Source: Gammaproteobacteria bacterium (GTDB taxonomy: Bacteria > Pseudomonadota > Gammaproteobacteria > Eutrophobiales > Eutrophobiaceae). From it: a DNA stretch of 64,000 nucleotides. This document shows, piece after piece, positions 1-64,000 of this stretch (position 1 is its first letter; each line of letters starts with the position of its first letter). The position numbers were made by a program, and so were the translations under genes. The notes under the pieces were generated by a model that was not told the DNA's origin, ran no database searches, and was given only the letters and a program-made list of their open reading frames with translations. The stretch spans positions 2,254,356-2,318,355 of the forward strand of contig OZ251218.1 of assembly GCA_965240365.1 (NCBI GenBank). The letters are read 5' to 3'.

Positions 1-330
1 GCACTGCATGATTTTATTGACGAGGATCGCGCCCATATCACCGCACTGAATGTCCTTGACATCAAAGGCCGTGACCCTTTTTTTATCCCGCCGGAGCGGC
101 GCGATATCCAGCGCCATGTTCTTGTCGATAATGCCGGCCTTGTCGAACAGCACCATCTCCAGTTTGAATGTCTCGAAGGCGAGGCCGCTCCCGTTCTCTA
201 TCAACAGATAAACCCGGCAACTCTGGCCGCGCTGCTCTGTTTTATTCAATTCCAGGCCGACACTATCGGCGCCGAGCGCGGCGCCGGGGAGCAAAATCAT
301 TGCGAAAATAAACCGTTTAAGGCGTTGCAT
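1..330 (-). CDS. Hypothetical secreted protein, N-terminal 110 aa only (gene runs off window start); predicted signal peptide MQRLKRFIFAMILLPGAALGA
   Basis: Open frame on minus strand from ATG at 328-330 to window edge, not in the ORF track because it has no stop in the window; hydrophobic N-terminus; AT-rich promoter-like region at 360-480 upstream. Confidence 0.4.
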   Translation of the reverse strand, partial: MQRLKRFIFAMILLPGAALGADSVGLELNKTEQRGQSCRVYLLIENGSGLAFETFKLEMVLFDKAGIIDKNMALDIAPLRRDKKRVTAFDVKDIQCGDMGAILVNKIMQC

Positions 331-589
331 AATTAACACCGATCATGGACTAAGGATAAAAGGGGTGAAACCCGGTAACACGGGCGCGTTACAGCTTAAA
401 ATTTGTTGAATATTATTGGCTTAATAAAAATATTGCAAGTTATTATCATTTATAAAATTGATCATGGCCTGAAAAAAGTCCGGTTCCGGCGGCGCCTGCC
501 TGTGGCAGGCAGGTGAAAGCTCTTGCGTCTCTATAAGTAAGCTGGGAAGCCAGGATAACGGGAAAAACAGAACAACGCCCCGCCGTCAT

Positions 590-1075
590 TTATGGACAGG
601 ATGTCCTGTATGCGGCGTGAGGGCAGGATGCCCGTAGCCGCCCGGCGAAGGCCGGAATCCAGTAGTTTATGTCATACATTCCCGCCCAGGCGGGAATGAC
701 AATCAGGCAGGACTGGCGCTTATTTCACATCCCGGCCCGCCCTCCTGGATTCCGGCCTTCGCCGGAATGACGACGAGGTGTTGTTTTGGCTTTCCGTTAT
801 CCTGTCTGCCTGCTGCGGGCAGGGCTTTAGCAGTAATGCAGGGTCACCTCATCTAAAATAAGGCTCAGGTATCCTGGCCACGGTATCGTTAGTATCGCTC
901 ATAATGCGCCTATCGCCCCCGTCGTCATTCCAGCGAAAGCTGGAATCCAGTGGTTTATGCCATACATTCCCGCCCGGGCGGGCGGGAATGACAATTAGAC
1001 AGAACTGGCGCTCATTTCATATCCCGCCCCGCCCTCCTGGATTCCGGCCTTCGCCGGGCGGCTTGTCAGGGAGCA
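590..1075. repeat. Mosaic array of short palindromic repeats (ATTCCNGC-loop-GCNGGAAT stems such as cattcccgcccaggcgggaatg and cgtcattccggcgaaggccggaatccag; CTGCCTGCTGCGGGCAGG palindromes; ccgtcatttatggacaggatgtcctgta module)
   Basis: Same modules recur at more than 15 intergenic sites in this window. Confidence 0.7.
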
Positions 1076-1082
1076 GAGGCAG

Positions 1083-1799
1083 TCAGGAGAGTTTGATGAG
1101 CACTGCCAAAGCGCTGACACCGATAGACACTATCACGCCGAGCTTGATGGTCAGCTTGTGTTCCATTTCCCTAATGGTGGCCTCTTGTTCTTTGATGGCC
1201 AGTTCCAGCGCCTTGATAGCGGTCCCCTGTTCTTTAATGTTGGCCTCTTGTTCCTTGATGGCCAGTTCCAGCGCCTTGATGGCGGTCCCCTGTTCTTTAA
1301 TGTTGGCCTCTTGTTCCTTGATGGCAAGCTCCAGCGCCTTGATGGCGGTCCCCTGTTGCTCAAGGTCGCGTTTCAGACCAGCTTCGATAGCCTTGATGGC
1401 GGTCCTCTGTTGCTCAAGGTCGCGTTTCAGACCAGCTTCGATAGTCTTGATGGCGGTCCCCTGTTGCTCAAGGTCGCGTTTCAGACCAGCTTCGATAGCC
1501 TTGATGTTGGTCTCTTGTTCCTTGAGTTTTTGTTCCAGGGCGACCCGGAGCTTCTCAATGTCGTGTTTTAGCTCGGTCTTTAGTTTCTCGATATCGTACT
1601 TGTGGGCAATATCCAGTTCCTTGAGCTTTTGTTCCAGGATGGCGTCCTGCTGCTTGAGGTCTTGTTTAGTGGCCAGACGTTCCTGGATCAGGCGGGACTG
1701 TTCTTCGGCCAGGATTTCGGCCTGGGGTTCGGGCATGCCGGCGCTGGTCAGGCGTTTGACGAAGCCGTGAGTGTCGAATGTGACGGTTTCTGTTTCCAT
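1083..1799 (-). CDS. DUF1640-like coiled-coil protein with C-terminal transmembrane anchor and expanded internal tandem repeats
   Basis: N-terminal METETVTFDTHGFVKRLTSAGMPEPQAEIL resembles DUF1640 (FDT...AG...QAEA) start; heptad-rich KELD/IKAIEAGLKRDLEQQGT repeats; C-terminal hydrophobic IVSIGVSALAVLIKLS. ORF track start at 1835 is a TTG; ATG at 1797-1799 preferred. Plus-strand ORFs 904-1770 and 1158-1571 are shadows of the repeats. Confidence 0.6.
   Translation of the reverse strand: METETVTFDTHGFVKRLTSAGMPEPQAEILAEEQSRLIQERLATKQDLKQQDAILEQKLKELDIAHKYDIEKLKTELKHDIEKLRVALEQKLKEQETNIKAIEAGLKRDLEQQGTAIKTIEAGLKRDLEQQRTAIKAIEAGLKRDLEQQGTAIKALELAIKEQEANIKEQGTAIKALELAIKEQEANIKEQGTAIKALELAIKEQEATIREMEHKLTIKLGVIVSIGVSALAVLIKLS
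1176..1505. repeat. Coding tandem repeats: 3 copies of a 63-bp unit (1176-1365) then 3 copies of a 54-bp unit (1344-1505)
   Basis: Direct inspection: ggcctcttgttccttgatggccagttccagcgccttgatggcggtcccctgttctttaatgtt x3; gcggtcccctgttgctcaaggtcgcgtttcagaccagcttcgatagccttgatg x3. Confidence 0.9.
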
Positions 1800-1854
1800 G
1801 AGAGGCAGGTTACTGGTTGGGGCAACTGTTTGCAAGTTACCGTGACATTGCCCT

Positions 1855-2040
1855 GGTTAACCCGCAGATTCCGCCCCCGCCGTCATTTATGGACAGGATG
1901 TCCTGTAGGCGAGCTTGCGCCGGAATGACGGCGGGGTTGGTGGGTGTATCCTGCCAGGCAGGCGGGAGGGGTGTTCGTTTTATACTCCGGCCCCGCCCGC
2001 CCGGTTTGGGCAGGCAGGCGGGGTTTTGGATGGACGGCGG
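1855..2040. repeat. Palindromic repeat cluster (catttatggacaggatgtcctgta, gccggaatgacggcgg, caggcaggcgg modules)
   Basis: Shared modules with the 590-1075 and 45050-45240 clusters. Confidence 0.55.
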
Positions 2041-2045
2041 TTTGC

Positions 2046-4550
2046 TTACCACTCAAGCTCTACGCCCAACTTAACCAGGCGCGGCGGACCTTGCATTAAT
2101 CTTGGATTGCTTGCTCTTGTTACCCAGTAGGCTTCGTCGGTCAGATTGTCCACATTTAGCCGCAGGGTTAGCCCCTTACCGGCAATTTTTGTCTCGTAGC
2201 GCGCGCCGATATCAAATAGCGTGATATCGTCGAGATACCACCGTTTGTCCGGATCGATCGGGATTTTACCTCGGTAACGGGCGCTTGCCGTCAACGTCAG
2301 TGGCAAACCCGGCGCGCGGTACTCGCCATAAAGGCTGAACTGCTCGCGGACCTTCCCAGGTATGCTTTTGCCATCAAGCGTACCGCCCGTGGTTTTCTGG
2401 TTGGTGGCGTCCAGCCACATGGCGCTGGCCGTCAGAAGCCAATACCGGCCTAAGCGGAATTTGCCGTTGAGTTCCAGGCCCTGGTAGCGGGCTTCGCCGT
2501 CCTGGGTGAAGACATTAGCCGGGGTGGTATAGGTGAGCGCGCGTTCCGTTCGGAACAGCGCGGCGGTGGCTGACCAGTCATCAGCTTCGGCCTTTGCTCC
2601 GAACTCGTACTGCTTGCTGACAGACGGCGGGAAGATTTGACCGGCGTTGGCCGCTGTTCTTGGCGCCGTTGCCCCTTGTTCCAGGGCTTCTATATAACTT
2701 CCGTATAAGGATAAGTTATCCAGTGGGCGAAAGACGGCGGCAAAGGTGGGGGTAAGTGCGCTCTTGTCGTAATCCGAGAGCTTGAGGTCCAGATTACCGT
2801 ACCGCAAGCCGAGGATGATGTCCCAGTCCTCACCGATTCTTAGTGTATCTGACAGGAATAGCTCCCGCCGACGATCGGCATACCATTCGCTTAACGCGAA
2901 AGTCTGGTCTCTGTTAAAATAAAAAGAAGTGCCAAATGGATTATTAATCTCAACCGGATTGGACAGGTTACCCGCATTGGGTATATCAATGAATGTCTTT
3001 TTGGAGAAAGGTTTTTCGTTAAAAGGTTTTTTGTCAATCTGATCATCATAAGTGTCAATTCTGCGTATTTCAGTATATGAAGCGCCTACTGCCAACTCAT
3101 GCGATACGGGCCCGGTTGTGAAGATGCCGTTGATCATTGCCTGCGATTGCGAACTTTCACTTAGAAGTGATTGCGTATGTCCTAATCGCAACGAGTAGTT
3201 GCCGCCAGAATCAGAAAAGATCAATGGTAAACCACGCTCCTCATCATTCTTTAACTGACGATGCGCCAGGGTCAGTTTCCAGTCCGCGGCAAAGTTCCAG
3301 GAAAGGTCTGTGCCGTAGGTTTCATGAATCGTACTCTGACCTGACCAGGAGGGGGCAAGTCTTCGACTACCGTCAATGGGTGCGGGTGGTTTATTGATAT
3401 TCCTAAATCCAATAGCGCCGTCAGAGTTTGGAACCAAATAGAGATAACCACCTCTGCGTATATGCTTTCCCAACAGCGCGTCGAATCGCCATAGCAAATC
3501 AGGCGTGATTTGCCAGTCCAGGGCGATGGAACCTGAATTACGGCGTGACTCGCCGTCGTTGATATAGGTGTCTCCCGATTCGTGGATCACATTGACGCGG
3601 TAACCAAAACGATCATCGGCGCCCAGTCGCCCACCCACATCCCCATGCGCCAGCGCCAGGCCGCTGTCCATCACCTGTGTGCTTAGGCTCCGAAAAGGTT
3701 GGTTTGTGGGCCGTTTCATTACGTAGTTGACAATGCCGCCTGGCGCCCCAAACCCGTACAGGAAGCCACTGGCGCCCTTGAGAATGTCAATCCGTTCCAG
3801 GTGCTCCAGAGGTAGATCTCTCGAAAACACAAATGCACTCAGGCCGTCAATTTTTTGTCCAGTAGCAAGGTCTGGTCGTAGACCTCGTATGTTCAGCGAC
3901 CAATTTGCACCCACAAGATTATCCGGCATCAGGCTGATTGAGGCATCTCCCTTGGTGATGTCAGCTAATGAGCGCGCCTGTTTGTTTTTTATCAAGTCAC
4001 TCGAATAGACTTCAATGCTGTAAGGTGTGTCTTTGAGTAGTTTGTTACCGAGCACGCCGACATTGGCGTCTTCCACGCGATAGGCTTTTTCGGCATCGCC
4101 GGACAACCACGGCTCTGCCGATTGCGCCTCCCCTTCCACCGTCAGCGGCGCCATTAGTATGGGTTCTTCCTCCTCCGGCGCGGATTCGAGCACGGCGGTA
4201 TTGGCGGCCGTGAGCCGGTAGGCGATGCCCGTGCCGGCCAGCAGTTGGCGGAGCGCCTCGGTATGTTGCAGTGCGCCGCTGACGCCGGGCGATTGCACGC
4301 CCTCAAGCCGGCTGGTGGCATAGGCAAAGGAAAGCCCGGTTTGCTCCGAGAAACGGTCCAGCGCCGAGGCCAGCGGCTGGGGCGGGATGGAGAAGGTCTG
4401 CACCGCGCCGGTCCCGGCTCTGGCAGGGGCGGCGGGTTCGGCCGCTGTGGCGCCGAGTGTCAGCAAGCCGAGGCCGATGCCTGCAATGAGGGTGCGTAGC
4501 GCCGTCAGCGTCGGTTGGCCGGCGGTTGCCGGTGGGTTGTGCGTTGTCAT
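2046..4550 (-). CDS. TonB-dependent outer-membrane receptor/transducer (FecA-like) with N-terminal STN signalling domain
   Basis: Signal peptide, STN-like FSIPPQPLASALDRFSEQTGLSFAY, plug and beta-barrel motifs, C-terminal ...KLGVELEW; start moved to ATG at 4548-4550 with AGGAG 10 nt upstream; downstream of fecI/fecR on the same strand. Confidence 0.85.
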   Translation of the reverse strand: MTTHNPPATAGQPTLTALRTLIAGIGLGLLTLGATAAEPAAPARAGTGAVQTFSIPPQPLASALDRFSEQTGLSFAYATSRLEGVQSPGVSGALQHTEALRQLLAGTGIAYRLTAANTAVLESAPEEEEPILMAPLTVEGEAQSAEPWLSGDAEKAYRVEDANVGVLGNKLLKDTPYSIEVYSSDLIKNKQARSLADITKGDASISLMPDNLVGANWSLNIRGLRPDLATGQKIDGLSAFVFSRDLPLEHLERIDILKGASGFLYGFGAPGGIVNYVMKRPTNQPFRSLSTQVMDSGLALAHGDVGGRLGADDRFGYRVNVIHESGDTYINDGESRRNSGSIALDWQITPDLLWRFDALLGKHIRRGGYLYLVPNSDGAIGFRNINKPPAPIDGSRRLAPSWSGQSTIHETYGTDLSWNFAADWKLTLAHRQLKNDEERGLPLIFSDSGGNYSLRLGHTQSLLSESSQSQAMINGIFTTGPVSHELAVGASYTEIRRIDTYDDQIDKKPFNEKPFSKKTFIDIPNAGNLSNPVEINNPFGTSFYFNRDQTFALSEWYADRRRELFLSDTLRIGEDWDIILGLRYGNLDLKLSDYDKSALTPTFAAVFRPLDNLSLYGSYIEALEQGATAPRTAANAGQIFPPSVSKQYEFGAKAEADDWSATAALFRTERALTYTTPANVFTQDGEARYQGLELNGKFRLGRYWLLTASAMWLDATNQKTTGGTLDGKSIPGKVREQFSLYGEYRAPGLPLTLTASARYRGKIPIDPDKRWYLDDITLFDIGARYETKIAGKGLTLRLNVDNLTDEAYWVTRASNPRLMQGPPRLVKLGVELEW

Positions 4551-4739
4551 GTCTGTTTGACTCCTGTTGTTGAGTGTAAAAGTAAGGCGAATGCGTGGCA
4601 TTTGCCCGCTTGTACCTAATAGACGAGTGAGCGGCGCAAGATCGGTGCTTTTTTTTGAGGTTTTTTTGATTTTGTGTGGATAAAGGGGGTTTGGGGTGGG
4701 GTTTTGGATGGTATTTAGCCGGTTGGGGGTTAGAAAGGG

Positions 4740-5200
4740 TCATCCCGGCAAGCCGGGATGTATTTTATAAACCACTGGATTCCAGCTTTCGCTGGAATGA
4801 CGATGGGGGCAATAGGCGCATTATGAGCGATACTAAACGATACCGTGGCCAGGATACCTGACGCCTTATTTTAGATAAGGTGACCCTGCATTCCTGCTAA
4901 AGCCCTGCCTGCTATAGGCAGACAGGATGACGGAAAGCCAAAACAACACCTCGTTGTCATTCCGGCGAAGGCCGGAATCCAGGAGGACGGGCCGGGATGT
5001 GAAATGAGCGCCAGTCCTGCCTGATTGTCATTCCCGCCTGAGCGGGAATGTATTACATAAACCACTGGATTCCAGCTTTCGCTGGAATGACGGGTAGTAA
5101 GCGGACTGCTGTTTGCCGTTTCTCTGACTTTGTTATCATGCCGGTCTACCCGGTGAAGGCAGGCAGGACGCCGCATGCCGGACATCCTGTGCATAAATGA
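4740..5200. repeat. About 460-bp palindromic-repeat array between fecR and the TonB-dependent transducer
   Basis: gtcattccagcgaaagctggaatccagtggtttat, cattcccgctcaggcgggaatg, cattccggcgaaggccggaatccaggag modules, several in inverted orientation. Confidence 0.7.
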
Positions 5201-5241
5201 CGATAGAAGCGAGGCGCGCCCCCGGGTTTTCTCACCCCGGT

Positions 5242-6291
5242 TCAGTGGACGATGACGAGGAGTTTTGTGAGTCTGGTGACGGACAGTCCGTTGGTGGCGG
5301 CCAGGGCGTCCAGTCCGGCGTCGATCGAGGCAATCGACAGCCGCGCGGTGACGGGTTCGAGGTTGCCGGTGTTGCTCAGCAGCATGATGCGGCCGGGCCG
5401 GTAGCGGTCGATCTCCAACAGGGCGGCGGTCAGTGGCATGTTTATGATCGAGATATAGCCCTGCCGCCAGGCCATAACGGCGGCCGCATTGACCCGCCGC
5501 ACGGGCCCCGGCGGCGCGCCGGTCTGGTAGCGCACCTGTTCGCCGGGCTTGAGCACGGCGGCGCCGGCCTTTGGCGGCGCGTTCTCTGCCCCGGCCGGCG
5601 AGCTTACCCCGACTGTCCCTTCACTCACCGTCACCACAGCCCCGCCGCCGTCGTCCCGCACCGAGAAGATCGTGCCGAGGGCGGTTGAGCGCCCGGCGCG
5701 GGCCATGACCGCAAAGGGGCGGGCCTTGTCTTCAGCGACCTCAAACCGGGCCTCGCCCCGCAACAGCGAGATTTGTCGGCGGTCTTTTGAGTATTGCACC
5801 GAGAGGGCGCTGCCGGTGTTGAGCCAGACGATCGAGCCGTCCGGCAGCTTGATTTGCGCCTGCTCGCCGATGCCGGTGTAGTAGTCGGCCGTGAGCCTGA
5901 GCGCCATGTTCGGCGCTGTCAGCAGGAGAAACAGGGCGCAGGCGGCCGCGAGGCCGCCCCACAAGAACGGCCGGCGGCGCGGGCCGAAGCCGGTTTTCGC
6001 GGCCGGGCGGGAGGGTGTTTCATCTGATCGCCGCGGCGCAATGTCCGGGCGGGCCTGCTCCGGCGGCAGAAAGGCGTCTTGCAGTTCGCCGAGTTCGTCC
6101 CAAAGCGCCTGTAGTTCGGCATAGGCGGCCTGATGGCGCGGGTCAGCCTGCCGCCAGTCTTCAAAACGCGCCCGCTCGGTCTCTGTCGGCGCGCCGGTGG
6201 TGATAAGCAGGAACCATTCCCGGGCGGCCTCGTCGATGGCGGCGCGGTCGTCCCGTGGCCTTGATTTTTCAGGATCGCTGGGCTCGTTCAT
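5242..6291 (-). CDS. fecR: FecR-family anti-sigma factor / iron signal transducer
   Basis: N-terminal REWFLLITTG...RFEDWRQADPRHQAAYAEL motif typical of FecR, single TM, periplasmic FecR domain; sits between an ECF sigma gene and a TonB-dependent transducer. Confidence 0.8.
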   Translation of the reverse strand: MNEPSDPEKSRPRDDRAAIDEAAREWFLLITTGAPTETERARFEDWRQADPRHQAAYAELQALWDELGELQDAFLPPEQARPDIAPRRSDETPSRPAAKTGFGPRRRPFLWGGLAAACALFLLLTAPNMALRLTADYYTGIGEQAQIKLPDGSIVWLNTGSALSVQYSKDRRQISLLRGEARFEVAEDKARPFAVMARAGRSTALGTIFSVRDDGGGAVVTVSEGTVGVSSPAGAENAPPKAGAAVLKPGEQVRYQTGAPPGPVRRVNAAAVMAWRQGYISIINMPLTAALLEIDRYRPGRIMLLSNTGNLEPVTARLSIASIDAGLDALAATNGLSVTRLTKLLVIVH

Positions 6292-6368
6292 GGTGAGGGT
6301 CTATAGCCTTTGGGCAAAGCGCGCGGGCAGCCGCGCGCCGGCTATATTGGCCCTAAAGACCAGCGGTA

Positions 6369-6923
6369 TCAATCGGGTTCAGATTCCTGGCCGGCTGATT
6401 CGCGGTCGTCCGGCGCCGGATCGTGAAATTGGCGGCGGGCCTCAAGCAGGGCTGACATGACCGCTTTCATGTCTTTGTAGATGGTGGTTATGCCGATACC
6501 GAGTTGGGCGGCGATCTCGGCCTGGGATTTGCCTTCATAGCGGGTGAGGTAGAAGATCTGGCGACCGCGGGGGCTGAGCCGCTCAATTTCCACCCTGAGG
6601 CAGTCAAATTCGGCCCGCGCCAGGGCATGGCGTTCCGGGGTCAGTTCGTTGGCCTGCGGCCAGACCACGGCCTGCGCCTCCTCCAGGATTTCGCCGCGCC
6701 GCTTTTCGACCCGGATATGGTCGGTGGCGAGGTTCGCGGCCATGCTGAAGAGATAGGCGCGGTGGTCGCGTATGGGCGGACATTCTTTTATGCTGCGCAG
6801 CTTGAGGTAGAGATCCTGAACGAGGTCGGCGGCAAGGCTGGGCGAGTCGAGGCGCTTGCTCAGAAACCGCAGCAATTCGAGCTTGTGCTCCAGGTAGGTC
6901 TGCATTAATACCGAATGCGACAT
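6369..6923 (-). CDS. fecI: ECF sigma-70 factor (FecI-like)
   Basis: Region 2 (DLVQDLYLKL) and region 4 HTH (SQAEIAAQLGIGITTIYKDM) signatures; 184 aa. Confidence 0.85.
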   Translation of the reverse strand: MSHSVLMQTYLEHKLELLRFLSKRLDSPSLAADLVQDLYLKLRSIKECPPIRDHRAYLFSMAANLATDHIRVEKRRGEILEEAQAVVWPQANELTPERHALARAEFDCLRVEIERLSPRGRQIFYLTRYEGKSQAEIAAQLGIGITTIYKDMKAVMSALLEARRQFHDPAPDDRESAGQESEPD

Positions 6924-7011
6924 TACGCGCGACGCCCGGCGGGTGGTAAAGTCATTGTCAAAAAGGCCGATAGATGAAAATTTAAGGTTTGACGGATGAT
7001 ATTCGCTTGCT

Positions 7012-7040
7012 TGAATGATTGCAATTCATTCTCATTATTT
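7012..7040. promoter_or_regulatory. Putative Fur box upstream of fecI
   Basis: ttgaatgattgcaattcattctcattatt resembles GATAATGATAATCATTATC hexamer repeats; about 90 bp upstream of the fecI start. Confidence 0.3.
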
Positions 7041-7239
7041 TGTTATTTGCGGGGGGTGTAGCGGGCAGGCCGGCTGGAATCATGGCACAGCGGGCATTTT
7101 TAGCGCATGGTTATTCCGGTAACTTTTATTGCCTCTTTTAAAATCTGAGTGGGTAATGCAATAATTCTGGCTTAATTGATGACCAGTACAGAACGGAGAC
7201 GGCCTGCGGGCAGTAGGTAGGCCAAAATGACAACAGTTT

Positions 7240-7480
7240 CGTCATTCCAGCGAAAGCTGGAATCCACGCCTGCCGGAGGCAGGCCTGCCTGCTGCAGGCA
7301 GGTAGCGGGGTGGCAGCTAATTCAGCGGGGTCTGTTGGAATGAGGTATTCAGATGGTCATTCCCGCTTATGCGGGAATGTATTGTATCAACCACTGGATT
7401 CCAGCTTTCGCTGGAATGACGATGGGGTGTTGTTCCGGCTTTACATCATTCCGGCCTGCCTGCCGCAGACAGGCTCATGC
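7240..7480. repeat. Palindromic repeat cluster
   Basis: cgtcattccagcgaaagctggaatcc, ctgcctgctgcaggcagg, cattcccgcttatgcgggaatg modules. Confidence 0.6.
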
Positions 7481-7546
7481 TATTTTCTGCACACTCAATC
7501 CACATGCGACTTAACCCACTCGGAACTCAAAAGAGCCCTTTTATTA

Positions 7547-8212
7547 TTATGCCTGCCCCTCTCCGTCATTCTGGCGGGTCCGAGACGGGCAGGCCCCGGA
7601 CTGTCGTTTCCGCAGAAAATATTGTCTGGCCACCCAGACGCAGAACAGCGGCGCGCCCGCGCCCGCGAGCAGCAGGAAGTAGTAGTCGAGTTGCAGCAAG
7701 GTCACGATCGGGGTCAGGTATAAAATATCCTCGGCTTCCAGGAACAGCTTTTCTACATCGGCATCCCCGGCGTTTGCCGATTTTTTTTCCAGTTCGGACA
7801 GCCCGTGTATGAAGATAAAGATAGCGGCCACCGCCAGACCGGAAATGCCGCCCAGGAGGCCGGCATGGCCGCCGGCGCCGCCCTGCATCAGGCCGATGCC
7901 CAGGCCGACAAACAGGGAGATATTCACCAGCGCGTCCGAGTACAGGTCAAAATAATGCCCGAATGCGCTGCTGTTGCCGGTCAGGCGGGCCAGTTCGCCA
8001 TCGGTGTGATCGAGGAAATTGGAGATCACAAAAAGCAGCGCGCCGATATTGGCGTGCAGATAGCCGCCCACGCAAAAAAAATAGAACGCGAGCAACCCGC
8101 AGGCGAGACGCAGGGCGGTCAGATGGTTAGGCGTGATGAAGGTGTTTTTTAAGGGATAGACCAGGCGGCAGGCCAGCCGCGCGTCCCAGGGTTTGTCCTC
8201 AGCCCCGGCCAT
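7547..8212 (-). CDS. CDP-alcohol phosphatidyltransferase family membrane protein
   Basis: Exact D-x2-DG-x2-AR-x8-G-x3-D-x3-D motif (DHTDGELARLTGNSSAFGHYFDLYSD); multiple TM helices; start overlaps the stop of the upstream hpnN-like gene by 14 bp. Confidence 0.75.
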   Translation of the reverse strand: MAGAEDKPWDARLACRLVYPLKNTFITPNHLTALRLACGLLAFYFFCVGGYLHANIGALLFVISNFLDHTDGELARLTGNSSAFGHYFDLYSDALVNISLFVGLGIGLMQGGAGGHAGLLGGISGLAVAAIFIFIHGLSELEKKSANAGDADVEKLFLEAEDILYLTPIVTLLQLDYYFLLLAGAGAPLFCVWVARQYFLRKRQSGACPSRTRQNDGEGQA

Positions 8213-10793
8213 GATTCCCCCCGGACGGATTCTGCCAGATTAAAAAGGCGGGCAGTACCAGCAGCGTGGCGATCATCATCGAAATCAGGCCGGTTGCGAG
8301 CAGCAGGCCCATACTGGCCGTGCCGAGGTGCGCCGAAAAGGCCAGATTGCCGATGCTGAATACGGTCGTCAGCGAACTGATGATCACGCCGCGCGTGGCG
8401 CTGGTGCTAAAGATATTGCGCTTGTGGCCCTGTTCCTGCCGAAAACGATCCGCGATATGGATCGCGCTATCGACGCCGATGCCGAGCAGCAACGGCAGGC
8501 CGATGATATTGGCGAAATTGAGCGGGATCTTAAACAGCAGGATAAGGCCGGCGGTAAAGAGCCCGCCGGTCAGGACGGTCAGCAGTATCAACACGGCGTC
8601 CCGCTTGACCCGGACCAGCAACAGCAGCAATAGCGTGATCGCGATCAAGGCGTAGCTGAACGCGGAGGTAAACGCCGCGATCACGGCCTCGCCGGCCTCG
8701 ACCCGGATAACGGGCAGGCCGGTCACGGCCGCGTCTTTTGCCTGTAGCTGCCGGACAAAACGCGCGATGGCCGGATTATCATTCAGGTCTTCCTTTGGTT
8801 GCAGTTGCAGTTTATAAACCCCGTCGCTGAGCCAGCGATCACGCGCATCGTCCGGCAGGCTGTCCAGAGTAACCGGCCCGGCCGCGAGCGCGTCATTCAG
8901 GCCGTCGATGCGCCCGTTCAGGTTGCCGAGCATCCGTTGTTCAATGTCCGGCAGCCGCTCAGGGGCGAGCAGGGCGCGGTTTAGATTGGCATACAGCCTG
9001 TCAAGCCGCGCGCCGCGGTTTTCCTGGCTGACAGTTTCAAGCCGCGCCAGGAATTGCCGGAGCGCCGCGGTCCGCGTTTCGTTGTTAATCCCGGGGCCTG
9101 CCGCCATCTCCAGCGGCCCCATAAACAGGTTCATGTCATCAATAATAAATAATTTTTCCTGCTGGTTTTGGGGGATCAGATCGGGCAGCCAGATCACATC
9201 GTCAACCAGTTCCAGCGCCGCAAATTCCTCTTTAGCCCGTTTGGCCTCGGGTATTGATTTTTTTAACAGCAGGCCGTGCCAGGGCGAGTTGTCAGGCTCG
9301 CTTAAAAGGTCTCTATAGGTTTGCACCGATTCATTTTCGGGGTCTTGTAGATTGAGCGGATTAAAATCAAAATTCAGCCGGTGTATCTGCGAAAGCGCCG
9401 CCGCGCCAAGCAGGGCGGCGACCAGCAGTATTTGTTTTGGATAGCGGTACGGTATGCGGCTCAGGCGGTCTGCCAGGGCGGCGATGCGCTGGTTGGCGGG
9501 GCGGGGTCGGCAGGGTTTCAGGCTTAACAGCGCCGGCAGCAACAGGAAGGTATAGAGCACGCTGATGAACATGCCGCTGCCGGCTATCCAGCCCAGTTCG
9601 GCCACGCCCTCATAGTCTGTCGGGATAAACGAGTAAAAGCCGATCGCCGTGGTCAGCGCGCATAAGGCCAGGGAGCGAAAGAGAGTGAGGCCGGCGGTCT
9701 TTAATGCGCCCTCCGGTCTTGCGCCGGATAAGATCTGTTCCCGGTAGCGCAGCGTCAGGTGAATGGCAAAATCAATGCCGAGGCCGATATACAATACCGC
9801 AAAGGCCACCGAGATCAGGTTCAGTTCGCCGACCGTGAGCGTGGCAAAGGCGGTGGTCGCAATCAGCCCCATTAATAATGTTATGAGACAGGCGCCGACC
9901 AGCCACCATGATCCCAGTCCGAGCAGCAACAGGCCGCTGACCAGTATGATCGAGGCGGCGATCGCCACGGTATTGGCCTTTGCCACACTTTGCAGTTCTT
10001 CATTGGCCAGCGCCACGCTGCCGGTCAGGCGGATATTCGTATTGCCGCGGTTCAGATCGAGCGCGGCGCCGGCCGCGCGTATCTGGCGGATAGCCTCGGC
10101 CCCCGGCAGGAAGCCGGCCCCCGGTTCCACTTCCAACAGGATGAATTCACGGTAAACCGCCTTTTGTGCGCTGTTGACAGCCATCAACCTTTGCCAGGAA
10201 ACGGGATAGCGCTCATCTTCCAGGCTGCGGTTCAACTCGGCCAGCAGGGCGTCAATGTCAATATCCTCGCCGGCCTCAATGGCCTGCAAGGCGTTGTCCA
10301 GCATGGCGAACAGGCCGCGCAGGTTATTATCCTGCAACAGCGCGCCGAGGAAGGGCTGAATCTGCGCGAGTTGATCTGCCAGGCTTTGCAGTTCTGTTTC
10401 CTCAAGAAACAAAAAGGCGGATTCACGGAAAAAAGGCAGCGCCGGCGGGTAATAAACCGATTTGATCCACTCCGGTTCGGAAGCCAGCGCCCGCGTCAGG
10501 CGCAGGGCGCTGTCGGCGGCCTCGTCCGGCGTGGCGGCTTCGACCACGACCAGGATGGTATTGACAAACTGCGGAAATAATCTTTCATATTCGATATCCA
10601 GTTTGCGCCAGTCCAGTTCCTCGGACAGCATATCGGCCGTATCGGCGCTCATGCCGAGGTTGTCTTTGATATAGAAGACAGCGCCGAGCGTCAGCGCGAT
10701 GACGCCGAGAATAATGGCAAGACGGCGCCGTTCCACGAACGTTATCCAGCCCGTAATGAATCGCTCCGGCCATGTCGGGGATGATGGGCGCAT
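8199..10793 (-). CDS. hpnN: MMPL/RND-superfamily exporter, HpnN-like (hopanoid transporter)
   Basis: 864 aa, 12 TM in two 6-TM bundles with large periplasmic loops; last gene of the sqs-shc-hpnG operon; gene symbol from context and size. Confidence 0.7.
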   Translation of the reverse strand: MRPSSPTWPERFITGWITFVERRRLAIILGVIALTLGAVFYIKDNLGMSADTADMLSEELDWRKLDIEYERLFPQFVNTILVVVEAATPDEAADSALRLTRALASEPEWIKSVYYPPALPFFRESAFLFLEETELQSLADQLAQIQPFLGALLQDNNLRGLFAMLDNALQAIEAGEDIDIDALLAELNRSLEDERYPVSWQRLMAVNSAQKAVYREFILLEVEPGAGFLPGAEAIRQIRAAGAALDLNRGNTNIRLTGSVALANEELQSVAKANTVAIAASIILVSGLLLLGLGSWWLVGACLITLLMGLIATTAFATLTVGELNLISVAFAVLYIGLGIDFAIHLTLRYREQILSGARPEGALKTAGLTLFRSLALCALTTAIGFYSFIPTDYEGVAELGWIAGSGMFISVLYTFLLLPALLSLKPCRPRPANQRIAALADRLSRIPYRYPKQILLVAALLGAAALSQIHRLNFDFNPLNLQDPENESVQTYRDLLSEPDNSPWHGLLLKKSIPEAKRAKEEFAALELVDDVIWLPDLIPQNQQEKLFIIDDMNLFMGPLEMAAGPGINNETRTAALRQFLARLETVSQENRGARLDRLYANLNRALLAPERLPDIEQRMLGNLNGRIDGLNDALAAGPVTLDSLPDDARDRWLSDGVYKLQLQPKEDLNDNPAIARFVRQLQAKDAAVTGLPVIRVEAGEAVIAAFTSAFSYALIAITLLLLLLVRVKRDAVLILLTVLTGGLFTAGLILLFKIPLNFANIIGLPLLLGIGVDSAIHIADRFRQEQGHKRNIFSTSATRGVIISSLTTVFSIGNLAFSAHLGTASMGLLLATGLISMMIATLLVLPAFLIWQNPSGGNHGRG

Positions 10794-10834
10794 TTGTTTA
10801 TTTGATGGCTTTATGGTGTTTCATTTGTGTCTGG

Positions 10835-10975
10835 CCGTTATCCTGGCCACGGTATCGTTAGTATTGTTCATAATATGCCTATCGCCCCCGTTGTCATTCC
10901 AGCGAAGGCTGGAATCCAGTGGTTTATGTCATACATTCCCGCCCAGGCGGGAATGACAATTCCCCCGCTATGTTA
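10835..10975. repeat. Palindromic repeat cluster
   Basis: ttgtcattccagcgaaggctggaatccagtggtttatgtcatacattcccgcccaggcgggaatgacaat. Confidence 0.6.
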
Positions 10976-10979
10976 GTAA

Positions 10980-11339
10980 TTAGATGAGGTGACCCTGGCC
11001 CTCATAAATCTGCCTCTTTGTAAACAGCGCTTTGGCCACAAAGTCAATATGTCTTTTTAACGGCGGATAGCTGATGTGTTCATACAGGGTGATATCGACC
11101 TTGTGCGGAATCATGCTTTCCAGAAAGCAGGTATAGAGGCGATCGCCGTCCCGTTCGCTGATGTTGCCGTAGAGCACCAGATCAATATCGGAGACGCGCG
11201 TAAATGTCCCGGTCGCCCGGGAGCCAAACAGCCCCACTCGTTCTATGGCGGCGCAGTTGTCTCTTAAGATATCCCTTATGCTTTGCAGATATTGCTTTGC
11301 AGATATTGCGGTTTTATGCCGTGCTTCATTCCGCTTCAT
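10980..11339 (-). CDS. Minimal nucleotidyltransferase (MNT/MntA-type antitoxin of HEPN/MNT module)
   Basis: GS-x9-13-D-x-D signature (LFGSRATGTFTRVSDIDLVL); 119 aa; overlaps upstream HEPN gene by 14 bp. Confidence 0.75.
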   Translation of the reverse strand: MKRNEARHKTAISAKQYLQSIRDILRDNCAAIERVGLFGSRATGTFTRVSDIDLVLYGNISERDGDRLYTCFLESMIPHKVDITLYEHISYPPLKRHIDFVAKALFTKRQIYEGQGHLI

Positions 11340-11757
11340 CCATGATCCTTACGGCCAGTGTTTCATACAGGGCGCCAAAACACCCATCAATATAAAGGCG
11401 GCTGATTCGATCTATAACCTGTTCAAATTTTTTGAAATCATAGGTATGACTCATTTTGTTGCGGTCATCCAGGGCCTCCAGCCAGATATCGGGCCGGTCG
11501 ATCAATCTGGCGTTGCCCGCTTCCCTGATCACGGTGCTTGGAAACACCTCCGGAAATACGAAATGCTCATATTCCATATAATCCTTTATGGTCTTCCAGG
11601 CCAGTTCCATGCAAAATTCAAAACGCTGGATCATGCCCTCTTTGGCGATTTGTTCCAGTTCTTCCTGCCGTTGCCGGTCGCATATTTCCCGCAACAATAC
11701 ATAAGCGCGCCTGTAATTATCAAAGCGATATTGCCACCTCGGTTTTTGCTTCATCAT
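11326..11757 (-). CDS. HEPN-domain protein, HI0074/HepT-like nucleotidyltransferase substrate-binding protein (toxin of HEPN/MNT pair)
   Basis: RFEFCMELAWKTIKDYM and C-terminal region match HI0074-family HEPN; 143 aa; paired with the MNT gene. Confidence 0.7.
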   Translation of the reverse strand: MMKQKPRWQYRFDNYRRAYVLLREICDRQRQEELEQIAKEGMIQRFEFCMELAWKTIKDYMEYEHFVFPEVFPSTVIREAGNARLIDRPDIWLEALDDRNKMSHTYDFKKFEQVIDRISRLYIDGCFGALYETLAVRIMDEAE

Positions 11758-11774
11758 TTTCTCCTTCCGACAGA

Positions 11775-12551
11775 TTAATGCCTTTGGTCCGTATCATCAT
11801 AAAGAAAATGCCGTGTTTTTAAATCCGCCGCAATGATTTTTAGCGCGTGTATGGCCTTGCGGTAGCGGTTTGCCAGGGTGATCAGGGCGGCTATCTGGCC
11901 CGGTTGTCTTAGCACTGAAACGAGAAAGCCGGGCAGGCGCGGCCGGCCCAGGTTGTCGGTGTGTTCGGTGACCGCGGCGGGGAGGGTGTCATCAAGCGTG
12001 TCCGCGATCGCGCGCACGACCAGCAGATCGAGTTTGTGTCGCCGCGCCTCGGCCGCGAGCGCGGCGCTTTCCATGTCAACCGCGCTGGCCCCCGTGGTTT
12101 CTGCCAGCGCGCGTTTTTGCGCCGGGCCGCGGCAGATTTGATCGACCGAGGCCAGCGGCGCGGCGCGGGCATTGTGCCCCCGGCGGCGCAGCATTTGCAG
12201 CACCCGGTCGCGCCAGTGATGGCGCGGGTCATAGCTGATCTCCGCGCCGGCAATACGGCTGGCGACCAGCAGATCGCCCGGCCCGAGGCCGCGCCTGATG
12301 GCACCGGCCACGCCCCAACTGACCAGCGCCCCGATGTTAAGCGCGCGGAGCTGGCCCGCGCTCTTGAGCGCCGCCCGCTGACCCGCGCCGCTCAGACATA
12401 AAAACAGGTTTTTTTCAATTTCTACAGGGCGGGCAATGGACAGTTTTCCGGCATGGAGGCAGCTTGCCTCGGCAGGGAGCGCGGCAATGACGCCGAGCCT
12501 GGGGTTCAAGCCTGTTCTGCGAGCCGGTTGCGGTAGCGGGCCAGCGCCCAT
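11775..12551 (-). CDS. hpnG: Purine-nucleoside phosphorylase / MTA-SAH nucleosidase family protein, HpnG-like (adenosylhopane nucleosidase)
   Basis: PNP_UDP_1-fold motifs (GVIAALPAEA, SGAG, ASAVDMESAALA); directly downstream of shc. Start uncertain: ATG 12551 overlaps shc by 46 bp, or TTG at 12509 in a TTGA overlap with the shc stop. Confidence 0.6.
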   Translation of the reverse strand: MGAGPLPQPARRTGLNPRLGVIAALPAEASCLHAGKLSIARPVEIEKNLFLCLSGAGQRAALKSAGQLRALNIGALVSWGVAGAIRRGLGPGDLLVASRIAGAEISYDPRHHWRDRVLQMLRRRGHNARAAPLASVDQICRGPAQKRALAETTGASAVDMESAALAAEARRHKLDLLVVRAIADTLDDTLPAAVTEHTDNLGRPRLPGFLVSVLRQPGQIAALITLANRYRKAIHALKIIAADLKTRHFLYDDTDQRH

Positions 12552-14449
12552 AGCGGAAAATATTTGCTATAGCCGTGATATTTCAAATAGAAGACCCGCG
12601 GGAAACCGGGCGCGGTATAAACCGCGTCATACCAGTGGCCATCGGGCAGTTGGGTGTCGAGCAGATAGTTGACGCCCTTGCGGATGGTCTCCGTGTCAGG
12701 GCCGTCCACGGCCAACAGCCCCAGCAATGCCCAGGCCGTCTGGAAGGCCGTGCTTTGAAACGGCCGGGGGTGCCGGGGCGGATAATAGCTGTCGTTGCTT
12801 TCGCCCCAGCCGCCATCGGCGTTTTGCATGTCCTGCAAATAGGCGACGGCGCGGCGGATATAGTCCTGCTCCGGCGCTTCTCCGGCAATCTCCAGCGCGG
12901 ACAGGACCGACCAGGCGCCATAGATATAGTTGGTCCCCCAACGGCCAAACCAGGAGCCGTCTTCCTCCTGTTTTTCCTTGAGATAATGGATCGCCCGCTG
13001 GATATGGGCCGCATATTTCTCCTTGTCGGCCAGACTCAAGAGGGCAATCACGCGGCCGGTCACATCGGCAGTGGGCGGGTCCAGCAGGGCGCCATGATCG
13101 GCAAAGGGGATGGCGTTTAGATAGTATTGGGTATTGTTGACCTCGAATGAGCCAAAACCGCCGCCACTGGACTGCATACCGGCCACCCAGTTGGCCGCGC
13201 GCCGGATGGATTCGGCGTAGCGCGGCTGGTCGGCGCGCTGCATGGCCCAGGCCACCATCGAGGTGTCATCCAGGTCCGGGTAGTAATAGTTGCTGTATTG
13301 AAAGGCCCAGCCGCCGCCGTCCAGACCGGGCCTGGCGATGCGCCAGTCGCCCGGTTCATCGGCCAGTTGTCTGTCTTTCAGCCAGTCGAGCGCCTGCTCG
13401 ACCGCGGCGCTGTCGCCGGTTTCGATCAGCGCCTGGCTGGCCAGGCAGGTATCCCAGACCGGCGAGACGCAGGGCTGCACGTATTGACTGTTACCGCGCC
13501 GGCAGAGCAGGGCGTCAATGGCCCGGCGGGCCTTGCGGCGCACGGGGTGCTCTTTGGCATAGCCCCGGATGACCAGCGATTCAAACACGTTGACCATGGC
13601 CGGGAAGATGCCGCCGATGCCGTGTTCTTCATTCATCCTGGCAAGAAACCATTGTTCGCACTTGCGGATGGAGTACTGGCGCACGAATTTGGGCACCAGT
13701 TTTTCCAGCAGGCGGCCGGCATGGTCAAGCGTCAAAAACACGCGGCTGAGCGCCGTGGTCACCTTGAAATAGTGCTGCTCATCCTCCGGCGGGGTAATAA
13801 AAAGCTCGCGGATGTCTATCCCGCGCGGGTTGGCGGCCTCCGGCTTCATCGTGCAGAGGATGAATAACGGCACCATCACGGTGCGGGACCAATACGAGAC
13901 CTTGTCGATATGAAACGGGAACCACTTCGGCAGGATGATGACCTCGGCCGGGATAAAGGGCGTGGCCCGCCAGGGCACCTGACCGAACAGGGCCATGGTA
14001 ATGCGCGTGAACACATTGCAGTGGGCCGCGCCGCCATGATTCAGGATCAGGTTTCTGGCGCGCGCCATGTGTTCCGCATGGGCATCGTCGCCCACCAGCT
14101 TGAGGGCGTAGTAGGCCTTGACGGAGCAGCTTATATCAAAATCCCCGCCGCTATAAAGCGTCCAGCCGCCTTCCTCGGTCTGCCGGTCACGCAGATAGCA
14201 GGCAATTTCCTGCTCGGTCTGGTCATCGACCTCGCCGGCGAAGTGATTCATTAATATATATTCCGCCGGGATGGTGCAGTCCGCCTCCAGTTCATAGACC
14301 CAGTGACCGTCTTCATGCTGCTCGGTCAGCAGTTGCCCGCGCGCGGCCCGGATCGCGTCTTCCAGGCTGGGCCTCGACCTGGGCGCCGTGACCGGGGCAA
14401 GGGCCTCGGCGGGTTCGGTCTCGGCGACGGGTTGAATATGGAGCGTCAT
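12506..14449 (-). CDS. shc: Squalene-hopene cyclase
   Basis: DxDDTA motif (YYPDLDDTSMV), multiple QW repeats, GGWGE; about 647 aa from ATG 14449 (upstream TTG at 14491 possible). Confidence 0.9.
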   Translation of the reverse strand: MTLHIQPVAETEPAEALAPVTAPRSRPSLEDAIRAARGQLLTEQHEDGHWVYELEADCTIPAEYILMNHFAGEVDDQTEQEIACYLRDRQTEEGGWTLYSGGDFDISCSVKAYYALKLVGDDAHAEHMARARNLILNHGGAAHCNVFTRITMALFGQVPWRATPFIPAEVIILPKWFPFHIDKVSYWSRTVMVPLFILCTMKPEAANPRGIDIRELFITPPEDEQHYFKVTTALSRVFLTLDHAGRLLEKLVPKFVRQYSIRKCEQWFLARMNEEHGIGGIFPAMVNVFESLVIRGYAKEHPVRRKARRAIDALLCRRGNSQYVQPCVSPVWDTCLASQALIETGDSAAVEQALDWLKDRQLADEPGDWRIARPGLDGGGWAFQYSNYYYPDLDDTSMVAWAMQRADQPRYAESIRRAANWVAGMQSSGGGFGSFEVNNTQYYLNAIPFADHGALLDPPTADVTGRVIALLSLADKEKYAAHIQRAIHYLKEKQEEDGSWFGRWGTNYIYGAWSVLSALEIAGEAPEQDYIRRAVAYLQDMQNADGGWGESNDSYYPPRHPRPFQSTAFQTAWALLGLLAVDGPDTETIRKGVNYLLDTQLPDGHWYDAVYTAPGFPRVFYLKYHGYSKYFPLWALARYRNRLAEQA

Positions 14450-14525
14450 CGACAGAAGGCTTGCGGGTCGTTTTTGCCTGAGGCGGCACAAAATGACGCG
14501 CCGGCATGGTCTTTATGGTTATTAT

Positions 14526-15635
14526 TCATTGAGATAGTTTCCCCGTGGCGCCCTGACTACTGGCAAGCGCCGAATTTTCACTTAGTGTCTCACGAATGGC
14601 GGCCATAGGCAAATGTCTGCCCAGAAATCGGAACAGATAATGCAGCATCCGATCCCGGCCGGCCAGCAGGCCAGTTAAAACCACGATCAGCCTCACGCTG
14701 CGGCGGCTGATCTTGACCTGCCGGCCCCGGCTGAAATTCGGATTTTGCCGAATCTTGTCCAATGTCATTACCGCCATGCCCGCGGCCCACAAACAAAAGC
14801 GGCGCAGGCCCTTTTCCTCGGGCGGGATCATCAGGCTATAACGCAGGGCGTTGTCGATATGCCGGTGAGCGATGCCCAGTAATTCTGTCAGGGCCGCCTC
14901 AAAGCCGGGCGCGTTTTGGCCGGGGATTTTTTTGGTAATATCGACCCGGTGTTTATTAAAGACATCCCGCGGCAGCCAGCAGGCGCCGCGTTCGTGATCT
15001 TCCCAAATATCCTTGAGGATATTGGTCATCTGCAAGCCCTGCCCAAAGGAAACGCCAAGTTGCATCAAGGTCGCCCGGTGTTGGTCAAGCGTCGGCGAAT
15101 AGTCACAGAAGAGTTCGGTCAACATCTCGCCCACGACCCCCGCGACGTGATAACAATAGCGCCCCAGATCCTCCAGATCGGCCACGCCGTCCAGCGTCTC
15201 GGCCTCCTGATAGTGCGCCATGCCGGCCGCCATGATCGAGACGCAGCGCGCCAGCGCGGCCCGCTGGCGCGGATTAAAGCCGCGGGTAATGCGGATCACC
15301 GCCGCGATATTGGCGATCAGGTCGTGCTCGGCCTTGCTGGCCGCGGCCGACAGCCGGGGGAAAAGCGCCGCCGAGAAACGGTCCGGATCCAGTTCGCCCT
15401 CGACCACCTTGACGAAGCGTTCGGCATAGTCACGCTTGGCTTCGGCAGACAGGGTCTTGTCATCTTCTATGGTGTCGGCAATACGGCACAGCAGATAGGC
15501 ATTTCCCACGACCCGGCAGAGCGGCGCCGGCAGTTCGGGGATCGTCAGGGCAAAGGTCCGCGACACATGCTGCAAAATCTCATCCTGATAGGCATCGTCA
15601 TCAAGCCGGGTCTGAAAGGCGGTCCTGGGTTTCAT
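14526..15635 (-). CDS. Squalene/phytoene synthase family enzyme (squalene synthase, HpnC/HpnD/Sqs type)
   Basis: Trans-IPPS head-to-head motifs (RIADTIEDD, YCYHVAGVVG); adjacent to shc. ORF-track start at 15746 extends into a repeat element; ATG at 15635 gives about 369 aa. Confidence 0.8.
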   Translation of the reverse strand: MKPRTAFQTRLDDDAYQDEILQHVSRTFALTIPELPAPLCRVVGNAYLLCRIADTIEDDKTLSAEAKRDYAERFVKVVEGELDPDRFSAALFPRLSAAASKAEHDLIANIAAVIRITRGFNPRQRAALARCVSIMAAGMAHYQEAETLDGVADLEDLGRYCYHVAGVVGEMLTELFCDYSPTLDQHRATLMQLGVSFGQGLQMTNILKDIWEDHERGACWLPRDVFNKHRVDITKKIPGQNAPGFEAALTELLGIAHRHIDNALRYSLMIPPEEKGLRRFCLWAAGMAVMTLDKIRQNPNFSRGRQVKISRRSVRLIVVLTGLLAGRDRMLHYLFRFLGRHLPMAAIRETLSENSALASSQGATGKLSQ

Positions 15636-15744
15636 CGTGATGTTGTCTTTGTTTTTATCATGGCGATTAAATGGTTTGCCCGAGGCAGTTAAGCAAAAGC
15701 CGGGCAACGCAGGCATTGTCTTGATGTGTCCGCCCCCCGTGGTC

Positions 15745-15960
15745 ATTCCCGCTTGAGCGTTAATGTATCATAATAAACCATTGGATTCCGACTGTTGTCC
15801 GGATTCAATACTTATTGAGACAAATTAGACAGGCAGGTTAAACAGATTATGTGTGGTTTTGGTTGGTCCTGTTGCTGGCGGGCGGGAATGATGTGAAGCC
15901 AAAACAACACCCCATCGTCATTCCGGCTTTCGCCGTAATGACGGCACAGCGTATCCATCC
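15745..15960. repeat. Palindromic repeat cluster
   Basis: gtcattcccgcttgagcgttaatg, ggcgggaatgatgtgaagccaaaacaacaccccatcgtcattccggctttcgccgtaatgacgg. Confidence 0.55.
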
Positions 15961-16047
15961 TCTGCACCGCTGTTTTCAAAACTGTTTTTGCAATAATATT
16001 TCTGACCGGCTAATATACTGCGGGTTTTGACAATTTCGAGAGCGGTT

Positions 16048-16248
16048 ATGCAGACAGAGTCTTTCCCATCCCCCGAGCTACTCGGCCAGTTTCGCCGGTT
16101 TGGCGAACTCGGGCCTGCCTATAAGATATTAATGCCCATTCGCCCTGTTGATAACAATGACTGGCTGCTCCTTATTCAGTTGACTGAAACCGGCGAAGAG
16201 ATTGAATATCGCTATTCCCGCCTTGCAAAAGATCCGATAGCCTGCTGA
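16048..16248 (+). CDS. Small hypothetical protein (66 aa)
   Basis: ORF only; ATG at 16048 within a TTG-initiated ORF; no recognisable motif. Confidence 0.3.
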   Translation: MQTESFPSPELLGQFRRFGELGPAYKILMPIRPVDNNDWLLLIQLTETGEEIEYRYSRLAKDPIAC

Positions 16249-16333
16249 TGTTTGCCAAGCACAAAATCCTGGATTCGTAGAAAAAAGACTTAAACCGGGC
16301 TATATCAATCCCGAAAAATATTTACGTATGTAA

Positions 16334-17278
16334 ATGCAAAAAGATTCACGAATTTATGTCGCGGGCCATACCGGTTTGGTGGGCAGCGCGATATGCCGCT
16401 ATCTGCACAAGCATAAATTCACTAACCTCATTGTCCGCTCCCATGCCGAACTCGACTTGATGGCGCAAACCGAGGTCGAGCGGTTTTTTGAAGCAACAAG
16501 GCCGGAATATGTGTTTGACGCTGCGGCGGTGGTGGGGGGCATCCAGGCCAATGCGGCCAGGCCGGTTGAGTTTCTGCGTGATAATCTGTTAATACAGACC
16601 CATCTTATTGATACGGCCTGTAAATATGAGGCAAAAAAACTGGCCTTTCTGGGCTCCACCTGCATCTATCCGCGTGATTGCCCGCAGCCGATAAAAGAGG
16701 AATATCTGCTCACGGGCCCGCTGGAAGAAACTAATCAGTGGTATGCGATAGCCAAGATTGCGGGGCTCAAACTTTGTCAGGCCTACCAAAGACAATACGG
16801 CTTTAATGCCATCGCGTTGATGCCGACCAATCTCTACGGGCCGGGCGATAATTTCAGCCTGCCCGGTTCGCATGTCCTGCCGGCCTTGATCAGAAAATTC
16901 CATGAGGCCAGGCTCAGGCAGGCCGAAACGGTGGAAGTCTGGGGCTCCGGGCGGCCCTGCCGGGAATTTCTGTATGTTGACGACCTGGCCGAGGCGGCCG
17001 TCTTTCTCATGCGGAATTATAATGATCCCTCGATCATCAATATCGGCGTGGGCAAAGACATCAGTATTATGGCGCTGGCCGATTTAATAAAAAACACGGT
17101 GGGCTATAAAGGCGACATTGTCTTTAATACCGGCCAGCCGGATGGCACACCCAGAAAGCTGTGCGATGTAAGCAGGCTGAGGCAACTGGGCTGGCAAAGC
17201 AGCACGTCACTGCGCCGGGGTATTGAGTTGACTTATGCCTGGTTTTGCAGGCATTATGGTAAGGAAGCTCTGATTTAA
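16334..17278 (+). CDS. fcl: GDP-L-fucose synthase (GDP-4-keto-6-deoxy-D-mannose 3,5-epimerase/4-reductase)
   Basis: IYVAGHTGLVGSAI Rossmann start, NLYGPGDNF, SHVLPALIRKFHEA; 314 aa. Confidence 0.85.
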   Translation: MQKDSRIYVAGHTGLVGSAICRYLHKHKFTNLIVRSHAELDLMAQTEVERFFEATRPEYVFDAAAVVGGIQANAARPVEFLRDNLLIQTHLIDTACKYEAKKLAFLGSTCIYPRDCPQPIKEEYLLTGPLEETNQWYAIAKIAGLKLCQAYQRQYGFNAIALMPTNLYGPGDNFSLPGSHVLPALIRKFHEARLRQAETVEVWGSGRPCREFLYVDDLAEAAVFLMRNYNDPSIINIGVGKDISIMALADLIKNTVGYKGDIVFNTGQPDGTPRKLCDVSRLRQLGWQSSTSLRRGIELTYAWFCRHYGKEALI

Positions 17279-17462
17279 TCAGAGTTTTATGCGGCATAGG
17301 GACCTGCCTGCTGCAGGCAGGTGTGCCGCCCCAAATCAATAACCTGGCATTGACGTCAGTCATTGATTTTGAAGCCCTGCCTGCTACAGGCAGGAGGGTG
17401 AAAATGCAATTTTCACCCCGCGTGCTCTGGGAAGTTCAGGATGGACTTATTCAGAGTTGCCT
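17263..17462. mobile_element. MITE family B copy (diverged, about 200 bp); its first 16 bp supply the last codons and stop of fcl
   Basis: Terminal palindrome ggaagctctgatttaatcagag..., internal aggtgaaaatgcaattttcacc and ctgcctgctgcaggcagg modules, ends ...ggatggacttattcagagttgcc; homologous to 26030-26202, 50937-51086, 60066-60214. Confidence 0.6.
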
Positions 17463-17687
17463 TAAGGACTCCGGCTCCGATCCGGCGTGTCTGCCTGTGG
17501 CAGGCCCGCCGGAATAATGTAAAACAGGAAGCCCGGAAACCGTTATCTGTGAAGACGCCTGCGAGGGGCAGGCGAGGCAATCTCAAATAACTCATTAGTA
17601 TTTTTTACCGGGCTGACATGCTATACAGCTTCACACGCACAATCTCGCTGGCGGGATGCCCGTCGGCTTTAACCGGAACTGCGTCAG

Positions 17688-18374
17688 GTGAATGACCCTG
17701 CCGATCTAAACAAGATAGTCGATGCGGATCCCGGCGATTGTCGCGCTGAAGCCGGTCGCGGCCTGCTGGCAAAGCGGCTGTTCGACATTTTTGCAAGCGC
17801 AACCGGCCTGGCCGTGCTCATGCCGGCGCTGCTTTTGATCGCGCTGGCGCTGAAGATTGATTCGCGCGGCCCCGTTTTCTTTCGCCAGATTCGCGTTGGC
17901 CGCTATGGTAAAGAATTTCGAATCCATAAATTCCGCACCATGGTCACGGGCGCCGAGCACATGACGGAAAGGCACATTACCGCGGCGCAAGACGCGCGCG
18001 TCACCCGCGTGGGTCATTTATTGCGGCGCTACAAGCTGGATGAATTGCCTCAATTGATCGATGTCGTGAGGGGCAGCATGAGTCTGGTCGGCCCGCGCCC
18101 GCAAGTGCCGGCTCAAATCGAGCTTTACCCCCTTGCCATACGCAAGCTGATCCTGGCGGTCAGGCCCGGAATCACCGGCCTGGCCACCCTTGAATTCAAA
18201 CATGAACACGAAATCCTCGTACGATACGAAGATGCCGAACGCGCCTATATCGAAAAAATCATGCCGGCCAAGCTGGCGCGCAACATCGAATACCTGCGCC
18301 GCCGAAGTTTCTGGGGCGACATCAAGATTATCCTGGCAACATTGCATGTCGTCTTCCGCGGGCCGAAGCAATAG
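17688..18374 (+). CDS. Bacterial sugar transferase (polyprenyl-phosphate hexose-1-phosphate transferase, WbaP/WcaJ C-terminal domain type)
   Basis: KRLFDI...GPVFFRQIRVGRYGKEFRIHKFRTM...LDELPQLIDVVRGSMSLVGPRP; GTG start at 17688. Confidence 0.8.
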   Translation: MNDPADLNKIVDADPGDCRAEAGRGLLAKRLFDIFASATGLAVLMPALLLIALALKIDSRGPVFFRQIRVGRYGKEFRIHKFRTMVTGAEHMTERHITAAQDARVTRVGHLLRRYKLDELPQLIDVVRGSMSLVGPRPQVPAQIELYPLAIRKLILAVRPGITGLATLEFKHEHEILVRYEDAERAYIEKIMPAKLARNIEYLRRRSFWGDIKIILATLHVVFRGPKQ

Positions 18375-18479
18375 CGCGGGAAATCCTGCTGTCTTCTAAT
18401 CGGGAAGCGGTTGATGAGCCCATCGGCCTGAATCCTTATGCATCCGGGCGACCGCCACAAGTCCATTCCCGAGATGAAT

Positions 18480-18915
18480 CCCGGTCTATGGCGGAATATT
18501 CCAGTTGCCCTTGTCGTCATTCCAGCCTGCCTGCAGCAGGCAGGCCCGACTGGGCTGAAAAGCCCGAAGGCACGATAGAGCGACAGGGGCGCGGTTCTCA
18601 TTGAGGCCCGGGGACAATGATTCCCCAACACAGAGGCCGGATAGTCGTATGCAGTCTTATTTTACCGTTACTGAATAATCAGCTTGCAAACTACGAGGTG
18701 TACATATAGGCCGGAATGACGACAAGACGTAGATGGTAAAGCGGCACCTGCTTGCGGCGGGTTGAAATGAGGGGATAGAAAGAATAACAGGTTTGCTGTA
18801 AAGCGTGCTTCTCTCTCCATCGTCATTCCGGCGAAAGCCGGAATCCAGAAAGGCGGGCCGGGATGTTGGGTGAATTTTGATGCCTGCTCTTGCAGGGATG
18901 ACAACAAGACGTAAG
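18480..18915. repeat. Palindromic repeat cluster
   Basis: cattccagcctgcctgcagcaggcagg, gtcattccggcgaaagccggaatccag, ggaatgacgacaagacgta / gggatgacaacaagacgta direct repeat. Confidence 0.55.
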
Positions 18916-18929
18916 CGACAGATCTATTT

Positions 18930-20072
18930 ATGAAAAAAGTCTGGGAAGTCTTCTACCGGTTCCTCGCCCTGGGGTGCGTGAGCTTTGGCGGCCCGGCCGC
19001 CCATATCGGTTACTTTCAGAAGACCTTCGTTGAAAAACTGAAATGGATCGATATCGAGGCTTACGCCAGGCTGGTTTCTTTAAGCCAGTTTCTGCCCGGG
19101 CCGGGCTCAAGCCAGATCGGCTTCTGCATCGGTCTGCGCCGGGCCGGCCTCGCGGGCGCTGTCGCGGCCTTTATCGGCTTCACCACGCCCTCTTTCCTGT
19201 TGCTGTATTTGCTTGCCACTCTGGAACCCGGCGCGGCGGCCGGACACTGGTCCGGCGGCGTGATCAGCAGCCTGAAACTGCTGGCCGTTATCGTGGTCGC
19301 CGATGCCACCCTAACCATGTTCAAAACCTTTTGCGCGGAAAGGCTGGCGGCCGGCATAATGGCGCTCACGAGCGTGCTGTTGTTAATCGCGCCGGGGTCT
19401 TTGAGCCAGATCGCCGCCTTAATCCTGGCCGCCGGCATCGGCATGGCCTTTTATAACAGCGAAGCGCCCGCCGCTGCCGGCCAGGGAAAGATCGCCGTTT
19501 TCCCGCTGGCGTTATTTATTATCTTATTCGCCGGCCTGCCCGTGCTTGCGTTTAGCTCGGCGTGGTTCGATCTGGCGGCTTCCTTCTACCAGGCCGGCAG
19601 CCTGGTATTCGGCGGCGGCCATGTGGTGTTGCCGTTGCTGCAACAATCCGTGGGCGAGGCGGTCGGCGCCGATCGTTTCCTGACCGGTTATGCCGCCGCT
19701 CAGGCCGTGCCGGGGCCGATGTTCAGTCTGGCCGCATTTCTGGGCGCGGAACTGTCGGCGGCCCAACCGCTGGCCGCCGCCTTGCTGGCGACCCTGGCAA
19801 TCTTCCTGCCGGGCTTTCTGCTGGTGCTCAGCTTGCAGGGCACCTGGGAATCGCTGGCGACAAAACCCGCGATCGCGGGCGCGGCCTGGGGGATCAACGC
19901 GGCCGTGGTGGGTTTATTGCTGGCCGCGCTGTATCGGCCCGTGTTCAGCAGCGCCGTTCATTCACCGATTGAAATGGCGCTGGTCATCGCCGGTTTCTTC
20001 GCGCTGAACCGCCTGCGGGTAACGGTATTGATGCTGGTTATAAGTTTTGCCTTGATCGGCCTCGTAATCTGA
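18930..20072 (+). CDS. chrA: Chromate transporter ChrA (long two-domain form)
   Basis: FLALGCVSFGGPAAHIGYF CHR-domain signature, duplicated domain structure, 380 aa. Confidence 0.85.
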   Translation: MKKVWEVFYRFLALGCVSFGGPAAHIGYFQKTFVEKLKWIDIEAYARLVSLSQFLPGPGSSQIGFCIGLRRAGLAGAVAAFIGFTTPSFLLLYLLATLEPGAAAGHWSGGVISSLKLLAVIVVADATLTMFKTFCAERLAAGIMALTSVLLLIAPGSLSQIAALILAAGIGMAFYNSEAPAAAGQGKIAVFPLALFIILFAGLPVLAFSSAWFDLAASFYQAGSLVFGGGHVVLPLLQQSVGEAVGADRFLTGYAAAQAVPGPMFSLAAFLGAELSAAQPLAAALLATLAIFLPGFLLVLSLQGTWESLATKPAIAGAAWGINAAVVGLLLAALYRPVFSSAVHSPIEMALVIAGFFALNRLRVTVLMLVISFALIGLVI

Positions 20073-20338
20073 TAGTTGCTATGTTTGCCGCCGCACAACT
20101 CGCAGCTATCGTGATCTGGTTCTTATTAAGCACTGAAATCCATCTCGTGGTCCCTGCCCTGAATATCGGACTGTGCCCGCCAGCCCAGTATCCTAATGAT
20201 TCTCGCAAGCACAGAAATACTTTAACATTAGTTATAAAAAACGCGGATTTAAGTTGATTTTTTAAGAAATTTTTGAAATTATGCGCCGAACATTCAGATA
20301 AAAAACAGTAAAAGGTAAAAAAACCGTTTTTGTCACCC

Positions 20339-21631
20339 ATGCGCGCACTGTTGTTTAACTGTTTCATTTTTCTGGCGGCCGGTCTTCATGCCCAGACCGT
20401 CACGATCGAGAGCCTGCGGGTCTGGGCCGCGCCCGATGGCACGCGGGTGGTGTTTGATGTCAGCGCGCCGGTTGAATTTCGTGTCTTCTCGCTCAAATCT
20501 CCCCATCGCACGGTCATCGACCTGAAGAATACCCGGCTACAGGAAAAACCGGCTCAGCCCGGTTTCGCGGACAAGTATCTGCGGCGCATCCGCGCGGCGG
20601 CGCGCAATGATAACGACCTGCGGGTGGTGCTCGATTTGAAGCAATTTGCCGCGCACACGAGCTTTCAACTCAAACCCAATCAGCATTACGGACACCGGCT
20701 AGTCATCGATCTGCATGGCGGCGCGGCCAAAACGGCGGCCGTGGCCGCGAAGCCGGCGCCCGCGCCGGAGCGGCCGCGCGATGTGATCATTGCCATAGAC
20801 GCCGGTCATGGCGGAGAAGATCCCGGCGCCATTGGGCCGGGCGGCACTTATGAAAAAGACGTGGTGTTGCAGATCGCCAGAGAACTGGCCAGGAGGGTCA
20901 ACAGGGAGCGGGGCATGCGCGCGGTGTTGACCCGCGAGGGCGATTATTATATGTCTCTGCGCAAACGCATCATCAGCGCCCGCCGGCACAAGGCCGATTT
21001 ATTCATCTCGATCCATGCCGACGCCTTTCGCAACCGCAGGGTGCAGGGCGCCTCGGTCTATGTCCTGTCCAGACGCGGGGCCAGCAGCGAGGCGGCCCGC
21101 TGGCTGGCCGAACGCGAGAATGCCGCGGACCTGGTCGGCGGCGTGAGCCTGGATGACAAGGACGATGTGCTGGCCTCCGTGTTGCTGGACTTGTCGCAAA
21201 CGGCCAGCCTTGAGGCCAGTATCGACATCGCCGATCGGGTGTTAAAGGGCCTGCAAAGGGTCGGCAAGGTGCATAAAAAGAGCATCCAGTCGGCCGGTTT
21301 TGTGGTCTTGAAATCGCCGGACATCCCTTCCATACTGATCGAAACCGCGTTTATTTCAAACCCGTCCGAGGAAAAAAAGCTGTTGAGCCGCAAACACCGG
21401 AATAATCTGGCCGGGGCCATCGTGATCGGCCTGCGCGGTTATTTTCGTGATTTCGCACCGGCCGGTACCCTGCTGGCCGCAAGACAGCATGTCATCGCGC
21501 GGGGCGAGACATTGTCCGCCATCGCCCAGCGTTACCGGGTCTCGACCAGCGCCTTGAAGCAATACAACGGTCTCAACGGCGACCGGGTGCGGGCCGGACA
21601 AACCCTCAGTATCCCCGCCAGCGGCACTTGA
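20339..21631 (+). CDS. amiC: N-acetylmuramoyl-L-alanine amidase (AmiC-type: AMIN domain, Amidase_3, C-terminal LysM)
   Basis: Signal peptide, IAIDAGHGGEDPGAIGP, FISIHADA, C-terminal LysM (HVIARGETLSAIAQRYRVS...); directly upstream of mutL as in enterobacteria. Confidence 0.85.
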   Translation: MRALLFNCFIFLAAGLHAQTVTIESLRVWAAPDGTRVVFDVSAPVEFRVFSLKSPHRTVIDLKNTRLQEKPAQPGFADKYLRRIRAAARNDNDLRVVLDLKQFAAHTSFQLKPNQHYGHRLVIDLHGGAAKTAAVAAKPAPAPERPRDVIIAIDAGHGGEDPGAIGPGGTYEKDVVLQIARELARRVNRERGMRAVLTREGDYYMSLRKRIISARRHKADLFISIHADAFRNRRVQGASVYVLSRRGASSEAARWLAERENAADLVGGVSLDDKDDVLASVLLDLSQTASLEASIDIADRVLKGLQRVGKVHKKSIQSAGFVVLKSPDIPSILIETAFISNPSEEKKLLSRKHRNNLAGAIVIGLRGYFRDFAPAGTLLAARQHVIARGETLSAIAQRYRVSTSALKQYNGLNGDRVRAGQTLSIPASGT

Positions 21632-21640
21632 TGGCGGGCC

Positions 21641-23335
21641 ATGCCAGCCGCCCCGAACCCGTCCGTGGAAGCGCTCCCGCGTATCAAGGCACTGCCCGCG
21701 GCCGTGGCCAATCAGATCGCCGCGGGCGAGGTGATCGCGCGGCCGGCCTCGGTCATCAAGGAACTCATTGAAAACAGCATTGACGCGGCCGCAACCCGGA
21801 TCAGCATCGACCTTGAACAGGCGGGTTTAAGCCTGATCCGCGTCAGTGACAACGGCCAGGGCATTCACAGGGATGATCTGGCGCTGGCGCTCAAGGCCCA
21901 TGCGACCAGCAAGTTAAGGGCCTTTTCCGACCTTGCCCATATCGCCAGCCTCGGTTTCAGGGGCGAGGCGCTGCCCAGTATCGCGGCGGTATCGCGCTTT
22001 TTGCTGACCTCACGGCCCGCGCGGGCGGAACAGGCCTGGGCCATTGATAACGCGCTCGCGCCAAGGCCGGCCGCCCATGCCGCGGGCACGACGGCCGAAG
22101 TCAAGGCGTTGTTTTACACCACGCCCGCGAGGCGCCGGTTCCTCAAATCGGAAAAAACGGAATATCTGCATATCAAGGCCATAATCCGGGCGCTCGCGCT
22201 CGCCCATTGCCATGTGTATTTCAATGTGCAACACAATGATCAGCCGCTGTTCCGCCTGCCGGCCTGCGCCGCCGAGCCGGACCAGCGCATCCTCGGCGTT
22301 TGTGGCAAGTCTTTTCTGGATAAAGCCATTCGAGTCGATATTAAAAAGCATGAGCTGCGCCTGTGGGGCTGGCTGGGCGCCGGCGAGGCGGCGCGCAGCC
22401 AGTCGGACCGACAGTATTTTTATGTCAACGGGCGGCCCGTGCGCGACCGGCATATCAATCATGCCATCCGTCTGGCCTATGCCGAGCGGATCGCGACGGC
22501 GCGCTTCCCGGCCTATGTGCTGCAACTCGAACTGGCGCCGGCCAGGGTCGATGTGAATGTGCATCCGGCCAAGGCGGAGGTGCGTTTTGCCGAGACCCGG
22601 CAAGTCCATGACTTCATCTATAGCGAGCTGGCGCGAAGCCTGAATGCGCCGCTGGTTGCAGTGGCCGACTCCGGCCCTGGCCCCGAGACGGCGGCAAGCC
22701 GGCCCCCGGCAAACAAGTCCGTGCGCGACAGCGCGGCGCCCTTTGAGGCCGGGTTATTCCGGCCGGGCGCCGCCGGCCCGGCCGCTGAGCCCGGCCAGGG
22801 CTGTTTAAGCCTGCTGGACGGGCGTTTTATGGTCGCCATCCTGGGCCGGGATCCGTATTTGATCGATGTGGCCCAAACCCGCGGCCTGCTCGCAAAAGAA
22901 TATCTTGTCCGGCATTACCGCAAGGGCGCGATCATTCAGCGCCCGATCCTGGTCCCTGTCAGTATTGAAACCGGCGCCGATCAGATTGAATTTGTGCTGG
23001 CCAATAGCAACACCATCGCGCGCTGGGGCTTTGAGCTTGAACAGATGATCCCCGGACAGATCATGATCCGCGCCATCCCGGCCCGCCTGCCCCAGGCCGA
23101 CGCGATCGCGCTGGTGAAATCACTCTTGCAGGCGTTGATGCAAGACCGGGACGAGTCCGCGATCGCCGGGGCGCTGGCCAGCCATATCAACGACGCGGGC
23201 TACAGGCTGGACCAGGAGCAGAGCCGACAGTTGCTGCGGGAAGTCGATTTGTATAACGCGGAGGGCCAGGCCACGGCAAAATTGCCCTGGCGCAAACTGG
23301 ACGAGGCCGCGCTGGCCGCATTAATCCGGCACTAA
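21641..23335 (+). CDS. mutL: DNA mismatch repair protein MutL
   Basis: GHKL ATPase N-terminus ALPAAVANQIAAGEVIARPASVIKELIENSIDAAAT, DNGQGI. Confidence 0.9.
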   Translation: MPAAPNPSVEALPRIKALPAAVANQIAAGEVIARPASVIKELIENSIDAAATRISIDLEQAGLSLIRVSDNGQGIHRDDLALALKAHATSKLRAFSDLAHIASLGFRGEALPSIAAVSRFLLTSRPARAEQAWAIDNALAPRPAAHAAGTTAEVKALFYTTPARRRFLKSEKTEYLHIKAIIRALALAHCHVYFNVQHNDQPLFRLPACAAEPDQRILGVCGKSFLDKAIRVDIKKHELRLWGWLGAGEAARSQSDRQYFYVNGRPVRDRHINHAIRLAYAERIATARFPAYVLQLELAPARVDVNVHPAKAEVRFAETRQVHDFIYSELARSLNAPLVAVADSGPGPETAASRPPANKSVRDSAAPFEAGLFRPGAAGPAAEPGQGCLSLLDGRFMVAILGRDPYLIDVAQTRGLLAKEYLVRHYRKGAIIQRPILVPVSIETGADQIEFVLANSNTIARWGFELEQMIPGQIMIRAIPARLPQADAIALVKSLLQALMQDRDESAIAGALASHINDAGYRLDQEQSRQLLREVDLYNAEGQATAKLPWRKLDEAALAALIRH

Positions 23336-23338
23336 ATC

Positions 23339-24262
23339 ATGCCGGGGCGCCCTTATGTGATCTTTGTCATGGGCCCGACTGCGGCGGGCAAAACGGCGCT
23401 GGCCCTGCATCTCCATGAACGCATGGACAGCGAGATTATCAGTGTCGATTCAGCCCAGATTTACCGCGGCATGGACATCGGCACGGGCAAGCCGGAGCGG
23501 GCGCTGTTGCAGACAGCGCCACACCATCTGGTTGATATTTGCGATCCGGCCGAATCCTATTCGGCCGCGCGCTTTCGAAGCGCGGCCTATGCCCTTGTTA
23601 TGGACATCATCGGCAAGGGCAGGACGCCGATCCTGGCCGGCGGCACGGGCCTCTATTTTCGCGCGCTGGAACAGGGCCTGGCCGAACTGCCCGGGGCCGA
23701 TCAAGGGCTGCGCGCCCGGCTTGCGGCCGAGGCCGGGCAATACGGCTGGCCGGCCCTGCATGAACGGTTGCGGGCGCTGGATCCGGAGTCCGCCGCCAGA
23801 ATCGCGGCCAATGACCCGCAGCGCATTCAACGGGCGCTGGAGGTGTATGAACTCAGCGGCGAACCCCTGTCGGCCCTGCTGGCGGCCGGGCGAAAACAGC
23901 CATTTCCCTTGCCAATCAAAAAGATAGTGCTCTCCCCGCCGCGCCCGCTGTTATCCCGGCGGGTTGCGCGGCGATTTGCGGCCATGCTGGACAGGGGGCT
24001 GGTCGAAGAGACGCAAAATCTTTGCCGCCGCGGCGATCTTTCCCTGAACCTGCCGTCAATGCGGTTGGTCGGATACAGACAAGTCCGGCAATATCTGGCC
24101 GGCCATCTTGATTATGAACAGATGTGGGAACGCGCGCTGGCCGCGACCCGGCAACTGGCAAAGCGGCAACTGACATGGTGCCGCAAAGAACAGGACGCCG
24201 ACTGGTTTGATCCCTGCGAGACGGGAATTTATCCGGAAATTATGAAAAAACTGGATAAATGA
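23339..24262 (+). CDS. miaA: tRNA dimethylallyltransferase
   Basis: P-loop GPTAAGKTALAL, ISVDSAQIYRGMDIGTGKP. Confidence 0.9.
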   Translation: MPGRPYVIFVMGPTAAGKTALALHLHERMDSEIISVDSAQIYRGMDIGTGKPERALLQTAPHHLVDICDPAESYSAARFRSAAYALVMDIIGKGRTPILAGGTGLYFRALEQGLAELPGADQGLRARLAAEAGQYGWPALHERLRALDPESAARIAANDPQRIQRALEVYELSGEPLSALLAAGRKQPFPLPIKKIVLSPPRPLLSRRVARRFAAMLDRGLVEETQNLCRRGDLSLNLPSMRLVGYRQVRQYLAGHLDYEQMWERALAATRQLAKRQLTWCRKEQDADWFDPCETGIYPEIMKKLDK

Positions 24263-24389
24263 ACATAAATTTCCGGCATTTGTAATATACTTGTACCTTA
24301 TTCGACAATCATCGGCGCGGCCGCTGATTGCGCCAGACACAAGAATTTGACAGCAAGGGGAATAATTTTGACAAACAGGGGAATTACCC

Positions 24390-24635
24390 ATGAGTAAGGG
24401 GCACTCATTGCAGGATCCTTTTTTAAACGCCTTGAGAAAAGAACGTATCCCGGTATCGATATTTCTGGTCAACGGCATAAAATTACAGGGGCAGATTGAA
24501 TCGTTTGATCAATTTGTCATCCTGCTCAGAAATTCGGTCAACCAACTGGTCTATAAACACGCTATCTCGACCATCGTTCCGGCCAGAAGCGTCAGACTGC
24601 CGCGCGCCGATGAGGACGCGGGCGAAGAAGGATAA
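24390..24635 (+). CDS. hfq: RNA chaperone Hfq
   Basis: Sm motifs [40 protein letters not shown]...[10 protein letters not shown]. Confidence 0.95.
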
Positions 24636-24692
24636 GTCCCGGATGACCTTATCTGAGCTTCCGCAACACACTGAATCCAGTCCGGCAAACAT

Positions 24693-25985
24693 TTGAAATC
24701 AAACCACGCTGACATCCGGCGCGCCCTGATCGTATATGTCGATTTCGGACAGGGCCAGGGCGATGATGAATACGCGGAATTCATTGAACTGACGCAATCG
24801 TCCGGTCTGGATATTGTCGCCTCCGTTATGGCGGCAAGGCGAACCCCCGACCCGAATTTCCTGGTAGGCCGGGGCAAGGCCGATGAAATTGCGGCCGCTG
24901 CGGCCGCGGCCGATGTGATCATCTTCAATCATCCCTTGACGCCCGCCCAGGAACGCAATCTGGAAAAACATACGGCGCGCCGGGTGATCGACCGTATCGG
25001 GCTGATCCTGGACATCTTCGCCCAGCGGGCAGAGAGTCATGCCGGTAAATTGCAGGTCGAACTGGCGCAACTGCAACACCTGTCAACCCGCCTGATCCGC
25101 GGCTGGACCCACCTCGAACGGCAAAAGGGCGGTATCGGCCTGCGCGGGCCGGGTGAAACCCAACTGGAGACCGACCGGCGCCTGATCGGGCAACGCATCA
25201 AAATGATAAACCGGCGTCTGCAAAAAGTGCGGCAACAGCGCCAGCAGGGCCGCCAGCAGCGCAAAAAAAACGACCTGCCGGTCATCTCGCTGGTGGGCTA
25301 TACCAATGCCGGCAAGTCAACCTTGTTTAACCGCCTGACGGGCGCGGATGTGCTCACGGCCGATCGATTATTCGCCACGCTGGACCCGACCTTGAGGCGC
25401 ATCCGCACCCCGCGCGGCCGCGCCCTGCTATTGACGGACACGGTCGGATTTATCCGGGCCCTGCCGCATGAACTGGTGGCCGCGTTTCAGGCCACGCTGG
25501 AAGAGGTGCGCGAGGCCGACCTGCTGCTGCATGTGATCGATGTGGATCAGGCAGAGCGCCAGCAGCGCATTGACGAGGTCAACCGGGTGATTGAACGGAT
25601 CGGGGCCGCGCAGGTCCCGCAGATCGAGGTTTATAACAAGATTGACCGGCATCCTGAACATGAGGCGCGTGTGGAACAGGCCGGGGCCGGCCCGCGGGCG
25701 CGCGTCTGGCTGTCCGCGCTGACGGCCGGCGGCATTGACGCCCTGCTGGACTGTATCGATCGGCAAATCGGCCAGACCATCCGGCCGCGCCTGCTCAAAC
25801 TGCCCGTGACGGCGGCCCGTTTGCGGGCTAAACTATTCAATATCGGCGCAGTCAGACAGGAAGACATCAATGAGGCCGGCGGCTGGGAACTGAAAGTGGA
25901 ACTGGAAGACCGCCTTTTGAGCAAGCTCTGCCGGGAAGCGAGCCTGGATATTGCAAAGTTGCAGTCCGGCGCCGTTCACCATTAA
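24693..25985 (+). CDS. hflX: GTPase HflX
   Basis: G1 GYTNAGKSTLFN, G3 DTVGF, HflX N-domain; TTG start at 24693. Confidence 0.85.
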   Translation: MKSNHADIRRALIVYVDFGQGQGDDEYAEFIELTQSSGLDIVASVMAARRTPDPNFLVGRGKADEIAAAAAAADVIIFNHPLTPAQERNLEKHTARRVIDRIGLILDIFAQRAESHAGKLQVELAQLQHLSTRLIRGWTHLERQKGGIGLRGPGETQLETDRRLIGQRIKMINRRLQKVRQQRQQGRQQRKKNDLPVISLVGYTNAGKSTLFNRLTGADVLTADRLFATLDPTLRRIRTPRGRALLLTDTVGFIRALPHELVAAFQATLEEVREADLLLHVIDVDQAERQQRIDEVNRVIERIGAAQVPQIEVYNKIDRHPEHEARVEQAGAGPRARVWLSALTAGGIDALLDCIDRQIGQTIRPRLLKLPVTAARLRAKLFNIGAVRQEDINEAGGWELKVELEDRLLSKLCREASLDIAKLQSGAVHH

Positions 25986-26029
25986 GATCGTAGGGAGCAA
26001 GACCACATGATTCACACAAGGAAACTCTG

Positions 26030-26202
26030 ATTTAATCAGAGTTTCCTGCGGCACAGGGAAGTGCCGCCCCAAGATCAATAACTTGGCAATGACGTCAGTC
26101 ATTTGATTTTGAAGTAAGGTGAAAATCGCATTTTCGCCTTGCGCGCTCTGACCTGCCTGCAGCAGGCAGGTGAGTCCTGGATGGACTTATTCAGAGCTTC
26201 CA
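26030..26202. mobile_element. MITE family B copy (inverted orientation) in the hflX-hflK intergenic region
   Basis: ggaaactctgatttaatcagagtttcc ... aggtgaaaatcgcattttc ... ctgcctgcagcaggcagg ... tcctggatggacttattcagagcttcc; flanked by ACAA on both sides (putative 4-bp target-site duplication). Confidence 0.65.
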
Positions 26203-26225
26203 CAATATATCTGGAGACCGTATTA

Positions 26226-27380
26226 ATGGGCTGGAACGAACCACCTGACAACAAGGGCAAGGATCCCTGGGGTAATCGCGGCAATAGCGGCGGGCCGCCT
26301 GACCTTGACGAGATCATAAAGAAGATGCAGCAGGGCTTCGGTGGCCTGTTTGGCAAGCGTCCGGGGCCGGAGTCGGCCCAGGGAAAGAACAATTCGATGT
26401 TTCCCACCCTGTTCGCCGTTATTCTGTTGATCGTCTGGCTGGCCTATGACATGACCTACCTGATCGACCAGCAGGAACGCGGGGTCGTGCTGCGTTTCGG
26501 CAAGCATGTCAGCACGCTTGAACCGGGCCTCAGCTTCCGCCTGCCGCGCCCGGTCGAGACCGTTAACAAGGTCAATGTCGGCCAGGTGCGCCCCATTACC
26601 CACAAGGCGCTGATGCTGACCCAGGATGAAAACATTGTCGATGTTGAAGTGGCCGTGCAATGGCGTATCGGTAATGCCACCGATTATCTGTTTAACGTGT
26701 TCTCGCCGGCCGGCACCCTGCGCCAGGTCACCGAGAGCGTCGTGCGCGAAGTCATCGGCAAAAGCGAGCTTGATTTTATCCTGACCGAGGGGCGCAGCGA
26801 GATCACCGGCCGCATCCAGGAGATCACCCAGCAAACCCTGAACGATTATGCCTCGGGCATTTATATCTCAACGGTCGAAATGCAGCCGGCCAAGCCGCCC
26901 GAGGAAGTCAAGGCCGCGTTTGACGACGCCATCAAGGCGCGCGAGGACGAACAGCGCCTGGTCAATGAGGCGGAAGCCTACCGTAACGACATTATCCCCA
27001 AGGCGCGCGGCGCGGCGGCGCGCCTGCGCGAGGAGGCCAACGGCTACAAGTCGCGGGTCATCTCCAAGGCGGAGGGCGAGGCCAGCCGCTTCGAGCAGTT
27101 GCTGACCGAATATCAGCGCGCCCCCAAAGTCACGCGCGAGCGCCTGTATCTGGACACTATCGAATCGGTCTTTTCCAATACCAACAAGGTGCTGATCGAT
27201 AATGACAACGGCAACAGCCTGATGTATCTGCCCATCGACCGCCTGATGGACCGGCGCCAGGGCGGCGGCGCGGCTGCCGGCCAGGACTTCAATAACGCCT
27301 CAACCGCCGCCTCCAACATGCAATCCACCTATAATGACGCGCGCGAACGCCTGAACGACCGCCTGCGGGGAGTACGCTAA
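26226..27380 (+). CDS. hflK: Protease modulator HflK
   Basis: MGWNEPPDNKGKDPWG... start matches HflK N-terminus; SPFH/band-7 domain; GGAGA RBS upstream. ORF-track start at 26139 runs into the MITE. Confidence 0.85.
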   Translation: MGWNEPPDNKGKDPWGNRGNSGGPPDLDEIIKKMQQGFGGLFGKRPGPESAQGKNNSMFPTLFAVILLIVWLAYDMTYLIDQQERGVVLRFGKHVSTLEPGLSFRLPRPVETVNKVNVGQVRPITHKALMLTQDENIVDVEVAVQWRIGNATDYLFNVFSPAGTLRQVTESVVREVIGKSELDFILTEGRSEITGRIQEITQQTLNDYASGIYISTVEMQPAKPPEEVKAAFDDAIKAREDEQRLVNEAEAYRNDIIPKARGAAARLREEANGYKSRVISKAEGEASRFEQLLTEYQRAPKVTRERLYLDTIESVFSNTNKVLIDNDNGNSLMYLPIDRLMDRRQGGGAAAGQDFNNASTAASNMQSTYNDARERLNDRLRGVR

Positions 27381-28246
27381 TGCCCATCAGCCTGAAAATC
27401 CTGATACCTCTTGCGGTCATCGCCGTGGCCGCCTATTTTTCACTGTTTACCGTCAAGCAATATCAGCAGGCGATCGTGTTCAAGTTCCGCGAGATAGAGC
27501 GGGCCGATTTTGAACCGGGCCTGCAGGTCATGATCCCGGTGGTCAATATGGCGCAAAGGTTTGAAAAGCGGCTGCTCAACCTTGACCAGGAACCGCAGCG
27601 TTTTCTGACCAGGGAAAAGAAAGACGTGATCGTCGATTATTACGTCAAATGGCGCATCACCAATGTCGAAAAGTTTTATACCGCGACCCGCGGCGATGTG
27701 CTCTATGCCAACGGCCTCCTGGGGCAGCGCATCAACCGCTCCCTGCGCGACGAATTCGGCAAGCGCACGGTGCAGGAAGTGGTGGCCGGCGAACGCACCC
27801 AGATCTTGAATGTGGTGACCTCATCCACGGCCAACCTGCCGGATGAACTCGGCATCTCGGTGGTCGATGTGCGCACCAAGCAGATTAACCTGCCGGCCGA
27901 GGTCAGTAACTCGGTCTATGAACGTATGCGGGCCGAGCGCAACCGGGTCGCCAAGGACTTCAGGGCGCGCGGTTCCGAGGCCGCCGAACGGATCCGCGCC
28001 AACGCCGACAAGGAACGGGAAATCATCCTCGCCAACGCCTACCGCGACGCTGAAATCATTCGCGGCGAGGGCGACGCGCAGGCCACCGAGACCTACGCCG
28101 CGGCCTATACCAAGGATGAAGAATTTTACTCGCTTTACCGCAGCCTGAACGCCTATCAAAACAGCTTCAGCGAGGGCAACGACATTCTGCTGCTGGAACC
28201 CGAATCGGACTTCTTCCGCTACTTCAACAGCCCTGTAGAGCAATAG
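27380..28246 (+). CDS. hflC: Protease modulator HflC
   Basis: SPFH domain, N-terminal TM; start overlaps hflK stop by 1 nt. Confidence 0.85.
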   Translation: MPISLKILIPLAVIAVAAYFSLFTVKQYQQAIVFKFREIERADFEPGLQVMIPVVNMAQRFEKRLLNLDQEPQRFLTREKKDVIVDYYVKWRITNVEKFYTATRGDVLYANGLLGQRINRSLRDEFGKRTVQEVVAGERTQILNVVTSSTANLPDELGISVVDVRTKQINLPAEVSNSVYERMRAERNRVAKDFRARGSEAAERIRANADKEREIILANAYRDAEIIRGEGDAQATETYAAAYTKDEEFYSLYRSLNAYQNSFSEGNDILLLEPESDFFRYFNSPVEQ

Positions 28247-28307
28247 GCGGCGCTCGGGCCTTCTCTTTCAGCGCGGCTGTTGCGGCCGGCGTCAATGGTG
28301 ACGGAGC

Positions 28308-28505
28308 TTGTTTGATATTAACTTTTCCGACCTGCTGGCCGCGCTGGCCCTGGTGTTTGTGCTGGAGGGCCTGTTGCCCTTTCTGAGTCCCGAAAGAGTC
28401 CGCAGGATGCTGTTGCTGGCCGCGCAAATGGACAATCAGACCCTGCGTTTTATGGGGCTGACCAGCATGACCGTCGGCGTGCTGCTGCTCTATATCTTCA
28501 AATGA
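28308..28505 (+). CDS. DUF2065 (YjeT-like) small membrane protein
   Basis: 65 aa, LAALALVFVLEGLLPFL aligns with E. coli YjeT LALALVLVLEGLGPML; sits after hflC as yjeT does in E. coli; TTG start. Confidence 0.55.
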   Translation: MFDINFSDLLAALALVFVLEGLLPFLSPERVRRMLLLAAQMDNQTLRFMGLTSMTVGVLLLYIFK

Positions 28506-28551
28506 CACCGCGCCGGCCAAACCCGCGCCCGCCCGGCCCGATATTCACACC

Positions 28552-29736
28552 ATGAACGCGACCAACCGCTGGTTATTACCGGAGGGTATCGAGGAGATCC
28601 TGCCGCCCAGCGCCATGCGGCTTGAGCGGCTCTGCCGCGAGATCATCGACCTGCTATGCGGCTGGGGCTATGAATTCGTGATCCCGCCGCCGATAGAATA
28701 TCTGGAATCGCTGCTGACCGGCGCCGGCGAAGACCTGGACCTGCAAACCTTCAAGCTCATCGATCAGTTGAGCGGGCGCCTGATGGGGATCAGGGCCGAT
28801 ATTACGCCCCAGGTTGCCCGTATTGACGCCCACCGCCTACAGCGCGATGCGCCCGTCCGGCTTTGTTATCTGGGGTCCGTGCTGCACGCCCGGCCCGGCA
28901 GGTCGGGCGACACCCGCGCGCCCATGCAGGCCGGGGCCGAGCTTTATGGTCATGCCGGCGTCGCCAGCGACATAGAGATCGTCAGGCTGATGCTGGCCAC
29001 GCTGAGCCGGGCCGGCCTTGAAAAAACCTGTATCGATCTGGGGCATATCGGGATCTTCCGCGCCCTGAGCGACGCCAGTTCCTTAAATAGCGAACAACGC
29101 AAAGACGTGTTTGACATCTTGCAGCGCAAGGCCAAAGACGAATTGAACGCGCTTTATAAAAAGTGGAAGATCCGCGACGACGCCGGTCTGGCGCTGGCGG
29201 CCCTGATTAACTGCAACGGCGACCGGGCCATCTTAAAAGAGGCCAGAGAACGCTTCGCCGACATCTCGGAGGCGGCCGGCCGGGCCATCGCCGAACTGGA
29301 GGCGCTGACCGCGGCCATCGGCGATAACAGCGATATTTCGATCAACATCGATCTGGCCGAACTGCGCGGTTATCACTATCATACCGGCATGGTTTACACC
29401 GCGTTCGCGCCGGGCCAGGGCGCGGGCATTGCCTTCGGCGGGCGTTATGATTACATCGGCCGGGCCTTTGGCCGGGCCCGCCCGGCCACCGGTTTCAGCA
29501 CCGATGTAAAATCACTGCTGCGCTTCGGCGCTAAAGCCGGCGTGGAAAAGAGCCGGATATTTGCGCCGGCCGGCAATGACCCGGCATTATTAAAGAAAAT
29601 AAACGAACTAAGGGCAAAGGGCGAAGTGCTTATTCAACAACTGGAAGGCCAGCAGGCCGATGCAGGACAAATGGGCTGCCAGCGGCAACTCGTGTTCGAG
29701 GATGCGGCCTGGCGCGTCAAGAAAATCCTGACTTAA
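28552..29736 (+). CDS. hisZ: ATP phosphoribosyltransferase regulatory subunit HisZ (HisRS paralogue)
   Basis: Class II aaRS-like core motifs (LPEGIEEILP, FKLIDQ, RLCYLGSVLH, GGRYD); between hflC and purA as in many beta/gammaproteobacteria. Confidence 0.75.
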   Translation: MNATNRWLLPEGIEEILPPSAMRLERLCREIIDLLCGWGYEFVIPPPIEYLESLLTGAGEDLDLQTFKLIDQLSGRLMGIRADITPQVARIDAHRLQRDAPVRLCYLGSVLHARPGRSGDTRAPMQAGAELYGHAGVASDIEIVRLMLATLSRAGLEKTCIDLGHIGIFRALSDASSLNSEQRKDVFDILQRKAKDELNALYKKWKIRDDAGLALAALINCNGDRAILKEARERFADISEAAGRAIAELEALTAAIGDNSDISINIDLAELRGYHYHTGMVYTAFAPGQGAGIAFGGRYDYIGRAFGRARPATGFSTDVKSLLRFGAKAGVEKSRIFAPAGNDPALLKKINELRAKGEVLIQQLEGQQADAGQMGCQRQLVFEDAAWRVKKILT

Positions 29737-29745
29737 AAACCGTGA

Positions 29746-31041
<1,296 letters not shown>

Positions 31042-31090
31042 GACGCGGGCTGATATTCTGGCGCGGATTGTTGCCGGGGGACACAAATTC

Positions 31091-32911
31091 ATGGGGAGTC
31101 TGCTCAAATTTCGCGGTTTTACGGCCTACATCATCGTCGTATTCCTGAATGCCTTTGTTGACCTGGGGCATAAAATCGTCATCCAGAACACGGTCTTCAA
31201 AATCTATGAAGGCCAGACCCAGATCATACTGACCGCGATAGTCAACGCGCTGATCCTGCTGCCGTTCATCCTGCTGATTTCGCCGGCCGGCTATTGCTCC
31301 GATAAATATCCGAAAACCAGGGTAATACGCATCAGCGCCTGGGTCGCCGTGCTGGTCTCATTGTGCATTACCCTGTTTTACTATCTGGGCTGGTTTTGGG
31401 CGGCCTTTCTGATGACCTTCATGCTGGCCCTGCAAAGCGCGTTCTATTCCCCCTCCAAATATGGTTTTATCAAGGAAATGGTGGGCAAAAATAATCTGGC
31501 GCGGGCCAATGGCCTAGTGCAGGCCATCACCACCATCGCCATCCTGGCCGGTATTTTTGTCTTTTCAATCGCATTCGAACAATTTCTGATCGACCAGCCA
31601 TTTAGCGATACCGGATCGCTATTAAAGCGCATCGCCCCCATCGGCTGGGGGCTGGTCCTGTTCAGCCTGATCGAACTGGCCCTGGCCTGCACATTGACCG
31701 ACCGGCATCCGCCTGATGAAACCATGCAATTCGATTTCCGGGCCTACCGCCACGGCGAATATCTAAAGCGCAACATGCAAGCCGTGCTGCGGCATGAGGT
31801 GATCTTTCTGTCGATCATGGGGCTCGCCATCTTCTGGTCAATCTCGCAAGTGATGCTGGCCGCCTTCCCCAGCTATGCCGAGGAAACGCTGGGCATCGGT
31901 AATACGGTGATTGTGCAGGGCGCCATGGCCTGCGCCGGCTTCGGCATCATGCTGGGCTCCGTGATCTGCGGGCGGCTCTCCCGCAGCCATATTGAAACCG
32001 GCATGATTCCGCTGGGCCTGGTGGGTATCGCCTTGTGTTTATTTATTCTGCCCTATCTTGACAATGCCTATCTGCACGCCGCCAACTTCCTGATCTGGGG
32101 CCTGTTCGGCGGCCTTTTGATCATTCCGCTCAATGCGCTGATTCAGTTTCATGCCGGCCAGAATGAATCCGGCCGTGTGCTGGCCGGCAACAACTTCCTG
32201 CAAAACTGCATGATGCTGAGCTTTCTCGGTTTAACGGTTGTGTTTGCCTTATATGGCATTGACAGCCTGGGCCTGTTTAGCATCCTGCTGCTGGTTGCCG
32301 GCGTCGCCACCCTCTACCTCGCTTATAAACTGCCGCAATCACTGCTGCGCCTTATTGTCGGCGTTATCAGCGGGCAGCGTTACCGCCTGCGGGTGCTGGG
32401 GCTTGAAAACATGCCGGAGACCGGCGCCGTCTGGCTGCTTGGCGAACAGCGCAACGGGGTCGATTGCGCGATACTCCAAATGGCCTCGCCCCGCCCGATT
32501 CGTTTTGTCGTGCCGGGCGATATCCATAAACGCCGCGCCCTCGGCTGGTTCGCCGACCTGTTCAAGGCCATCCCGGCCGGCTTCGGCGAAGAAGCATTAG
32601 GGGCCATCAACAAAGCCCTGCATCATGGCGATATGGTCTGTTTATTCGCGCGGGCAACCGCGAGCCAGAGCGGCCGCCTGGCTGAATTCCAGCAACACGG
32701 CCCAAAGGCCGGCGGCAATCCCGCCGCCGTCATCCTGCCATTCTACCTGCACGATCCGGGCAAACGGCCCGCGCGACTTGGCCAAAGGCAGGACATCATC
32801 GTGGCCTTTGGCCGGCCGCTTCCGATTGACGCCAAACCCCATATTTTAGACAGGGGCCTGCTCGATCTTTTGCTTGCCGCCCGGGAATATGATAAGGAAG
32901 CGCTTCCATAA
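31091..32911 (+). CDS. MFS transporter fused to a C-terminal acyltransferase-like domain (LplT/Aas-type lysophospholipid transporter-acyltransferase architecture)
   Basis: 12 predicted TM helices then a PlsC-like fold (VLGLENMPETGAVWLLGEQRNGVDCAIL...) with the usual H of HX4D replaced by Q; ATG at 31091 with GGGGGA RBS. ORF-track start at 30827 overlaps purA. Confidence 0.65.
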   Translation: MGSLLKFRGFTAYIIVVFLNAFVDLGHKIVIQNTVFKIYEGQTQIILTAIVNALILLPFILLISPAGYCSDKYPKTRVIRISAWVAVLVSLCITLFYYLGWFWAAFLMTFMLALQSAFYSPSKYGFIKEMVGKNNLARANGLVQAITTIAILAGIFVFSIAFEQFLIDQPFSDTGSLLKRIAPIGWGLVLFSLIELALACTLTDRHPPDETMQFDFRAYRHGEYLKRNMQAVLRHEVIFLSIMGLAIFWSISQVMLAAFPSYAEETLGIGNTVIVQGAMACAGFGIMLGSVICGRLSRSHIETGMIPLGLVGIALCLFILPYLDNAYLHAANFLIWGLFGGLLIIPLNALIQFHAGQNESGRVLAGNNFLQNCMMLSFLGLTVVFALYGIDSLGLFSILLLVAGVATLYLAYKLPQSLLRLIVGVISGQRYRLRVLGLENMPETGAVWLLGEQRNGVDCAILQMASPRPIRFVVPGDIHKRRALGWFADLFKAIPAGFGEEALGAINKALHHGDMVCLFARATASQSGRLAEFQQHGPKAGGNPAAVILPFYLHDPGKRPARLGQRQDIIVAFGRPLPIDAKPHILDRGLLDLLLAAREYDKEALP

Positions 32912-33003
32912 CGGCAGTTGATTCACCCCGCCCGCAGAGCCAATTTCAGGAACGGCGGCCTGCGCGGGAAACGGATTACCCGGCGAGGCGTACGCCGCCG
33001 CCC

Positions 33004-33546
33004 TCACTCGGCCAGGCCCGTATCAAGGCCGTCAATGCTTTTACTGTTCTTGTCATGCTGATATTCGGCAATGCCCGCGGCCCCCTTCCCCTCGGCCCAG
33101 CGTTGCAGGGTAGCGCGTTCCCGCGCGGGCCCCATCTGCGGCACGCCAAAGCCGCAACTGGTTTGCACCGACTCAATGTCGATAAAGATAATCTGGCGGA
33201 CACCGGCCAGCCGGGGGAAACGGCCCAGATTCGTCTCAAAATCCGAAGCGCCGGGTCGGGCCACCGATCCGTGCCCGTAAAGCCGCACGATCAGCGGTTT
33301 TTGCGTGAAGCTGTTAAACATGATCGTTATGCGTCCATCCGCCTTGATATGAGCCGCGGTCTCATTGCCGCTGCCCGTGATATCCAGATAGGCGCAGCGC
33401 GCGGGGTTCAACACGCGAAACGTATCCATGCCCTTGGGCGACAGATTGATACGCCCGCCGGGCGCGGCCGTGGCGACAAAGAACATGGGTTGCTCGCCGA
33501 TAAACGCGGTCAATTTATCCGACAACTGATCATAAAAATCCGCCAT
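33004..33546 (-). CDS. Pyridoxamine 5'-phosphate oxidase-like FMN-binding split-barrel protein
   Basis: MFFVATAAPGGRINLSPKG and length (180 aa) typical of the PNPOx-like family. Confidence 0.6.
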   Translation of the reverse strand: MADFYDQLSDKLTAFIGEQPMFFVATAAPGGRINLSPKGMDTFRVLNPARCAYLDITGSGNETAAHIKADGRITIMFNSFTQKPLIVRLYGHGSVARPGASDFETNLGRFPRLAGVRQIIFIDIESVQTSCGFGVPQMGPARERATLQRWAEGKGAAGIAEYQHDKNSKSIDGLDTGLAE

Positions 33547-33639
33547 TGTGAATCCTCCTGTTCAACTCGCTCATGCGACAGATAAGAAAGCATAAACACT
33601 CTGCCGGCTTCGGGCAAGCCCGTGCCCGGGTTCAATACT

Positions 33640-34110
33640 TGTGAGATAAATCAGGGCTGCCTGCTGCCAGTAGGCGCCTTGCCAGCCGGAACAGTGTGTT
33701 TGGTTGTCATTCCCGCTTTCGCCGGACGGCTACGGGCATCCTCGGCAGCTTGTTCCTGACACTGCTCTACCACCTACGTCCTGTAGGCGTGCCCTCCCTG
33801 CCTGCTGCAGGCAGGTCGCCGCATACAGGACTTCCTGTCCATAAATGACGGTAGGGGCGGAATGTCCAAGTTCAACAACATACAAGACAAATCAGGGAGG
33901 TAGGGAATCCGTAGAACTGCCTGCAACAAGCAGGTTAGCGCAGATTATGTGTTGTTCTGTTTGGCCTGTTGCTGACGGGCGGGAATGATGGAAAGTGAAT
34001 TTCAGCTACGTCGTCATTCCGGCGAAAGCCGGAATCCAGGACAGTAGGGCCGGAGAGTGAAATAGATTACGATTCTGTCTGCCTGCCTGCTGCCAACAGG
34101 CTACAGGCAG
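33640..34110. repeat. Palindromic repeat cluster
   Basis: ctgcctgctgccagtaggc, gtcattcccgctttcgccggacgg, ctgcctgctgcaggcagg, ccataaatgacggtaggggcgg, cgtcattccggcgaaagccggaatccag modules. Confidence 0.6.
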
Positions 34111-34116
34111 GCAAGA

Positions 34117-34287
34117 CGCTCACGCACCTGCTCGGGCGTGACGGCGCGGGATGGATCGGCTTTCAGCGCGTCATAAGCCGGACCGACCTGGTTATGAAGC
34201 CAGGCTTCCACGGCGCGATCACGCGCAAGCAGCGCCCGCAGACCATCGCGGATGACTTCGCTCTCGCTCGCATACTCTCCTGTTGCC
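34117..34287 (-). pseudogene. ParD-family antitoxin remnant (C-terminal ~56 aa only)
   Basis: Minus-strand translation GEYASESEVIRDGLRALLARDRAVEAWLHNQVGPAYDALKADPSRAVTPEQVRERL matches the ParD consensus (GRYGSASEVIRAGLRLLE...); in-frame TAG right upstream, no start, no parE partner. Confidence 0.5.
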
Positions 34288-34441
34288 TATTTTAGCCAGA
34301 ATTTACATGCATGCAAAGCCCCTCCTGTAGCAGGCGGGTCGGAATAACAACGAATATTTCATTAGTTTTGCGGTTATTCTTGCTATATGTATGAACCCGT
34401 ACTATAATTTCTAAATAACGACTAAATACATAGGAGCACGA

Positions 34442-34711
34442 ATGACTGACTTACTTGCAACTGAAAAGACCTATCTAGCTGATCACCAATCCGAACTTGT
34501 GCAGAAACACCCCGGCAAATTCCTGTTGATAAAGGGAAAAGCCGTACATGGCGCTTTCCAGACTTACGAACAGGGTGTGATCGAGGGAACGGCGCGGTTC
34601 GGCGCCGGCCCCTTCCTGGTTCGCGATGTCTCTGCCACTTCTGATCCCGAAGCCCCGAACATACCGGCCTTGTCCATTGGGCTGCCGTTCACCCGCCTTG
34701 CCGATAATTAA
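34442..34711 (+). CDS. Small conserved protein (89 aa) that precedes a retropepsin-like protease; family not confidently assigned
   Basis: Substitutions against the partial duplicate at 35811-36037 are almost all synonymous in this frame, supporting protein coding. Confidence 0.6.
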   Translation: MTDLLATEKTYLADHQSELVQKHPGKFLLIKGKAVHGAFQTYEQGVIEGTARFGAGPFLVRDVSATSDPEAPNIPALSIGLPFTRLADN

Positions 34712-34728
34712 CCCGAAAGTCCAGGCCC
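34501..34728. repeat. Copy 1 of a 228-bp direct duplication (second copy at 35811-36037)
   Basis: About 94% identity; one 1-nt indel at the left edge; copy 1 lies within the small-protein gene. Confidence 0.9.
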
Positions 34729-34754
34729 AAATCCTGGACGCAAAGGGCAAAAAA

Positions 34755-35183
34755 GTGCCGCTTACCGGCAGGGCGGGCCTCCGGGATGCCGGCCCCAAAA
34801 TTAAGCTCGCGCTATCATCGTTGGAATCACAACTGCAGACCCTTGCTGATCGCGGTAAAACACCGCCCGCCCCGGTGGCCGGCTGGGGCATCATCGACAC
34901 GGGCGCCTGTGTCACCTGCGTGGATGAAACTGCGGCACGCAATGCTGGCCTGGCAACCGTGGATACGGGGCCGATTGCCTCGGCCACCCACGACAATCAC
35001 ACGGTACCCATCTTCGCCGGCCAACTTGATGTGGCCGGCATTCCTCAGAACATCAATATCTATCGTGCCTACGGCGTGAACTTGGAAGCTCAAGGACTTA
35101 TCGCGCTGATAGGGCGTGATGTGCTCGCCAACTGCATTCTGGTGTACAACGGTCTGGACGGATCGTTTTCGCTCGCGTTGTAA
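34755..35183 (+). CDS. Retropepsin-like (clan AA) aspartic protease
   Basis: GIIDTGACVTCVDETAARNAGL contains the D-T-G-A catalytic motif with the hydrophobic-hydrophobic-D-T-G-A context of retropepsins; about 140 aa. ORF track gives 34626-35183, but the overlapped 5' part reads better in the upstream gene's frame, so a GTG at 34755 is proposed; start uncertain. Confidence 0.55.
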   Translation: MPLTGRAGLRDAGPKIKLALSSLESQLQTLADRGKTPPAPVAGWGIIDTGACVTCVDETAARNAGLATVDTGPIASATHDNHTVPIFAGQLDVAGIPQNINIYRAYGVNLEAQGLIALIGRDVLANCILVYNGLDGSFSLAL

Positions 35184-35324
35184 CTTCCACGCCGCCGTGC
35201 TGGCGACTTTTGGCTTGTCGGATTGTGTACGTAGCGGATGACCTGCCTACTACGGACTAAAGAAGGCCGTGATCCGATTTCGGTCCATGTCCGCCGGGAA
35301 TAAAGTACGGCTTGTGCGGGCGGA

Positions 35325-35594
35325 CTAAAATTCGGACGCTATTGCCATATCGTAATTAGTCTGCATATTCATCCAGTAGGCCAGAGTGGTATTGAAGGCG
35401 CGGGCAAGCCGCAGGGCGGTGTCCGGCGTCATGCCGGTCGCTCCCTTGACAAGCCGCTCAATCCGCGTGCGCGGCACACCCAGGCGGCGGGCAAGGGCAA
35501 TGGCCCCCATATCCAGGGGCACAAGGTAAAGTTCTTGCAGAACTTCGCCGGGGTGCATGGGGGCTTTGAGCAGGCTCATGGACTTAATCCTCAT
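35325..35594 (-). CDS. higA: HigA antitoxin (XRE-family HTH)
   Basis: MHPGEVLQELYLVPLDMGAIALARRLGVPRTRIERLVKGATGMTPDTALRLARAF is the canonical HigA HTH; ATGA start/stop overlap with higB. Confidence 0.85.
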   Translation of the reverse strand: MRIKSMSLLKAPMHPGEVLQELYLVPLDMGAIALARRLGVPRTRIERLVKGATGMTPDTALRLARAFNTTLAYWMNMQTNYDMAIASEF

Positions 35595-35860
35595 CAGTGG
35601 TAATCGCTAATCTCAACATCAGCGGGGCCGTTCGGCGTCCAGACAAGGCAAATATGCCATTGGCGATTGATCCGCACGGCATGTTGCCCGGCCCGGTCGC
35701 CTTTCAGTGCTTCCAGCCGGTTACCCGGCGGAAGGCGTAAATCCTCCACGACAACCGCGGTATCCAGGGCCGTGAGCAGCGCCCGCGCGCGCTTTCTGCC
35801 TTGATATACCGCAGAAGCACCCCCGGCAAATTCCTGCTGATCAAGGGAAAAGCCGTACAT
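35594..35860 (-). CDS. higB: HigB toxin (RelE/ParE superfamily) with a chimeric N-terminus
   Basis: C-terminal LKGDRAGQHAVRINRQWHICLVWTPNGPADVEISDYH matches HigB. The first 13 codons (MYGFSLDQQEFAG) are encoded antisense to copy 2 of the 228-bp duplication. Confidence 0.65.
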   Translation of the reverse strand: MYGFSLDQQEFAGGASAVYQGRKRARALLTALDTAVVVEDLRLPPGNRLEALKGDRAGQHAVRINRQWHICLVWTPNGPADVEISDYH

Positions 35861-36037
35861 GGCGCTTTCCAGACTTACGAGCAGGGCGTGATCGAGGGAA
35901 CGGCGCGGTTCGGCGCCGGCCCCTTCCTGGTTCGCGATGCCTCTGCCACTTCTGACCCCGAAGCCCCGAACATCCCGGCCCTGTCCATTGGGCTGCCGTT
36001 CGCTCGCCTTGCCGATAATTAACCCGAAAGTCCAGGC
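35811..36037. repeat. Copy 2 of the 228-bp direct duplication; carries a 5'-truncated paralogue of the 34442-34711 gene (ORF 35801-36022)
   Basis: Alignment to 34501-34728; the reading frame is preserved with only synonymous changes. Confidence 0.9.
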
Positions 36038-36056
36038 TCCGGCCTTTGCGAACAGG

Positions 36057-36362
36057 CTAAGATGCGGATGCGGCTTTTGCGGCCTTGATGAGGTCTGCTG
36101 TGCGCAAGGGTTCGGGTACGTATTCAAGCGCATCCCCGTCCTGTGTAACCGCCGCCCGGCACATCTTCACGGTGCGCAGGGGTTTGGGCATAAATTTCAA
36201 CTTCACGTCTGTTGCAAAAAATACGAGGATTGCGATGCCCCCTAAGATCAGGAGAACCGTTGGATATCCTTTTACTACCAAATTAAAGATTGATAGATAG
36301 ATCAAGTATCCTATGATTCCGTAAAATATCAGCAAGATGAATCTGGAACTTCCTATAGACAT
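36057..36362 (-). CDS. Small 2-TM membrane protein encoded at the 3' edge of the low-GC island. The reading frame runs on into flanking high-GC DNA, which resembles a DUF4116-repeat fragment
   Basis: N-terminal 60 aa (two TM helices) is AT-rich; C-terminal AVTQDGDALEYVPEPLRTADLIKAAKAASAS is GC-rich and DUF4116-like; 37 bp downstream of the 742-aa gene on the same strand. Confidence 0.4.
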   Translation of the reverse strand: MSIGSSRFILLIFYGIIGYLIYLSIFNLVVKGYPTVLLILGGIAILVFFATDVKLKFMPKPLRTVKMCRAAVTQDGDALEYVPEPLRTADLIKAAKAASAS

Positions 36363-36399
36363 AGCGATCTTTTCTATTTTTAGTTAATTTGGTACAAGG

Positions 36400-38628
36400 C
36401 TAATTTTCTTCATATTGCTTCTGGAAATCTGACTGAAGTTGTGTAGAAGCTTCTGCAAGCAACACTTTGGCTCGCGAATCATCAATTTCATCATATACTT
36501 CTTTGGCTTTTGAAATTATCTTTTTGAAGGCATCTTCATCCATCCTATTACCGAGTTTTACTCCAAGCATAGAAGGAAAGATTTTGTCGTAACTACTTTG
36601 GACAGACTTTGCAGAAGGAATTGATGCAAGATAATGGATCAGAAACTCAGGCCGCATCATATATCGCGCGCCCTCTTTCGATACTAAGCTTCTAGTAGCA
36701 CTTTGAACTCTCGTTTGCTGTGTTAACCACCACGTTTTGAATCCATAAGGGTTTCCACCACTGCGTTCACTATCGACTCTACGTTTTTGAAATATGCGCA
36801 GTATAGTTAAAGCAGCGTTTCTTGATAAGATTTCTTCGCTCGCGTTATCTCTATCAATTCTATTGCGGTTATTTTTAATGTCGGATGTAAGCTGATTTAG
36901 ATCGGTTTTATTTACACCTGACAACATTTCAGCTTCGTTTTCATAGTAGAAACCGAACTCGTTTATTAGATACTCTCTTAATTCATCTCGTGAGGATGGT
37001 TTAGTAATCCTGTTTACTGTGAGAAACTTACCTAAGTAGGTTTGCCATCCAGATAGTGAATTGTTCTTAGATACTGGCTTAAGTTTGGCATAAAAGTAGG
37101 CACGTATTAAAATGCGATCAATATGGCTAGCAAGCGTTAAGTCGATATAATTTTGAATATTTTCATAATTGTTTACAAACTCAAAGTGAGTTATTTTGAG
37201 ATGATTCCACACTTCGTCGAGCGTTTTCTCCGTTAGAGCTAGTTTCGATCCAGCCGTTTTGAGAAGCTTTAAAGTATTTTTGGTCTTCTGATCTTCTTTC
37301 ACGAGCATTTGCTCTGACAATGCCTCTACAATCAAGTCAGCACCAATGTAGAGATTAAAGTTTGAGGTCATTCTTCTAAAATATTCCAAGATCCGAGGTT
37401 CATTTTTCAGCATGAAAAGAAGAATATATGTTCGGGATAACTTACGAAAGTAGCGTCTCTCTACTTCCGAACTGTTATAGTAAGCACCTCGTAAAATACT
37501 TGAACAGGTCTGGAAAATGAGTTCGGCATTTTTACCGACAAGTCCTTGATCTTCAATTTCTCGGCCCAGAAAATCTTTGATTAAAGGAAGATCGCTATCA
37601 CTTCCTTCTGCACGCTCTAGGAAAAGCACGATCTCAAGCCCTTGAGCGTGAAATGATCGATGTATAACATTATGACAGATTTCGACGCACTGTTCGATTA
37701 TTTTTGTGTTATTTGTCGCCAAGGACGTATTCTGAGCTGCTCGATTGCGAAAGATATTACTAACGTCTTGCTTTAGCGCTTCGTCCTTAACATTTTCATC
37801 GTGGATCATCTTTCTAGTTTCATAAGGCAAGCAATATCCCTTCTCTTTTCGATGATAGTTAACTTTCCGTCCGCCGTTTCCTTTGGTAGTTAGTGCATTA
37901 ATTCTATGCTTGACAATACCTCTAAAGAAAGTTTTAGCGGATGGTAGCGTCTCAATTACGCGCGTTTCAATATTGGAAAGCGATAGAAATTTACCCTTAT
38001 CAGGATCTGTTCCTTCAAGCGACCAAAGAATTAAACTATCAGTCACTGTTTCAAGAAGTTCAGTTTTCCCGCGCTGGCACTCAAGTTCCTGCCCAAGGAA
38101 CACAAAAAGTGTTTTTGCTGGAAGGCCTTGGATAGTGTTGGGCACATACCCTGTGCCGATGCCTTCCAGAAAAGAAGCTGCATCAGCAACGTATGTTTTG
38201 TAGGCTTGTAGTGCACCCGGAGTGTTGTTGATATGAGATTGGAAGTAATATCCATCTCGAATAACAATTCGACAGTCTAGTTCATCGCTAAGTTCATCCT
38301 GAATTTTATCTATCAGAGTTAGCTTTTGGTTAGTAGCGTAGATCAAACTCTTTGGATCGCGATCAAATTCTCTAAGTCGTTTTAGAGTTTTGCGAATCTT
38401 TGTCTTAGGTTCTACTGTAACGGATGCTTGCATGAACTTTTGAGTGCCACCTGCTTCGAAAATGCGATCATCTATCACCCCGTCAGCACCACCATCATGA
38501 AAACCTCCCATAGGCACATAGTCGACACCAATAGAAGACGCAAAGAACTCTTGTGCGAACTTTTCGAAATTGACTCCTTCCACTTTCGACAACGCAATTT
38601 CAATTACTCTTGTATCGACAATATCCAC
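36400..38628 (-). CDS. Uncharacterised 742-aa protein with N-terminal Mrr-type restriction-endonuclease-like (PD-(D/E)xK) domain and a long alpha-helical C-terminal region
   Basis: FEKFAQEFF...GVDYVPMGGFHDGGADGVIDD...FMQASVTV...SLIYATNQKLT follows the Mrr_cat pattern (FE..l.....G.....DgGiDg....vQcK....ilvTt); no P-loop; region GC about 40% against 62% background. Confidence 0.75.
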   Translation of the reverse strand: MDIVDTRVIEIALSKVEGVNFEKFAQEFFASSIGVDYVPMGGFHDGGADGVIDDRIFEAGGTQKFMQASVTVEPKTKIRKTLKRLREFDRDPKSLIYATNQKLTLIDKIQDELSDELDCRIVIRDGYYFQSHINNTPGALQAYKTYVADAASFLEGIGTGYVPNTIQGLPAKTLFVFLGQELECQRGKTELLETVTDSLILWSLEGTDPDKGKFLSLSNIETRVIETLPSAKTFFRGIVKHRINALTTKGNGGRKVNYHRKEKGYCLPYETRKMIHDENVKDEALKQDVSNIFRNRAAQNTSLATNNTKIIEQCVEICHNVIHRSFHAQGLEIVLFLERAEGSDSDLPLIKDFLGREIEDQGLVGKNAELIFQTCSSILRGAYYNSSEVERRYFRKLSRTYILLFMLKNEPRILEYFRRMTSNFNLYIGADLIVEALSEQMLVKEDQKTKNTLKLLKTAGSKLALTEKTLDEVWNHLKITHFEFVNNYENIQNYIDLTLASHIDRILIRAYFYAKLKPVSKNNSLSGWQTYLGKFLTVNRITKPSSRDELREYLINEFGFYYENEAEMLSGVNKTDLNQLTSDIKNNRNRIDRDNASEEILSRNAALTILRIFQKRRVDSERSGGNPYGFKTWWLTQQTRVQSATRSLVSKEGARYMMRPEFLIHYLASIPSAKSVQSSYDKIFPSMLGVKLGNRMDEDAFKKIISKAKEVYDEIDDSRAKVLLAEASTQLQSDFQKQYEEN

Positions 38629-38749
38629 TCAGTGATCTCTAATTAAGATAGCGATAGTTTTATGATAACATCACATATCGCCAACGTTGTCAATAAAAGA
38701 ATGATCTGAAGTTCTCTCATTTTTTGCCCTAGAGATAAAACTAAAACAA

Positions 38750-38905
38750 TACTCCATCGTCATTTATGGACAGAGGTGAAGTGAAATATTCGTTGTCATT
38801 CCGGCCTGTCTGCCGCAGGCAGGCGAAAGCCGGAATCCAGAAGGCGGCGCCAAGGTGGTGTATGGACTCCCGCCCGTGCCTGACTGCGGCAGGCAGGAAA
38901 CCCTG
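38750..38905. repeat. Palindromic repeat cluster at the right border of the low-GC island
   Basis: tcgtcatttatggacagaggtg, gtcattccggcctgtctgccgcaggcaggcgaaagccggaatccag, ctgactgcggcaggcagg. Confidence 0.6.
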
Positions 38906-38912
38906 GTCGATT

Positions 38913-39725
38913 TTATTTCAAATTCAGCACATCCCGCATGTCGAACAGTCCCCTGTCCTTGCCGGCCAGCCATTTTGCGGCCTTGAGCGCGCCGTTGGCG
39001 AAGGTTTTTCTGGAAGACGCCTTGTGTGTTATTTCGACACGTTCGCCGTCCGCGGCAAACAGGACCGTGTGTTCGCCAACCATATCGCCCGCGCGGATGG
39101 TTTGAAAGCCGATGCTGCCGGGCTTTCTTTCTCCGCTTCCGGCCCGGTTATACTCGGCGCATTCGCTTAAATCGCGCCCCAGCGCCGCGGCCACCACTTC
39201 GCCCATGCGCAGGGCCGTGCCCGAGGGCGCGTCTTTTTTGTGGCGATGGTGCGCTTCGATGATCTCGATGTCGGTGTCGGCGCCGATTGCCCTGGCCGTC
39301 ATCTCCAGCAGTTTGAGGCAGAGGTTGACGCCGATGCTCATGTTCGGCGCATAAACGATGGCGATCTGGTCCGCGGCGGTCTCCAGCAGTTTATGGTCTT
39401 CCCGGCCGAGGCCGGTCGTGCCGATGACCATTTTTGTATTGGTGGCCACACACTTCTGAATATTGGCCGCAAATCCGGCGGCCAGGCTGAAATCAATCAG
39501 CACATCGACATTATCAGCGGCATTATCACCCAGCGCAGCAACACCCGTGACCGGCACGCCGAGCCTGCCTGTCCCGGCCAGTTCACCGGCGTCTCGCCCC
39601 GCCGCGGGTGATTTGTCGTGTTCAATCGCGGCGGTGACTTTAACGCCTTCTGTCTCGTGACAAAGCGCCAGGATGGTTCTGCCCATCCGGCCGGCCGCGC
39701 CGCATACTCCAATTTTGAGTGTCAT
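38913..39725 (-). CDS. dapB: 4-hydroxy-tetrahydrodipicolinate reductase
   Basis: [18 protein letters not shown](P) motif, [15 protein letters not shown] active-site region, 270 aa. Confidence 0.9.
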
Positions 39726-39759
39726 TTGTCTGTTTCCTCTCGCGCTACGAACAGCAAGG

Positions 39760-40901
39760 CTAACCGGTCATGGATTCAAAGAATTTTTTGACGCCGTCCA
39801 GCCATGAACTCGCCTGCGGGCTGTGCCGGGCGCCGCTTGATTGCATGGTTTCATCAAATTGCCGCAGCAATTCTTTTTGTTTGTGATTGAGTTTAACCGG
39901 CGTCTCGACCACGACCCGGCAGAGCAGATCGCCTTTGGCCGAGTTGCGCACCGAGCGCACGCCTTTGGCGCGCAGGCGAAACATCTTGCCGCTCTGGGTT
40001 TCGGGCGGTATTTTCAGTTTCACCTTGCCGTTGAGCGTGGGCACTTCGAGTTCGCCGCCGAGCGCGGCCGCGACAAAGCTGATCGGCACATCGCAGTGCA
40101 GATCAGTCCCCTCGCGCGCGAAGATAGGGTGCGGCTTGACGTTGATATGCACATACAGATCGCCGGCCGGGCCGTTATTTTCCCCGGCCTCGCCCTCGCC
40201 CGAGAGCCGGATGCGGTCGCCGTTATCCACGCCCTCCGGCACCTTGACGGAGATGGTCTTGCTGTCCTGCACCCGGCCCTGGCCCTGGCATGAGGCGCAC
40301 GGGTCGCTGATAATCCTGCCCTGCCCGCGGCATTGCGGACAGGTTTGCTGCACCGAGAAAAAGCCCTGTTGCATACGCACCTGCCCATGCCCGTCGCAAG
40401 TCGGACAATTGGCGGGCGCGCTGGATTTGCCGGCCCCTGATCCGCGGCAACTGGCGCAGGCCGTCATCCTGGGGATGCGGATCTTGACGGTGGTCCCCGC
40501 GACCGCGTCTTCCAGCGAAAGCTCCAGGTTGTACGCAGGTCCGCGCCGCGGTAAACCCGGCTGCCGCCGCGGCCGCCACCGCCAAAGATGTCACCGAAGA
40601 CGCTGTCAAAGATATCGCCCAGCCCCGCGCCCTGGCCAAAGCCGCCCTGCCCCGCGCCAACGCCGGCGCCGGCATCGACCCCGGCATGGCCGAATTGATC
40701 ATAAGCGGCGCGCTTTTTTGCGTCGGAAAGCACATCGTAGGCCTCTTTGGCCTCCTTGAATCTTTCCTCGGCCCCGGCGTCGCCCTCGTTGCGATCAGGA
40801 TGGTATTTCATGGCCAGCCGCCGGTACGCCTTTTTGAGGCCGGCCTCGTCGGTGTTTTTTGAAACACCGAGCACTTCGTAATAGTCTCGTTTATTTGCCA
40901 T
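39760..40901 (-). pseudogene. dnaJ: Chaperone DnaJ with an apparent 1-nt deletion frameshift (or sequencing error) near 40533
   Basis: J-domain and G/F region in ORF 40464-40901; Zn-finger CxxCxGxG repeats and C-terminal domain in ORF 39760-40467 in the +1 frame. Conserved [13 protein letters not shown] is split: observed gacctgcgtacaacctggag, expected cgt tac aac. Confidence 0.85.
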
Positions 40902-41039
40902 GCCGTTAAGTTTTTTATGATCGCTTAAAAACGCGCCTGGTACCGATGAAAACCGGCAACAAGATACGCACAAGCCCGGAGAAGATGAACATCCCCGGGC
41001 TTGTGTCCATGCCACCGCGCTCGATCAAGGCGCCAGGCC

Positions 41040-42968
41040 TTATTTTTTATCGTCTTTGACTTCCTCAAATTCGGCATCGACCACGTCATCCTTGCCGGCC
41101 TCCGGCTGCGCTTCAGACGCCGCCTCCGGCCCGGCGTTGTCGGCGCCCTGTTGTTGGGCGTATGCCTTTTCGGCCAGCTTGCCGGCGACCTCGGTCAGCT
41201 TTGTGGTCTTTTCCGAGATGGCGTCTTTGTCATCGCCCTGCAATGCCGTTTCGAGATCGGCAATCGCGCTTTCGATGTCTTTTTTCTCCTGCTCCTCGGC
41301 CTTGTCTCCGAGTTCGGCCAGTGATTTTCTGGTCGCATGGATCATATTCTCCGCCGTATTGCGGGTCTCGACCAGTTCGCGCGCCTTGCGGTCTTCTTCG
41401 GCGTGGGCCTCGGCGTCCTGGATCATGGAATCGATCTCCTTGTCCGACAGGCCGCTGGACGCCTTGATGATGATGGACTGCTCCTTGCCGGTCGCCTTGT
41501 CTTTGGCGGAAACGTTCAATATGCCGTTGGCGTCTATGTTGAAGTTGACCTCGATTTGCGGCATGCCCCGCGGCGCGGGCGGTATGTCGCTCAGGTCGAA
41601 CCGGCCCAGCGACTTGTTGCCCGTGGCCACTTCGCGCTCGCCCTGCAAGACATGCACGGTCACGGCGGTTTGATTGTCTTCGGCCGTGGAGAAGGTCTGA
41701 CTGGCCTTGGTCGGGATCGTGGTGTTCTTCTCAATGAGCTTGGTCATAACGCCGCCCAGGGTCTCGATGCCGAGTGACAGCGGGGTCACGTCCAGCAACA
41801 GGACATCCTTGACATCACCGCCCAGCACGCCGGCCTGAATGGCCGCGCCGACGGCCACGGCCTCATCGGGATTGACATCCTTGCGCGGCTCCTTGCCAAA
41901 GAAGCCCTGCACCTTGTCCTGCACCATCGGCATGCGCGTCTGCCCGCCGACCAGGATCACATCGGTAATATCCGAATTGGACAGGCCGGCGTCGTTCAAT
42001 GCCACCCGGCACGGCTCAATAGTGCGCTCTACCAGTTCTTCGACCAGGGATTCCAGCCGCGCGCGGCTCATCTTCAGGTTGAGGTGCTTGGGGCCGCTGG
42101 CATCGGCCGTGATGTAAGGCAGATTCACGTCCGTCTGCTGGCTGGACGACAGTTCGATCTTGGCCTTCTCGGCCGCCTCCTTCAGGCGTTGCAGCGCGAG
42201 CGGGTCATTGTGCAGATCCACGCCCTGCTCCTTTTTGAATTCATCACACAGGAAGTCGATGATGCGCAGATCGAAATCTTCGCCGCCGAGGAAGGTATCG
42301 CCGTTGGTGGACAACACTTCAAACTGGTGTTCGCCGTCCACCTCGGCAATCTCGATGATGGACACGTCAAAGGTGCCGCCGCCCAGGTCGTAAACCACGA
42401 TCTTGGCGTCCCCGCGCTGTTTGTCCATGCCATAGGCCAGCGCCGCCGCGGTCGGTTCATTGATGATGCGCCGCACCTCAAGCCCGGCGATACGGCCCGC
42501 GTCTTTGGTCGCCTGGCGCTGCGAGTCGTTAAAATAGGCCGGCACGGTGATGACGGCCTCCTTGACCTCTTCGCCCAGATAGTCCTCCGCGGTTTTTTTC
42601 ATCTTCATCAGCACCCGCGCGGAGACCTCGGGCGGGGCCATCTTCTTGCCCTTTACCTCCACCCAGGCATCGGCGTTGTCGGCCTTCACGATCTTGTAAG
42701 GCACCAGCTTGATATCCTTTTGCACCGTGTCTTCCTCGAAACGGCGGCCGATCAGGCGCTTGACGGCATACAGCGTATTGTCCGGGTTGGTCACGGACTG
42801 CCGCTTGGCCGACTGGCCGACCAGGATCTCATCGCCGTCCGAATAGGCGACGATAGACGGGGTTGTTCTGGCGCCTTCGCTGTTCTCGATTACCTTTGCC
42901 TGCCCGCCTTCGAGCACCGCGACACAGGAATTGGTCGTGCCGAGGTCTATTCCGATCATCTTTGCCAT
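41040..42968 (-). CDS. dnaK: Chaperone DnaK (Hsp70)
   Basis: [21 protein letters not shown], full-length 642 aa with all Hsp70 signatures. Confidence 0.95.
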
Positions 42969-43025
42969 TTATTTTCTCCGCAATGCTTGCATGTTTGCTG
43001 TTAAAGGTATTTCCTGTTCCATAAA

Positions 43026-43054
43026 AGATGGGGTAAGCGCCTTGTTTTTCAAGG
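43026..43054 (-). promoter_or_regulatory. Sigma32 (RpoH)-type heat-shock promoter upstream of dnaK
   Basis: Minus-strand CCTTGAAAAACAAGGCGCTTACCCCATCT fits CTTGAAA-N13-CCCCATNT. Confidence 0.6.
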
Positions 43055-43104
43055 CTTTGGTCGGGCTTCTGCCGCGCTTAAACGAATATCGGCGGGAACG
43101 CGCC

Positions 43105-43755
43105 TTATTTGGCGACCATGACCGTGGCGGCCCTGATCAGGCGCCCGTTCAGTTCATAGCCCTTTTGCATGACCGAGATCACCGTGCCCGATGCCTTGCC
43201 TTCGGCCTCCTGCATGGACACGGCCTCATGTTGTTCGGGATTAAACTTTTCATCCAGCGGGTCGATCATCCTGACCCCGAATTTATCCAGGGCCGCGCCA
43301 AACATCTTCAGGGTTAATTCCATGCCCGCGCGCAGTTCCTTGATATTGTCCGTGTCGCCGCTGGCCGCCAGCCCGAGTTGCAGGCTGTCCATAATCGGCA
43401 ATAACTCGTTGACGAAGCCTTGCAGGGCGTATTTATGCGCGTTTTCTATGTCCCGCGCGGTGCGTTTTTGCAGGTTTTCCATATCGGCCCGGGTGCGCAG
43501 GGCCAGTTCCCGGTTGGCCTCGGCCTGCTCGGTCTCTTTTTTTAGCTGTAATTGCAGGGCCTCAATATCAATCTCAGGCGCGGCGGGATCGGCCTGATCC
43601 CCGGCTTCATTACCGACTTCGGCCGGCGGCGCGCCCGGCGTTTGGTCTTCGGCCGCGGGCCGCGCCTGGCCCGTCTCTTCCGTGCCCGCTTCGGCCGCGT
43701 CCTGCTGTTCCTTGACAACCTTGTTTTCTTGCGTTGGGTTTTCTTGCATTGGCAT
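43105..43755 (-). CDS. grpE: Nucleotide exchange factor GrpE
   Basis: GrpE coiled-coil and C-terminal domain (RTRADMENLQKRTARD...ISVMQKGYELNGRLIRAATVMVAK). Confidence 0.9.
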   Translation of the reverse strand: MPMQENPTQENKVVKEQQDAAEAGTEETGQARPAAEDQTPGAPPAEVGNEAGDQADPAAPEIDIEALQLQLKKETEQAEANRELALRTRADMENLQKRTARDIENAHKYALQGFVNELLPIMDSLQLGLAASGDTDNIKELRAGMELTLKMFGAALDKFGVRMIDPLDEKFNPEQHEAVSMQEAEGKASGTVISVMQKGYELNGRLIRAATVMVAK

Positions 43756-43818
43756 AATGACCTCTTACTTAAATCAGATACTATTTGTTATCCCAAAATC
43801 TCTGTCTTGAGTTGGGGA

Positions 43819-44880
43819 TTAATTCTTTGAATTCAAGGCGCAGCCCAGCATCCTGGCCGTGATATCCACGATGGGGATGACCCGCTCATAGTGCATGCGG
43901 GTCGGGCCGATGACGCCCAGCACGCCCAGTATCTGGCCGTCCACCTCGTAGGGCGCCGTGACCACGCTGTAATTGTCCAGCACATCATAACCGGATTCTT
44001 CGCCGATAAAGATCTGGATCCCGTTGGCATTGATGGCCTGTTCCAGCAAGTGCAGGATGTCGCGCTTTTGATTAAAGCTCTCAAATAATTTCTTGAGCTT
44101 GTCGATGTCCGACAAGGCGGCCACGTCCATGAGATTGGTCTGCCCCGAAAACAGCAGATCGTCATCCGGTTCGGCCTCGGTCCTGGTATTAAAGGCCATC
44201 TGCGCCATCTCAATCGCGGCCTGCATGGATTGATTGACCTGCTCCTTCATTTTTTCCAGTTCATCCAGGATGGTGGCGCGGACATAATTCAGGTCCTTGC
44301 CGGCAAAGATCTCGTTCAGATAGTTTGACACCTGCTGCAATTCCGAGGCCGAAAAATCCCTGGCCGTATTGATGATCCGGTTTTGCACCTCGCGCTCATT
44401 GACCACCAGGATCACCAGGATGCGCCTGGCCGACAGCGCCACAAATTCTATCTGCTGCAAGCGCGACTGTTCCACGCGCGGCAGCATGACCACGCCCGCC
44501 AGCCGGGTAATATCCGACAACATGCTGGAAGTGCGCTGCATCAGGGCCGACACATCGTCCTTGGGCGCGAGTTCCCGGGCGATCTTTTCGACTTCGGTGG
44601 AATTCAGGTCATCCACGCTGAGCAGGGTATCGACAAACAGGCGATAGCCTTTTGCGGTCGGGATGCGGCCGGCCGAGATATGGGGCGAATCGAGAAAGCC
44701 CAGGTCTTCCAGATCCGCCATGACATTGCGGATGGTGGCCGGGCTCAGGTTGAGCTTGGAATCCCTGGCCAGCGTGCGCGAACCGACCGGCATGCCATCC
44801 TCGATAAAATGCTCCACCAGCGACTTGAACAGGCGCAGGCTGCGTTCCGAGAGTTGCGAAGAATCTATGCTGGAAACCAT
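43819..44880 (-). CDS. hrcA: Heat-inducible transcription repressor HrcA
   Basis: N-terminal winged HTH SERSLRLFKSLVEHFIEDGMPVGSRTLA...ATIRNVMADLEDLGFL; start set at ATG 44880 (ORF-track start 44973 extends over the CIRCE). Confidence 0.85.
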   Translation of the reverse strand: MVSSIDSSQLSERSLRLFKSLVEHFIEDGMPVGSRTLARDSKLNLSPATIRNVMADLEDLGFLDSPHISAGRIPTAKGYRLFVDTLLSVDDLNSTEVEKIARELAPKDDVSALMQRTSSMLSDITRLAGVVMLPRVEQSRLQQIEFVALSARRILVILVVNEREVQNRIINTARDFSASELQQVSNYLNEIFAGKDLNYVRATILDELEKMKEQVNQSMQAAIEMAQMAFNTRTEAEPDDDLLFSGQTNLMDVAALSDIDKLKKLFESFNQKRDILHLLEQAINANGIQIFIGEESGYDVLDNYSVVTAPYEVDGQILGVLGVIGPTRMHYERVIPIVDITARMLGCALNSKN

Positions 44881-44918
44881 ACCAAAACGTGTAAACCGCA
44901 AAACGACCAGACAGGAAT

Positions 44919-44945
44919 TTAGCACTCTCCACCGGAGAGTGCAAA
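44919..44945. promoter_or_regulatory. CIRCE operator (HrcA binding site)
   Basis: TTAGCACTC-tccaccgga-GAGTGCAAA: 9-bp inverted repeat with 9-bp spacer, one mismatch to TTAGCACTC-N9-GAGTGCTAA; 40 bp upstream of hrcA. Confidence 0.7.
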
Positions 44946-45044
44946 ATCTTGTCCGGGCGGGCGGGGAATCCACAGGGCTGCCGGCAGCAGGCCGGTTTCG
45001 CGGATTAAGTATTATTTTGGTTGGGTAGGCAACAGGTCAGGATG

Positions 45045-45245
45045 ATGGGAAATGGGAACAACACCTCATCGTCATTTATGGACGGGATGTCCTGTATGCG
45101 GCGACCTGCCTGCTACAGGCAGGGCTCAGCGGGAAAATGACAACCAAACACACCATTTTGACCAGCCTGGAACGGCCAGACAGCGCCGGAATCCGTTTCA
45201 CACCCCGGCCCCGCCTCCTGGATTCCGGCTTTCGCCTGCCCATGT
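45045..45245. repeat. Palindromic repeat cluster
   Basis: catcgtcatttatggacgggatgtcctgtatgcggcgacctgcctgctacaggcagg ... cctggattccggctttcgcc. Confidence 0.6.
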
Positions 45246-45258
45246 TAAGTTGACTTCT

Positions 45259-47516
<2,258 letters not shown>

Positions 47517-47639
47517 TGTGAGGTCTCTCGTGTCTTTAGGTTAATTGGAAAAACGATATTGTAAGGATAGTTTAAATGATTCGCAAGTTTATTTTTATAA
47601 AAACAGGAAATTATTTTTAGCGTTGTTGTTTTGGCTTGT

Positions 47640-48010
47640 TTGCGGCAGGTAGCAGACAGGCGAAAACCGGAATCCAGGAGGGCGATGCCGTAGTGTAAAA
47701 CAGATTTCGGTTCTATCTGCCTGTAACAAGCCGTTCAGAATCAGGCATTTGTTGTCATTCCCGCTTGGCGGGAATGTATAATGAAAACCACTGGATTCCG
47801 GCTTTCGCCGGAATGACGGCGGGGGTTATTCTCGCTCCCGTCATTTATGTAGGCGCGCGCTCTGGAATAACCGATTCTTAACTTCATACACTATCGTCAT
47901 TCCGGCGAAGGCCGGAATCCAGGAGGGCGGGCCGTGGTATGAAACAGATTCGGGTTCTGTCTGCCTGTATCAAACCGTTCAGAATAAGGCATTTCCGGAA
48001 TGACGACGGG
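47640..48010. repeat. Palindromic repeat cluster (about 370 bp)
   Basis: cgaaaaccggaatccaggagggcg, gtcattcccgcttggcgggaatg, cactggattccggctttcgccggaatgacggcggg, tcgtcattccggcgaaggccggaatccaggagggcggg; internal 2x duplication. Confidence 0.65.
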
Positions 48011-48183
48011 GGTTATTCCCACTATGCCTCATTATCTGCCCGGCGCCTGTCTAAGGTGTGTCTCCCGTGCATAGTAACCACTCACAGACTACCCGGGTTT
48101 CTTGTCTCAGAAAAGTCTCACTATCTGGCTGAACCCGCACAAATCTATACCCGGCATGTTGCCGCTCGGCCGAAGACCGTGTT

Positions 48184-49083
48184 ATGTTTGACGAAAAGAC
48201 AGGGATTTTTATACAGATTATGTTTAACCGGATTGGCATTATCAGCAACTCGGGGGTCAAGGCGGCGCGGCTGATCCTGATCGAGTTGATCGATTATCTT
48301 GAAGCGCAGGATCGCGGCATTATTCTGGATAAATGCTGCGCCGAATTGCTGGACGGGTCGGGCCATGCGGTCTGCGCGCCCGGCGAACTCGGCAAAAATT
48401 GCGACCTGGTCATCGCCATCGGCGGGGACGGCACCATGCTCATGGCCTCGCACCTCTTGTGCGATTTCAACGTGCCGCTGTTGGGCATCAACCTGGGGCA
48501 TGTCGGTTTTCTGGCCGACATCCCGGCCGATGCCATCAGGCGCGATATGGAGGCCATCCTGAACGGCCGTTATGTCGAAGACATGCGCTTTTTATTGCGC
48601 GGCCAGGTGTTTCGCGGCGATAATTGCGTGTTTGAGGGCTATGCCGTCAATGATGTGATCATCCAGAAATGGAATATCGCCCGTCTGATTGAACTCGAAA
48701 CCTATATCAACAGCGCCTTTGTGCATACGCATCGCTCTGACGGCCTGATCGTCTCGACCCCGACGGGTTCGACCGCCTATGCCCTGTCCGGCGGCGGGCC
48801 GGTGGTGCATCCGGCCGTGGACGCGCTGTTGCTCGTGCCCATTTGTCCGCATTCCTTGACCAACCGCCCGCTGGTGGTCAACGGCGACAGTTGTGTCGAA
48901 ATCATCAGCGCCACCCACAAACCCGACCATGCGCGCCTGACCGTCGATGGCGAAAGCAGGCTGGAACTGGCGCCGGGGGATCGGGTGCGGATTAAAAAGA
49001 AGGATAAGAAAATACGCCTGATCCATCCGCCGCAACACGATCAGTTTCACATCCTGCGCGAGAAACTGCATTGGAGTAAATAG
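48184..49083 (+). CDS. nadK: NAD kinase
   Basis: GGDGTML...GINLGHVGFL, NDVII, DGLIVSTPTGSTAYALSGGGP; alternative ATG at 48220. Confidence 0.85.
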   Translation: MFDEKTGIFIQIMFNRIGIISNSGVKAARLILIELIDYLEAQDRGIILDKCCAELLDGSGHAVCAPGELGKNCDLVIAIGGDGTMLMASHLLCDFNVPLLGINLGHVGFLADIPADAIRRDMEAILNGRYVEDMRFLLRGQVFRGDNCVFEGYAVNDVIIQKWNIARLIELETYINSAFVHTHRSDGLIVSTPTGSTAYALSGGGPVVHPAVDALLLVPICPHSLTNRPLVVNGDSCVEIISATHKPDHARLTVDGESRLELAPGDRVRIKKKDKKIRLIHPPQHDQFHILREKLHWSK

Positions 49084-49088
49084 CCGCC

Positions 49089-50750
49089 TTGTTACGCCAA
49101 CTTGTTATCAATAATCTGGCCGTCATCGACCGGCTCAGCCTGGATTTTGAGACCGGCATGACGGTCCTGACCGGCGAGACCGGGGCCGGCAAGTCGATCC
49201 TGCTGGACGCGCTGGGCCTGATCCTGGGCGCGCGCGCCGAGACCGGCCTGATCCGGGGTGGCGCGGATAAAACCGACATCACCGCGATCTTTGTGGTCGA
49301 GGGAGACACGGCGCTGCGGCAAAGGCTGGACGCCCTGGACATTGAATGCGAGGCCGAACTCTTTATCAGGAGGACGATCAGCCGGGACGGCCGTTCCCGC
49401 GCCTACATCAACAATATACCGACGCCCGCGCAGACCCTGCGGGAACTGGGCCGGCAACTGATCGGGATCCACGGCCAGCATGCCTATCAGGCCCTGTCCG
49501 GCCTGGAGGCGCAACGCGAACTGCTGGACCAGACCGGCGCCTATCAGCCGCTTTTGGAGCGGGTCAAGCGTGTCCATGAATCCTGGAAGACGATCACGGA
49601 GCGATTGCAGGCCATTCACCCCGAGGGCGCGGAGACCGAGGCAAAACGGACCTTATTGCGTTACCAGATCGATGAACTGGAGGCGCTCGACATCGGCGAA
49701 TCCGAATACACGGCCGCGCATGAGGAATACAAGCGCCTGTCCAATGCGCAAACCATACTGGCCACCTGCCATGCGGCGCTGGACAGTCTGACGGAATCGG
49801 AAGATGCCGTGGCCGCGCGCCTTGGCCGCTGCCGGCAGGATATTCACGGCCTGTGCGGCTTCGATGAGAAACTGGCAAGTATCGCCACGCTGCTGGAGGG
49901 GGCCTCGATCCAGTTGGCCGAGGCGACGGGCGAATTGCGTCATTATATCGACCAGTTCGACGCCGACACCTCGCGCCTCGCCGTGCTCGAAAGCCGGCTC
50001 GATAAACTGCACGAACTCTCGCGCAAGCACAAGGTCAAGCCGGCCGAACTGGCGGCGCATCTGGGCCGGCTCACGGCCGAACTCGAACAACTTGAAGACG
50101 GGCAGGAACAGACCGAACTGTTGCAACAGCGGGAAACCGAGTTGCGCCGCGATTATGCCGCGCTCGCGCAGGAACTGCACGAGGCCCGCCGGCAGACCGC
50201 CGCGAGCATGGCGGCCGCCATCACGGAAAAAATGAAGGAACTGGGCATGGGCGGCGAATTCAGCATCGAGGTCGAGCAGACCGAGGCCGAACAACCGCGC
50301 GCCCGCGGTCTGGACAAGGTCAGCTTTCTGGTCTCGGCCAACCCGGGGCAGCCGCCGGGGCCCATCAACAAGGTCGCCTCGGGCGGCGAACTCTCGCGTC
50401 TGAGTCTGGCCATTCAGATTGTCGGTTCCAAAGATACGGGCGTGCCGACCTTGATATTTGACGAAGTGGACGCCGGTATCGGCGGCGGCATTGCCGAGAT
50501 TGTCGGCCGCCTGCTGCGACGCCTCGCCGGTCACCGGCAGATCTTGTGCGTGACCCATCTGGCCCAGGTGGCCTCCTGCGGCCATCACCATTTTCGCGTC
50601 TCCAAGAGGAACGAAAATGACCAGACCTTCACCGGGGCCGATAAACTCAATGAACAGGAACGCATCAATGAAGTCGCCCGTATGCTGGCCGGGATGACGA
50701 TCACCGACGAAAGCCGCGCCAATGCCCGCAAGATGCTGGAATCGGCCTGA
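49089..50750 (+). CDS. recN: DNA repair protein RecN
   Basis: Walker A LTGETGAGKSILLDAL, SMC-like coiled coil, C-terminal signature; TTG start right after nadK, as in the E. coli nadK-recN arrangement. Confidence 0.9.
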   Translation: MLRQLVINNLAVIDRLSLDFETGMTVLTGETGAGKSILLDALGLILGARAETGLIRGGADKTDITAIFVVEGDTALRQRLDALDIECEAELFIRRTISRDGRSRAYINNIPTPAQTLRELGRQLIGIHGQHAYQALSGLEAQRELLDQTGAYQPLLERVKRVHESWKTITERLQAIHPEGAETEAKRTLLRYQIDELEALDIGESEYTAAHEEYKRLSNAQTILATCHAALDSLTESEDAVAARLGRCRQDIHGLCGFDEKLASIATLLEGASIQLAEATGELRHYIDQFDADTSRLAVLESRLDKLHELSRKHKVKPAELAAHLGRLTAELEQLEDGQEQTELLQQRETELRRDYAALAQELHEARRQTAASMAAAITEKMKELGMGGEFSIEVEQTEAEQPRARGLDKVSFLVSANPGQPPGPINKVASGGELSRLSLAIQIVGSKDTGVPTLIFDEVDAGIGGGIAEIVGRLLRRLAGHRQILCVTHLAQVASCGHHHFRVSKRNENDQTFTGADKLNEQERINEVARMLAGMTITDESRANARKMLESA

Positions 50751-50869
50751 GCGGGGGTAAATTATAAAAATCCGCAGACCGGTCTGGTGCGCGCGGGTTA
50801 ACGCAGATGACGTACTTATTCTGGTCGCCTTGGCGCACAGGACGAAAATGGAAGGGTCTGTTGAAAGGT

Positions 50870-51490
50870 TAATTCCAGCCCCGTCGTCATTCCAGCGAAA
50901 GCTGGAATCCAGGAGGGTAGTCCGGGGTACTATAGTGGAAGCTCTGAATAAATCCATCCTGGATTTCTCAGAGCACGCAAGGTGAAAATGCGATTTTCAC
51001 CTTGCTTCAAAATCAATGATTTGCATCATTGATTTTGGCGGTACGTCCCTGTACCGCAGGAAACTCTGATTCAATCAGAGTTTCCTAGTGAATTGCAGCT
51101 TCCACCTGCCTGCGCCAGACCGGTCTGAATGGTGTGTTTGGTTGTCATTCCCGCAAGCGGGAATGTATAACATAAACCACTGGATTCCGGCTTTCGCCGG
51201 AATGACGGAGGGGGCGATAGCAGGTTTTTCGTCATTCTGGTCGGCCCCGTTGGTTACTCTTGACGCATTCCCGGGAGCAGCACTTTACCGTCATTCCGGC
51301 GAAGGCCGGAATCCAGGAGAGCGGGGGTGGAGTGTTGGATGAATTCCGGCTTTTGCCTGCTTGCACCGGACTTACCGGAATGGTGTGTTTGGTTGTCATT
51401 CCCGCTGGGCCTGTCACAGGCAGGAAGGTGAAAATCGCATTTTCATCTGGCGCGCCCTGAAAATCCAGGATGGACTTATTCAGGGCTTCT
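50870..51490. repeat. Repeat cluster containing a MITE-B copy plus dRS3-like palindromes and a partial MITE-B end (51420-51490)
   Basis: gtcattccagcgaaagctggaatccaggag; gtcattcccgcaagcgggaatg; cgtcattccggcgaaggccggaatccaggag; aggtgaaaatcgcattttcat...tccaggatggacttattcagggcttc. Confidence 0.65.
50937..51086. mobile_element. MITE family B copy (150 bp, near-identical to 60066-60214)
   Basis: ggaagctctgaataaatccatcctggatttctcagagcacgcaaggtgaaaatgcgattttcaccttgcttcaaaatcaatgatttgcatcattgattttggcggtacgtccctgtaccgcaggaaactctgattcaatcagagtttcc; TAGT on both flanks (putative target-site duplication). Confidence 0.7.
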
Positions 51491-51504
51491 TTTAGAATCA
51501 AACC

Positions 51505-52509
51505 ATGAGAATCCCGCTTGCGACCCTGCTCTTGTGCCTCGCCGCCGGCGCCGCCCCGGCGGCGGACATATCCGGCGTAAGCACGGCCAGGCTGGCCGAT
51601 ATCGCGCTCTACCCGGAGCGCTCGGCGCCGGCCACGGTGGTCAGCCTGAACCGGAGCATCATCAGCGCCAGGATCAACGCCCAGGTTGAAGCCCTGCCCG
51701 TCAAGGTCGGCGATGTGGTGGAAAAGGGCCGGCTGCTGGCCGAACTGGATTGCAGCGATTATGAACTTGCCACGGCCGAGGCCGAGGCCCGGCTGGATGT
51801 GCTGCAAGCCCGGATCGGGCTGGCCCGGCGTCAGCTTGAGCGGACCAGGACGCTGAGCCTGCGACAATCGGTGGCCGAGGAGTTGCTGGATGAGCGGGAA
51901 GCGGCCCTGGCCGTGCTGGCCGGTGAACGGCGCGCGGCCCGGGCCGGACTGGACCGCGCCAGACTGCAAGGCGCGCGCTGCCGGATCACAAGCCCGTTCC
52001 GGGCGCTGGTCAGCCAAAGGCTGAGCGCCATCGGCCAATACGCCGCGACCGGCACGGCCCTGCTTGAGATTATTGACCTGGATCGGCTGGAACTCTCGGC
52101 CCAGATCTTTAACCGTGACAGCGCGCAAATCCTGACCACGGACGCGCTATATTTTGAACACGCCAGGCGGCGCTATCCGCTCAAGCTCAGGGTCATCAGC
52201 CCCGCGATCAACAGCGAGACGCGCAACCGCGAGGCGCGCCTCTTGTTTGCGGCCGAGCCGGCCCTGCCGGGCGCGGCCGGCAAATTGATCTGGCGCGATA
52301 AGCGCCCGCATATCCCGGCCCGGTATCTGCTCAGGCGGGGCGGCGAACTGGGGGTCTTCGTGGTCGAAAACGGCGCCGCGCGCTTTGTCGCCATCGCGGG
52401 CGCCCAGACCGGGCGCGCCAGCCCGACTTTATTGGCGCCGGAAACGCGCATCGCCGTGGAGGGGCAGTTTGCGCTGACTCAGGGCGACCCCGTTGACAGC
52501 GGCGATTGA
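51505..52509 (+). CDS. RND efflux periplasmic adaptor (membrane fusion protein, HlyD/AcrA family)
   Basis: Signal peptide, coiled-coil hairpin (ATAEAEARLDVLQARIGLARRQLERTRTL), beta-barrel/MP domains; stop overlaps the RND pump gene region. Confidence 0.8.
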   Translation: MRIPLATLLLCLAAGAAPAADISGVSTARLADIALYPERSAPATVVSLNRSIISARINAQVEALPVKVGDVVEKGRLLAELDCSDYELATAEAEARLDVLQARIGLARRQLERTRTLSLRQSVAEELLDEREAALAVLAGERRAARAGLDRARLQGARCRITSPFRALVSQRLSAIGQYAATGTALLEIIDLDRLELSAQIFNRDSAQILTTDALYFEHARRRYPLKLRVISPAINSETRNREARLLFAAEPALPGAAGKLIWRDKRPHIPARYLLRRGGELGVFVVENGAARFVAIAGAQTGRASPTLLAPETRIAVEGQFALTQGDPVDSGD

Positions 52510-52520
52510 GTGAGCGCGCG

Positions 52521-55500
52521 ATGTCCCGCCTGGAAGGTTTTTTAGACAATCACGTACTGGCCAACCTGAGCTTTTGTCTGATCCTGATCACCGGCTTTTT
52601 TTCCTACGCGCAAATGCCCCGCGCCAAGGACCCGGAGATCAACTTCAACTGGGTCAGCATCGTGATATTTCTGCCCGGCGCTGCGGCGGAGGACATCGAA
52701 AAACGGGTGACCGACCCGATCGAAGCGGCCATCCGCCGCGCCGTCCAGGATCTGCGTTTTGTCTCCAGCACCAGCCGCGAGGGCCTGGCGAGCCTGTTGC
52801 TGCGCTTTGACCAGATCGATGAACGCACCTTTGACAAGCGCCTGGCCGACTTGCGCCGGGAGGTGCAAAACACCTATACCGATGAACTGCCGGCGGAGGC
52901 CAAAGACCCGATTATCTTTGAGATCACGACCTCGAACGCCTTCCCGGCGGCGACCGTGGTCGTGACCGGCGCCGGCGCGGATGAAAACCTCAGAAAACAG
53001 ACCCGCAATATCAAAAAAGACATTGAACTGATCCAAGGCGTGGACCGCATCAATGACCTCGGTCTCGACGATCCGGAGTTGCATATCCGCTTCCTGCCCG
53101 AGCGGTTGCAGGGCCTCGGCATCACGCCGGCCGATCTGGCCGACACCATCAGCCAGTATTTCCGCGATATTGCCGCCGGCGACAGCAAGACCGGCGACGG
53201 TCAGTGGATCGTGCGCCTGCAAGGCACGGCGGCCGATCTTGAGACCCTCGCCGAGTATCCGATCATGAGCGCCCGCGGCGTGGTGCCGCTCGGCAACCTG
53301 GCCGAACTGGCGCGCGCCACGGAAGAGCCGGCCGAGATCGTGCGCTTTAACGGCCAACCGGCCGCCCTGCTCGCCATCACCAAGCAGGCCGGCGCCAACG
53401 CGCTGGAACTGGTGGATGCCGTGGCGGATTACATCAACGCGAAAAATAAACTCAGCGATGCCACCGGGGTCAGGCTGGCGCTGGTTGACGACCAGACCGT
53501 GAGCACCCGCCGGGCGCTGGCGCTCATGCAAAAGAACGCCCTGATCGGTCTGGTGCTGGTGCTGCTGGTCACCTGGGCCTTCCTCGGCGCCCGTATCGCG
53601 CTGCTGACCAGCATCGGCATCCCCTTCACGCTGGCCGGGACCTTCCTGCTGCTAAACGCCGGCGGCATGTCGCTGAACAATACGGTATTGCTCGGGGTCG
53701 TTATCGCGCTGGGCATGATCGTGGACGATGCCGTGGTGGTGGTGGAGGCGATCTATCAACGCCTGCAGGCCGGCAGTCCGGCCATGCAGGCCGCCAGCGG
53801 GGGGCTGGTGGAGGTCTTTGCGCCCGTGACCACCTCGGTGCTGACCACCATGGCCGTATTTCTGCCACTGGCGCTGTTGCCCGGCATCCTGGGCGAATTT
53901 ATGAAGGTGATCCCGATCGTGGTCACGCTGGCGCTGGCCTTCAGCCTGGTCGAGGCTTACTGGATGTTGCCGGCGCATGTGAACGCCAGCCGGATCAGTT
54001 ATGCCCGGCCGGCCCGCCGGCGGGCGTTGAGAGGCGCGGCCCTGCACTGGATCAGGCTGAAATACACGCGCCTTTTATTAAAGGCATTGCGTTATCCGCT
54101 GATCTCGATCGCGGCCGTGCTGCTGGTGTTCATGCTGGCCGTGGCGACCGTGGCGGGCGGCCATATACGCTTTAATTTCTTTGAGGCCGACAAGACCAGC
54201 CTGTTTTACGTCAATGTTGAAATGGAGCGTGGCTCGACCCTGGCGCAAACCAGCGCAAAATTGCTTGAGATCGAACAACAGGCGCTGGCGGAGATCGGGG
54301 CGGAAGAACTGCGGGCGACGGTCAGCTATGCCGGACAGCAGTTTACCGAAACGGAACCGCTGTTTGGCGATACGATCGGCCAGGTCATGGTCAGTCTCAA
54401 TCCGACCGGGGCGAACGGGCGCCCGGTCGATGCCATCGCCGATGCGGTTGAAGAGGCATTGGCGGATACGCCCGGCATCGCCAATATCTCGCTGTTGCGG
54501 ATGCAGGACGGCCCGCCCACGACCCGGCCCGTCAGTATCAAGATCCGGGGCGACGAGTACGCCGAAATCAGGCGGGCCGCGGAGCGCCTGAGCGATTTTC
54601 TGGAGACGCGGGAGAATTTCAGCAATATCACCCTTGATTACCGGCCGGGCAATCCTGAACTGGTGCTACGCTATGACGGCGAGGCCATCAAGCGGGCCGG
54701 CCTCAACCCGGCCACGCTCAGCCGCAGTATCCGCGCCTTTGTGGACGGTGAAATCGTGGCCGAGTTTCAGGATGAAGGCGAGGAAGTGAAGCTGCGGCTG
54801 CTGGCCAAAGATAATGACTGGCCCGATATTGAGGCGCTGCTGCGGCAACCGCTGTCGTTGCCGGGCGGGCGCTCGATCGCCATCGGCGAACTGGTTACGG
54901 CCGAATACGGGTTCGGGCAATACAACATACGGCATTATAACTTCCGCCGCACCATCACCCTGGAGGCGGACATTGACAAGGAGCGCATTGACACGGTCAC
55001 GGCCAACAACCTGATCATGCGGGAATGGCAGCGCCTGCAAGGCGACTATCCCGGCATTGACCTTGATTTCTCCGGCGAACTCGACGATATCAAGGAGAGC
55101 ATTGACGCCATGGCCATGTTGTTTCTGCTCGGAATCGGCGTGATCTATATCATCCTCGGCACCCAGTTCCGCAGTTATTTTCAACCGCTGATGATACTGG
55201 TGTCGGTGCCATTGGCATTTACCGGGGTGGTGCTGGGCCTGCTGGTGACCAATAACCCGCTCAGCCTTTATACGCTGTACGGTATCATTGCCCTGTCCGG
55301 CATCGCCGTCAACGCGGCCATCGTCCTGATCTCCGCGGCCAATGCCCGCCTGAAAAACGGCATGAACCTGTTACACGCGACCGTTTATGCGGCCCGGCGG
55401 CGCGTTATCCCGGTGCTGATCACCTCCGTCACCACTATCGCCGGCCTGTTCTCGCTGGCGGCGGGGCTCGCGGGCAAATCGCTCATCTGGGGGCCGGTGG

Positions 55501-55613
55501 CAACGGCCATAGTCTGGGGCCTCGCGTTTTCCACCATACTGACCCTGTTCGTCATCCCGCTGCTGTACCGGATGTTTATGCGTTTTAGCCGCTATGGTCA
55601 GCGAATCGTCTAA
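52521..55613 (+). CDS. RND efflux inner-membrane transporter (AcrB/HAE family)
   Basis: About 1030 aa, 12 TM with two large periplasmic loops; N-terminal MSRLEGFLDNHVLANLSFCLILITG; ATG 52521 (TTG 52506 possible). Confidence 0.9.
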   Translation: MSRLEGFLDNHVLANLSFCLILITGFFSYAQMPRAKDPEINFNWVSIVIFLPGAAAEDIEKRVTDPIEAAIRRAVQDLRFVSSTSREGLASLLLRFDQIDERTFDKRLADLRREVQNTYTDELPAEAKDPIIFEITTSNAFPAATVVVTGAGADENLRKQTRNIKKDIELIQGVDRINDLGLDDPELHIRFLPERLQGLGITPADLADTISQYFRDIAAGDSKTGDGQWIVRLQGTAADLETLAEYPIMSARGVVPLGNLAELARATEEPAEIVRFNGQPAALLAITKQAGANALELVDAVADYINAKNKLSDATGVRLALVDDQTVSTRRALALMQKNALIGLVLVLLVTWAFLGARIALLTSIGIPFTLAGTFLLLNAGGMSLNNTVLLGVVIALGMIVDDAVVVVEAIYQRLQAGSPAMQAASGGLVEVFAPVTTSVLTTMAVFLPLALLPGILGEFMKVIPIVVTLALAFSLVEAYWMLPAHVNASRISYARPARRRALRGAALHWIRLKYTRLLLKALRYPLISIAAVLLVFMLAVATVAGGHIRFNFFEADKTSLFYVNVEMERGSTLAQTSAKLLEIEQQALAEIGAEELRATVSYAGQQFTETEPLFGDTIGQVMVSLNPTGANGRPVDAIADAVEEALADTPGIANISLLRMQDGPPTTRPVSIKIRGDEYAEIRRAAERLSDFLETRENFSNITLDYRPGNPELVLRYDGEAIKRAGLNPATLSRSIRAFVDGEIVAEFQDEGEEVKLRLLAKDNDWPDIEALLRQPLSLPGGRSIAIGELVTAEYGFGQYNIRHYNFRRTITLEADIDKERIDTVTANNLIMREWQRLQGDYPGIDLDFSGELDDIKESIDAMAMLFLLGIGVIYIILGTQFRSYFQPLMILVSVPLAFTGVVLGLLVTNNPLSLYTLYGIIALSGIAVNAAIVLISAANARLKNGMNLLHATVYAARRRVIPVLITSVTTIAGLFSLAAGLAGKSLIWGPVATAIVWGLAFSTILTLFVIPLLYRMFMRFSRYGQRIV

Positions 55614-55933
55614 CGCGGGATGATGCGGTTGCTGTTACCGATATTCTTTACCACGCCATCGGCGATAGCCAACTGGGTATATTTGAAAATCTTGTCGGAT
55701 TCGCCCTGCCGCACCAGGGATTCGTAGAGCCAGAATTCGAAATTATTTTTTTTTGTGATGCTGACCGGTTCGCCGATGGCCTTCTTTATGTCCTCAATCG
55801 GGTTATCCAGCACCATCCTGAGAAATTCCGCCTCGGCATAGGGTCTTGAGCCGGAGTCTGCCTGGGCGTAAATACCGCCAAAACTGAAAATAACGCCCAA
55901 AACGCAGGAAAGTATTTTTTTGTTGGATATCAT
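55610..55933 (-). CDS. Hypothetical secreted protein (107 aa), possible BamE/SmpA_OmlA-like fold
   Basis: Signal peptide KKILSCVLGVIFSFGGIYA; lower GC than flanks. Confidence 0.45.
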   Translation of the reverse strand: MISNKKILSCVLGVIFSFGGIYAQADSGSRPYAEAEFLRMVLDNPIEDIKKAIGEPVSITKKNNFEFWLYESLVRQGESDKIFKYTQLAIADGVVKNIGNSNRIIPR

Positions 55934-55955
55934 GCTCGTGTTCCTTATCTAAGGT

Positions 55956-56483
55956 TTATCTGGAGTTGGCCTGCAATCGCCCTTCTATGATATTTTGCAC
56001 CGCGGCTTCGTGCGCCACGCCCTGCGCCCTGAGATTGAAATAATGCTGGCAATAACTGCCATAGACCGTCATGGTGCCCTCGGAAGGTATCTTTGCAAAA
56101 TCCGCCATAAACCGTTCCAGTTCAATCGACAGGCCGTTCTCCGCCAGCATTTTAAAGGTCTGCATCGTGCGGTTGGCCAGCATTCTGGTGCTTTCGGTAT
56201 AATGACTGTTGAGTTGAAGCAACAGCGTCCTGATCTCTTCACGGCCTTCATATTCGGCCGGGTCAACCTTGTATATTTTATATATCAGCCAGTCCGCGGG
56301 TTCTACGCTTTCCTCCATGGTGAGAAAATCAATATCCAGTAAAACCTTTTGATTGTCCGCGAGACTGGTGTTGCCGGCCGAATCGTCAGCCTCGTCCGAA
56401 TAGGAATCCTGCCCGTCAAAGCAACCGGAAAATATCAGGACCGCAAGCCATGCGGTGATGTGCCGTCTGAAAAAATGATTCAT
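55956..56483 (-). CDS. Hypothetical lipoprotein (175 aa)
   Basis: Signal peptide with lipobox LIFSGC; lower GC. Confidence 0.45.
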   Translation of the reverse strand: MNHFFRRHITAWLAVLIFSGCFDGQDSYSDEADDSAGNTSLADNQKVLLDIDFLTMEESVEPADWLIYKIYKVDPAEYEGREEIRTLLLQLNSHYTESTRMLANRTMQTFKMLAENGLSIELERFMADFAKIPSEGTMTVYGSYCQHYFNLRAQGVAHEAAVQNIIEGRLQANSR

Positions 56484-56660
56484 ATTTTTTATGCAAACAA
56501 CAACTAAATAAATGTTATTGTTGGCCCCGTGGCGTGATTGTGGTTGTTCAGAGTAAGCGATCCCGCGCTTAAATGATAGTGTATTTTCTCATAAAAAATT
56601 GATGAATTATTCCTTATAAAGCCGGGAAATTTACCGGCTTGCCCAATCGTGGGGCATTTT

Positions 56661-57074
56661 ATGGATACAATAATCGAAAATCTGTTTGCCTTCGTGCTCA
56701 CGGCAATGAATTTTCAGGGCGAGATAAACCCGCCGGAATTGGTCGGCATCTCAAAGGAAGAGATTGAAACGGCAGTTTGTGGCGGCAGGACCTGCCCCGC
56801 GATCGCCTATTATGACGATATTTCAGAAAGGGTTTATATTCTTGAATCGATCAATCTGAAAACCAGTATCAGCGGCCGCAGTTATGTCCTGCATGAAATG
56901 GTCCATCATGTGCAAAAATCCGTTCATAAGCTCACGGCAAAGAATATTGACTGCAATAAAAGGCTGGCGCTGGAACGCGAGGCCTATCAAATCCAGATGG
57001 ACTACCTGATATCCAAGCGGGAAAATCCGTTTCATATCCGCTATATACTCAGCAGATTGCCCTATAACTGCTGA
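56661..57074 (+). CDS. Hypothetical cytoplasmic protein with HExxH zinc-metallopeptidase-like motif (LHEMVHHVQ)
   Basis: 137 aa from ATG 56661 (GTG 56649 in ORF track); GC about 47%. Confidence 0.45.
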   Translation: MDTIIENLFAFVLTAMNFQGEINPPELVGISKEEIETAVCGGRTCPAIAYYDDISERVYILESINLKTSISGRSYVLHEMVHHVQKSVHKLTAKNIDCNKRLALEREAYQIQMDYLISKRENPFHIRYILSRLPYNC

Positions 57075-57095
57075 CGCCGGGCGGCCGGCATACGC

Positions 57096-57434
57096 TCAAT
57101 ATCGGGGTATATTGGCCTTGATAATCTTCCAGCTTTGCTCCGCGCCGTCTGCCAGCACGCGCGAGCAGCCCAGTTCGCTGGGTTCGGCATTCGGCTTCAG
57201 CACGATAACGGAACGCCCGGCCTGACGCACATCTTGAAAAAACCGGTCTAAGTGGACCTCAATGCTGTGTTGCCGGTTGCTGGACCGCACCAATATCATC
57301 TTCCCGTTATTGTCGGAGCATTGCGGATGCGGCTGCTCTATGATTTGTATATCCTTGACAAGATCGGCGGCCTGGGCAAACAGGCTTGCGCAGCATATTG
57401 CGCTCATAAGAACATAACGGCTGATATTGATCAT
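57096..57434 (-). CDS. Hypothetical secreted protein (112 aa)
   Basis: Signal peptide MSAICCASLFAQA; two Cys; lower GC. Confidence 0.4.
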   Translation of the reverse strand: MINISRYVLMSAICCASLFAQAADLVKDIQIIEQPHPQCSDNNGKMILVRSSNRQHSIEVHLDRFFQDVRQAGRSVIVLKPNAEPSELGCSRVLADGAEQSWKIIKANIPRY

Positions 57435-57497
57435 GTTATTTCGCTCAATGGTTAACGTTAAAAGTGATTGCGGGGCGCGCTCAGCTGGCCGCCCGCC

Positions 57498-58163
57498 TTA
57501 TTTGTTCGCTTCCGGCAACGGCGCCTTGCGCGTGATATTAAACCGGTAGCCCAGATGCACCAGCCCGGCGGTACTGTCTATATTGAGCTTGGCCTTGATC
57601 TTGGTAATGTAATTGCTGACCGATTTGGAACTCAGATGCAAGGTTGCGGCTATCTGCGAAATATTATTGCCGTTTACCAGCATATCAAATATTTCATATT
57701 CCTTGGCCGTCAGGGCATCCAGCCTGCTTTGCGCCGGCTTGAGTTTATCCAGCGCGAGCGTCTGCGCAATGTCGCGCGACAGATAGATATTGCCCGCCAG
57801 TACGGTGTTTACGGCCTCGATAATTTTGGCGGGCGCGGCAGTTTTACCGATATAGCCCTGCACGCCGGCATTCAGCGCGCGGGAGACGATGCTGGAGTCA
57901 TCATACATCGAAAAGACGATGATTTTCGTCTCCGTATTTTTTTTCCTGATACGCCGTATCATTCCGAGGCCGCCCATGCCCGGCATGGCGATATCGACCA
58001 TGACCAGATCCGGCTTTTCCTTGAACGCCAGCCGCATGCCCTCTTCACAGTCTGTCGCGGTGGAAATCGGCCCGAAGCCGTTTTGTTTTAACAGGGCGGA
58101 ACAGCCATCAACGATAATGGCATGATCATCTATCAGTAATATGGATTGTTTGGCATGGGCCAT
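57498..58163 (-). CDS. NarL/FixJ-family response regulator (REC + LuxR HTH)
   Basis: ILLIDDH...DLVMVDIAMPGMGG receiver domain; C-terminal LTAKEYEIFDMLVNGNNISQIAATLHLSSKSVSNYITKIKAKL LuxR-type HTH; start at ATG 58163 (ORF track 58268). Confidence 0.85.
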   Translation of the reverse strand: MAHAKQSILLIDDHAIIVDGCSALLKQNGFGPISTATDCEEGMRLAFKEKPDLVMVDIAMPGMGGLGMIRRIRKKNTETKIIVFSMYDDSSIVSRALNAGVQGYIGKTAAPAKIIEAVNTVLAGNIYLSRDIAQTLALDKLKPAQSRLDALTAKEYEIFDMLVNGNNISQIAATLHLSSKSVSNYITKIKAKLNIDSTAGLVHLGYRFNITRKAPLPEANK

Positions 58164-58345
58164 GAGAAATGTATCCAGAGCAAGCAATAAGCCGGCCAGA
58201 CCGGCGGTCATACACGGGCATGTCGGTGAAATATTCTGCATCATAATCGGGAATATTTCAAAAGGCATGACGCGCGTTACGCTGCTGTCCCGCGCTGCCG
58301 ATCAAATGCGTCGCCACGGGCGGCCGCCTGAGCCCGGCAATATTA

Positions 58346-58628
58346 GGGCCTGTTAACACTATTTTAGCAGTGCCTGTTGTGCCCCAAACTGCGCCAATCA
58401 AGGCGCGCGGAGCGAAATTTGGTCATTCCAAATGAGCGACCTGCCTGCAGCAGGCAGGCAACAACGCCGAGTGGCGCAGTTTGGGGCACAACCCGGAGGG
58501 CTTGGCCTGTTTTGCGCCCAGCTTCGTTGTCAGTCGCTTGAGTAGCGCAACTACACTGCGCTTCTTCCGCCTTGCTGGCGCGCAAAACAGACTCAAGCAG
58601 GGACTGCTAAAATAGTGTTAACAGGCCC
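58346..58628. mobile_element. MITE family C (283 bp) with 31-bp terminal inverted repeats and a TA target-site duplication, inserted between the response-regulator and histidine-kinase genes
   Basis: Left end gggcctgttaacactattttagcagtgcctg, right end cagggactgctaaaatagtgttaacaggccc (1 mismatch); nested inverted repeats gtgccccaaactgcgcc / ggcgcagtttggggcac. Flanking TA on both sides; the right TA is part of the kinase TAG stop. Confidence 0.7.
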
Positions 58629-60007
58629 TAGCTGAGCGGAATATCCGCTGTTATCCTGAGCCCGCCCTTTGGGGGCGCAGACAACAGGAATCTGCCGCTC
58701 AGGGCCTCGACCCTCTCGCGCATGCCGATCAGTCCGAAACCGTGACTGGCGCCGGCCGGGATGCCTTTGCCGTCATCCTCAATCAGGATATGCAGGCGCT
58801 TTTTATCGGGCCTGGCGTCACTGCCTGTCTGCATGGCCGCCGTATCCGCGCCCTGGCTGGAGACCCATATCTTCACATTTTCCGCCTCGGCATGGTGGAT
58901 TATATTGCTTACGCCTTCCTGGACAATGCGATAAAGCGTCACCTTGATCGTGTCACTCAGATGCTCTTCATCAAGTTCAGTCAGGTCCAGCTCCCATTTT
59001 AGCGGCAGCCCGCGGACTTCCCTGCTTTCGATCAACGCGCCGAGCGCCTCCTTTATGCTTAAATCATCCAGCACCAGGGGGCGCAGCCTGCCGAGCAATG
59101 CCCGCATCTGCTGCTGTAGCTCACTGACACGATTATCTATGGCGGCCAATTCGTTTCCCGCCTGTTGTATTTGATTATCATCCAGCAGCGCGTTTATCCT
59201 GGCGGCAGTGGCCCGGATCCCAAACAGATGCGGCGCCATCTCATCATGCAGTTCCCGCGCCAGCGCGCGCCGTTCCTCTTCCTGTAGATTGAGCATTTTT
59301 CGGGCCAGCAATGCATTATCTTCGGCGGCGCGGCGCAACAGCATGAGCAGGTGATTAAACTTCCGGTTTATCCGGGACAGTTCCGGCGCCGCCTGCTCGC
59401 TCAGTTTGTGATCAAACGAACCGGCTTCAAGTTTGCTAAAAGCCGCGAGCAGGTCATTAAGGGGCCGAAGTCCAATATAAAGCCCTATGTAGGTGAGTAG
59501 AATGACAAAAAACAAAAAAACGAACGCGCCGGTCGTGCGAATACGAAAATCCTCCCAGCGCGCTATGATTTCAGCGCTCGGATCGGCTTCAATAACGATG
59601 GAAGAAAAGCGATTCGGGCCTGCAAGCGTGAGGCTGGGCAAAGGCCCCGCATCAGGATATAAAAATCCCGCAAACCAGTCTGGCACGCCGGCCTCTTTAA
59701 CTGCCTCTGCCTTGTCTGCAAAACGGCCGCTGTGATCGGGTTTAACGATAATGTTGATATGCCTGAGTCCTTGCAGGGCATCAATAATCGACTCGCCGGC
59801 CTCGCTGCTCAGCCTGGCCCCCGCTCCGGGCAGGTTATTGCCGGCCAGCCTTTCTGCGAGACTGAAACTGGCATCGACCTCTGATCGTATGGCCTGCTTC
59901 CAGTTATAGACCCGGAGCAGTCCCTCGCCGGTCAGGCTAAACAAAAAAACAGCGCCGATAATCAATAAAAGCCGTGTCTTCAGGGATATATTGCCAATGT
60001 TCGGCAT
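58628..60007 (-). CDS. Sensor histidine kinase, NarX/NarQ-like (HisKA_3 + HATPase_c)
   Basis: Two TM helices, HAMP, H-box ARELHDEMAPHL (HisKA_3), HATPase_c N/G boxes (IEDDGKGI, HGFGLIGMRER). Confidence 0.85.
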   Translation of the reverse strand: MPNIGNISLKTRLLLIIGAVFLFSLTGEGLLRVYNWKQAIRSEVDASFSLAERLAGNNLPGAGARLSSEAGESIIDALQGLRHINIIVKPDHSGRFADKAEAVKEAGVPDWFAGFLYPDAGPLPSLTLAGPNRFSSIVIEADPSAEIIARWEDFRIRTTGAFVFLFFVILLTYIGLYIGLRPLNDLLAAFSKLEAGSFDHKLSEQAAPELSRINRKFNHLLMLLRRAAEDNALLARKMLNLQEEERRALARELHDEMAPHLFGIRATAARINALLDDNQIQQAGNELAAIDNRVSELQQQMRALLGRLRPLVLDDLSIKEALGALIESREVRGLPLKWELDLTELDEEHLSDTIKVTLYRIVQEGVSNIIHHAEAENVKIWVSSQGADTAAMQTGSDARPDKKRLHILIEDDGKGIPAGASHGFGLIGMRERVEALSGRFLLSAPPKGGLRITADIPLS

Positions 60008-60065
60008 GGTTTTGGCCGGCGCCTTTTAATCGGGAAATTACAATTATAAGACAGGATTGTATTGA

Positions 60066-60214
60066 GGAAGCTCTGAATAAATCCATCCTGGATTTCTCAG
60101 AGCACGCAAGGTGAAAATGCGATTTTCACCTTGCTTCAAAATCAATGACTTGCATCATTGATTTTGGCGGTACGTCCCTGTACCGCAGGAAACTCTGACT
60201 CAATCAGAGCTTCC
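60066..60214. mobile_element. MITE family B copy (149 bp)
   Basis: 97% identical to 50937-51086; TTGA on both flanks (putative target-site duplication). Confidence 0.7.
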
Positions 60215-60617
60215 TTGAGCGAATACAGGCAATATTTCGGCGCCCGCATCCTGAAGTTTCCATGAGGAGGCGTGAAAAAAGTTTGCAGAATAACAGCTAC
60301 CAGGGCGGTAGCAGTGAATTCAATAAAAAACCATCACCCGGTCATAAACCAACGCCGCTTTCACTTGTCTGCAACCGGAATGATATTGTTGGATGGCGCC
60401 GGACGCGGCGGAATGAGGATTACCGGCCAATAGTTTTATACCGGACATTTTGCTGCCTTGCGGCAACGCCCGGCACTTGCGCGTTGAACGCTTTTTTATT
60501 CAGATTAGGGCTTGATTCGATTTAAGCCGCCAGGACCTTCATTCGCAGGCAGGGGCGTGGCCCCGCGGGCCATTAAGCCCGCTGCCTCCCCCGCGCTTTC
60601 AGCGCCCGGCCCTGCTG

Positions 60618-60836
60618 TCAGCGGCCCGGAAAGCCGCCCAGTACGATGTAATCACCGACATTGGACTTCAGCTTTCCGTTGCGATTGACCGCGCCGATTC
60701 GGCGGGGCGTGAAATCACCGGCCAGGGTATTTGAAAAGTCTTTTGAAATTCCGGTGATATTCAAAAATCTGAAAATACGGGCAATGAAAGACCACCCGCT
60801 CTGAGCGGACAGGCTGTTAGTGATTGATGAATTCAT
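60618..60836 (-). CDS. Small hypothetical protein (72 aa) downstream of the ECF sigma/anti-sigma pair
   Basis: ATG with GGAG 8 nt upstream; no recognisable domain. Confidence 0.3.
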   Translation of the reverse strand: MNSSITNSLSAQSGWSFIARIFRFLNITGISKDFSNTLAGDFTPRRIGAVNRNGKLKSNVGDYIVLGGFPGR

Positions 60837-61122
60837 GGTTTTACTCCGTTATTCTTAAAATATCTCATTGATACTGTAATAACGGTTGAGGGCGGGGTTT
60901 TATTCCCTGATTTTTAAAAAAATCAGAAATATATTTTGAAAATCCTGAAACAGGGAGTAATCAGAGGGCGGGGCCGGCGCCTGCGGCTGGGAAAAAGGTC
61001 TGGGAAAAGGCGGCTTGAGCGGCCGAGCCGGCCAAGCCCGCCGCCTTTACAGGCGGACAGGCTTTACTGGCTTTAACGGCTTTACGGGTTCTTGGACGGT
61101 GCCACAGGCTTCACATTCCGGG

Positions 61123-61923
61123 CTAAGATTCAGGCTGCCATTGCCTGGCGATCAAGCGCCGCTCTTCCTCTTTGCTCAGGGGAGCGTCTGCCATGAGATT
61201 ATCTACCGCGGCATTCAGGGCCTCGGAATCCTGGCCTGATGCCAGTTGATAGCCATTGCCCTGGCCGGTTTCCGGCCCCGCTGCCGCCGCCTCCAGACGC
61301 CAACTGGCATCATCTGCGCGGCAGGCCAGGCCCGTCATGCTTTTAAGCTCATAATGCAGGTCAAATTCCCGGCAATAATTGCCGTTCGTGCTTTTAAAGC
61401 TCAACACGGGTTCAAAGGTGACGGTATGGCCGTTTTCTGCCAGCCTGACCGAGTTGGCGCTCAGCGTATGCTCCAAAGCGCCATGCAATTCGCTGCCGGG
61501 CCTGAATTCAGCGCCGGGCTTGATCTCAGAGGCCAGGGCGGGGCCGGCCAGCCGATTATCGGTCAGCAACAGGCTGCCCGTGATGGCGCCGATCATGAGC
61601 GTGACCGAGGCCGCGAGCGAGGCCGGTTTCCAGTAGCCAAGGCGCGCCTTGTGTTTGCGGACGCGGCCGCTGATGGGTATCACGTTCGCGGCCTTTTCTG
61701 TCTGGCCGGCCGGCCCGCTGATGGTCTTGAGGAACCGCTCGGGGATTTTATCCTCCAGCGGAAATGCCTGCTTGAGCAGGGCGTCAAGACGCCTTATTTT
61801 TTTAACCCTGATCTTCAAATCAAGCTCCGTTACCGGTTGATTTTCAAACTGTTTTCTCTGCGCTCTGCTCAATTCGCCATCGGCGTAGGCAGACACTGTT
61901 TCATCGCTGATGTTCATAATCAT
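61123..61923 (-). CDS. Anti-sigma factor (N-terminal anti-sigma domain, single TM, periplasmic C-terminal domain)
   Basis: N-terminal DETVSAYADGELSRAQRKQFE typical of RseA/ChrR-type anti-sigma factors; TM PASLAASVTLMIGAITGSLL; follows the ECF sigma gene with a 3-bp gap. Confidence 0.7.
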   Translation of the reverse strand: MIMNISDETVSAYADGELSRAQRKQFENQPVTELDLKIRVKKIRRLDALLKQAFPLEDKIPERFLKTISGPAGQTEKAANVIPISGRVRKHKARLGYWKPASLAASVTLMIGAITGSLLLTDNRLAGPALASEIKPGAEFRPGSELHGALEHTLSANSVRLAENGHTVTFEPVLSFKSTNGNYCREFDLHYELKSMTGLACRADDASWRLEAAAAGPETGQGNGYQLASGQDSEALNAAVDNLMADAPLSKEEERRLIARQWQPES

Positions 61924-61926
61924 TTC

Positions 61927-62424
61927 CTATAAATCAAAGTGTTCGATTAATGTTTTTCTCGCTCTCGACAGGCGGCTCATCACGGTGCCGACCGGAATAT
62001 CGAGTAATTCTGCCGCTTCTTTGTAAGAATATCCTTCCACCGCGACCAGGACCAGGACCGCGCGCTGATCTTCAGGCAACTCGCGCATCCTTTCGGTGAC
62101 TTCCCGCAATTCATGCGTGGTATCCATGTCGGCCAGATTGTCGTCCGCGATATTGATCTCTTCATCGTCTATATCCTCGGTATTGGCCCTGACCTTTTGC
62201 GCCCTGAGTTGATCCAGCCATATATTTTTAGCTATCTTGAACACCCAGGACTTCAGTGGCCGGCTGCTGTCCCAGGCCGAGCTTTTGCTCAGCGCCCTTT
62301 CCAGGGTGGCCTGCGTCAAATCATCGGCCGTGTCTCTGTCACAGGTCAGACCGTGGGCAAATCGCCTCAACTCCGGCAACAACTCTACCAGGCCGGTCTG
62401 AATCTGCTCTGTTTCTCTGTTCAA
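61927..62424 (-). CDS. ECF RNA polymerase sigma factor
   Basis: Region 2 (DTADDLTQATLERALSK, WVFKIAKNIWLDQLR) and region 4 (SYKEAAELLDIPVGTVMSRLSRARKTL); TTG start. Confidence 0.85.
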   Translation of the reverse strand: MNRETEQIQTGLVELLPELRRFAHGLTCDRDTADDLTQATLERALSKSSAWDSSRPLKSWVFKIAKNIWLDQLRAQKVRANTEDIDDEEINIADDNLADMDTTHELREVTERMRELPEDQRAVLVLVAVEGYSYKEAAELLDIPVGTVMSRLSRARKTLIEHFDL

Positions 62425-62556
62425 CCTTGCTCTTCTTGTTAATACGTTTCAAATGGATAATTTATTCCAAAATTCATGGAATATAATGTCAGGCCCAGAC
62501 GTACTGACTATAATTAAGCCGTAAACATTCTAACTTTTTCAAAAGAAGATATAAAA

Positions 62557-64000
62557 AATGTGGAAATTAGCGCTGTCTTTGCTGTTTTTTTTGCCGGTCG
62601 CGGCCCTGTTGCCTGATCTGCACACGTCAAACCCGCTCGCCTCGCGCGAGGATGGCCGGGGATCCCCTGTATTTCGAATAGTCTCGCTGCTGCCGCTACA
62701 GGCCGTTTATGCGCTGGAGGATTTCGATGATGACTCCGCGGACGGCGATGCGGATGGCGATGACGGCTTTGACAGTGACTTTGATGATGACGATGCCACG
62801 GATGATTTCGCGGGGAATGATGATAGCAGGGACGATAGTGACGGATTCTCGGCAGGACGTGATAACAGCGGGGATGATAGCGACCGCTTCACTGCGGAGC
62901 GTGATGACAGCGGGGATGATAGCAACCGCTTCACGACAGGGCGTGACGACAGTCGGGATGATAGTGACCGCTTACCAACGGGGCGCGATGACAGCGGGGA
63001 CGATAGTAACCGCTTCACGGCAGGGCGTGATGATAGTGAGGACGATGCAGATTCACGGCGTGACGATGATGATGACTTCGCATTTGATGACGCCAACGCT
63101 GACGATGGTGACAGGGATGACTTCGAACGTGATGATGACGGGGGGATTGGCGATGAGACGGATGACGGTTTTGAGACCGCCTTCGGTTTTGATGGCGACG
63201 ATAACGATGATGGCAATGGCGATGAGGGTATCGAGGTGGACAATCCAAGCGATGCCGGGGATGATGGCGCCGATGACGATGCCCTTGCGCGCGGCGGCGA
63301 AGATGGTGACGACCGGGAACAGTTAGACGGCAACGCCGCCGCCCCGGAAAGTGATACTTTCATCAGCCTGGAAAATGACACTTTTATAATCCCTGATGAT
63401 AATCCCTTGCGTCTGGATAATATCGTACAGGGTCCGGACGGCGATCCCCATATCAATGGCGAAATGCTGGTCCTGGTTGACGCCACGGAATACAATGAAA
63501 TCATCAGCAAACTCCAGTACCGGATTATTGCCGAGCAGAGGATCAAGACACTCGGCCAGGTTTTGGTCAGATTACAGGTGCCCACGCGCGATTTTCAGAC
63601 TGCCGCCGAACTCATCAGCGCTAACGCGCCCGGCGCGAGCATAGACTACAACCACACTTACGATTTATCCAACGCCGGCGCCGCCCTGGAAACAGGGGCG
63701 GAAATCCGGCACGACAGCCGTATTGCGCTGGACGGCGCGAGGGTAAAAATAGGCATGATTGACTCGGGCGTGGACAGATTTCACCCGAGCCTGAAACAGG
63801 CGGATCTGGTTATTCGTGATTTTTCGCCGAAAAATACCAGAACGTCTTTTAGCCACGGCACCGCCATTGCCTCGCTTATCGTCGGCAATGAAGAGAGCAG
63901 GTTCACGGGCTTCATCCCCACGGCCACCTTATATGCGGCATCGGTCTTCGGCCTTTCCGAGAAGGGCCATATTCGCTCCACCACCGAAGACCTGGTCCGG
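62557..64000 (+). CDS. Secreted subtilisin-like serine protease (S8 family) with an acidic Asp-rich tandem-repeat region after the signal peptide; partial, continues past the window end
   Basis: Read in the third plus-strand frame (absent from the ORF track because no stop in window). Signal peptide MWKLALSLLFFLPVAALL; 14-aa repeats RDDSGDDSNRFTAG; catalytic Asp box VKIGMIDSGVD and His box SHGTAIASLIVG. Confidence 0.75.
62830..63050. repeat. Coding tandem repeat, about 5 copies of a 42-bp unit (cgtgatgacagcggggatgatagcaaccgcttcacgacaggg)
   Basis: Direct inspection; encodes the RDDSGDDS(N/D)RFT(A/T)G repeats. Confidence 0.85.

What the first reader, a model, noticed from the sequence alone, without database searches (positions are those of the whole stretch)
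35594..35872. higB toxin gene with chimeric 5' end antisense to the duplicated segment
The HigB-homologous region (from about GASAVYQGRKRARALL to ...EISDYH) ends exactly at the edge of duplication copy 2. The only available ATG (35860) gives 13 N-terminal residues (MYGFSLDQQEFAG) encoded antisense to the paralogous small-protein gene fragment. HigB is therefore N-terminally replaced by the rearrangement and may be inactive, or higB genuinely overlaps the other gene antisense. higA is intact with the classic ATGA overlap.
Basis: partly seen in the sequence, partly recalled or inferred. Interest (0 to 1): 0.5.

Follow-up and report, generated by a model that had tools for sequence, protein, structure and literature searches.

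The report
Deletion-truncated higB toxin pseudogene
This is the decaying remnant of an ordinary HigB/HigA toxin-antitoxin pair: two small deletions removed the toxin gene's promoter, start codon and first 27 codons. Its apparent new start is an accident of one strain, so it is an ordinary dead toxin gene, not a new overlapping gene.

Summary
The higB-like ORF (35594-35860, minus strand) has a foreign N-terminus encoded antisense to a 5'-truncated second copy of a small gene. A related contig (L002) keeps the undamaged layout: the small gene and higB-higA are transcribed divergently from a 186-nt spacer.

Against L002 the window carries two deletions:
- A 140-nt deletion removes the small gene's first 59 nt (19 codons and two bases) and upstream DNA.
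- A 170-nt deletion between two copies of AAAGCGCGC removes the higB promoter-like site, an operator-like palindrome, the ATG and codons 1-27.
- Fifteen nt of the old spacer survive between them (35796-35810).

HigB homology therefore starts at K23, not at 'GASAVYQG'. The in-frame ATG exists only because this strain has one extra base in a C5 run (35820-35824). Sister loci differ: L003 is out of frame, L004 has an in-frame TAA, L001 has a different deletion, and L031 has lost the whole segment.

The remnant also has His at the Arg73-equivalent site and evolves near-neutrally. In the closest solved homologue, GraT, removing 22 N-terminal residues abolishes toxicity. higA keeps its core domain but lacks the family's 12-residue C-terminal tail, and the overlap is TGATG, not ATGA.

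Verdict: a toxin pseudogene in a degrading TA module. This is a known phenomenon of low interest.

The parts
35594..35795 (-). higB remnant: codons 28-93 of the ancestral 93-codon gene (35597-35794) plus the TGA stop (35594-35596). It corresponds to K23-H88 of the 88-aa ORF.
   Evidence: 94% identical to intact HigB P0002/L002 over 66 aa. Pfam PF05015 matches profile positions 28-82/91 only. DNA alignment A2.
35787..35795 (-). 9-nt microhomology AAAGCGCGC at the junction of the 170-nt deletion. That deletion removed the higB promoter, start codon and codons 1-27.
   Evidence: In L002 the 9-mer occurs at 9911-9919 (spacer) and 10081-10089 (higB codons 27-30). The window keeps one copy.
35796..35810 (.). 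15-nt island of the ancestral small-gene/higB intergenic spacer (GGTATATCAAGGCAG on the minus strand). It encodes residues 17-22 of the chimeric ORF and contains the TTGATA hexamer of the small gene's promoter-like site.
   Evidence: 14/15 match to L002 9896-9910, in the correct order and orientation.
35811..36022 (+). 5'-truncated second copy of the small gene (small2'). Its first 59 nt (19 codons and two bases) and its promoter are missing. Its antisense strand supplies M1-S16 of the chimeric ORF.
   Evidence: 93% identical to residues 21-89 of small1. Copy differences are 7 synonymous: 2 non-synonymous codon changes in this frame. Alignments A2 and A7.
35820..35824 (.). C5 homopolymer run, one base longer than in copy 1, L002, L003, L004 and L031. 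This single base puts ATG 35860 and ATG 36133 in frame with the higB remnant.
   Evidence: Alignments A4, A5 and A7. Frame analysis.
35858..35860 (-). Fortuitous ATG of the 88-aa chimeric ORF. It lies inside antisense small2'. The same MYGFSL... antisense frame is open in copy 1 with no higB attached.
   Evidence: ORF list: the 173-aa antisense ORF 34475-34996 contains MYGFSLYQQEFAG.
35325..35579 (-). higA antitoxin gene, 84 aa, with a GAGGA Shine-Dalgarno at 35588-35592. The HTH core is complete. The C-terminal 12-residue tail of the family is replaced by EF*.
   Evidence: TIGR02607 antidote_HigA 99.6 bits, positions 3-79/81. Pfam HTH_3. Nearly all listed homologues are 96 aa. The homology break with L002 is after codon 82.
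34442..34711 (+). Intact small gene (small1, 89 aa). It belongs to a conserved family with no Pfam match.
   Evidence: 37 homologues of 85-111 aa, mostly 87 aa, with a conserved GPFLVR motif. No Pfam, NCBIfam or PADLOC match.
34698..35183 (+). Retropepsin-like aspartyl protease gene (161 aa, TTG start). It overlaps small1 by 14 nt and is the conserved operon partner of the small gene.
   Evidence: Weak Pfam gag-asp_proteas match, E 0.0012. Lies immediately downstream of the small gene in 20 of 25 loci from other genomes. Gene call in L003/L004.
34510..34726 (+). Direct repeat copy 1 (3' two-thirds of small1 plus the first ~10 codons of the protease).
35821..36037 (+). Direct repeat copy 2, 95% identical to copy 1. 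It ends about 10 codons into a lost second protease gene.

Best explanation
The locus is a degrading HigBA (GraTA-like) type II toxin-antitoxin module whose toxin gene is a pseudogene.

The ancestral layout is preserved in the related contig L002. There, a small gene and higB-higA are transcribed divergently from a 186-nt spacer. The spacer holds a sigma-70-like promoter and a GTATCA-N5-TGATAC palindrome directly before the higB ATG.

In the window's lineage two deletions occurred:
- A 140-nt deletion took the small gene's first 59 nt (19 codons and two bases) and its upstream DNA.
- A 170-nt deletion between two AAAGCGCGC repeats took the higB promoter, the palindrome, the start codon and codons 1-27.
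- The two truncated genes are now fused head-to-head, with 15 nt of old spacer between them.

The lost HigB segment is the beta1-alpha1-loop. In studied relatives this segment contacts the ribosome and is required for toxicity.

The 88-aa ORF with the MYGFSLDQQEFAG start arises only because this strain has one extra base in a C5 run. That base brings a chance antisense ATG into frame.

Shown: the deletions, the junctions, the strain-to-strain variation and the substitution patterns. Inferred: loss of toxicity and loss of native transcription.

higA survives with its DNA-binding core and appears still constrained. It is an orphan, slightly shortened antitoxin/repressor.
For: Ancestral layout and deletions:
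1. Intact relative: L002 encodes a 93-aa HigB, 94% identical over the retained 66 residues. An 89-aa small gene lies divergently upstream and a 96-aa HigA downstream.
2. DNA alignment A2 shows the two deletions, the 15-nt spacer island and the 9-nt microhomology. Coordinates come from L002.
3. The deleted 170 nt contain TTGATA-17-TACATT with a TG extension (9966-9994). They also contain the inverted repeats at 9958-9995 and the ATG at 10001.
4. No minus-strand promoter-like site was found in window 35200-36500.

The chimeric ORF is not conserved. Five loci from the same sample show five different states of this junction:
5. The window has +1 C and is in frame.
6. L003 has the same junctions but no extra base. 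The frame has no start before the conserved part, and higA is split by a 152-nt repeat element.
7. L004 has the same junctions plus an extra T, giving an in-frame TAA.
8. L001 has a larger deletion and a different antisense-derived N-terminus, MFGASGSEVAETSRTRKGPAPN.
9. L031 has one hybrid small gene, with protease, higA and higB' all gone.

Selection:
10. Repeat-copy differences are 7 synonymous: 2 non-synonymous codon changes in the small-gene frame. In the higB' frame they are 2: 7.
11. pN/pS is 0.6-1.4 in pairs involving a window-, L003- or L004-type remnant. For L001 vs intact L002 it is 0.11. For higA it is 0.04-0.27.
12. Remnants carry changes at near-invariant positions: R->H in QWRI (window, L004), and G->S, H->Y and A->V in L003. 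L->P (L003, L004) is at a variable position.

Function:
13. The closest solved homologue is P. putida GraT, 6f8s_B, E 2.8e-24.
14. Delta22GraT does not inhibit growth and does not cleave mRNA. HigB alpha1 is important for 16S rRNA recognition in the ribosomal A site (PMC6393540).
15. The window lacks the equivalent of GraT residues 1-32.
16. The R->H change falls at the Arg73 equivalent of P. vulgaris HigB. That residue contacts the scissile phosphate, and R73A slows cleavage 11-fold (PMC5027501; alignment).
17. AlphaFold2 on the intact protein gives pLDDT 92.7, with alpha1 at 8-14 and alpha2 at 27-39. In the chimera, residues 1-20 score pLDDT 44-52 and have no beta1/alpha1.
Against: 1. The retained part keeps the invariant Glu (E50 of the 88-aa ORF), the C-terminal D-Y-H catalytic motif and an open frame. 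A weak GGAAAG lies 4 nt before ATG 35860. A translated product is therefore not excluded.
2. The two upstream genes (36057-36362 and 36400-38628) are on the same strand. Read-through transcription could reach higB' and higA. The terminator-like hairpin at 36042-36024 is no better than chance.
3. L002 is not the orthologous chromosomal site, so the ancestral state at this exact locus is inferred rather than observed.
4. Substitution counts are small (1-8 per comparison) and alleles show signs of recombination, so pN/pS values are only indicative.
5. The extra base in the C5 run could itself be an assembly error. That would not change the verdict.
Confidence: 0.9

Rival explanations
1. The chimeric 88-aa protein is a functional toxin or neo-protein. 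higB genuinely overlaps the small-gene fragment antisense and uses the new N-terminus.
For: The frame is open with an ATG and a weak purine-rich stretch upstream. The D-Y-H motif and most of the fold are retained, with pLDDT 83-92 from residue 21 on. In GraT the N-terminus is disordered anyway.
Against: 1. The fusion frame is unique to this strain. L003 is out of frame, L004 has a stop, L001 has a different fusion and L031 has lost the region.
2. Selection acts on the opposite strand's frame.
3. The promoter and operator are deleted.
4. Delta22GraT is non-toxic, and this truncation is larger.
5. The Arg73-equivalent residue is mutated.
6. The same antisense frame is open in copy 1 with no higB attached.
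Confidence: 0.04
2. A recent tandem duplication or rearrangement of the small-gene segment landed in higB and replaced its 5' end.
For: A 217-nt direct repeat flanks protease-higA-higB'. The HigB homology ends within 16 nt of the gapped repeat edge.
Against: 1. L002 shows a complete small gene already next to an intact higB in this orientation, and the window retains 15 nt of their spacer. The junction was therefore made by deletions, not by a duplication endpoint.
2. The copies are 5% diverged, mostly at synonymous sites. They were separate functional paralogues for some time.
3. Copy 2 also carries the start of its own lost protease gene.
Confidence: 0.05
3. Assembly artefact: the junction or the frame is a mis-assembly or a homopolymer error in a long-read metagenome assembly.
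For: The only difference that creates the in-frame ORF is +1 base in a C5 run. This is a typical long-read error. The sister contigs come from a long-read-style assembly with 1x-17x coverage labels.
Against: The two deletion junctions are reproduced in three independently assembled contigs: the window, L003 and L004. If the extra base is an error, the remnant simply has no start codon, which strengthens the pseudogene verdict.
Confidence: 0.15

Closest known systems
GraT-GraA (HigBA-family) of Pseudomonas putida, PDB 6F8S
   Same: It is the closest solved homologue of the intact relative (E 2.8e-24 for the toxin, 1e-15 for the antitoxin). It has the same toxin-first gene order with an HTH-XRE antitoxin. 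Its experimental Delta22 truncation is non-toxic and is the best functional analogue of the natural truncation here.
   Different: The natural truncation is larger: 27 residues, equal to GraT 1-32. Those residues are replaced by 22 unrelated residues. The promoter and operator are also deleted, and the antitoxin lacks its C-terminal tail. In GraA that tail extends helix alpha5 and caps the other monomer.
HigB-HigA of Proteus vulgaris plasmid Rts1 (PDB 4MCT, 4PX8, 4YPB)
   Same: It has the RelE-like ribosome-dependent mRNase fold, a C-terminal D-Y-H motif and an Arg73-type residue in the (N/Q)WRI strand.
   Different: It is only distantly related in sequence (E about 3e-4). Here the general-base position carries Glu instead of His54. 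The window has His at the Arg73 position and lacks the beta1-alpha1 region that contacts 16S rRNA.
Degraded chromosomal TA loci with orphan antitoxins (for example the parE pseudogene with ParD in Caulobacter, and frameshifted YacB in Shigella), reviewed in PMC7354431
   Same: The toxin is inactivated while the antitoxin ORF persists. The locus sits in a variable island alongside other TA remnants.
   Different: Here the inactivating events can be reconstructed base by base, and five co-occurring allelic states were recovered from a single metagenome sample.

Membership tests
HigB-like toxin (Pfam PF05015, RelE/ParE superfamily) | Sequence match above the Pfam gathering score | tested here: met
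   38.7 bits against a cut-off of 27, E 1.5e-09.
HigB-like toxin (Pfam PF05015, RelE/ParE superfamily) | Complete domain including the N-terminal beta1-alpha1-loop segment | tested here: not met
   Only profile positions 28-82/91 match. Homologue alignments show the first 27 residues replaced. The AF2 chimera has no beta1/alpha1, and residues 1-20 score pLDDT 44-52.
HigB-like toxin (Pfam PF05015, RelE/ParE superfamily) | Catalytic residues: C-terminal D-Y-H, the general-base position (His54 in P. vulgaris, Glu here) and the Arg73 equivalent | tested here: inconclusive
   D-Y-H and the invariant Glu are present. The Arg73 equivalent in QWRI is His in the window.
HigBA operon (type II TA, toxin-first order) | Toxin gene immediately upstream of an HTH-XRE HigA antitoxin gene | tested here: met
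   The higB stop at 35594-35596 is followed by higA at 35579-35325. TIGR02607 scores 99.6 bits against a cut-off of 47.7.
HigBA operon (type II TA, toxin-first order) | Own promoter/operator upstream of the toxin gene | tested here: not met
   The promoter-like site and palindrome present in L002 (9958-9995) lie inside the 170-nt deletion. No minus-strand promoter-like site was found in window 35200-36500.
HigBA operon (type II TA, toxin-first order) | Toxin arrests growth and antitoxin neutralises it | not testable with these tools
   Only indirect evidence is available: Delta22GraT is non-toxic (PMC6393540).
HigA antitoxin (TIGR02607 equivalog) | Full-length protein as in its subfamily (96 aa with a C-terminal ...VDVSGIEPL tail) | tested here: not met
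   The window HigA is 84 aa and ends ASEF*. Nearly all of the 120 listed homologues are 96 aa. The DNA homology break is after codon 82.

The most novel reading that the evidence does not exclude
The remnant may have been domesticated rather than being merely dead.

The shortened HigA appears to be under purifying selection (pN/pS 0.04-0.27). It could persist as an orphan antitoxin giving 'anti-addiction' immunity against intact higBA modules. One such module, about 94% identical over the retained HigB residues and 95% over HigA residues 1-82, circulates in the same microbial community (L002).

The non-toxic HigB' might be read through from upstream genes. It could then act like Delta22GraT, binding HigA and tightening its DNA binding.
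Probability: 0.08. Interest if true: 0.4.

Novelty: new member of a known kind. Interest (0 to 1): 0.17.

Why it matters
It matters mainly for annotation.
- The 88-aa ORF (or the 179-aa ORF from ATG 36133) should be labelled a higB pseudogene or fragment, not a toxin and not an antisense overlapping gene.
- HigA should be flagged as a C-terminally shortened orphan antitoxin.

There is also a modest illustrative value. Strains recovered from a single metagenome sample show successive steps in the loss of a TA module:
- promoter and 5' deletion by microhomology;
- frame drift in a homopolymer run;
- insertion of a repeat element into the antitoxin gene;
- final excision by recombination between flanking repeats.

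None of these steps is mechanistically new.

Tried and rejected
- Scanning genome contigs with the single small protein confirmed no relative. The family alignment was needed instead.
- Scanning JGI metagenome contigs for the exact deletion junction, allowing both indel variants, found nothing. The junction is known only from ENA sample ERZ25067570.
- Exact look-ups of P0121 (identical to the window's HigA) and P0138 returned no record. P0138 is a second, differently truncated HigA on the same 3.66-Mb contig. That second locus could not be examined.
- Cluster look-up gave no organism names.
- The small protein has no significant match in Pfam, NCBIfam or PADLOC. The protease has only a weak Pfam gag-asp_proteas match and none in NCBIfam or PADLOC. 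I considered filing the small protein under DUF5678-like families from memory but found no support, so I dropped the idea.
- I noticed a faint resemblance between MYGFSLDQQEFAGG and the family's MI.SF.D..TE..F.G N-terminus. I rejected it as coincidence. The same antisense peptide exists in copy 1 with no higB attached, and the frame is broken in sister strains.
- A Campbell-type integration (att-like repeats flanking an island) was considered for the 217-nt repeats. The enclosed segment is only 1.3 kb with no recombinase, and L002 shows copy 2 was once a whole gene. Simple paralogy followed by deletion is preferred. L031 shows the repeats do recombine.

Full report
**What is at the coordinates**

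On the minus strand an ORF ends at 35594-35596 (TGA) after ...NGPADVEISDYH. It can start at ATG 35860-35858, giving 88 aa. Pfam recognises HigB-like_toxin (PF05015) at 38.7 bits against a cut-off of 27. The match covers only profile positions 28-82 of 91.

Directly downstream lies an HTH-XRE gene that matches the HigA equivalog TIGR02607 at 99.6 bits against a cut-off of 47.7.

A 217-nt direct repeat (34510-34726 and 35821-36037) is 95% identical. It occurs exactly twice in the window, and shuffles gave no matches.
- Copy 1 is the 3' two-thirds of an 89-aa gene, small1 (34442-34711, plus strand), plus the first codons of a retropepsin-like protease gene (34698-35183).
- Copy 2 is a 5'-truncated second copy of the same small gene.
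- The first residues of the 88-aa ORF are encoded antisense to copy 2.

**Is the N-terminus foreign?**

Yes. A search with the 88-aa protein found 3056 relatives. The best cover only 75% of the query, residues 23-88.

In the alignment, full-length relatives are about 93 aa and begin MIQSTKGKLAA.AVKGKYGKGFPSDLVKR. The window reads MYGFSLDQQEFAGGASAVYQGR and then joins the family at KRARALLTALD.

**The ancestral arrangement and how the chimera arose**

The closest full-length relative is P0002, 93 aa and 94% identical over the shared 66 residues. It lies on a 150-kb contig, L002, from ENA sample ERZ25067570.

In L002 an intact 89-aa small gene and higB-higA are transcribed divergently from a 186-nt spacer. 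Aligning this DNA with the window and reading L002 shows two deletions in the window.

Deletion 1:
- It corresponds to L002 9756-9895, 140 nt.
- It removes the first 59 nt (19 codons and two bases) of the small gene and its upstream DNA.

Deletion 2:
- It is 170 nt and lies between two copies of AAAGCGCGC (L002 9911-9919 and 10081-10089).
- It removes a sigma-70-like site, TTGATA-17 nt-TACATT with a TG extension (9966-9994).
- It removes overlapping inverted repeats that include GTATCA-N5-TGATAC (9958-9995).
- It removes the higB ATG (10001) and codons 1-27.

Between the two deletions, 15 nt of the old spacer survive (window 35796-35810, a 14/15 match). They encode residues 17-22 of the chimeric ORF.

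The repeat edge and the HigB edge are therefore close but not identical. The cause is deletion across a head-to-head gene pair, not a duplication endpoint.

**The chimeric ORF is an accident of one strain**

Other contigs from the same sample carry the same island. In the window, L001, L004 and L031 the island lies between dapB and the PNPOx gene, while L003 lies in a different genomic context (TonB receptor upstream; transposase, Fic and Wadjet genes downstream).

| Locus | State of the junction |
|---|---|
| Window | Both junctions plus one extra base in the C5 run at 35820-35824. ATG 35860 and ATG 36133 are in frame. |
| L004 (1.5-Mb contig, same synteny including the 742-aa gene) | Both junctions, no extra base, one extra T. 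An in-frame TAA lies three codons before K; the only later starts in frame are TTG/GTG codons inside the conserved part. |
| L003 | Both junctions, no extra base. The higB frame has no start before the conserved part. higA is split by a 152-nt palindromic repeat element. |
| L001 | A larger deletion joins GCGCCGAAC in the small gene to CGCGCGCGG in higB. The called protein (P0001) has a different antisense-derived N-terminus, MFGASGSEVAETSRTRKGPAPN. |
| L031 | One hybrid small gene: 5' part and flank like copy 1, 3' part and flank like copy 2. No protease, higA or higB'. This is the expected product of recombination between the two repeats. |

The extra base may even be a homopolymer error. 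Either way, the fusion is not conserved.

**Selection**

The nine codons that differ between copy 1 and copy 2 split as follows:
- 7 synonymous and 2 non-synonymous in the plus-strand small-gene frame;
- 2 synonymous and 7 non-synonymous in the antisense higB' frame.

The same antisense frame is open for 173 codons in copy 1, where no higB is attached. A long antisense ORF is therefore simply a by-product of this sequence and its codon composition.

For the higB remnant, pairwise pN/pS is 0.6-1.4 in pairs involving a window-, L003- or L004-type remnant. For L001 vs intact L002 it is 0.11. For higA, pN/pS is 0.04-0.27. Counts are small, so these values are only indicative.

The remnants carry changes at near-invariant family positions:
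- R->H in QWRI (window and L004);
- G->S, H->Y and A->V (L003).

An L->P change (L003 and L004) lies at a variable position.

**Functional inference**

The closest solved homologue is P. putida GraT (6f8s_B, E 2.8e-24). P. vulgaris HigB is a distant relative.

In GraT, deleting the first 22 residues abolishes growth inhibition in both E. coli and P. putida, and abolishes mRNA cleavage. [quoted passage not shown]

By the alignment, the window lacks the equivalent of GraT residues 1-32.

The window's R->H change is at the equivalent of HigB Arg73. That residue contacts the scissile phosphate, and R73A slows cleavage 11-fold (PMC5027501).

AlphaFold2 results:
- The intact P0002 model has mean pLDDT 92.7, with a beta bridge near residue 5, alpha1 at 8-14 and alpha2 at 27-39.
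- In the chimera, residues 1-20 score pLDDT 44-52 and lack beta1/alpha1, while the rest resembles the intact fold.

Together with loss of the promoter, I infer a non-toxic and probably untranscribed remnant. This inference is not shown directly. Two co-directional genes lie upstream and there is no convincing terminator between them and higB', so read-through transcription cannot be excluded.

**higA**

- The first in-frame ATG (35594) shares one base with the higB stop, giving TGATG rather than ATGA.
- Gene callers on L001, L002 and L004 start at the second ATG (35579), 8 nt after GAGGA.
- The 84-aa product covers TIGR02607 positions 3-79 of 81.
- Nearly all of the 120 listed homologues are 96 aa and end ...ASGEVDVSGIEPLVGA. 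The window, L001 and L004 end ASEF*, because homology with L002 breaks after codon 82.
- In GraA this C-terminal stretch extends helix alpha5 and caps the partner monomer.

'Intact' is therefore true for the core domain but not for the full protein.

**Context**

The gene orders hflK-hflC-DUF2065-hisZ-purA and grpE-dnaK-dnaJ-dapB flank a variable island at about 33.6-38.9 kb. From my own knowledge, these orders are typical of Gammaproteobacteria. The organism itself is an unnamed MAG chromosome of 3.66 Mb.

The small gene and protease form a conserved two-gene unit. The protease lies immediately downstream of the small gene in 20 of 25 loci from MAGs of many phyla. higBA is not linked to the pair in those loci.

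**Comparison with known systems and verdict**

This is a member of the HigBA/GraTA family in a degraded state. Degraded TA loci that leave orphan antitoxins are well documented (PMC7354431).

The antisense-overlap alternative is not supported. The finding is ordinary and of low interest. It has some value for annotation and as a clean allelic series of TA decay.

Noticed in passing
window 34442-35183; loci L005-L028: The 89-aa small protein has no Pfam, NCBIfam or PADLOC match. With the overlapping 161-aa retropepsin-like protease it forms a conserved two-gene unit. The protease lies immediately downstream of the small gene in 20 of 25 loci from MAGs of Alpha- and Gammaproteobacteria, Nitrospirales, Bryobacterales, Binatia and others. 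The function is unknown. It sits among TA remnants here.
   Followed up: partly
window 34104-34283 (minus strand): A ParD/RHH-like antitoxin gene is also 5'-truncated in the window. Only residues 25-84 remain. About 175 nt present in L001 and L004 are deleted at window position 34283. This is a second deletion across a divergent gene pair.
   Followed up: partly
window 36040-38900: An AT-rich islet (GC 0.36-0.45 against about 0.60) carries a 742-aa ORF (36400-38628, minus strand) with no Pfam or NCBIfam match. It has only a weak PADLOC match to an N-terminal REase-like region (E 1.4e-4). It is shared with L004 and replaced by Fic and DUF4116-like genes in L001 and L031. It may be a defence cargo.
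   Followed up: partly
window 36057-36362 (minus strand): This 101-aa ORF is itself chimeric. Its C-terminus (...ALEYVPEPLRTADLIK...) matches the end of a repeat-containing 174-aa gene in L001. Its N-terminal half is AT-rich, hydrophobic and unrelated. This marks the island boundary.
   Followed up: no
window 50937-51085, 60065-60214, 26020-26151; L003 11006-11157: A family of ~150-nt palindromic (MITE/REP-like) repeat elements is present. One copy splits higA in L003. Copies or fragments also occur in L030 and L031. Other short repeats from window 33658-34106 recur throughout the window and in L002, L030 and L031.
   Followed up: partly
L031 10767-11036: At the same dapB-PNPOx locus a sister strain has a single hybrid small gene and lacks protease-higA-higB'. 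This indicates recombination between the 217-nt repeats.
   Followed up: yes
L002 9958-10001: In the intact module the promoter-like -10 hexamer ends 6 nt before the higB ATG. This suggests a leaderless or very short-leader higB mRNA. A GTATCA-N5-TGATAC palindrome overlaps the -10 and is a candidate HigA operator.
   Followed up: no
outside the window, same 3.66-Mb contig (protein P0138): A second HigA remnant of 85 aa is 99% identical over 88% of the query. It then diverges after ...WMNMQT into RACLHYVGRPA. The genome therefore holds another decayed higBA-derived locus. It could not be retrieved.
   Followed up: no

Follow-up and report, generated by a model that had tools for sequence, protein, structure and literature searches.

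A candidate one-gene defence system, spread by horizontal transfer, that combines an Mrr/Avs4-type nuclease fold with a split PIN fold

The stretch of gammaproteobacterial DNA analysed here (64,000 nucleotides; hereafter, the window) contains an AT-rich segment that encodes a protein of 742 amino acids (aa) with an Mrr-like N-terminal domain and, a short distance downstream, a small protein with two transmembrane (TM) segments. The question raised by this locus is whether it represents an undescribed defence system, as originally predicted, and if so, whether such a system consists of one gene or two. The relevant features of the locus are:

36400..38628, minus strand: gene of the 742-aa protein, with a GTG start that agrees with the N-termini of the homologues
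38629..38757, minus strand: AT-rich leader, about 130 nt long, that precedes the GTG and presumably contains the promoter and forms the 5' end of the acquired DNA
36379..36399, minus strand: 3' junction of the acquired unit, at most 21 nt past the stop codon
36057..36362, minus strand: 101-aa open reading frame (ORF) with two hydrophobic segments (2-TM ORF), not part of the system

The AT-rich island is real: the GC content of the 742-aa gene is 39.6%, and in 400-nt windows, GC ranges from 0.34 to 0.43 across positions 36200-38800 compared to 0.55-0.64 in the flanks. However, the 62% background given in the original prediction is somewhat high, the mean being about 58% in the flanks and 56.9% in the whole window. 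The low-GC stretch is a composite, its AT-rich part at 36200-36362 being the TM-coding portion of another gene. At the 5' end, the leader has a GC content of 0.33-0.44, rising to about 0.6 beyond it, and REP-like repeats begin at 38758, directly 5' of the leader. Close relatives of the gene have in common only about 50 nt upstream, namely, a TATATGGTG-like box, AGGAG and the GTG; when the leader was scanned for consensus promoters, no strong sigma-70 site emerged. At the 3' end, the junction could be placed at 36379..36399 because the similarity between the window and L093, a locus without the 742-aa gene, begins at 36378. There were neither terminal repeats nor conserved flanks that would delimit a mobile cassette, scans for tRNA, tmRNA and Rfam families near the island gave no hits, and an exact-match look-up of P0001 and the window's DapB for an empty site returned no record. 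The best explanation of the locus is that the acquired DNA measured about 2.4 kb (36379-38757), no more than the 742-aa gene with its own short leader.

Whether the 2-TM ORF belongs to this unit can be addressed directly. The ORF lies, as noted originally, on the same strand, exactly 37 nt past the stop codon of the large gene; both genes are AT-rich there, and the pair is retained in the sister strain L092. These observations are compatible with a joint action of the nuclease-domain protein and the 2-TM protein as a two-gene system. The predicted partnership fails, however, when the genes are followed across genomes: no homologue of the small ORF is found beside any of about 90 other loci, and any TM-like small ORF is located downstream in only 3 of 56 loci. 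Among 5.8 billion proteins, the 2-TM ORF has a single homologue, which starts a TM-DUF4116-repeat gene; in L093, where there is no 742-aa gene in the vicinity, a 429-aa DUF4116 protein (10 matched stretches, E 5e-89) comes after this homologue. Because the L093 similarity begins 16 nt before the ATG of the small ORF, the large and the small genes are different sequence modules. The 2-TM ORF is the remnant of an unrelated, TM-anchored DUF4116-repeat gene, with a single copy left of a repeat array that once had about 17. Thus, a two-gene system is refuted as a property of the family, and a joint function of the two proteins appears highly improbable. For cloning, the appropriate unit is the single gene with the leader of about 130 nt, without the 2-TM ORF.

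The full-length AF2 model of the 742-aa protein, which is of moderate confidence (pLDDT 76, pTM 0.56), starts with a PD-(D/E)xK domain, continues with a winged helix and a helical region, and ends with C-terminal helices that follow a PIN domain into which a helical segment is inserted. The delineated domains are:

38224..38628, minus strand: residues 1-135, Mrr/Avs4-type PD-(D/E)xK nuclease-fold domain
37825..38061, minus strand: residues ~190-268, winged helix, presumed nucleic-acid binder
36649..37368, minus strand: residues ~421-660, split PIN (VapC-like) fold with a helical insert at ~481-595

The N-terminal domain adopts the restriction-endonuclease-like alpha-beta-beta-beta-alpha-beta core fold, with the nuclease domains of FokI, MspJI/AspBHI and Avs4 as the structurally nearest ones, and the Mrr-like motif string on which the initial assignment was based (FE..DGGADG..Q..IYATN) is indeed present and conserved among homologues. 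In contrast, the description of the remaining ~600 aa as helical and devoid of motifs was wrong: this part of the protein includes, besides the winged helix, a PIN-like domain with the alpha/beta/alpha fold, so that the supposed uncharacterised helical sensor region is actually a winged helix, a helical region and a split PIN. A Foldseek search of the full model against the PDB produced no match at E<=1e-3, and hence no solved structure has this architecture; searching the PDB by sequence, either with the entire protein or with an N-terminal profile, yielded nothing meaningful.

The two putative catalytic sites show sharply different patterns of conservation. In the N-terminal domain, E22, D45, Q67 and K77 are invariant among 165 sequences with identity down to 25% (K77 in 164 of the 165). 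Position 69 is occupied by S (134 sequences), T (29), C or G, and by K in none of the 165; the D...(D/E/Q)-x-K triad is therefore incomplete, with the canonical lysine absent from every member of the family. K77, which sits in the next helix after Q67 and position 69, may replace the missing (D/E)xK lysine. Because the canonical lysine is missing from the site, the nuclease activity of the 742-aa protein is putative. In the PIN domain of the window protein, D431 and E472 are kept, with A605 and Q638 at the third and fourth positions, such that the four-acid site is incomplete. Given the replacement of these two acids, the PIN of the window protein's clade is predicted to lack catalytic activity and to act as a scaffold or binding module. 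Across the family, the acid tetrad is complete in 105 of the 165 sequences, and the PIN of most members is probably a second nuclease. The tetrad was lost in at least three lineages, with the N-terminal site unchanged throughout, a natural experiment that points to the N-terminal domain as the effector. A second mechanistic handle is provided by the PD-(D/E)xK site itself, with its lysine apparently shifted to the neighbouring helix. A per-domain entropy scan revealed no hypervariable segment of the kind that a phage-sensing surface might show. The protein contains no NTPase or other known switch, and no P-loop matches were obtained for it in Pfam, NCBIfam or PADLOC.

The family is large and uniform. 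With clusters defined at 50% identity and E<=1e-3, it comprises 1,256 clusters of near-uniform length (about 740 aa); at least 471 homologues, nearly all of about 740 aa, are each named 'hypothetical'. The best 150 of the 1,256 cluster representatives are all collinear, and no swaps of the N-terminal domain occur among these 150. The distribution across phyla is patchy and includes Alpha-, Beta- and Gammaproteobacteria, Actinomycetota, Acidobacteriota, Nitrospirota, Spirochaetota, Planctomycetota and Rhodothermales. No Pfam or NCBIfam family matched, the Pfam search of the window protein remaining without a hit at E<=1. In PADLOC-DB v2.0.0, there was no whole-protein match, only a weak match of an N-terminal REase model, and none for the E. 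coli relative discussed below. In the literature searched, we found no description of a single-gene system combining REase and PIN, and the accessions WP_018430111 and WP_016156503 were not found in the main texts. Thus, this is a family without any database model that current annotation tools miss.

Comparison with known systems reveals partial likenesses. One is with the N-terminal Mrr-like nuclease effector of Avs4 (AVAST type 4); however, the 742-aa protein lacks the STAND NTPase (Walker A/B) module and the TPR sensor of Avs4, containing the PIN fold and winged helix instead, and the lysine of the QxK motif is replaced by S or T in the family. The weak PADLOC match is to the REase effectors of short pAgo systems (Aga_REase-TIR-PNTD1-PNTD2; E 1.4e-4, residues 12-109), with similarly weak matches in three distant family members, but only a REase segment of about 95 residues is involved, and there is no APAZ, TIR or Argonaute partner. 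Further comparisons are with VapC-type PIN toxins and with DS-3, in which a single split-PIN protein makes up a validated defence system (PMC13092281): no Pfam PIN family matches the 742-aa protein, two of the four catalytic acids are lost in it, and the PIN accounts for only about one third of its length. Kinship with DS-3 was considered and rejected given the hhalign probability of 0.13, which indicates no homology.

The Mrr-type domain also suggests a solitary, Type IV-like, modification-dependent restriction endonuclease, in which the winged helix, perhaps together with the PIN-like body, would read modified DNA and the Mrr-type domain would cut it. Because such an enzyme would recognise and cut only modified foreign DNA, it would need no methyltransferase or immunity partner. 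The winged helix of the 742-aa protein is of a generic kind, and no match to Mrr_N, SRA or another known modified-base reader was detected in Pfam. The domain order is the reverse of that in Mrr and MspJI/AspBHI, about 470 extra conserved residues including the PIN fold have no Type IV counterpart, and the canonical lysine is absent. Even the Mrr_cat family (PF04471) is not reached at its gathering score, with distant members of the family at 19.5, 18.5 and 14.2 bits against the cutoff of 21. We therefore consider a Type IV-like enzyme unlikely.

A distant relative from plasmids offers an independent view of the function. The family is homologous over the full length to the representative of the WP_016156503.1 cluster (family HMM match E 1.9e-47, positions 5-728 of 742), which is found on plasmids of E. 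coli, Citrobacter and Klebsiella. Although only 22-23% identical to the window protein, WP_016156503.1 has the same full-length architecture, and its N-terminal domain retains the E, the D, the Q-x-S and the K; it differs in that all four acids of the PIN are in place (N-D and T-T-D motifs), two of which the window protein lacks. Its gene, too, is solitary, and its surroundings are mobile and of the defence type, with IS1/IS3 and a Ppl-like defence ATPase next to the E. coli member on IncF-type plasmids. The E. coli member is present in 5 of 5,426 genomes, exclusively plasmid-borne, with copies 100% identical. In the DefensePredictor study, WP_016156503.1 is row 12 of the 1,041 uncharacterised predicted defence clusters in Table S10, with a mean log-odds of 14.2 against the strict cutoff of 4, and its nearest known protein is Avs4A, over 19% of the length (PMC13092281). 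It is labelled there 'Predicted novel defense gene' from machine learning only and is absent from the cloned and tested systems (PMC13092281). With this rare plasmid-borne member, the defence hypothesis lends itself to a direct test against standard phage panels.

The genomic contexts of the family attest to horizontal transfer. GC content is below that of the flanks in 63 of 73 loci, with a median difference of -12 points, and of 78 copies, about 12 carry frameshifts or interruptions. The gene is solitary: when all ORFs within 5 kb were clustered, there was no conserved neighbour, no neighbour family occurring in more than 6 of the 78 loci. The closest relative with available context (P0005, 71% identical) adjoins DarTG, HipBA and a DUF3427 helicase. 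Near other copies, there are type I, type III and type IIG restriction-modification genes, the PADLOC candidates PDC-S01/S02/S08, a defence-type reverse transcriptase, SoFic and VapC, as well as resolvases, IS elements, TnsB and MobA. Restriction-modification and toxin-antitoxin systems, resolvases and transposases are frequent neighbours in the family. Individual copies adjoin an integrase, an IS21 element together with a TIR gene, or the edge of a P2-like prophage. Nevertheless, the association with defence genes is moderate, and many copies are located between housekeeping genes. Among these is the copy in the window, which has dapB and dnaJ beside it. Prophage carriage is suggested by a Brucella locus; a tblastn search of 50,697 phage records gave 0 matches and hence no confirmation.

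The location beside dapB and dnaJ, the strong purifying selection and the uniform architecture could also be expected of a housekeeping DNA- or RNA-processing enzyme that is AT-rich by chance. We give this explanation hardly any credence in view of the patchy distribution, varied contexts, pseudogenes, consistent GC deficit, and the rare, exclusively plasmid-borne presence in E. coli. Alternatively, the gene might serve the elements that carry it, either as a post-segregational or addiction toxin or as a weapon between plasmids, ICEs and prophages. The frequent adjacency of resolvases, transposases, integrases, MobA relaxases and ParA, the few identical E. coli copies confined to plasmids, and the copy at the prophage edge all fit such a role; the lack of a conserved antitoxin-like partner and the many copies that form gene-sized islets among housekeeping genes, with no surrounding element, do not, and overall, we find it quite unlikely. 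Service to a carrier element overlaps with defence, and the two are not strictly exclusive.

The interpretation that we favour, with modest confidence, is that the 742-aa gene stands alone, has spread horizontally and is a candidate for defence against phages or other mobile DNA. In this defence nuclease, the winged helix would bind nucleic acid, and the N-terminal domain would be the effector that cuts DNA, using E22, D45 and Q67 together with K77 from the following helix. The helical/PIN body would keep the nuclease inactive until an infection cue leads to oligomerisation; the nuclease domains of FokI, MspJI/AspBHI and Avs4 all act as dimers or tetramers. The PIN of the window protein would be a non-catalytic scaffold or binding module, and the downstream 2-TM ORF takes no part. 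It is possible, though doubtful, that the family constitutes an undescribed class of NTPase-free, single-polypeptide immune nucleases that combine a relocated-lysine DNase (Q-x-S/T plus helix Lys) with control by a winged helix and a split-PIN body, the PIN being ancestrally a second nuclease that repeatedly turned into a non-catalytic sensor or scaffold, in several lineages and in that of the window protein among them. If this is a defence gene, a widespread one-gene system, with more than 1,200 clusters at 50% identity in at least 8 phyla, would be added to the immune repertoire.

The immediate surroundings of the island in the window, namely, the repeat clusters and toxin-antitoxin genes, are present as originally described. 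The HigA-like neighbour matches HTH_3 (4e-7), the HigB-like one, with a truncated N-terminus, matches PF05015 (3.5e-10), a ParD-like remnant is present in the neighbourhood, and a nearby retropepsin-like ORF scores 1e-3, below the threshold. An integron was considered as the source of small repeat-flanked cassettes and dropped, because there is no integrase nearby and the repeats are REP-like palindromes. The latter, of the type ATTCCGGC-GAAA-GCCGGAAT, form clusters at ~33590-34110 and 38758-38900.

The evidence best supports reading the 742-aa gene as a candidate defence nuclease that is solitary and moves horizontally. We place this reading only somewhat above an even chance, because the canonical lysine of its nuclease site is absent and the association with defence islands is moderate. 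The original prediction described the local sequence correctly: the ORFs, the GC dip, the toxin-antitoxin-type neighbours and the repeats were all found, as follows.

36400..38628, minus strand: 742-aa ORF (ORF list; GTG start; N-terminus aligned with those of the homologues)
36057..36362, minus strand, same as the 742-aa ORF: 101-aa ORF with two TM segments, 37 nt downstream of the 742-aa ORF
38913..39725, right flank of the 742-aa gene: dapB
Right flank, with dapB: dnaJ and dnaK
Left flank: HigA-like HTH protein (HTH_3, 4e-7)
Left flank: HigB-like toxin, N-terminally truncated (PF05015, 3.5e-10, profile positions 28-82 of 91)
Left flank: retropepsin-like ORF (score below threshold)
Left flank: ParD-like remnant
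Left flank: PNPOx gene
About 33590-34110 and 38758-38900: clustered REP-like palindromes, type ATTCCGGC-GAAA-GCCGGAAT

In 400-nt windows, GC content is 0.34-0.43 across about 36200-38800 compared to 0.55-0.64 on either side, and the 742-aa gene has 39.6% GC against about 58% in its flanks; the low-GC stretch is real, although the 62% initially given for the background is slightly high. Scans around the island detected no tRNA, tmRNA or Rfam families. The REP-like clusters, which jointly flank the entire cassette region, contain repeats of the GTCATTCCGGC-GAAA-GCCGGAATCCAG and CTGCCTGCTGCAGGCAGG types; 19 nt recur exactly in direct orientation at 34021-34039 and 38822-38840, and a perfect 16-nt inverted pair lies at 33835-33850 and 38758-38773. 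Further copies of the palindromes lie in the window at about 650-1000, 4790-5070, 7350-7400, 10840-11000 and 47750-47800. A 217-nt direct duplication (34510-34726 and 35821-36037, 95% identical) takes in the region where an 89-aa ORF ends and the retropepsin-like ORF begins. Its second copy is truncated and stands in place of the N-terminus of the HigB-like toxin, and the module is found again at another locus of a second genome, L093.

The two-gene model, with the 2-TM ORF as partner of the large gene, was rejected: the small ORF is part of a separate DUF4116-repeat module. A tblastn search found it elsewhere in L092 alone, a sister strain that matches the window at 98.4% identity over the entire island and in whose record the gene caller left it uncalled. 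A small TM-like ORF follows the large gene in 3 of 56 loci, and 5.8 billion proteins contain a single homologue, P0277, which is located between slt and mfd in L093, with the 742-aa gene not nearby, and is followed by an overlapping 429-aa protein of DUF4116 repeats (10 matched stretches, E 5e-89). These two overlapping ORFs (96 and 429 aa; L093 8001-9559) are one membrane-anchored gene with about 17 tandem 24-aa repeats (ALEYVPExLRTAELCxxAVEQDG). Because the small ORF consists of the TM start of this gene fused to its last repeat, the single repeat in the window and L092 looks like the collapse of the array. Similarity between L093 and the window begins at 36378, 16 nt before the ATG of the small ORF and 21 nt past the stop of the large gene; since it starts between them, the two belong to different modules, and by this comparison the acquired unit has its 3' end within 36379-36399. 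Within the low-GC island proposed originally, 36200-36362 is simply AT-rich TM-coding sequence of the other gene.

The family to which the 742-aa protein belongs is unnamed and has neither a model nor a solved structure. A word-indexed search recovered at least 471 homologues, nearly all about 740 aa long and all named 'hypothetical', and an exhaustive HMM search of 1.84 billion representatives yielded 1,256 clusters at E<=1e-3, of which 446 also pass E<=1e-30. All of the top 150 clusters are collinear from end to end, and hence show no domain swaps among them; an entropy scan gave fairly even values and no hypervariable segment along the family proteins. One metagenomic member, P0079 (883 aa), has an internal duplication of about 140 residues that extends from the end of the nuclease domain through linker and winged helix. 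The 78 family loci surveyed in species-representative genomes come from Alpha-, Beta- and Gammaproteobacteria, Actinomycetota, Acidobacteriota, Nitrospirota, Spirochaetota, Planctomycetota and Rhodothermales. GC content of the gene is below that of its flanks in 63 of 73 loci (median, -12 points), and about 12 of the 78 loci carry frameshifted or interrupted copies; one Bryobacterales copy (L064; 6316-7377 and 10001-11059) is broken between residues 368 and 379 by about 2.6 kb of inserted sequence. Upstream similarity among close relatives is limited to about 50 nt, with a TATATGGTG-like box, AGGAG and GTG, and there is none downstream. What is transferred is essentially the family gene and a short leader.

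When all ORFs within 5 kb were clustered, no family occurred in more than 6 of the 78 loci. Recurrent neighbours are serine recombinases, Mu/Tn7-like transposases, IS66/IS4 elements and MobA relaxases; type I restriction-modification subunits and type III and type IIG methyltransferases; VapC, HigBA, SoFic, Cas1 and a defence-type reverse transcriptase; and the PADLOC candidates PDC-S01, PDC-S02 and PDC-S08. Many ordinary housekeeping genes are also present. P0005, the closest relative with fetched context (71% identity), adjoins DarTG, HipBA and a DUF3427 helicase; a Bradyrhizobium copy adjoins an IS21 element, a TIR-domain gene and a resolvase, a Rhodothermales copy a 969-aa methyltransferase-type protein, and a Hoeflea copy an integrase, and one in Brucella pituitosa lies at the edge of a P2-like prophage. 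The Hoeflea island (L079 16968-22223) also encodes a 1,258-aa protein without a Pfam match and a single-subunit T7-like RNA polymerase (RPOL_N, RNA_pol). Three alphaproteobacterial copies (L008, L024, L026) directly adjoin uvrB, which suggests a recurrent insertion hotspot. On a plasmid-like metagenomic element with ParA and a resolvase (L088 191-3038; also L089-L091), three overlapping genes (456, 377 and 116 aa) without a Pfam match lie ahead of the family gene on the same strand, in what may be a lineage-specific operon.

Searches with the 742-aa protein found no Pfam family at E<=1, no meaningful NCBIfam family and no relative among PDB sequences; the sole PADLOC match was weak (residues 12-109, REase part of an Argonaute-associated effector model, 1.4e-4). 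A Foldseek comparison of the complete model with 350,542 PDB chains returned nothing at E<=1e-3, so no solved protein has this architecture. The last ~600 aa, initially described as helical without a motif, in fact include a winged helix and a PIN domain:

Residues 1-135: PD-(D/E)xK domain
Between this domain and the winged helix: linker helices
Residues about 190-268: winged helix
Residues 269-420: helical region
Residues 421-660: PIN domain, with a helical insert at about 481-595
After the PIN domain: C-terminal helices

The most interesting specific result is the recurrent loss of the PIN site while a non-canonical PD-(D/E)xK site stays invariant. Among 165 full-length family sequences, with identity down to 25%, E22, D45 and Q67 are invariant. 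Position 69, where the lysine of (D/E)xK is expected, is mainly S or T and in no sequence K, and K77, in the first turn of the following helix, is present in 164 of the 165; we infer that K77 stands in for the absent lysine. The E, D, Q-x-S, K pattern recurs in the E. coli relative, which is 22% identical. Of the PIN residues, D431, E439 and E472 vary little or not at all. Acidic positions three and four (605 and 638) carry D and E/D in 105 of the 165 sequences, and the domain is probably a second nuclease in most members; 54 sequences have A/S/T and Q/R there, among them every member of the window protein's clade, in which the site is predicted to be dead. In a neighbour-joining tree, the full tetrad is basal, with at least three independent joint losses. 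Because the PIN tetrad was lost repeatedly and E22/D45/Q67 are invariant, the N-terminal site is the indispensable one and the PIN catalytic site dispensable.

A housekeeping role was rejected. In a defence nuclease of this kind, the N-terminal Mrr/Avs4-type domain would be the effector, the winged helix would bind nucleic acid, and the helical/PIN body would serve in regulation or sensing. Activation might proceed by oligomerisation, by analogy with the structurally closest nuclease domains, those of FokI, MspJI/AspBHI and Avs4, for which such behaviour is established. Within the defence-nuclease reading, a Type IV-like mode that depends on DNA modification is a sub-variant to be taken seriously. 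The family joins the single-gene, nuclease-based defence candidates and is not a categorically new system.

A distant relative, WP_016156503.1, is a 735-aa 'hypothetical protein' of eight Escherichia, Citrobacter and Klebsiella plasmids (tblastn, 72,556 plasmids). It is collinear with the 742-aa protein at 23% identity, matches positions 5-728 of the family HMM (E 1.9e-47, database size 1.8e9) and adjoins a Ppl-like defence ATPase (PADLOC Ppl, 6e-35) and IS1/IS3 elements; its gene occurs in 5 of 5,426 complete E. coli genomes, on plasmids every time. Among the 1,041 uncharacterised predicted defence clusters in Table S10 of DefensePredictor (Science 2026, PMC13092281), it is row 12, labelled 'Predicted novel defense gene', with a mean log-odds of 14.2 against a strict cutoff of 4 and Avs4A as the nearest known protein (19% of length, probability 96.2); it is absent from the table of cloned and tested systems. 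The accessions WP_018430111 and WP_016156503 are not mentioned in the main text of the literature searched. A machine-learning screen has picked out one distant member of the family, solely in a supplementary table. The validated one-protein system DS-3 of that study likewise has a split PIN, but hhalign found no homology to the 742-aa family (probability 0.13).

Further differences from L092 lie to the right of the gene. In the window, dnaJ (39760-41015), intact in L092 (382 aa), lacks 1 nt at about 40533 (CTGCGCTACAAC to CTGCGTACAAC) and reads as two ORFs of 183 and 235 aa; either the assembly contains an indel or the gene, which encodes an important chaperone, is truly a pseudogene. The region also has a 6-nt repeat-unit difference at about 40289. 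The TonB-dependent receptor gene (45225-47426) is 81% identical to that of L092 between flanks 98% identical, which suggests that this surface receptor was replaced by another allele or is under diversifying selection.

Follow-up and report, generated by a model that had tools for sequence, protein, structure and literature searches.

A probable IS5-type MITE family built of five covarying hairpins in Gammaproteobacteria

Introduction

The spacer downstream of recN in this gammaproteobacterial contig contains a short palindromic segment that recurs, in both orientations, elsewhere in the same stretch of DNA (64,000 nucleotides, referred to below as the window). A sequence-only reading had proposed that these segments are copies of a MITE family. 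The locus raises the question of whether they are mobile DNA at all, what kind of enzyme might move them, and whether their paired structure serves the element or the host. The answer suggested below is an ordinary kind of element; it is unusual only in that a string of five hairpins has been kept paired during the evolution of the family.

Results and Discussion

Copies of the element in the window

A profile search (nhmmer) detected four full copies and one partial copy in the 64-kb window. The four copies listed in the sequence-only reading are all real and their locations were right, with ends that had to be corrected to 50937-51085, 17263-17461 and 26020-26201, while a fifth, truncated copy at about 51418-51490 on the minus strand had been overlooked. 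Three diagnostic motifs of the family have 4-7 matches each in the window, as opposed to 0.00 expected from dinucleotide shuffles.

The two youngest copies are both 149 bp long and lie on the plus strand. The first, at 50937..51085, is found downstream of recN within a 754-bp repeat mosaic; 59/59 of its stem pairs are Watson-Crick, and it is flanked by a TAGT duplication at 50933-50936 and 51086-51089, i.e. the right-hand duplicate begins at base 51086, which lies outside the copy. The second, at 60066..60214, lies upstream of a sensor histidine kinase gene on the minus strand, with 59 bp between the copy and the gene start (60007), and is flanked by TTGA at 60062-60065 and 60215-60218. The two differ at 3/149 positions (98% identity), and all 3 differences of copy 60066 from copy 50937 disrupt stem pairs. 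The 97% identity reported earlier for this pair is also what the repeat search gives, over 156 nt with the flanks included.

The two older full copies are on the minus strand; they owe their length beyond 149 bp to a separate 19-bp palindrome, CCTGCCTGCNNCAGGCAGG, that lies nested within both. The copy at 17263..17461 (199 bp) contains two such palindromes (17303-17321 and 17376-17394), and the copy at 26020..26201 (182 bp) contains one (26152-26170). The flanks of the former read GTAA and TTAA on the plus strand, a 3/4 match; the latter has a perfect ACAA duplication at 26016-26019 and 26202-26205. The truncated copy (minus strand, about 51418..51490) retains the left end and hairpins 1-2 only, and stops 14 bp short of the ATG of an RND adaptor gene (51505). 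The three flank duplications noticed in the sequence-only reading (TAGT, TTGA and ACAA) are each perfect on both sides, and the two orientations it mentioned are represented by two full copies each, with the truncated copy adding to the minus strand.

Anatomy of the element

The canonical element is non-coding and 149 bp long, and the ORFs that cross it are short and spurious only. It is composed of five consecutive local hairpins and not of one long stem that joins the two ends. The ends had been described as palindromic, which is correct yet understates the structure: the whole element consists of hairpins, and the terminal inverted repeats (TIRs) take up only about 11-15 nt at each tip. In copy 50937 the left TIR and a conserved subterminal block occupy 50937..50962 on the plus strand (GGAAGCTCTGAATAAATCCATCCTGG), and the left ~26 nt of the element are almost unchanging across lineages. 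In the 31 aligned copies the left end reads GGAAGCTCTGA(ATAA), and the right end reads TCAGAGnTTCC, i.e. the reverse complement of GGAAnCTCTGA.

The hairpins are described here on the plus strand of the same copy. Hairpin 1 (50941..50974) has an outer stem GCTCTGA/TCAGAGC that overlaps the left TIR and an inner stem AAATCCA/TGGATTT closed by the loop TCC. Hairpin 2 (50977..51005) reads GCAAGGTGAAAAT-GCG-ATTTTCACCTTGC, and hairpin 3 (51008..51037) reads CAAAATCAATGAT-TTGC-ATCATTGATTTTG; in the latter, 12/13 pairs show compensatory change across lineages. Hairpin 4 (51038..51057) has the form GCGGTAC...GTACCGC with a conserved CATCC-like loop. Hairpin 5 (51059..51085) is the 27-bp right-end palindrome, GGAAACTCTGATT-C-AATCAGAGTTTCC, the outer arm of which is the right TIR. 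As RNA, the 149-bp unit folds with a minimum free energy of -79.1 kcal/mol (z = -12.2; the other strand behaves alike), and as DNA with -55.7 kcal/mol (z = -13.8). The consensus sequences of three lineages fold independently into the same five hairpins.

There is also variation in length. Short forms of 81-96 bp, made up of hairpins 1, 4 and 5, likewise have perfect duplications, which means that hairpins 2-3 are not strictly required for insertion. Forms of 42-44 bp with hairpin 1 only were considered as minimal mobile units and rejected, as they may have arisen by deletion in place between TCAGAG direct repeats and their flanks match at just 3/4 positions. A longer subfamily, seen at loci L082, L127, L148, L102, L136, L175 and L182 (JACXTT01 metagenome), has about 80 extra nucleotides inserted into the hairpin 1 loop.

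Wider copy set and distribution

Species-representative genomes, scanned with a pattern taken from hairpins 1-2, yielded at least 60 loci, and the left end of the element matched at least 120 metagenome contigs. Among the 60 genome matches listed, about 35 are true copies, distributed over at least 16 gammaproteobacterial genomes or MAGs; the carriers include Halothiobacillus spp., an Immundisolibacter, a Methylococcaceae MAG and several uncultured lineages. The MAG MFD03066.bin.1.24 is represented among the matches listed by 13 aligned copies and further partial matches. Among the 120 metagenome matches listed there are 59 full-length copies. Searches of a plasmid collection (blastn) and of viral contigs returned nothing relevant.

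We note that the copy sets were gathered by exact-match patterns within hairpins 1-2, so conservation in these two hairpins is inflated, and that the sets hold several copies per genome, with copies of the same genome not being independent observations. Apparently, the family has not been described before: there is no Rfam family for it, and its end sequences were not found in the literature searched. It can be viewed as a clean, well-bounded family, probably of IS5-type MITEs, that spans uncultured and cultured Gammaproteobacteria. It also has a practical side, as short-read assemblies break at these elements and many metagenome contigs end inside one (e.g. in assembly JACXTT01, inside members of the longer subfamily).

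Target-site duplication

The 4-bp duplication had been named beforehand as the property on which the MITE reading could fail, and it holds in the wider copy set. That set comprises 88 distinct full-length insertions, taken from genomes and metagenomes other than the window; the flanking 4-mers are identical in 54/88 cases and match at 3/4 positions in a further 19/88. Shifting either flank by 1-8 bases leaves 0-2 identical of 88. When the right flanks were permuted among the 88 insertions, 12.7 +/- 3.0 were identical, and the highest count reached in 5000 permutations was 26; a target preference shared by the copies therefore cannot alone explain the 54 matches seen.

The flank logo of the 88 insertions shows Y in 85 (T56/C29), T in 76, A in 75 and R in 82 (A56/G26). 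The composition one base beyond the 4-mer is random, which indicates that the duplication is exactly 4 bp. The perfect duplications of the metagenome set (n=37) are TTAA (11), TTAG (8), CTAA (7), CTAG (4) and seven others, so that 30/37 are YTAR. In the window, the duplications of three of the four full copies are perfect but do not have the YTAR sequence (TAGT, TTGA and ACAA/TTGT). The share of non-YTAR targets among perfect duplications elsewhere is about 19%, and the non-YTAR targets of the window are within that range. Other features of MITEs are also present, i.e. the family is non-coding, dispersed, inserted in both orientations and bounded by terminal inverted repeats.

Link to IS5 and the search for a parent transposase

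The target-site duplication of IS5 has the motif 5'-YTAR-3' (PMC5009759). An E. coli IS5 copy that we fetched has the ends GGAAGGTGCGAATAAG / GGAAGGTGCGAATAAGCGG and GGAAGGTGCGAACAAGTCC and is flanked by a TTAG duplication. The left end of the MITE is identical to the IS5 left inverted repeat, GGAAGGTGCGAACAAGTCC, at 15/19 bases, and so is the variant left end found in copy 26020 (GGAAGCTCTGAATAAGTCC, 15/19). The right inverted repeat of the same E. coli copy is identical to the MITE end at 12/15 bases, and the IS5-type inverted repeat pattern (GGAAGGTGCGAA.AAG...) is present in the MITE ends.

The 4-bp YTAR duplication and the 15/19 match of the left end point to a non-autonomous IS5-type DDE transposon. 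Judged by its ends and its target, we consider it highly probable that the family consists of non-coding MITEs of about 150 bp that are moved in trans by an IS5-group DDE transposase. Such an enzyme, presumably itself of the IS5 group, would recognise the two tips (GGAAGCTCTGAATAA... on the left and ...TCAGAGnTTCC on the right), would excise or copy the element, and would insert it at a YTAR tetranucleotide by means of a 4-bp staggered cut, the repair of which would leave the 4-bp duplication.

The search for a parent element covered about 1.2 Mb, made up of the window and of the 60 genome and 120 metagenome loci. Within this set, tblastn with E. coli InsH gave no IS5-like transposase, and no long element bounded by the MITE ends was found either, i.e. 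no inverted pair of ends 0.45-3.5 kb apart with matching flanks encloses a transposase there. The sequence-only reading had called the family active in this genome and had pointed to a cognate transposase as a check. The window and the fetched loci (about 1.2 Mb) yielded no transposase with matching ends, and the youngest pair of copies already differs at 3 positions, so the claim of present activity finds no backing here.

Two groups of candidates were rejected as parents. The end pairs at loci L157 and L102 are separate MITEs that lie around a candidate EAL-domain gene (L157) and an unrelated 780-aa gene (L102). At contig ends L116 (9880-10006) and L120 (14515-14651) there is the C-terminus of a transposase that ends in ...YLKEIEYRYNHRKENLF..., a motif which we take to be of the IS1595 type. 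The same IS end is seen at both loci with differing flanks, and at L116 the IS interrupts a MITE copy; because of these two facts the IS is considered to be unrelated and nested. The two inverted family members at 1267-3095 of L157 are both flanked by TTAA and bracket a 440-aa ORF, which by eye is a candidate EAL-domain (c-di-GMP phosphodiesterase-like) protein. This arrangement could be composite transposon-like or a coincidence of the preferred target.

Covariation and decay of the stems

The structure used for the counts comes from a copy of the window, with three lineage consensuses folding alike on their own, and over 31 aligned copies it is 86.8% paired. Both sides have changed in 38/59 pairs (140 cells) of this alignment. 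In column shuffles, 0/500 reach any of the five covariation measures, and if the partners are slid by 1-3 columns the pairing falls to 35-49% and the covariation score drops from 0.263 to at most 0.118. RNAalifold, which is independent of the supplied structure, reports compensatory change in 20/27 of its pairs.

The same tendency is seen between lineages. The window and the MFD03066 consensus differ by 10 pairs changed on both sides with 0 broken, and the window and the Halothiobacillus consensus by 13 pairs changed on both sides, 1 kept by a one-side change and 4 broken. The number of Watson-Crick pairs is 59/59 in the window consensus, 58 in that of Hainich and 55 in that of MFD (all with 0 G.T), and 54 plus 1 G.T in that of Halothiobacillus. 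Over all copies there are 78 G.T and 102 A.C mismatches, a balance which shows that neither strand is favoured.

Within a genome the private substitutions broke 71 pairs, kept 29 by a one-side change and compensated 10. The substitution rate within genomes was 161 in 118 columns (1.36) for the stems versus 42 in 31 columns (1.35) for the unpaired positions; in other words, inserted copies decay neutrally. Pairing is thus kept by compensation in the source lineage and is not protected in inserted copies, so it most likely serves the propagation of the element and not the regulation of neighbouring genes. In our reading, selection for pairing acts on those copies that spawn further ones, and at the insertion sites the host does not maintain it. 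At the level of DNA, i.e. as palindromes or hairpins, the pairing seems to matter for element propagation rather than for host genes. A point against this is that IS5-type DDE transposases are not known to require internal hairpins. By setting the compensation in the source lineage against the neutral decay of inserted copies, selection on repeat structure at the level of the element may be told apart from selection at the level of the host.

A stronger version of this reading holds that the five hairpins are a functional requirement of the life cycle, which would make the family a hybrid of a cut-and-paste MITE and a hairpin-dependent palindromic element. The points that bear on it are the confinement of compensation to the propagating lineage, the near-pure Watson-Crick consensuses and the lack of strand bias. 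It may take one of two forms: either the hairpinned or cruciform DNA of the element would be copied or captured at replication forks by the DDE transposase, or the hairpins would allow the element to sit harmlessly in the host DNA whichever way round it is inserted. We regard the stronger version as unlikely, if worth stating, and it is only if the hairpins prove mechanistically required that the family would represent a new kind of biology.

A mutational explanation of the covariation is considered improbable. It states that stem covariation is a by-product of template-switch correction of quasi-palindromes, so that the hairpins themselves have no role. The stems are indeed perfect palindromes with loops of 3-6 nt, which is the classical substrate of template-switch mutation, and the lineage consensuses are nearly free of G.T pairs. 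However, template switching should also keep old inserted copies paired, and the counts given above (71 broken, 29 kept by one-side change, 10 compensated) are at odds with this expectation.

It is very improbable that the copies are dispersed structured small-RNA genes or cis-regulatory RNA modules (terminators, attenuators or mRNA stabilisers) that are kept by the host. The very stable fold and the covarying stems would suit such a role, and so would the positions of copies in spacers, at the 3' end of a gene and within an operon. Against this, the whole window has 0 matches to Rfam 15 at the gathering score, with eukaryotic families at chance level only at E up to 10, and the full copies contain neither a sigma-70-like promoter nor a T-run preceded by a hairpin. 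Whether the copies carry promoter or terminator activity had been put forward as a check in the sequence-only reading, and the sequence scans find neither inside full copies. Moreover, the wobble pairs show no bias to either strand, and the orientation of the copies to their neighbours has no clear bias (by a crude ORF call, co-directional 11 sense versus 19 antisense, 15 convergent and 10 divergent). Finally, the stems of inserted copies decay as fast as the loops, which means that the host does not preserve them.

A further reading, which we hold to be most unlikely, is that of a palindromic element of the REP/REPIN or IS200/IS605 type that would travel in single-stranded form, moved by a hairpin-recognising Y1 (HUH) transposase. 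The element is all hairpins, its near-pure Watson-Crick consensuses and balanced G.T/A.C counts (78 versus 102) fit a DNA-level hairpin, and other REP-like palindromes abound in the genome, some of them nested in MITE copies. However, Y1-mobilised elements insert beside a fixed tetra- or pentanucleotide and are not known to make a duplication, whereas here the same 4-mer is present on both flanks and varies between copies (TTAA, TTAG, CTAA, CTAG and others), and the tips are true inverted repeats that are 15/19 identical to the IS5 inverted repeat. The variable 4-bp duplications largely refute it.

Comparison with known systems

The IS5-type MITE reading can be compared with systems described in other bacteria. 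The family resembles E. coli IS5 (IS5 family, IS5 group) in its 4-bp YTAR duplication and in a TIR that begins GGAAG..T..GAA.AAGTCC. It differs from IS5 in that it has no transposase gene, in its length (149 bp as opposed to about 1.2 kb), in its five-hairpin interior, in its right end, which is a 27-bp palindrome, and in that some insertions are at non-YTAR targets.

Correia elements of Neisseria (CREE) have a TA duplication and inverted repeats of about 26 bp of the Correia sequence; unlike them, the present MITE has a 4-bp YTAR duplication and an unrelated end sequence. Like Correia and ERIC/RUP-type MITEs, the family is small, abundant and intergenic, and the transcripts of those elements fold stably and the elements may be co-transcribed with neighbours (see PMC10969869). 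Correia, ERIC and RUP elements fold mainly by pairing of the two long ends into one long stem, whereas here there are five local hairpins. The family is also similar to REP/REPIN elements, which are RAYT-mobilised, in that short palindromes are scattered in intergenic DNA. REPINs have, to our knowledge, no DDE-type terminal inverted repeats and no target duplication, whereas the MITE family has both.

MITEs with IS5-family parents are known from Porphyromonas gingivalis (BrickBuilt, MITE293/MITE700), and the ATR element of Neisseria is a proposed derivative of ISNme1 (PMC4596501). These elements are likewise non-autonomous, are assigned to the IS5 family by shared TIRs and retain no transposase remnant (PMC4596501). 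Nevertheless, their ends (GAGACCTTTGCA) are unrelated to the ends of the present MITE, their duplications are variable or unclear, they have tandem repeats instead of a covarying string of hairpins, and they belong to other host phyla.

Genes next to the copies

In the wider copy set 66/69 copies are outside long ORFs, as judged by a crude ORF call. Within the window, the ORF at 16334-17278 is fcl, which encodes GDP-L-fucose synthase (NCBIfam, E 1e-136), and the copy at 17263 was said to supply its end; this is so, as the last four codons (EALI) and the stop are inside the right end of the element. The copy previously placed in the hflX-hflK spacer is indeed there, with the element (26020-26201) between the stop of hflX (25985) and the ATG of hflK (26226). 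In other words, one insertion rewrote the 3' end of fcl and another copy lies inside the hflX-hflK operon.

At 26181-26228 an outward-reading ATG (MDLFRAS...) is present in the left end of the hflX-hflK copy. The reading frame of this ATG runs without a stop into the hflK start, 15 codons further on. This is probably incidental, since the native hflK start has a better-spaced GGAG.

The spacer between recN and the RND adaptor gene is 754 bp of repeat mosaic in the window (50751-51504) as opposed to 77 bp in the nearest relatives, the RecN proteins of which are 86-87% identical to that of the window. Two of their loci were fetched (L063 and L064; a TARA scaffold and a Logan assembly of a read run), and the element is absent from the 77-bp spacer of both. 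At 86-87% RecN identity the spacers cannot be aligned base for base, so that the comparison yields the absence of the element only; as far as sequence comparison goes, it is consistent with an insertion at the recN site after the lineages diverged. The MITE family thus explains inflated intergenic regions of this kind.

A sigma-70-like consensus match (TGGACT-16-TAGAAT, 9/12) at 51471-51498 is the only one near the copies. Part of it lies in the outer end of the truncated copy and the rest in the adjoining flank, and it faces the RND adaptor gene at a distance of 7 bp.

Other repeats in the window

The 19-bp perfect palindrome CCTGCCTGCNNCAGGCAGG forms a family of its own, with about 16 sites in the window versus 0 expected by chance. 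The sites include 495-513, 7284-7302, 17303-17321, 17376-17394, 18526-18544, 26152-26170, 33797-33815, 45105-45123, 58440-58458 and others. Three of them are nested in the older MITE copies, which indicates that a REP-like unit was inserted there after the arrival of the MITE. The window is also dense in other families of short palindromic repeats that form mosaics (GTCATTCCGGCGAAGGCCGGAATCCAG, CATTCCCGC..GCGGGAATG and GTCATTTATGGACAGGATGTCCTGTATG); examples of such repeats are found at 743-779, 4954-4982, 47894-47922 and 51178-51214.

Longer repeats occur as well. Tandem repeats of 42 nt (at least 5 units) are found at 62810-63061 in a minus-strand ORF, and tandem repeats of 54 and 63 nt at 1167-1538 within another ORF. 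A pair of 217-nt direct repeats (34510-34726 and 35821-36037) is 95% identical and 1.3 kb apart. Finally, the minus-strand ORF at 14526-15746 matches squalene synthase (TIGR01559, E 9e-35), with a score below the curated cut-off.
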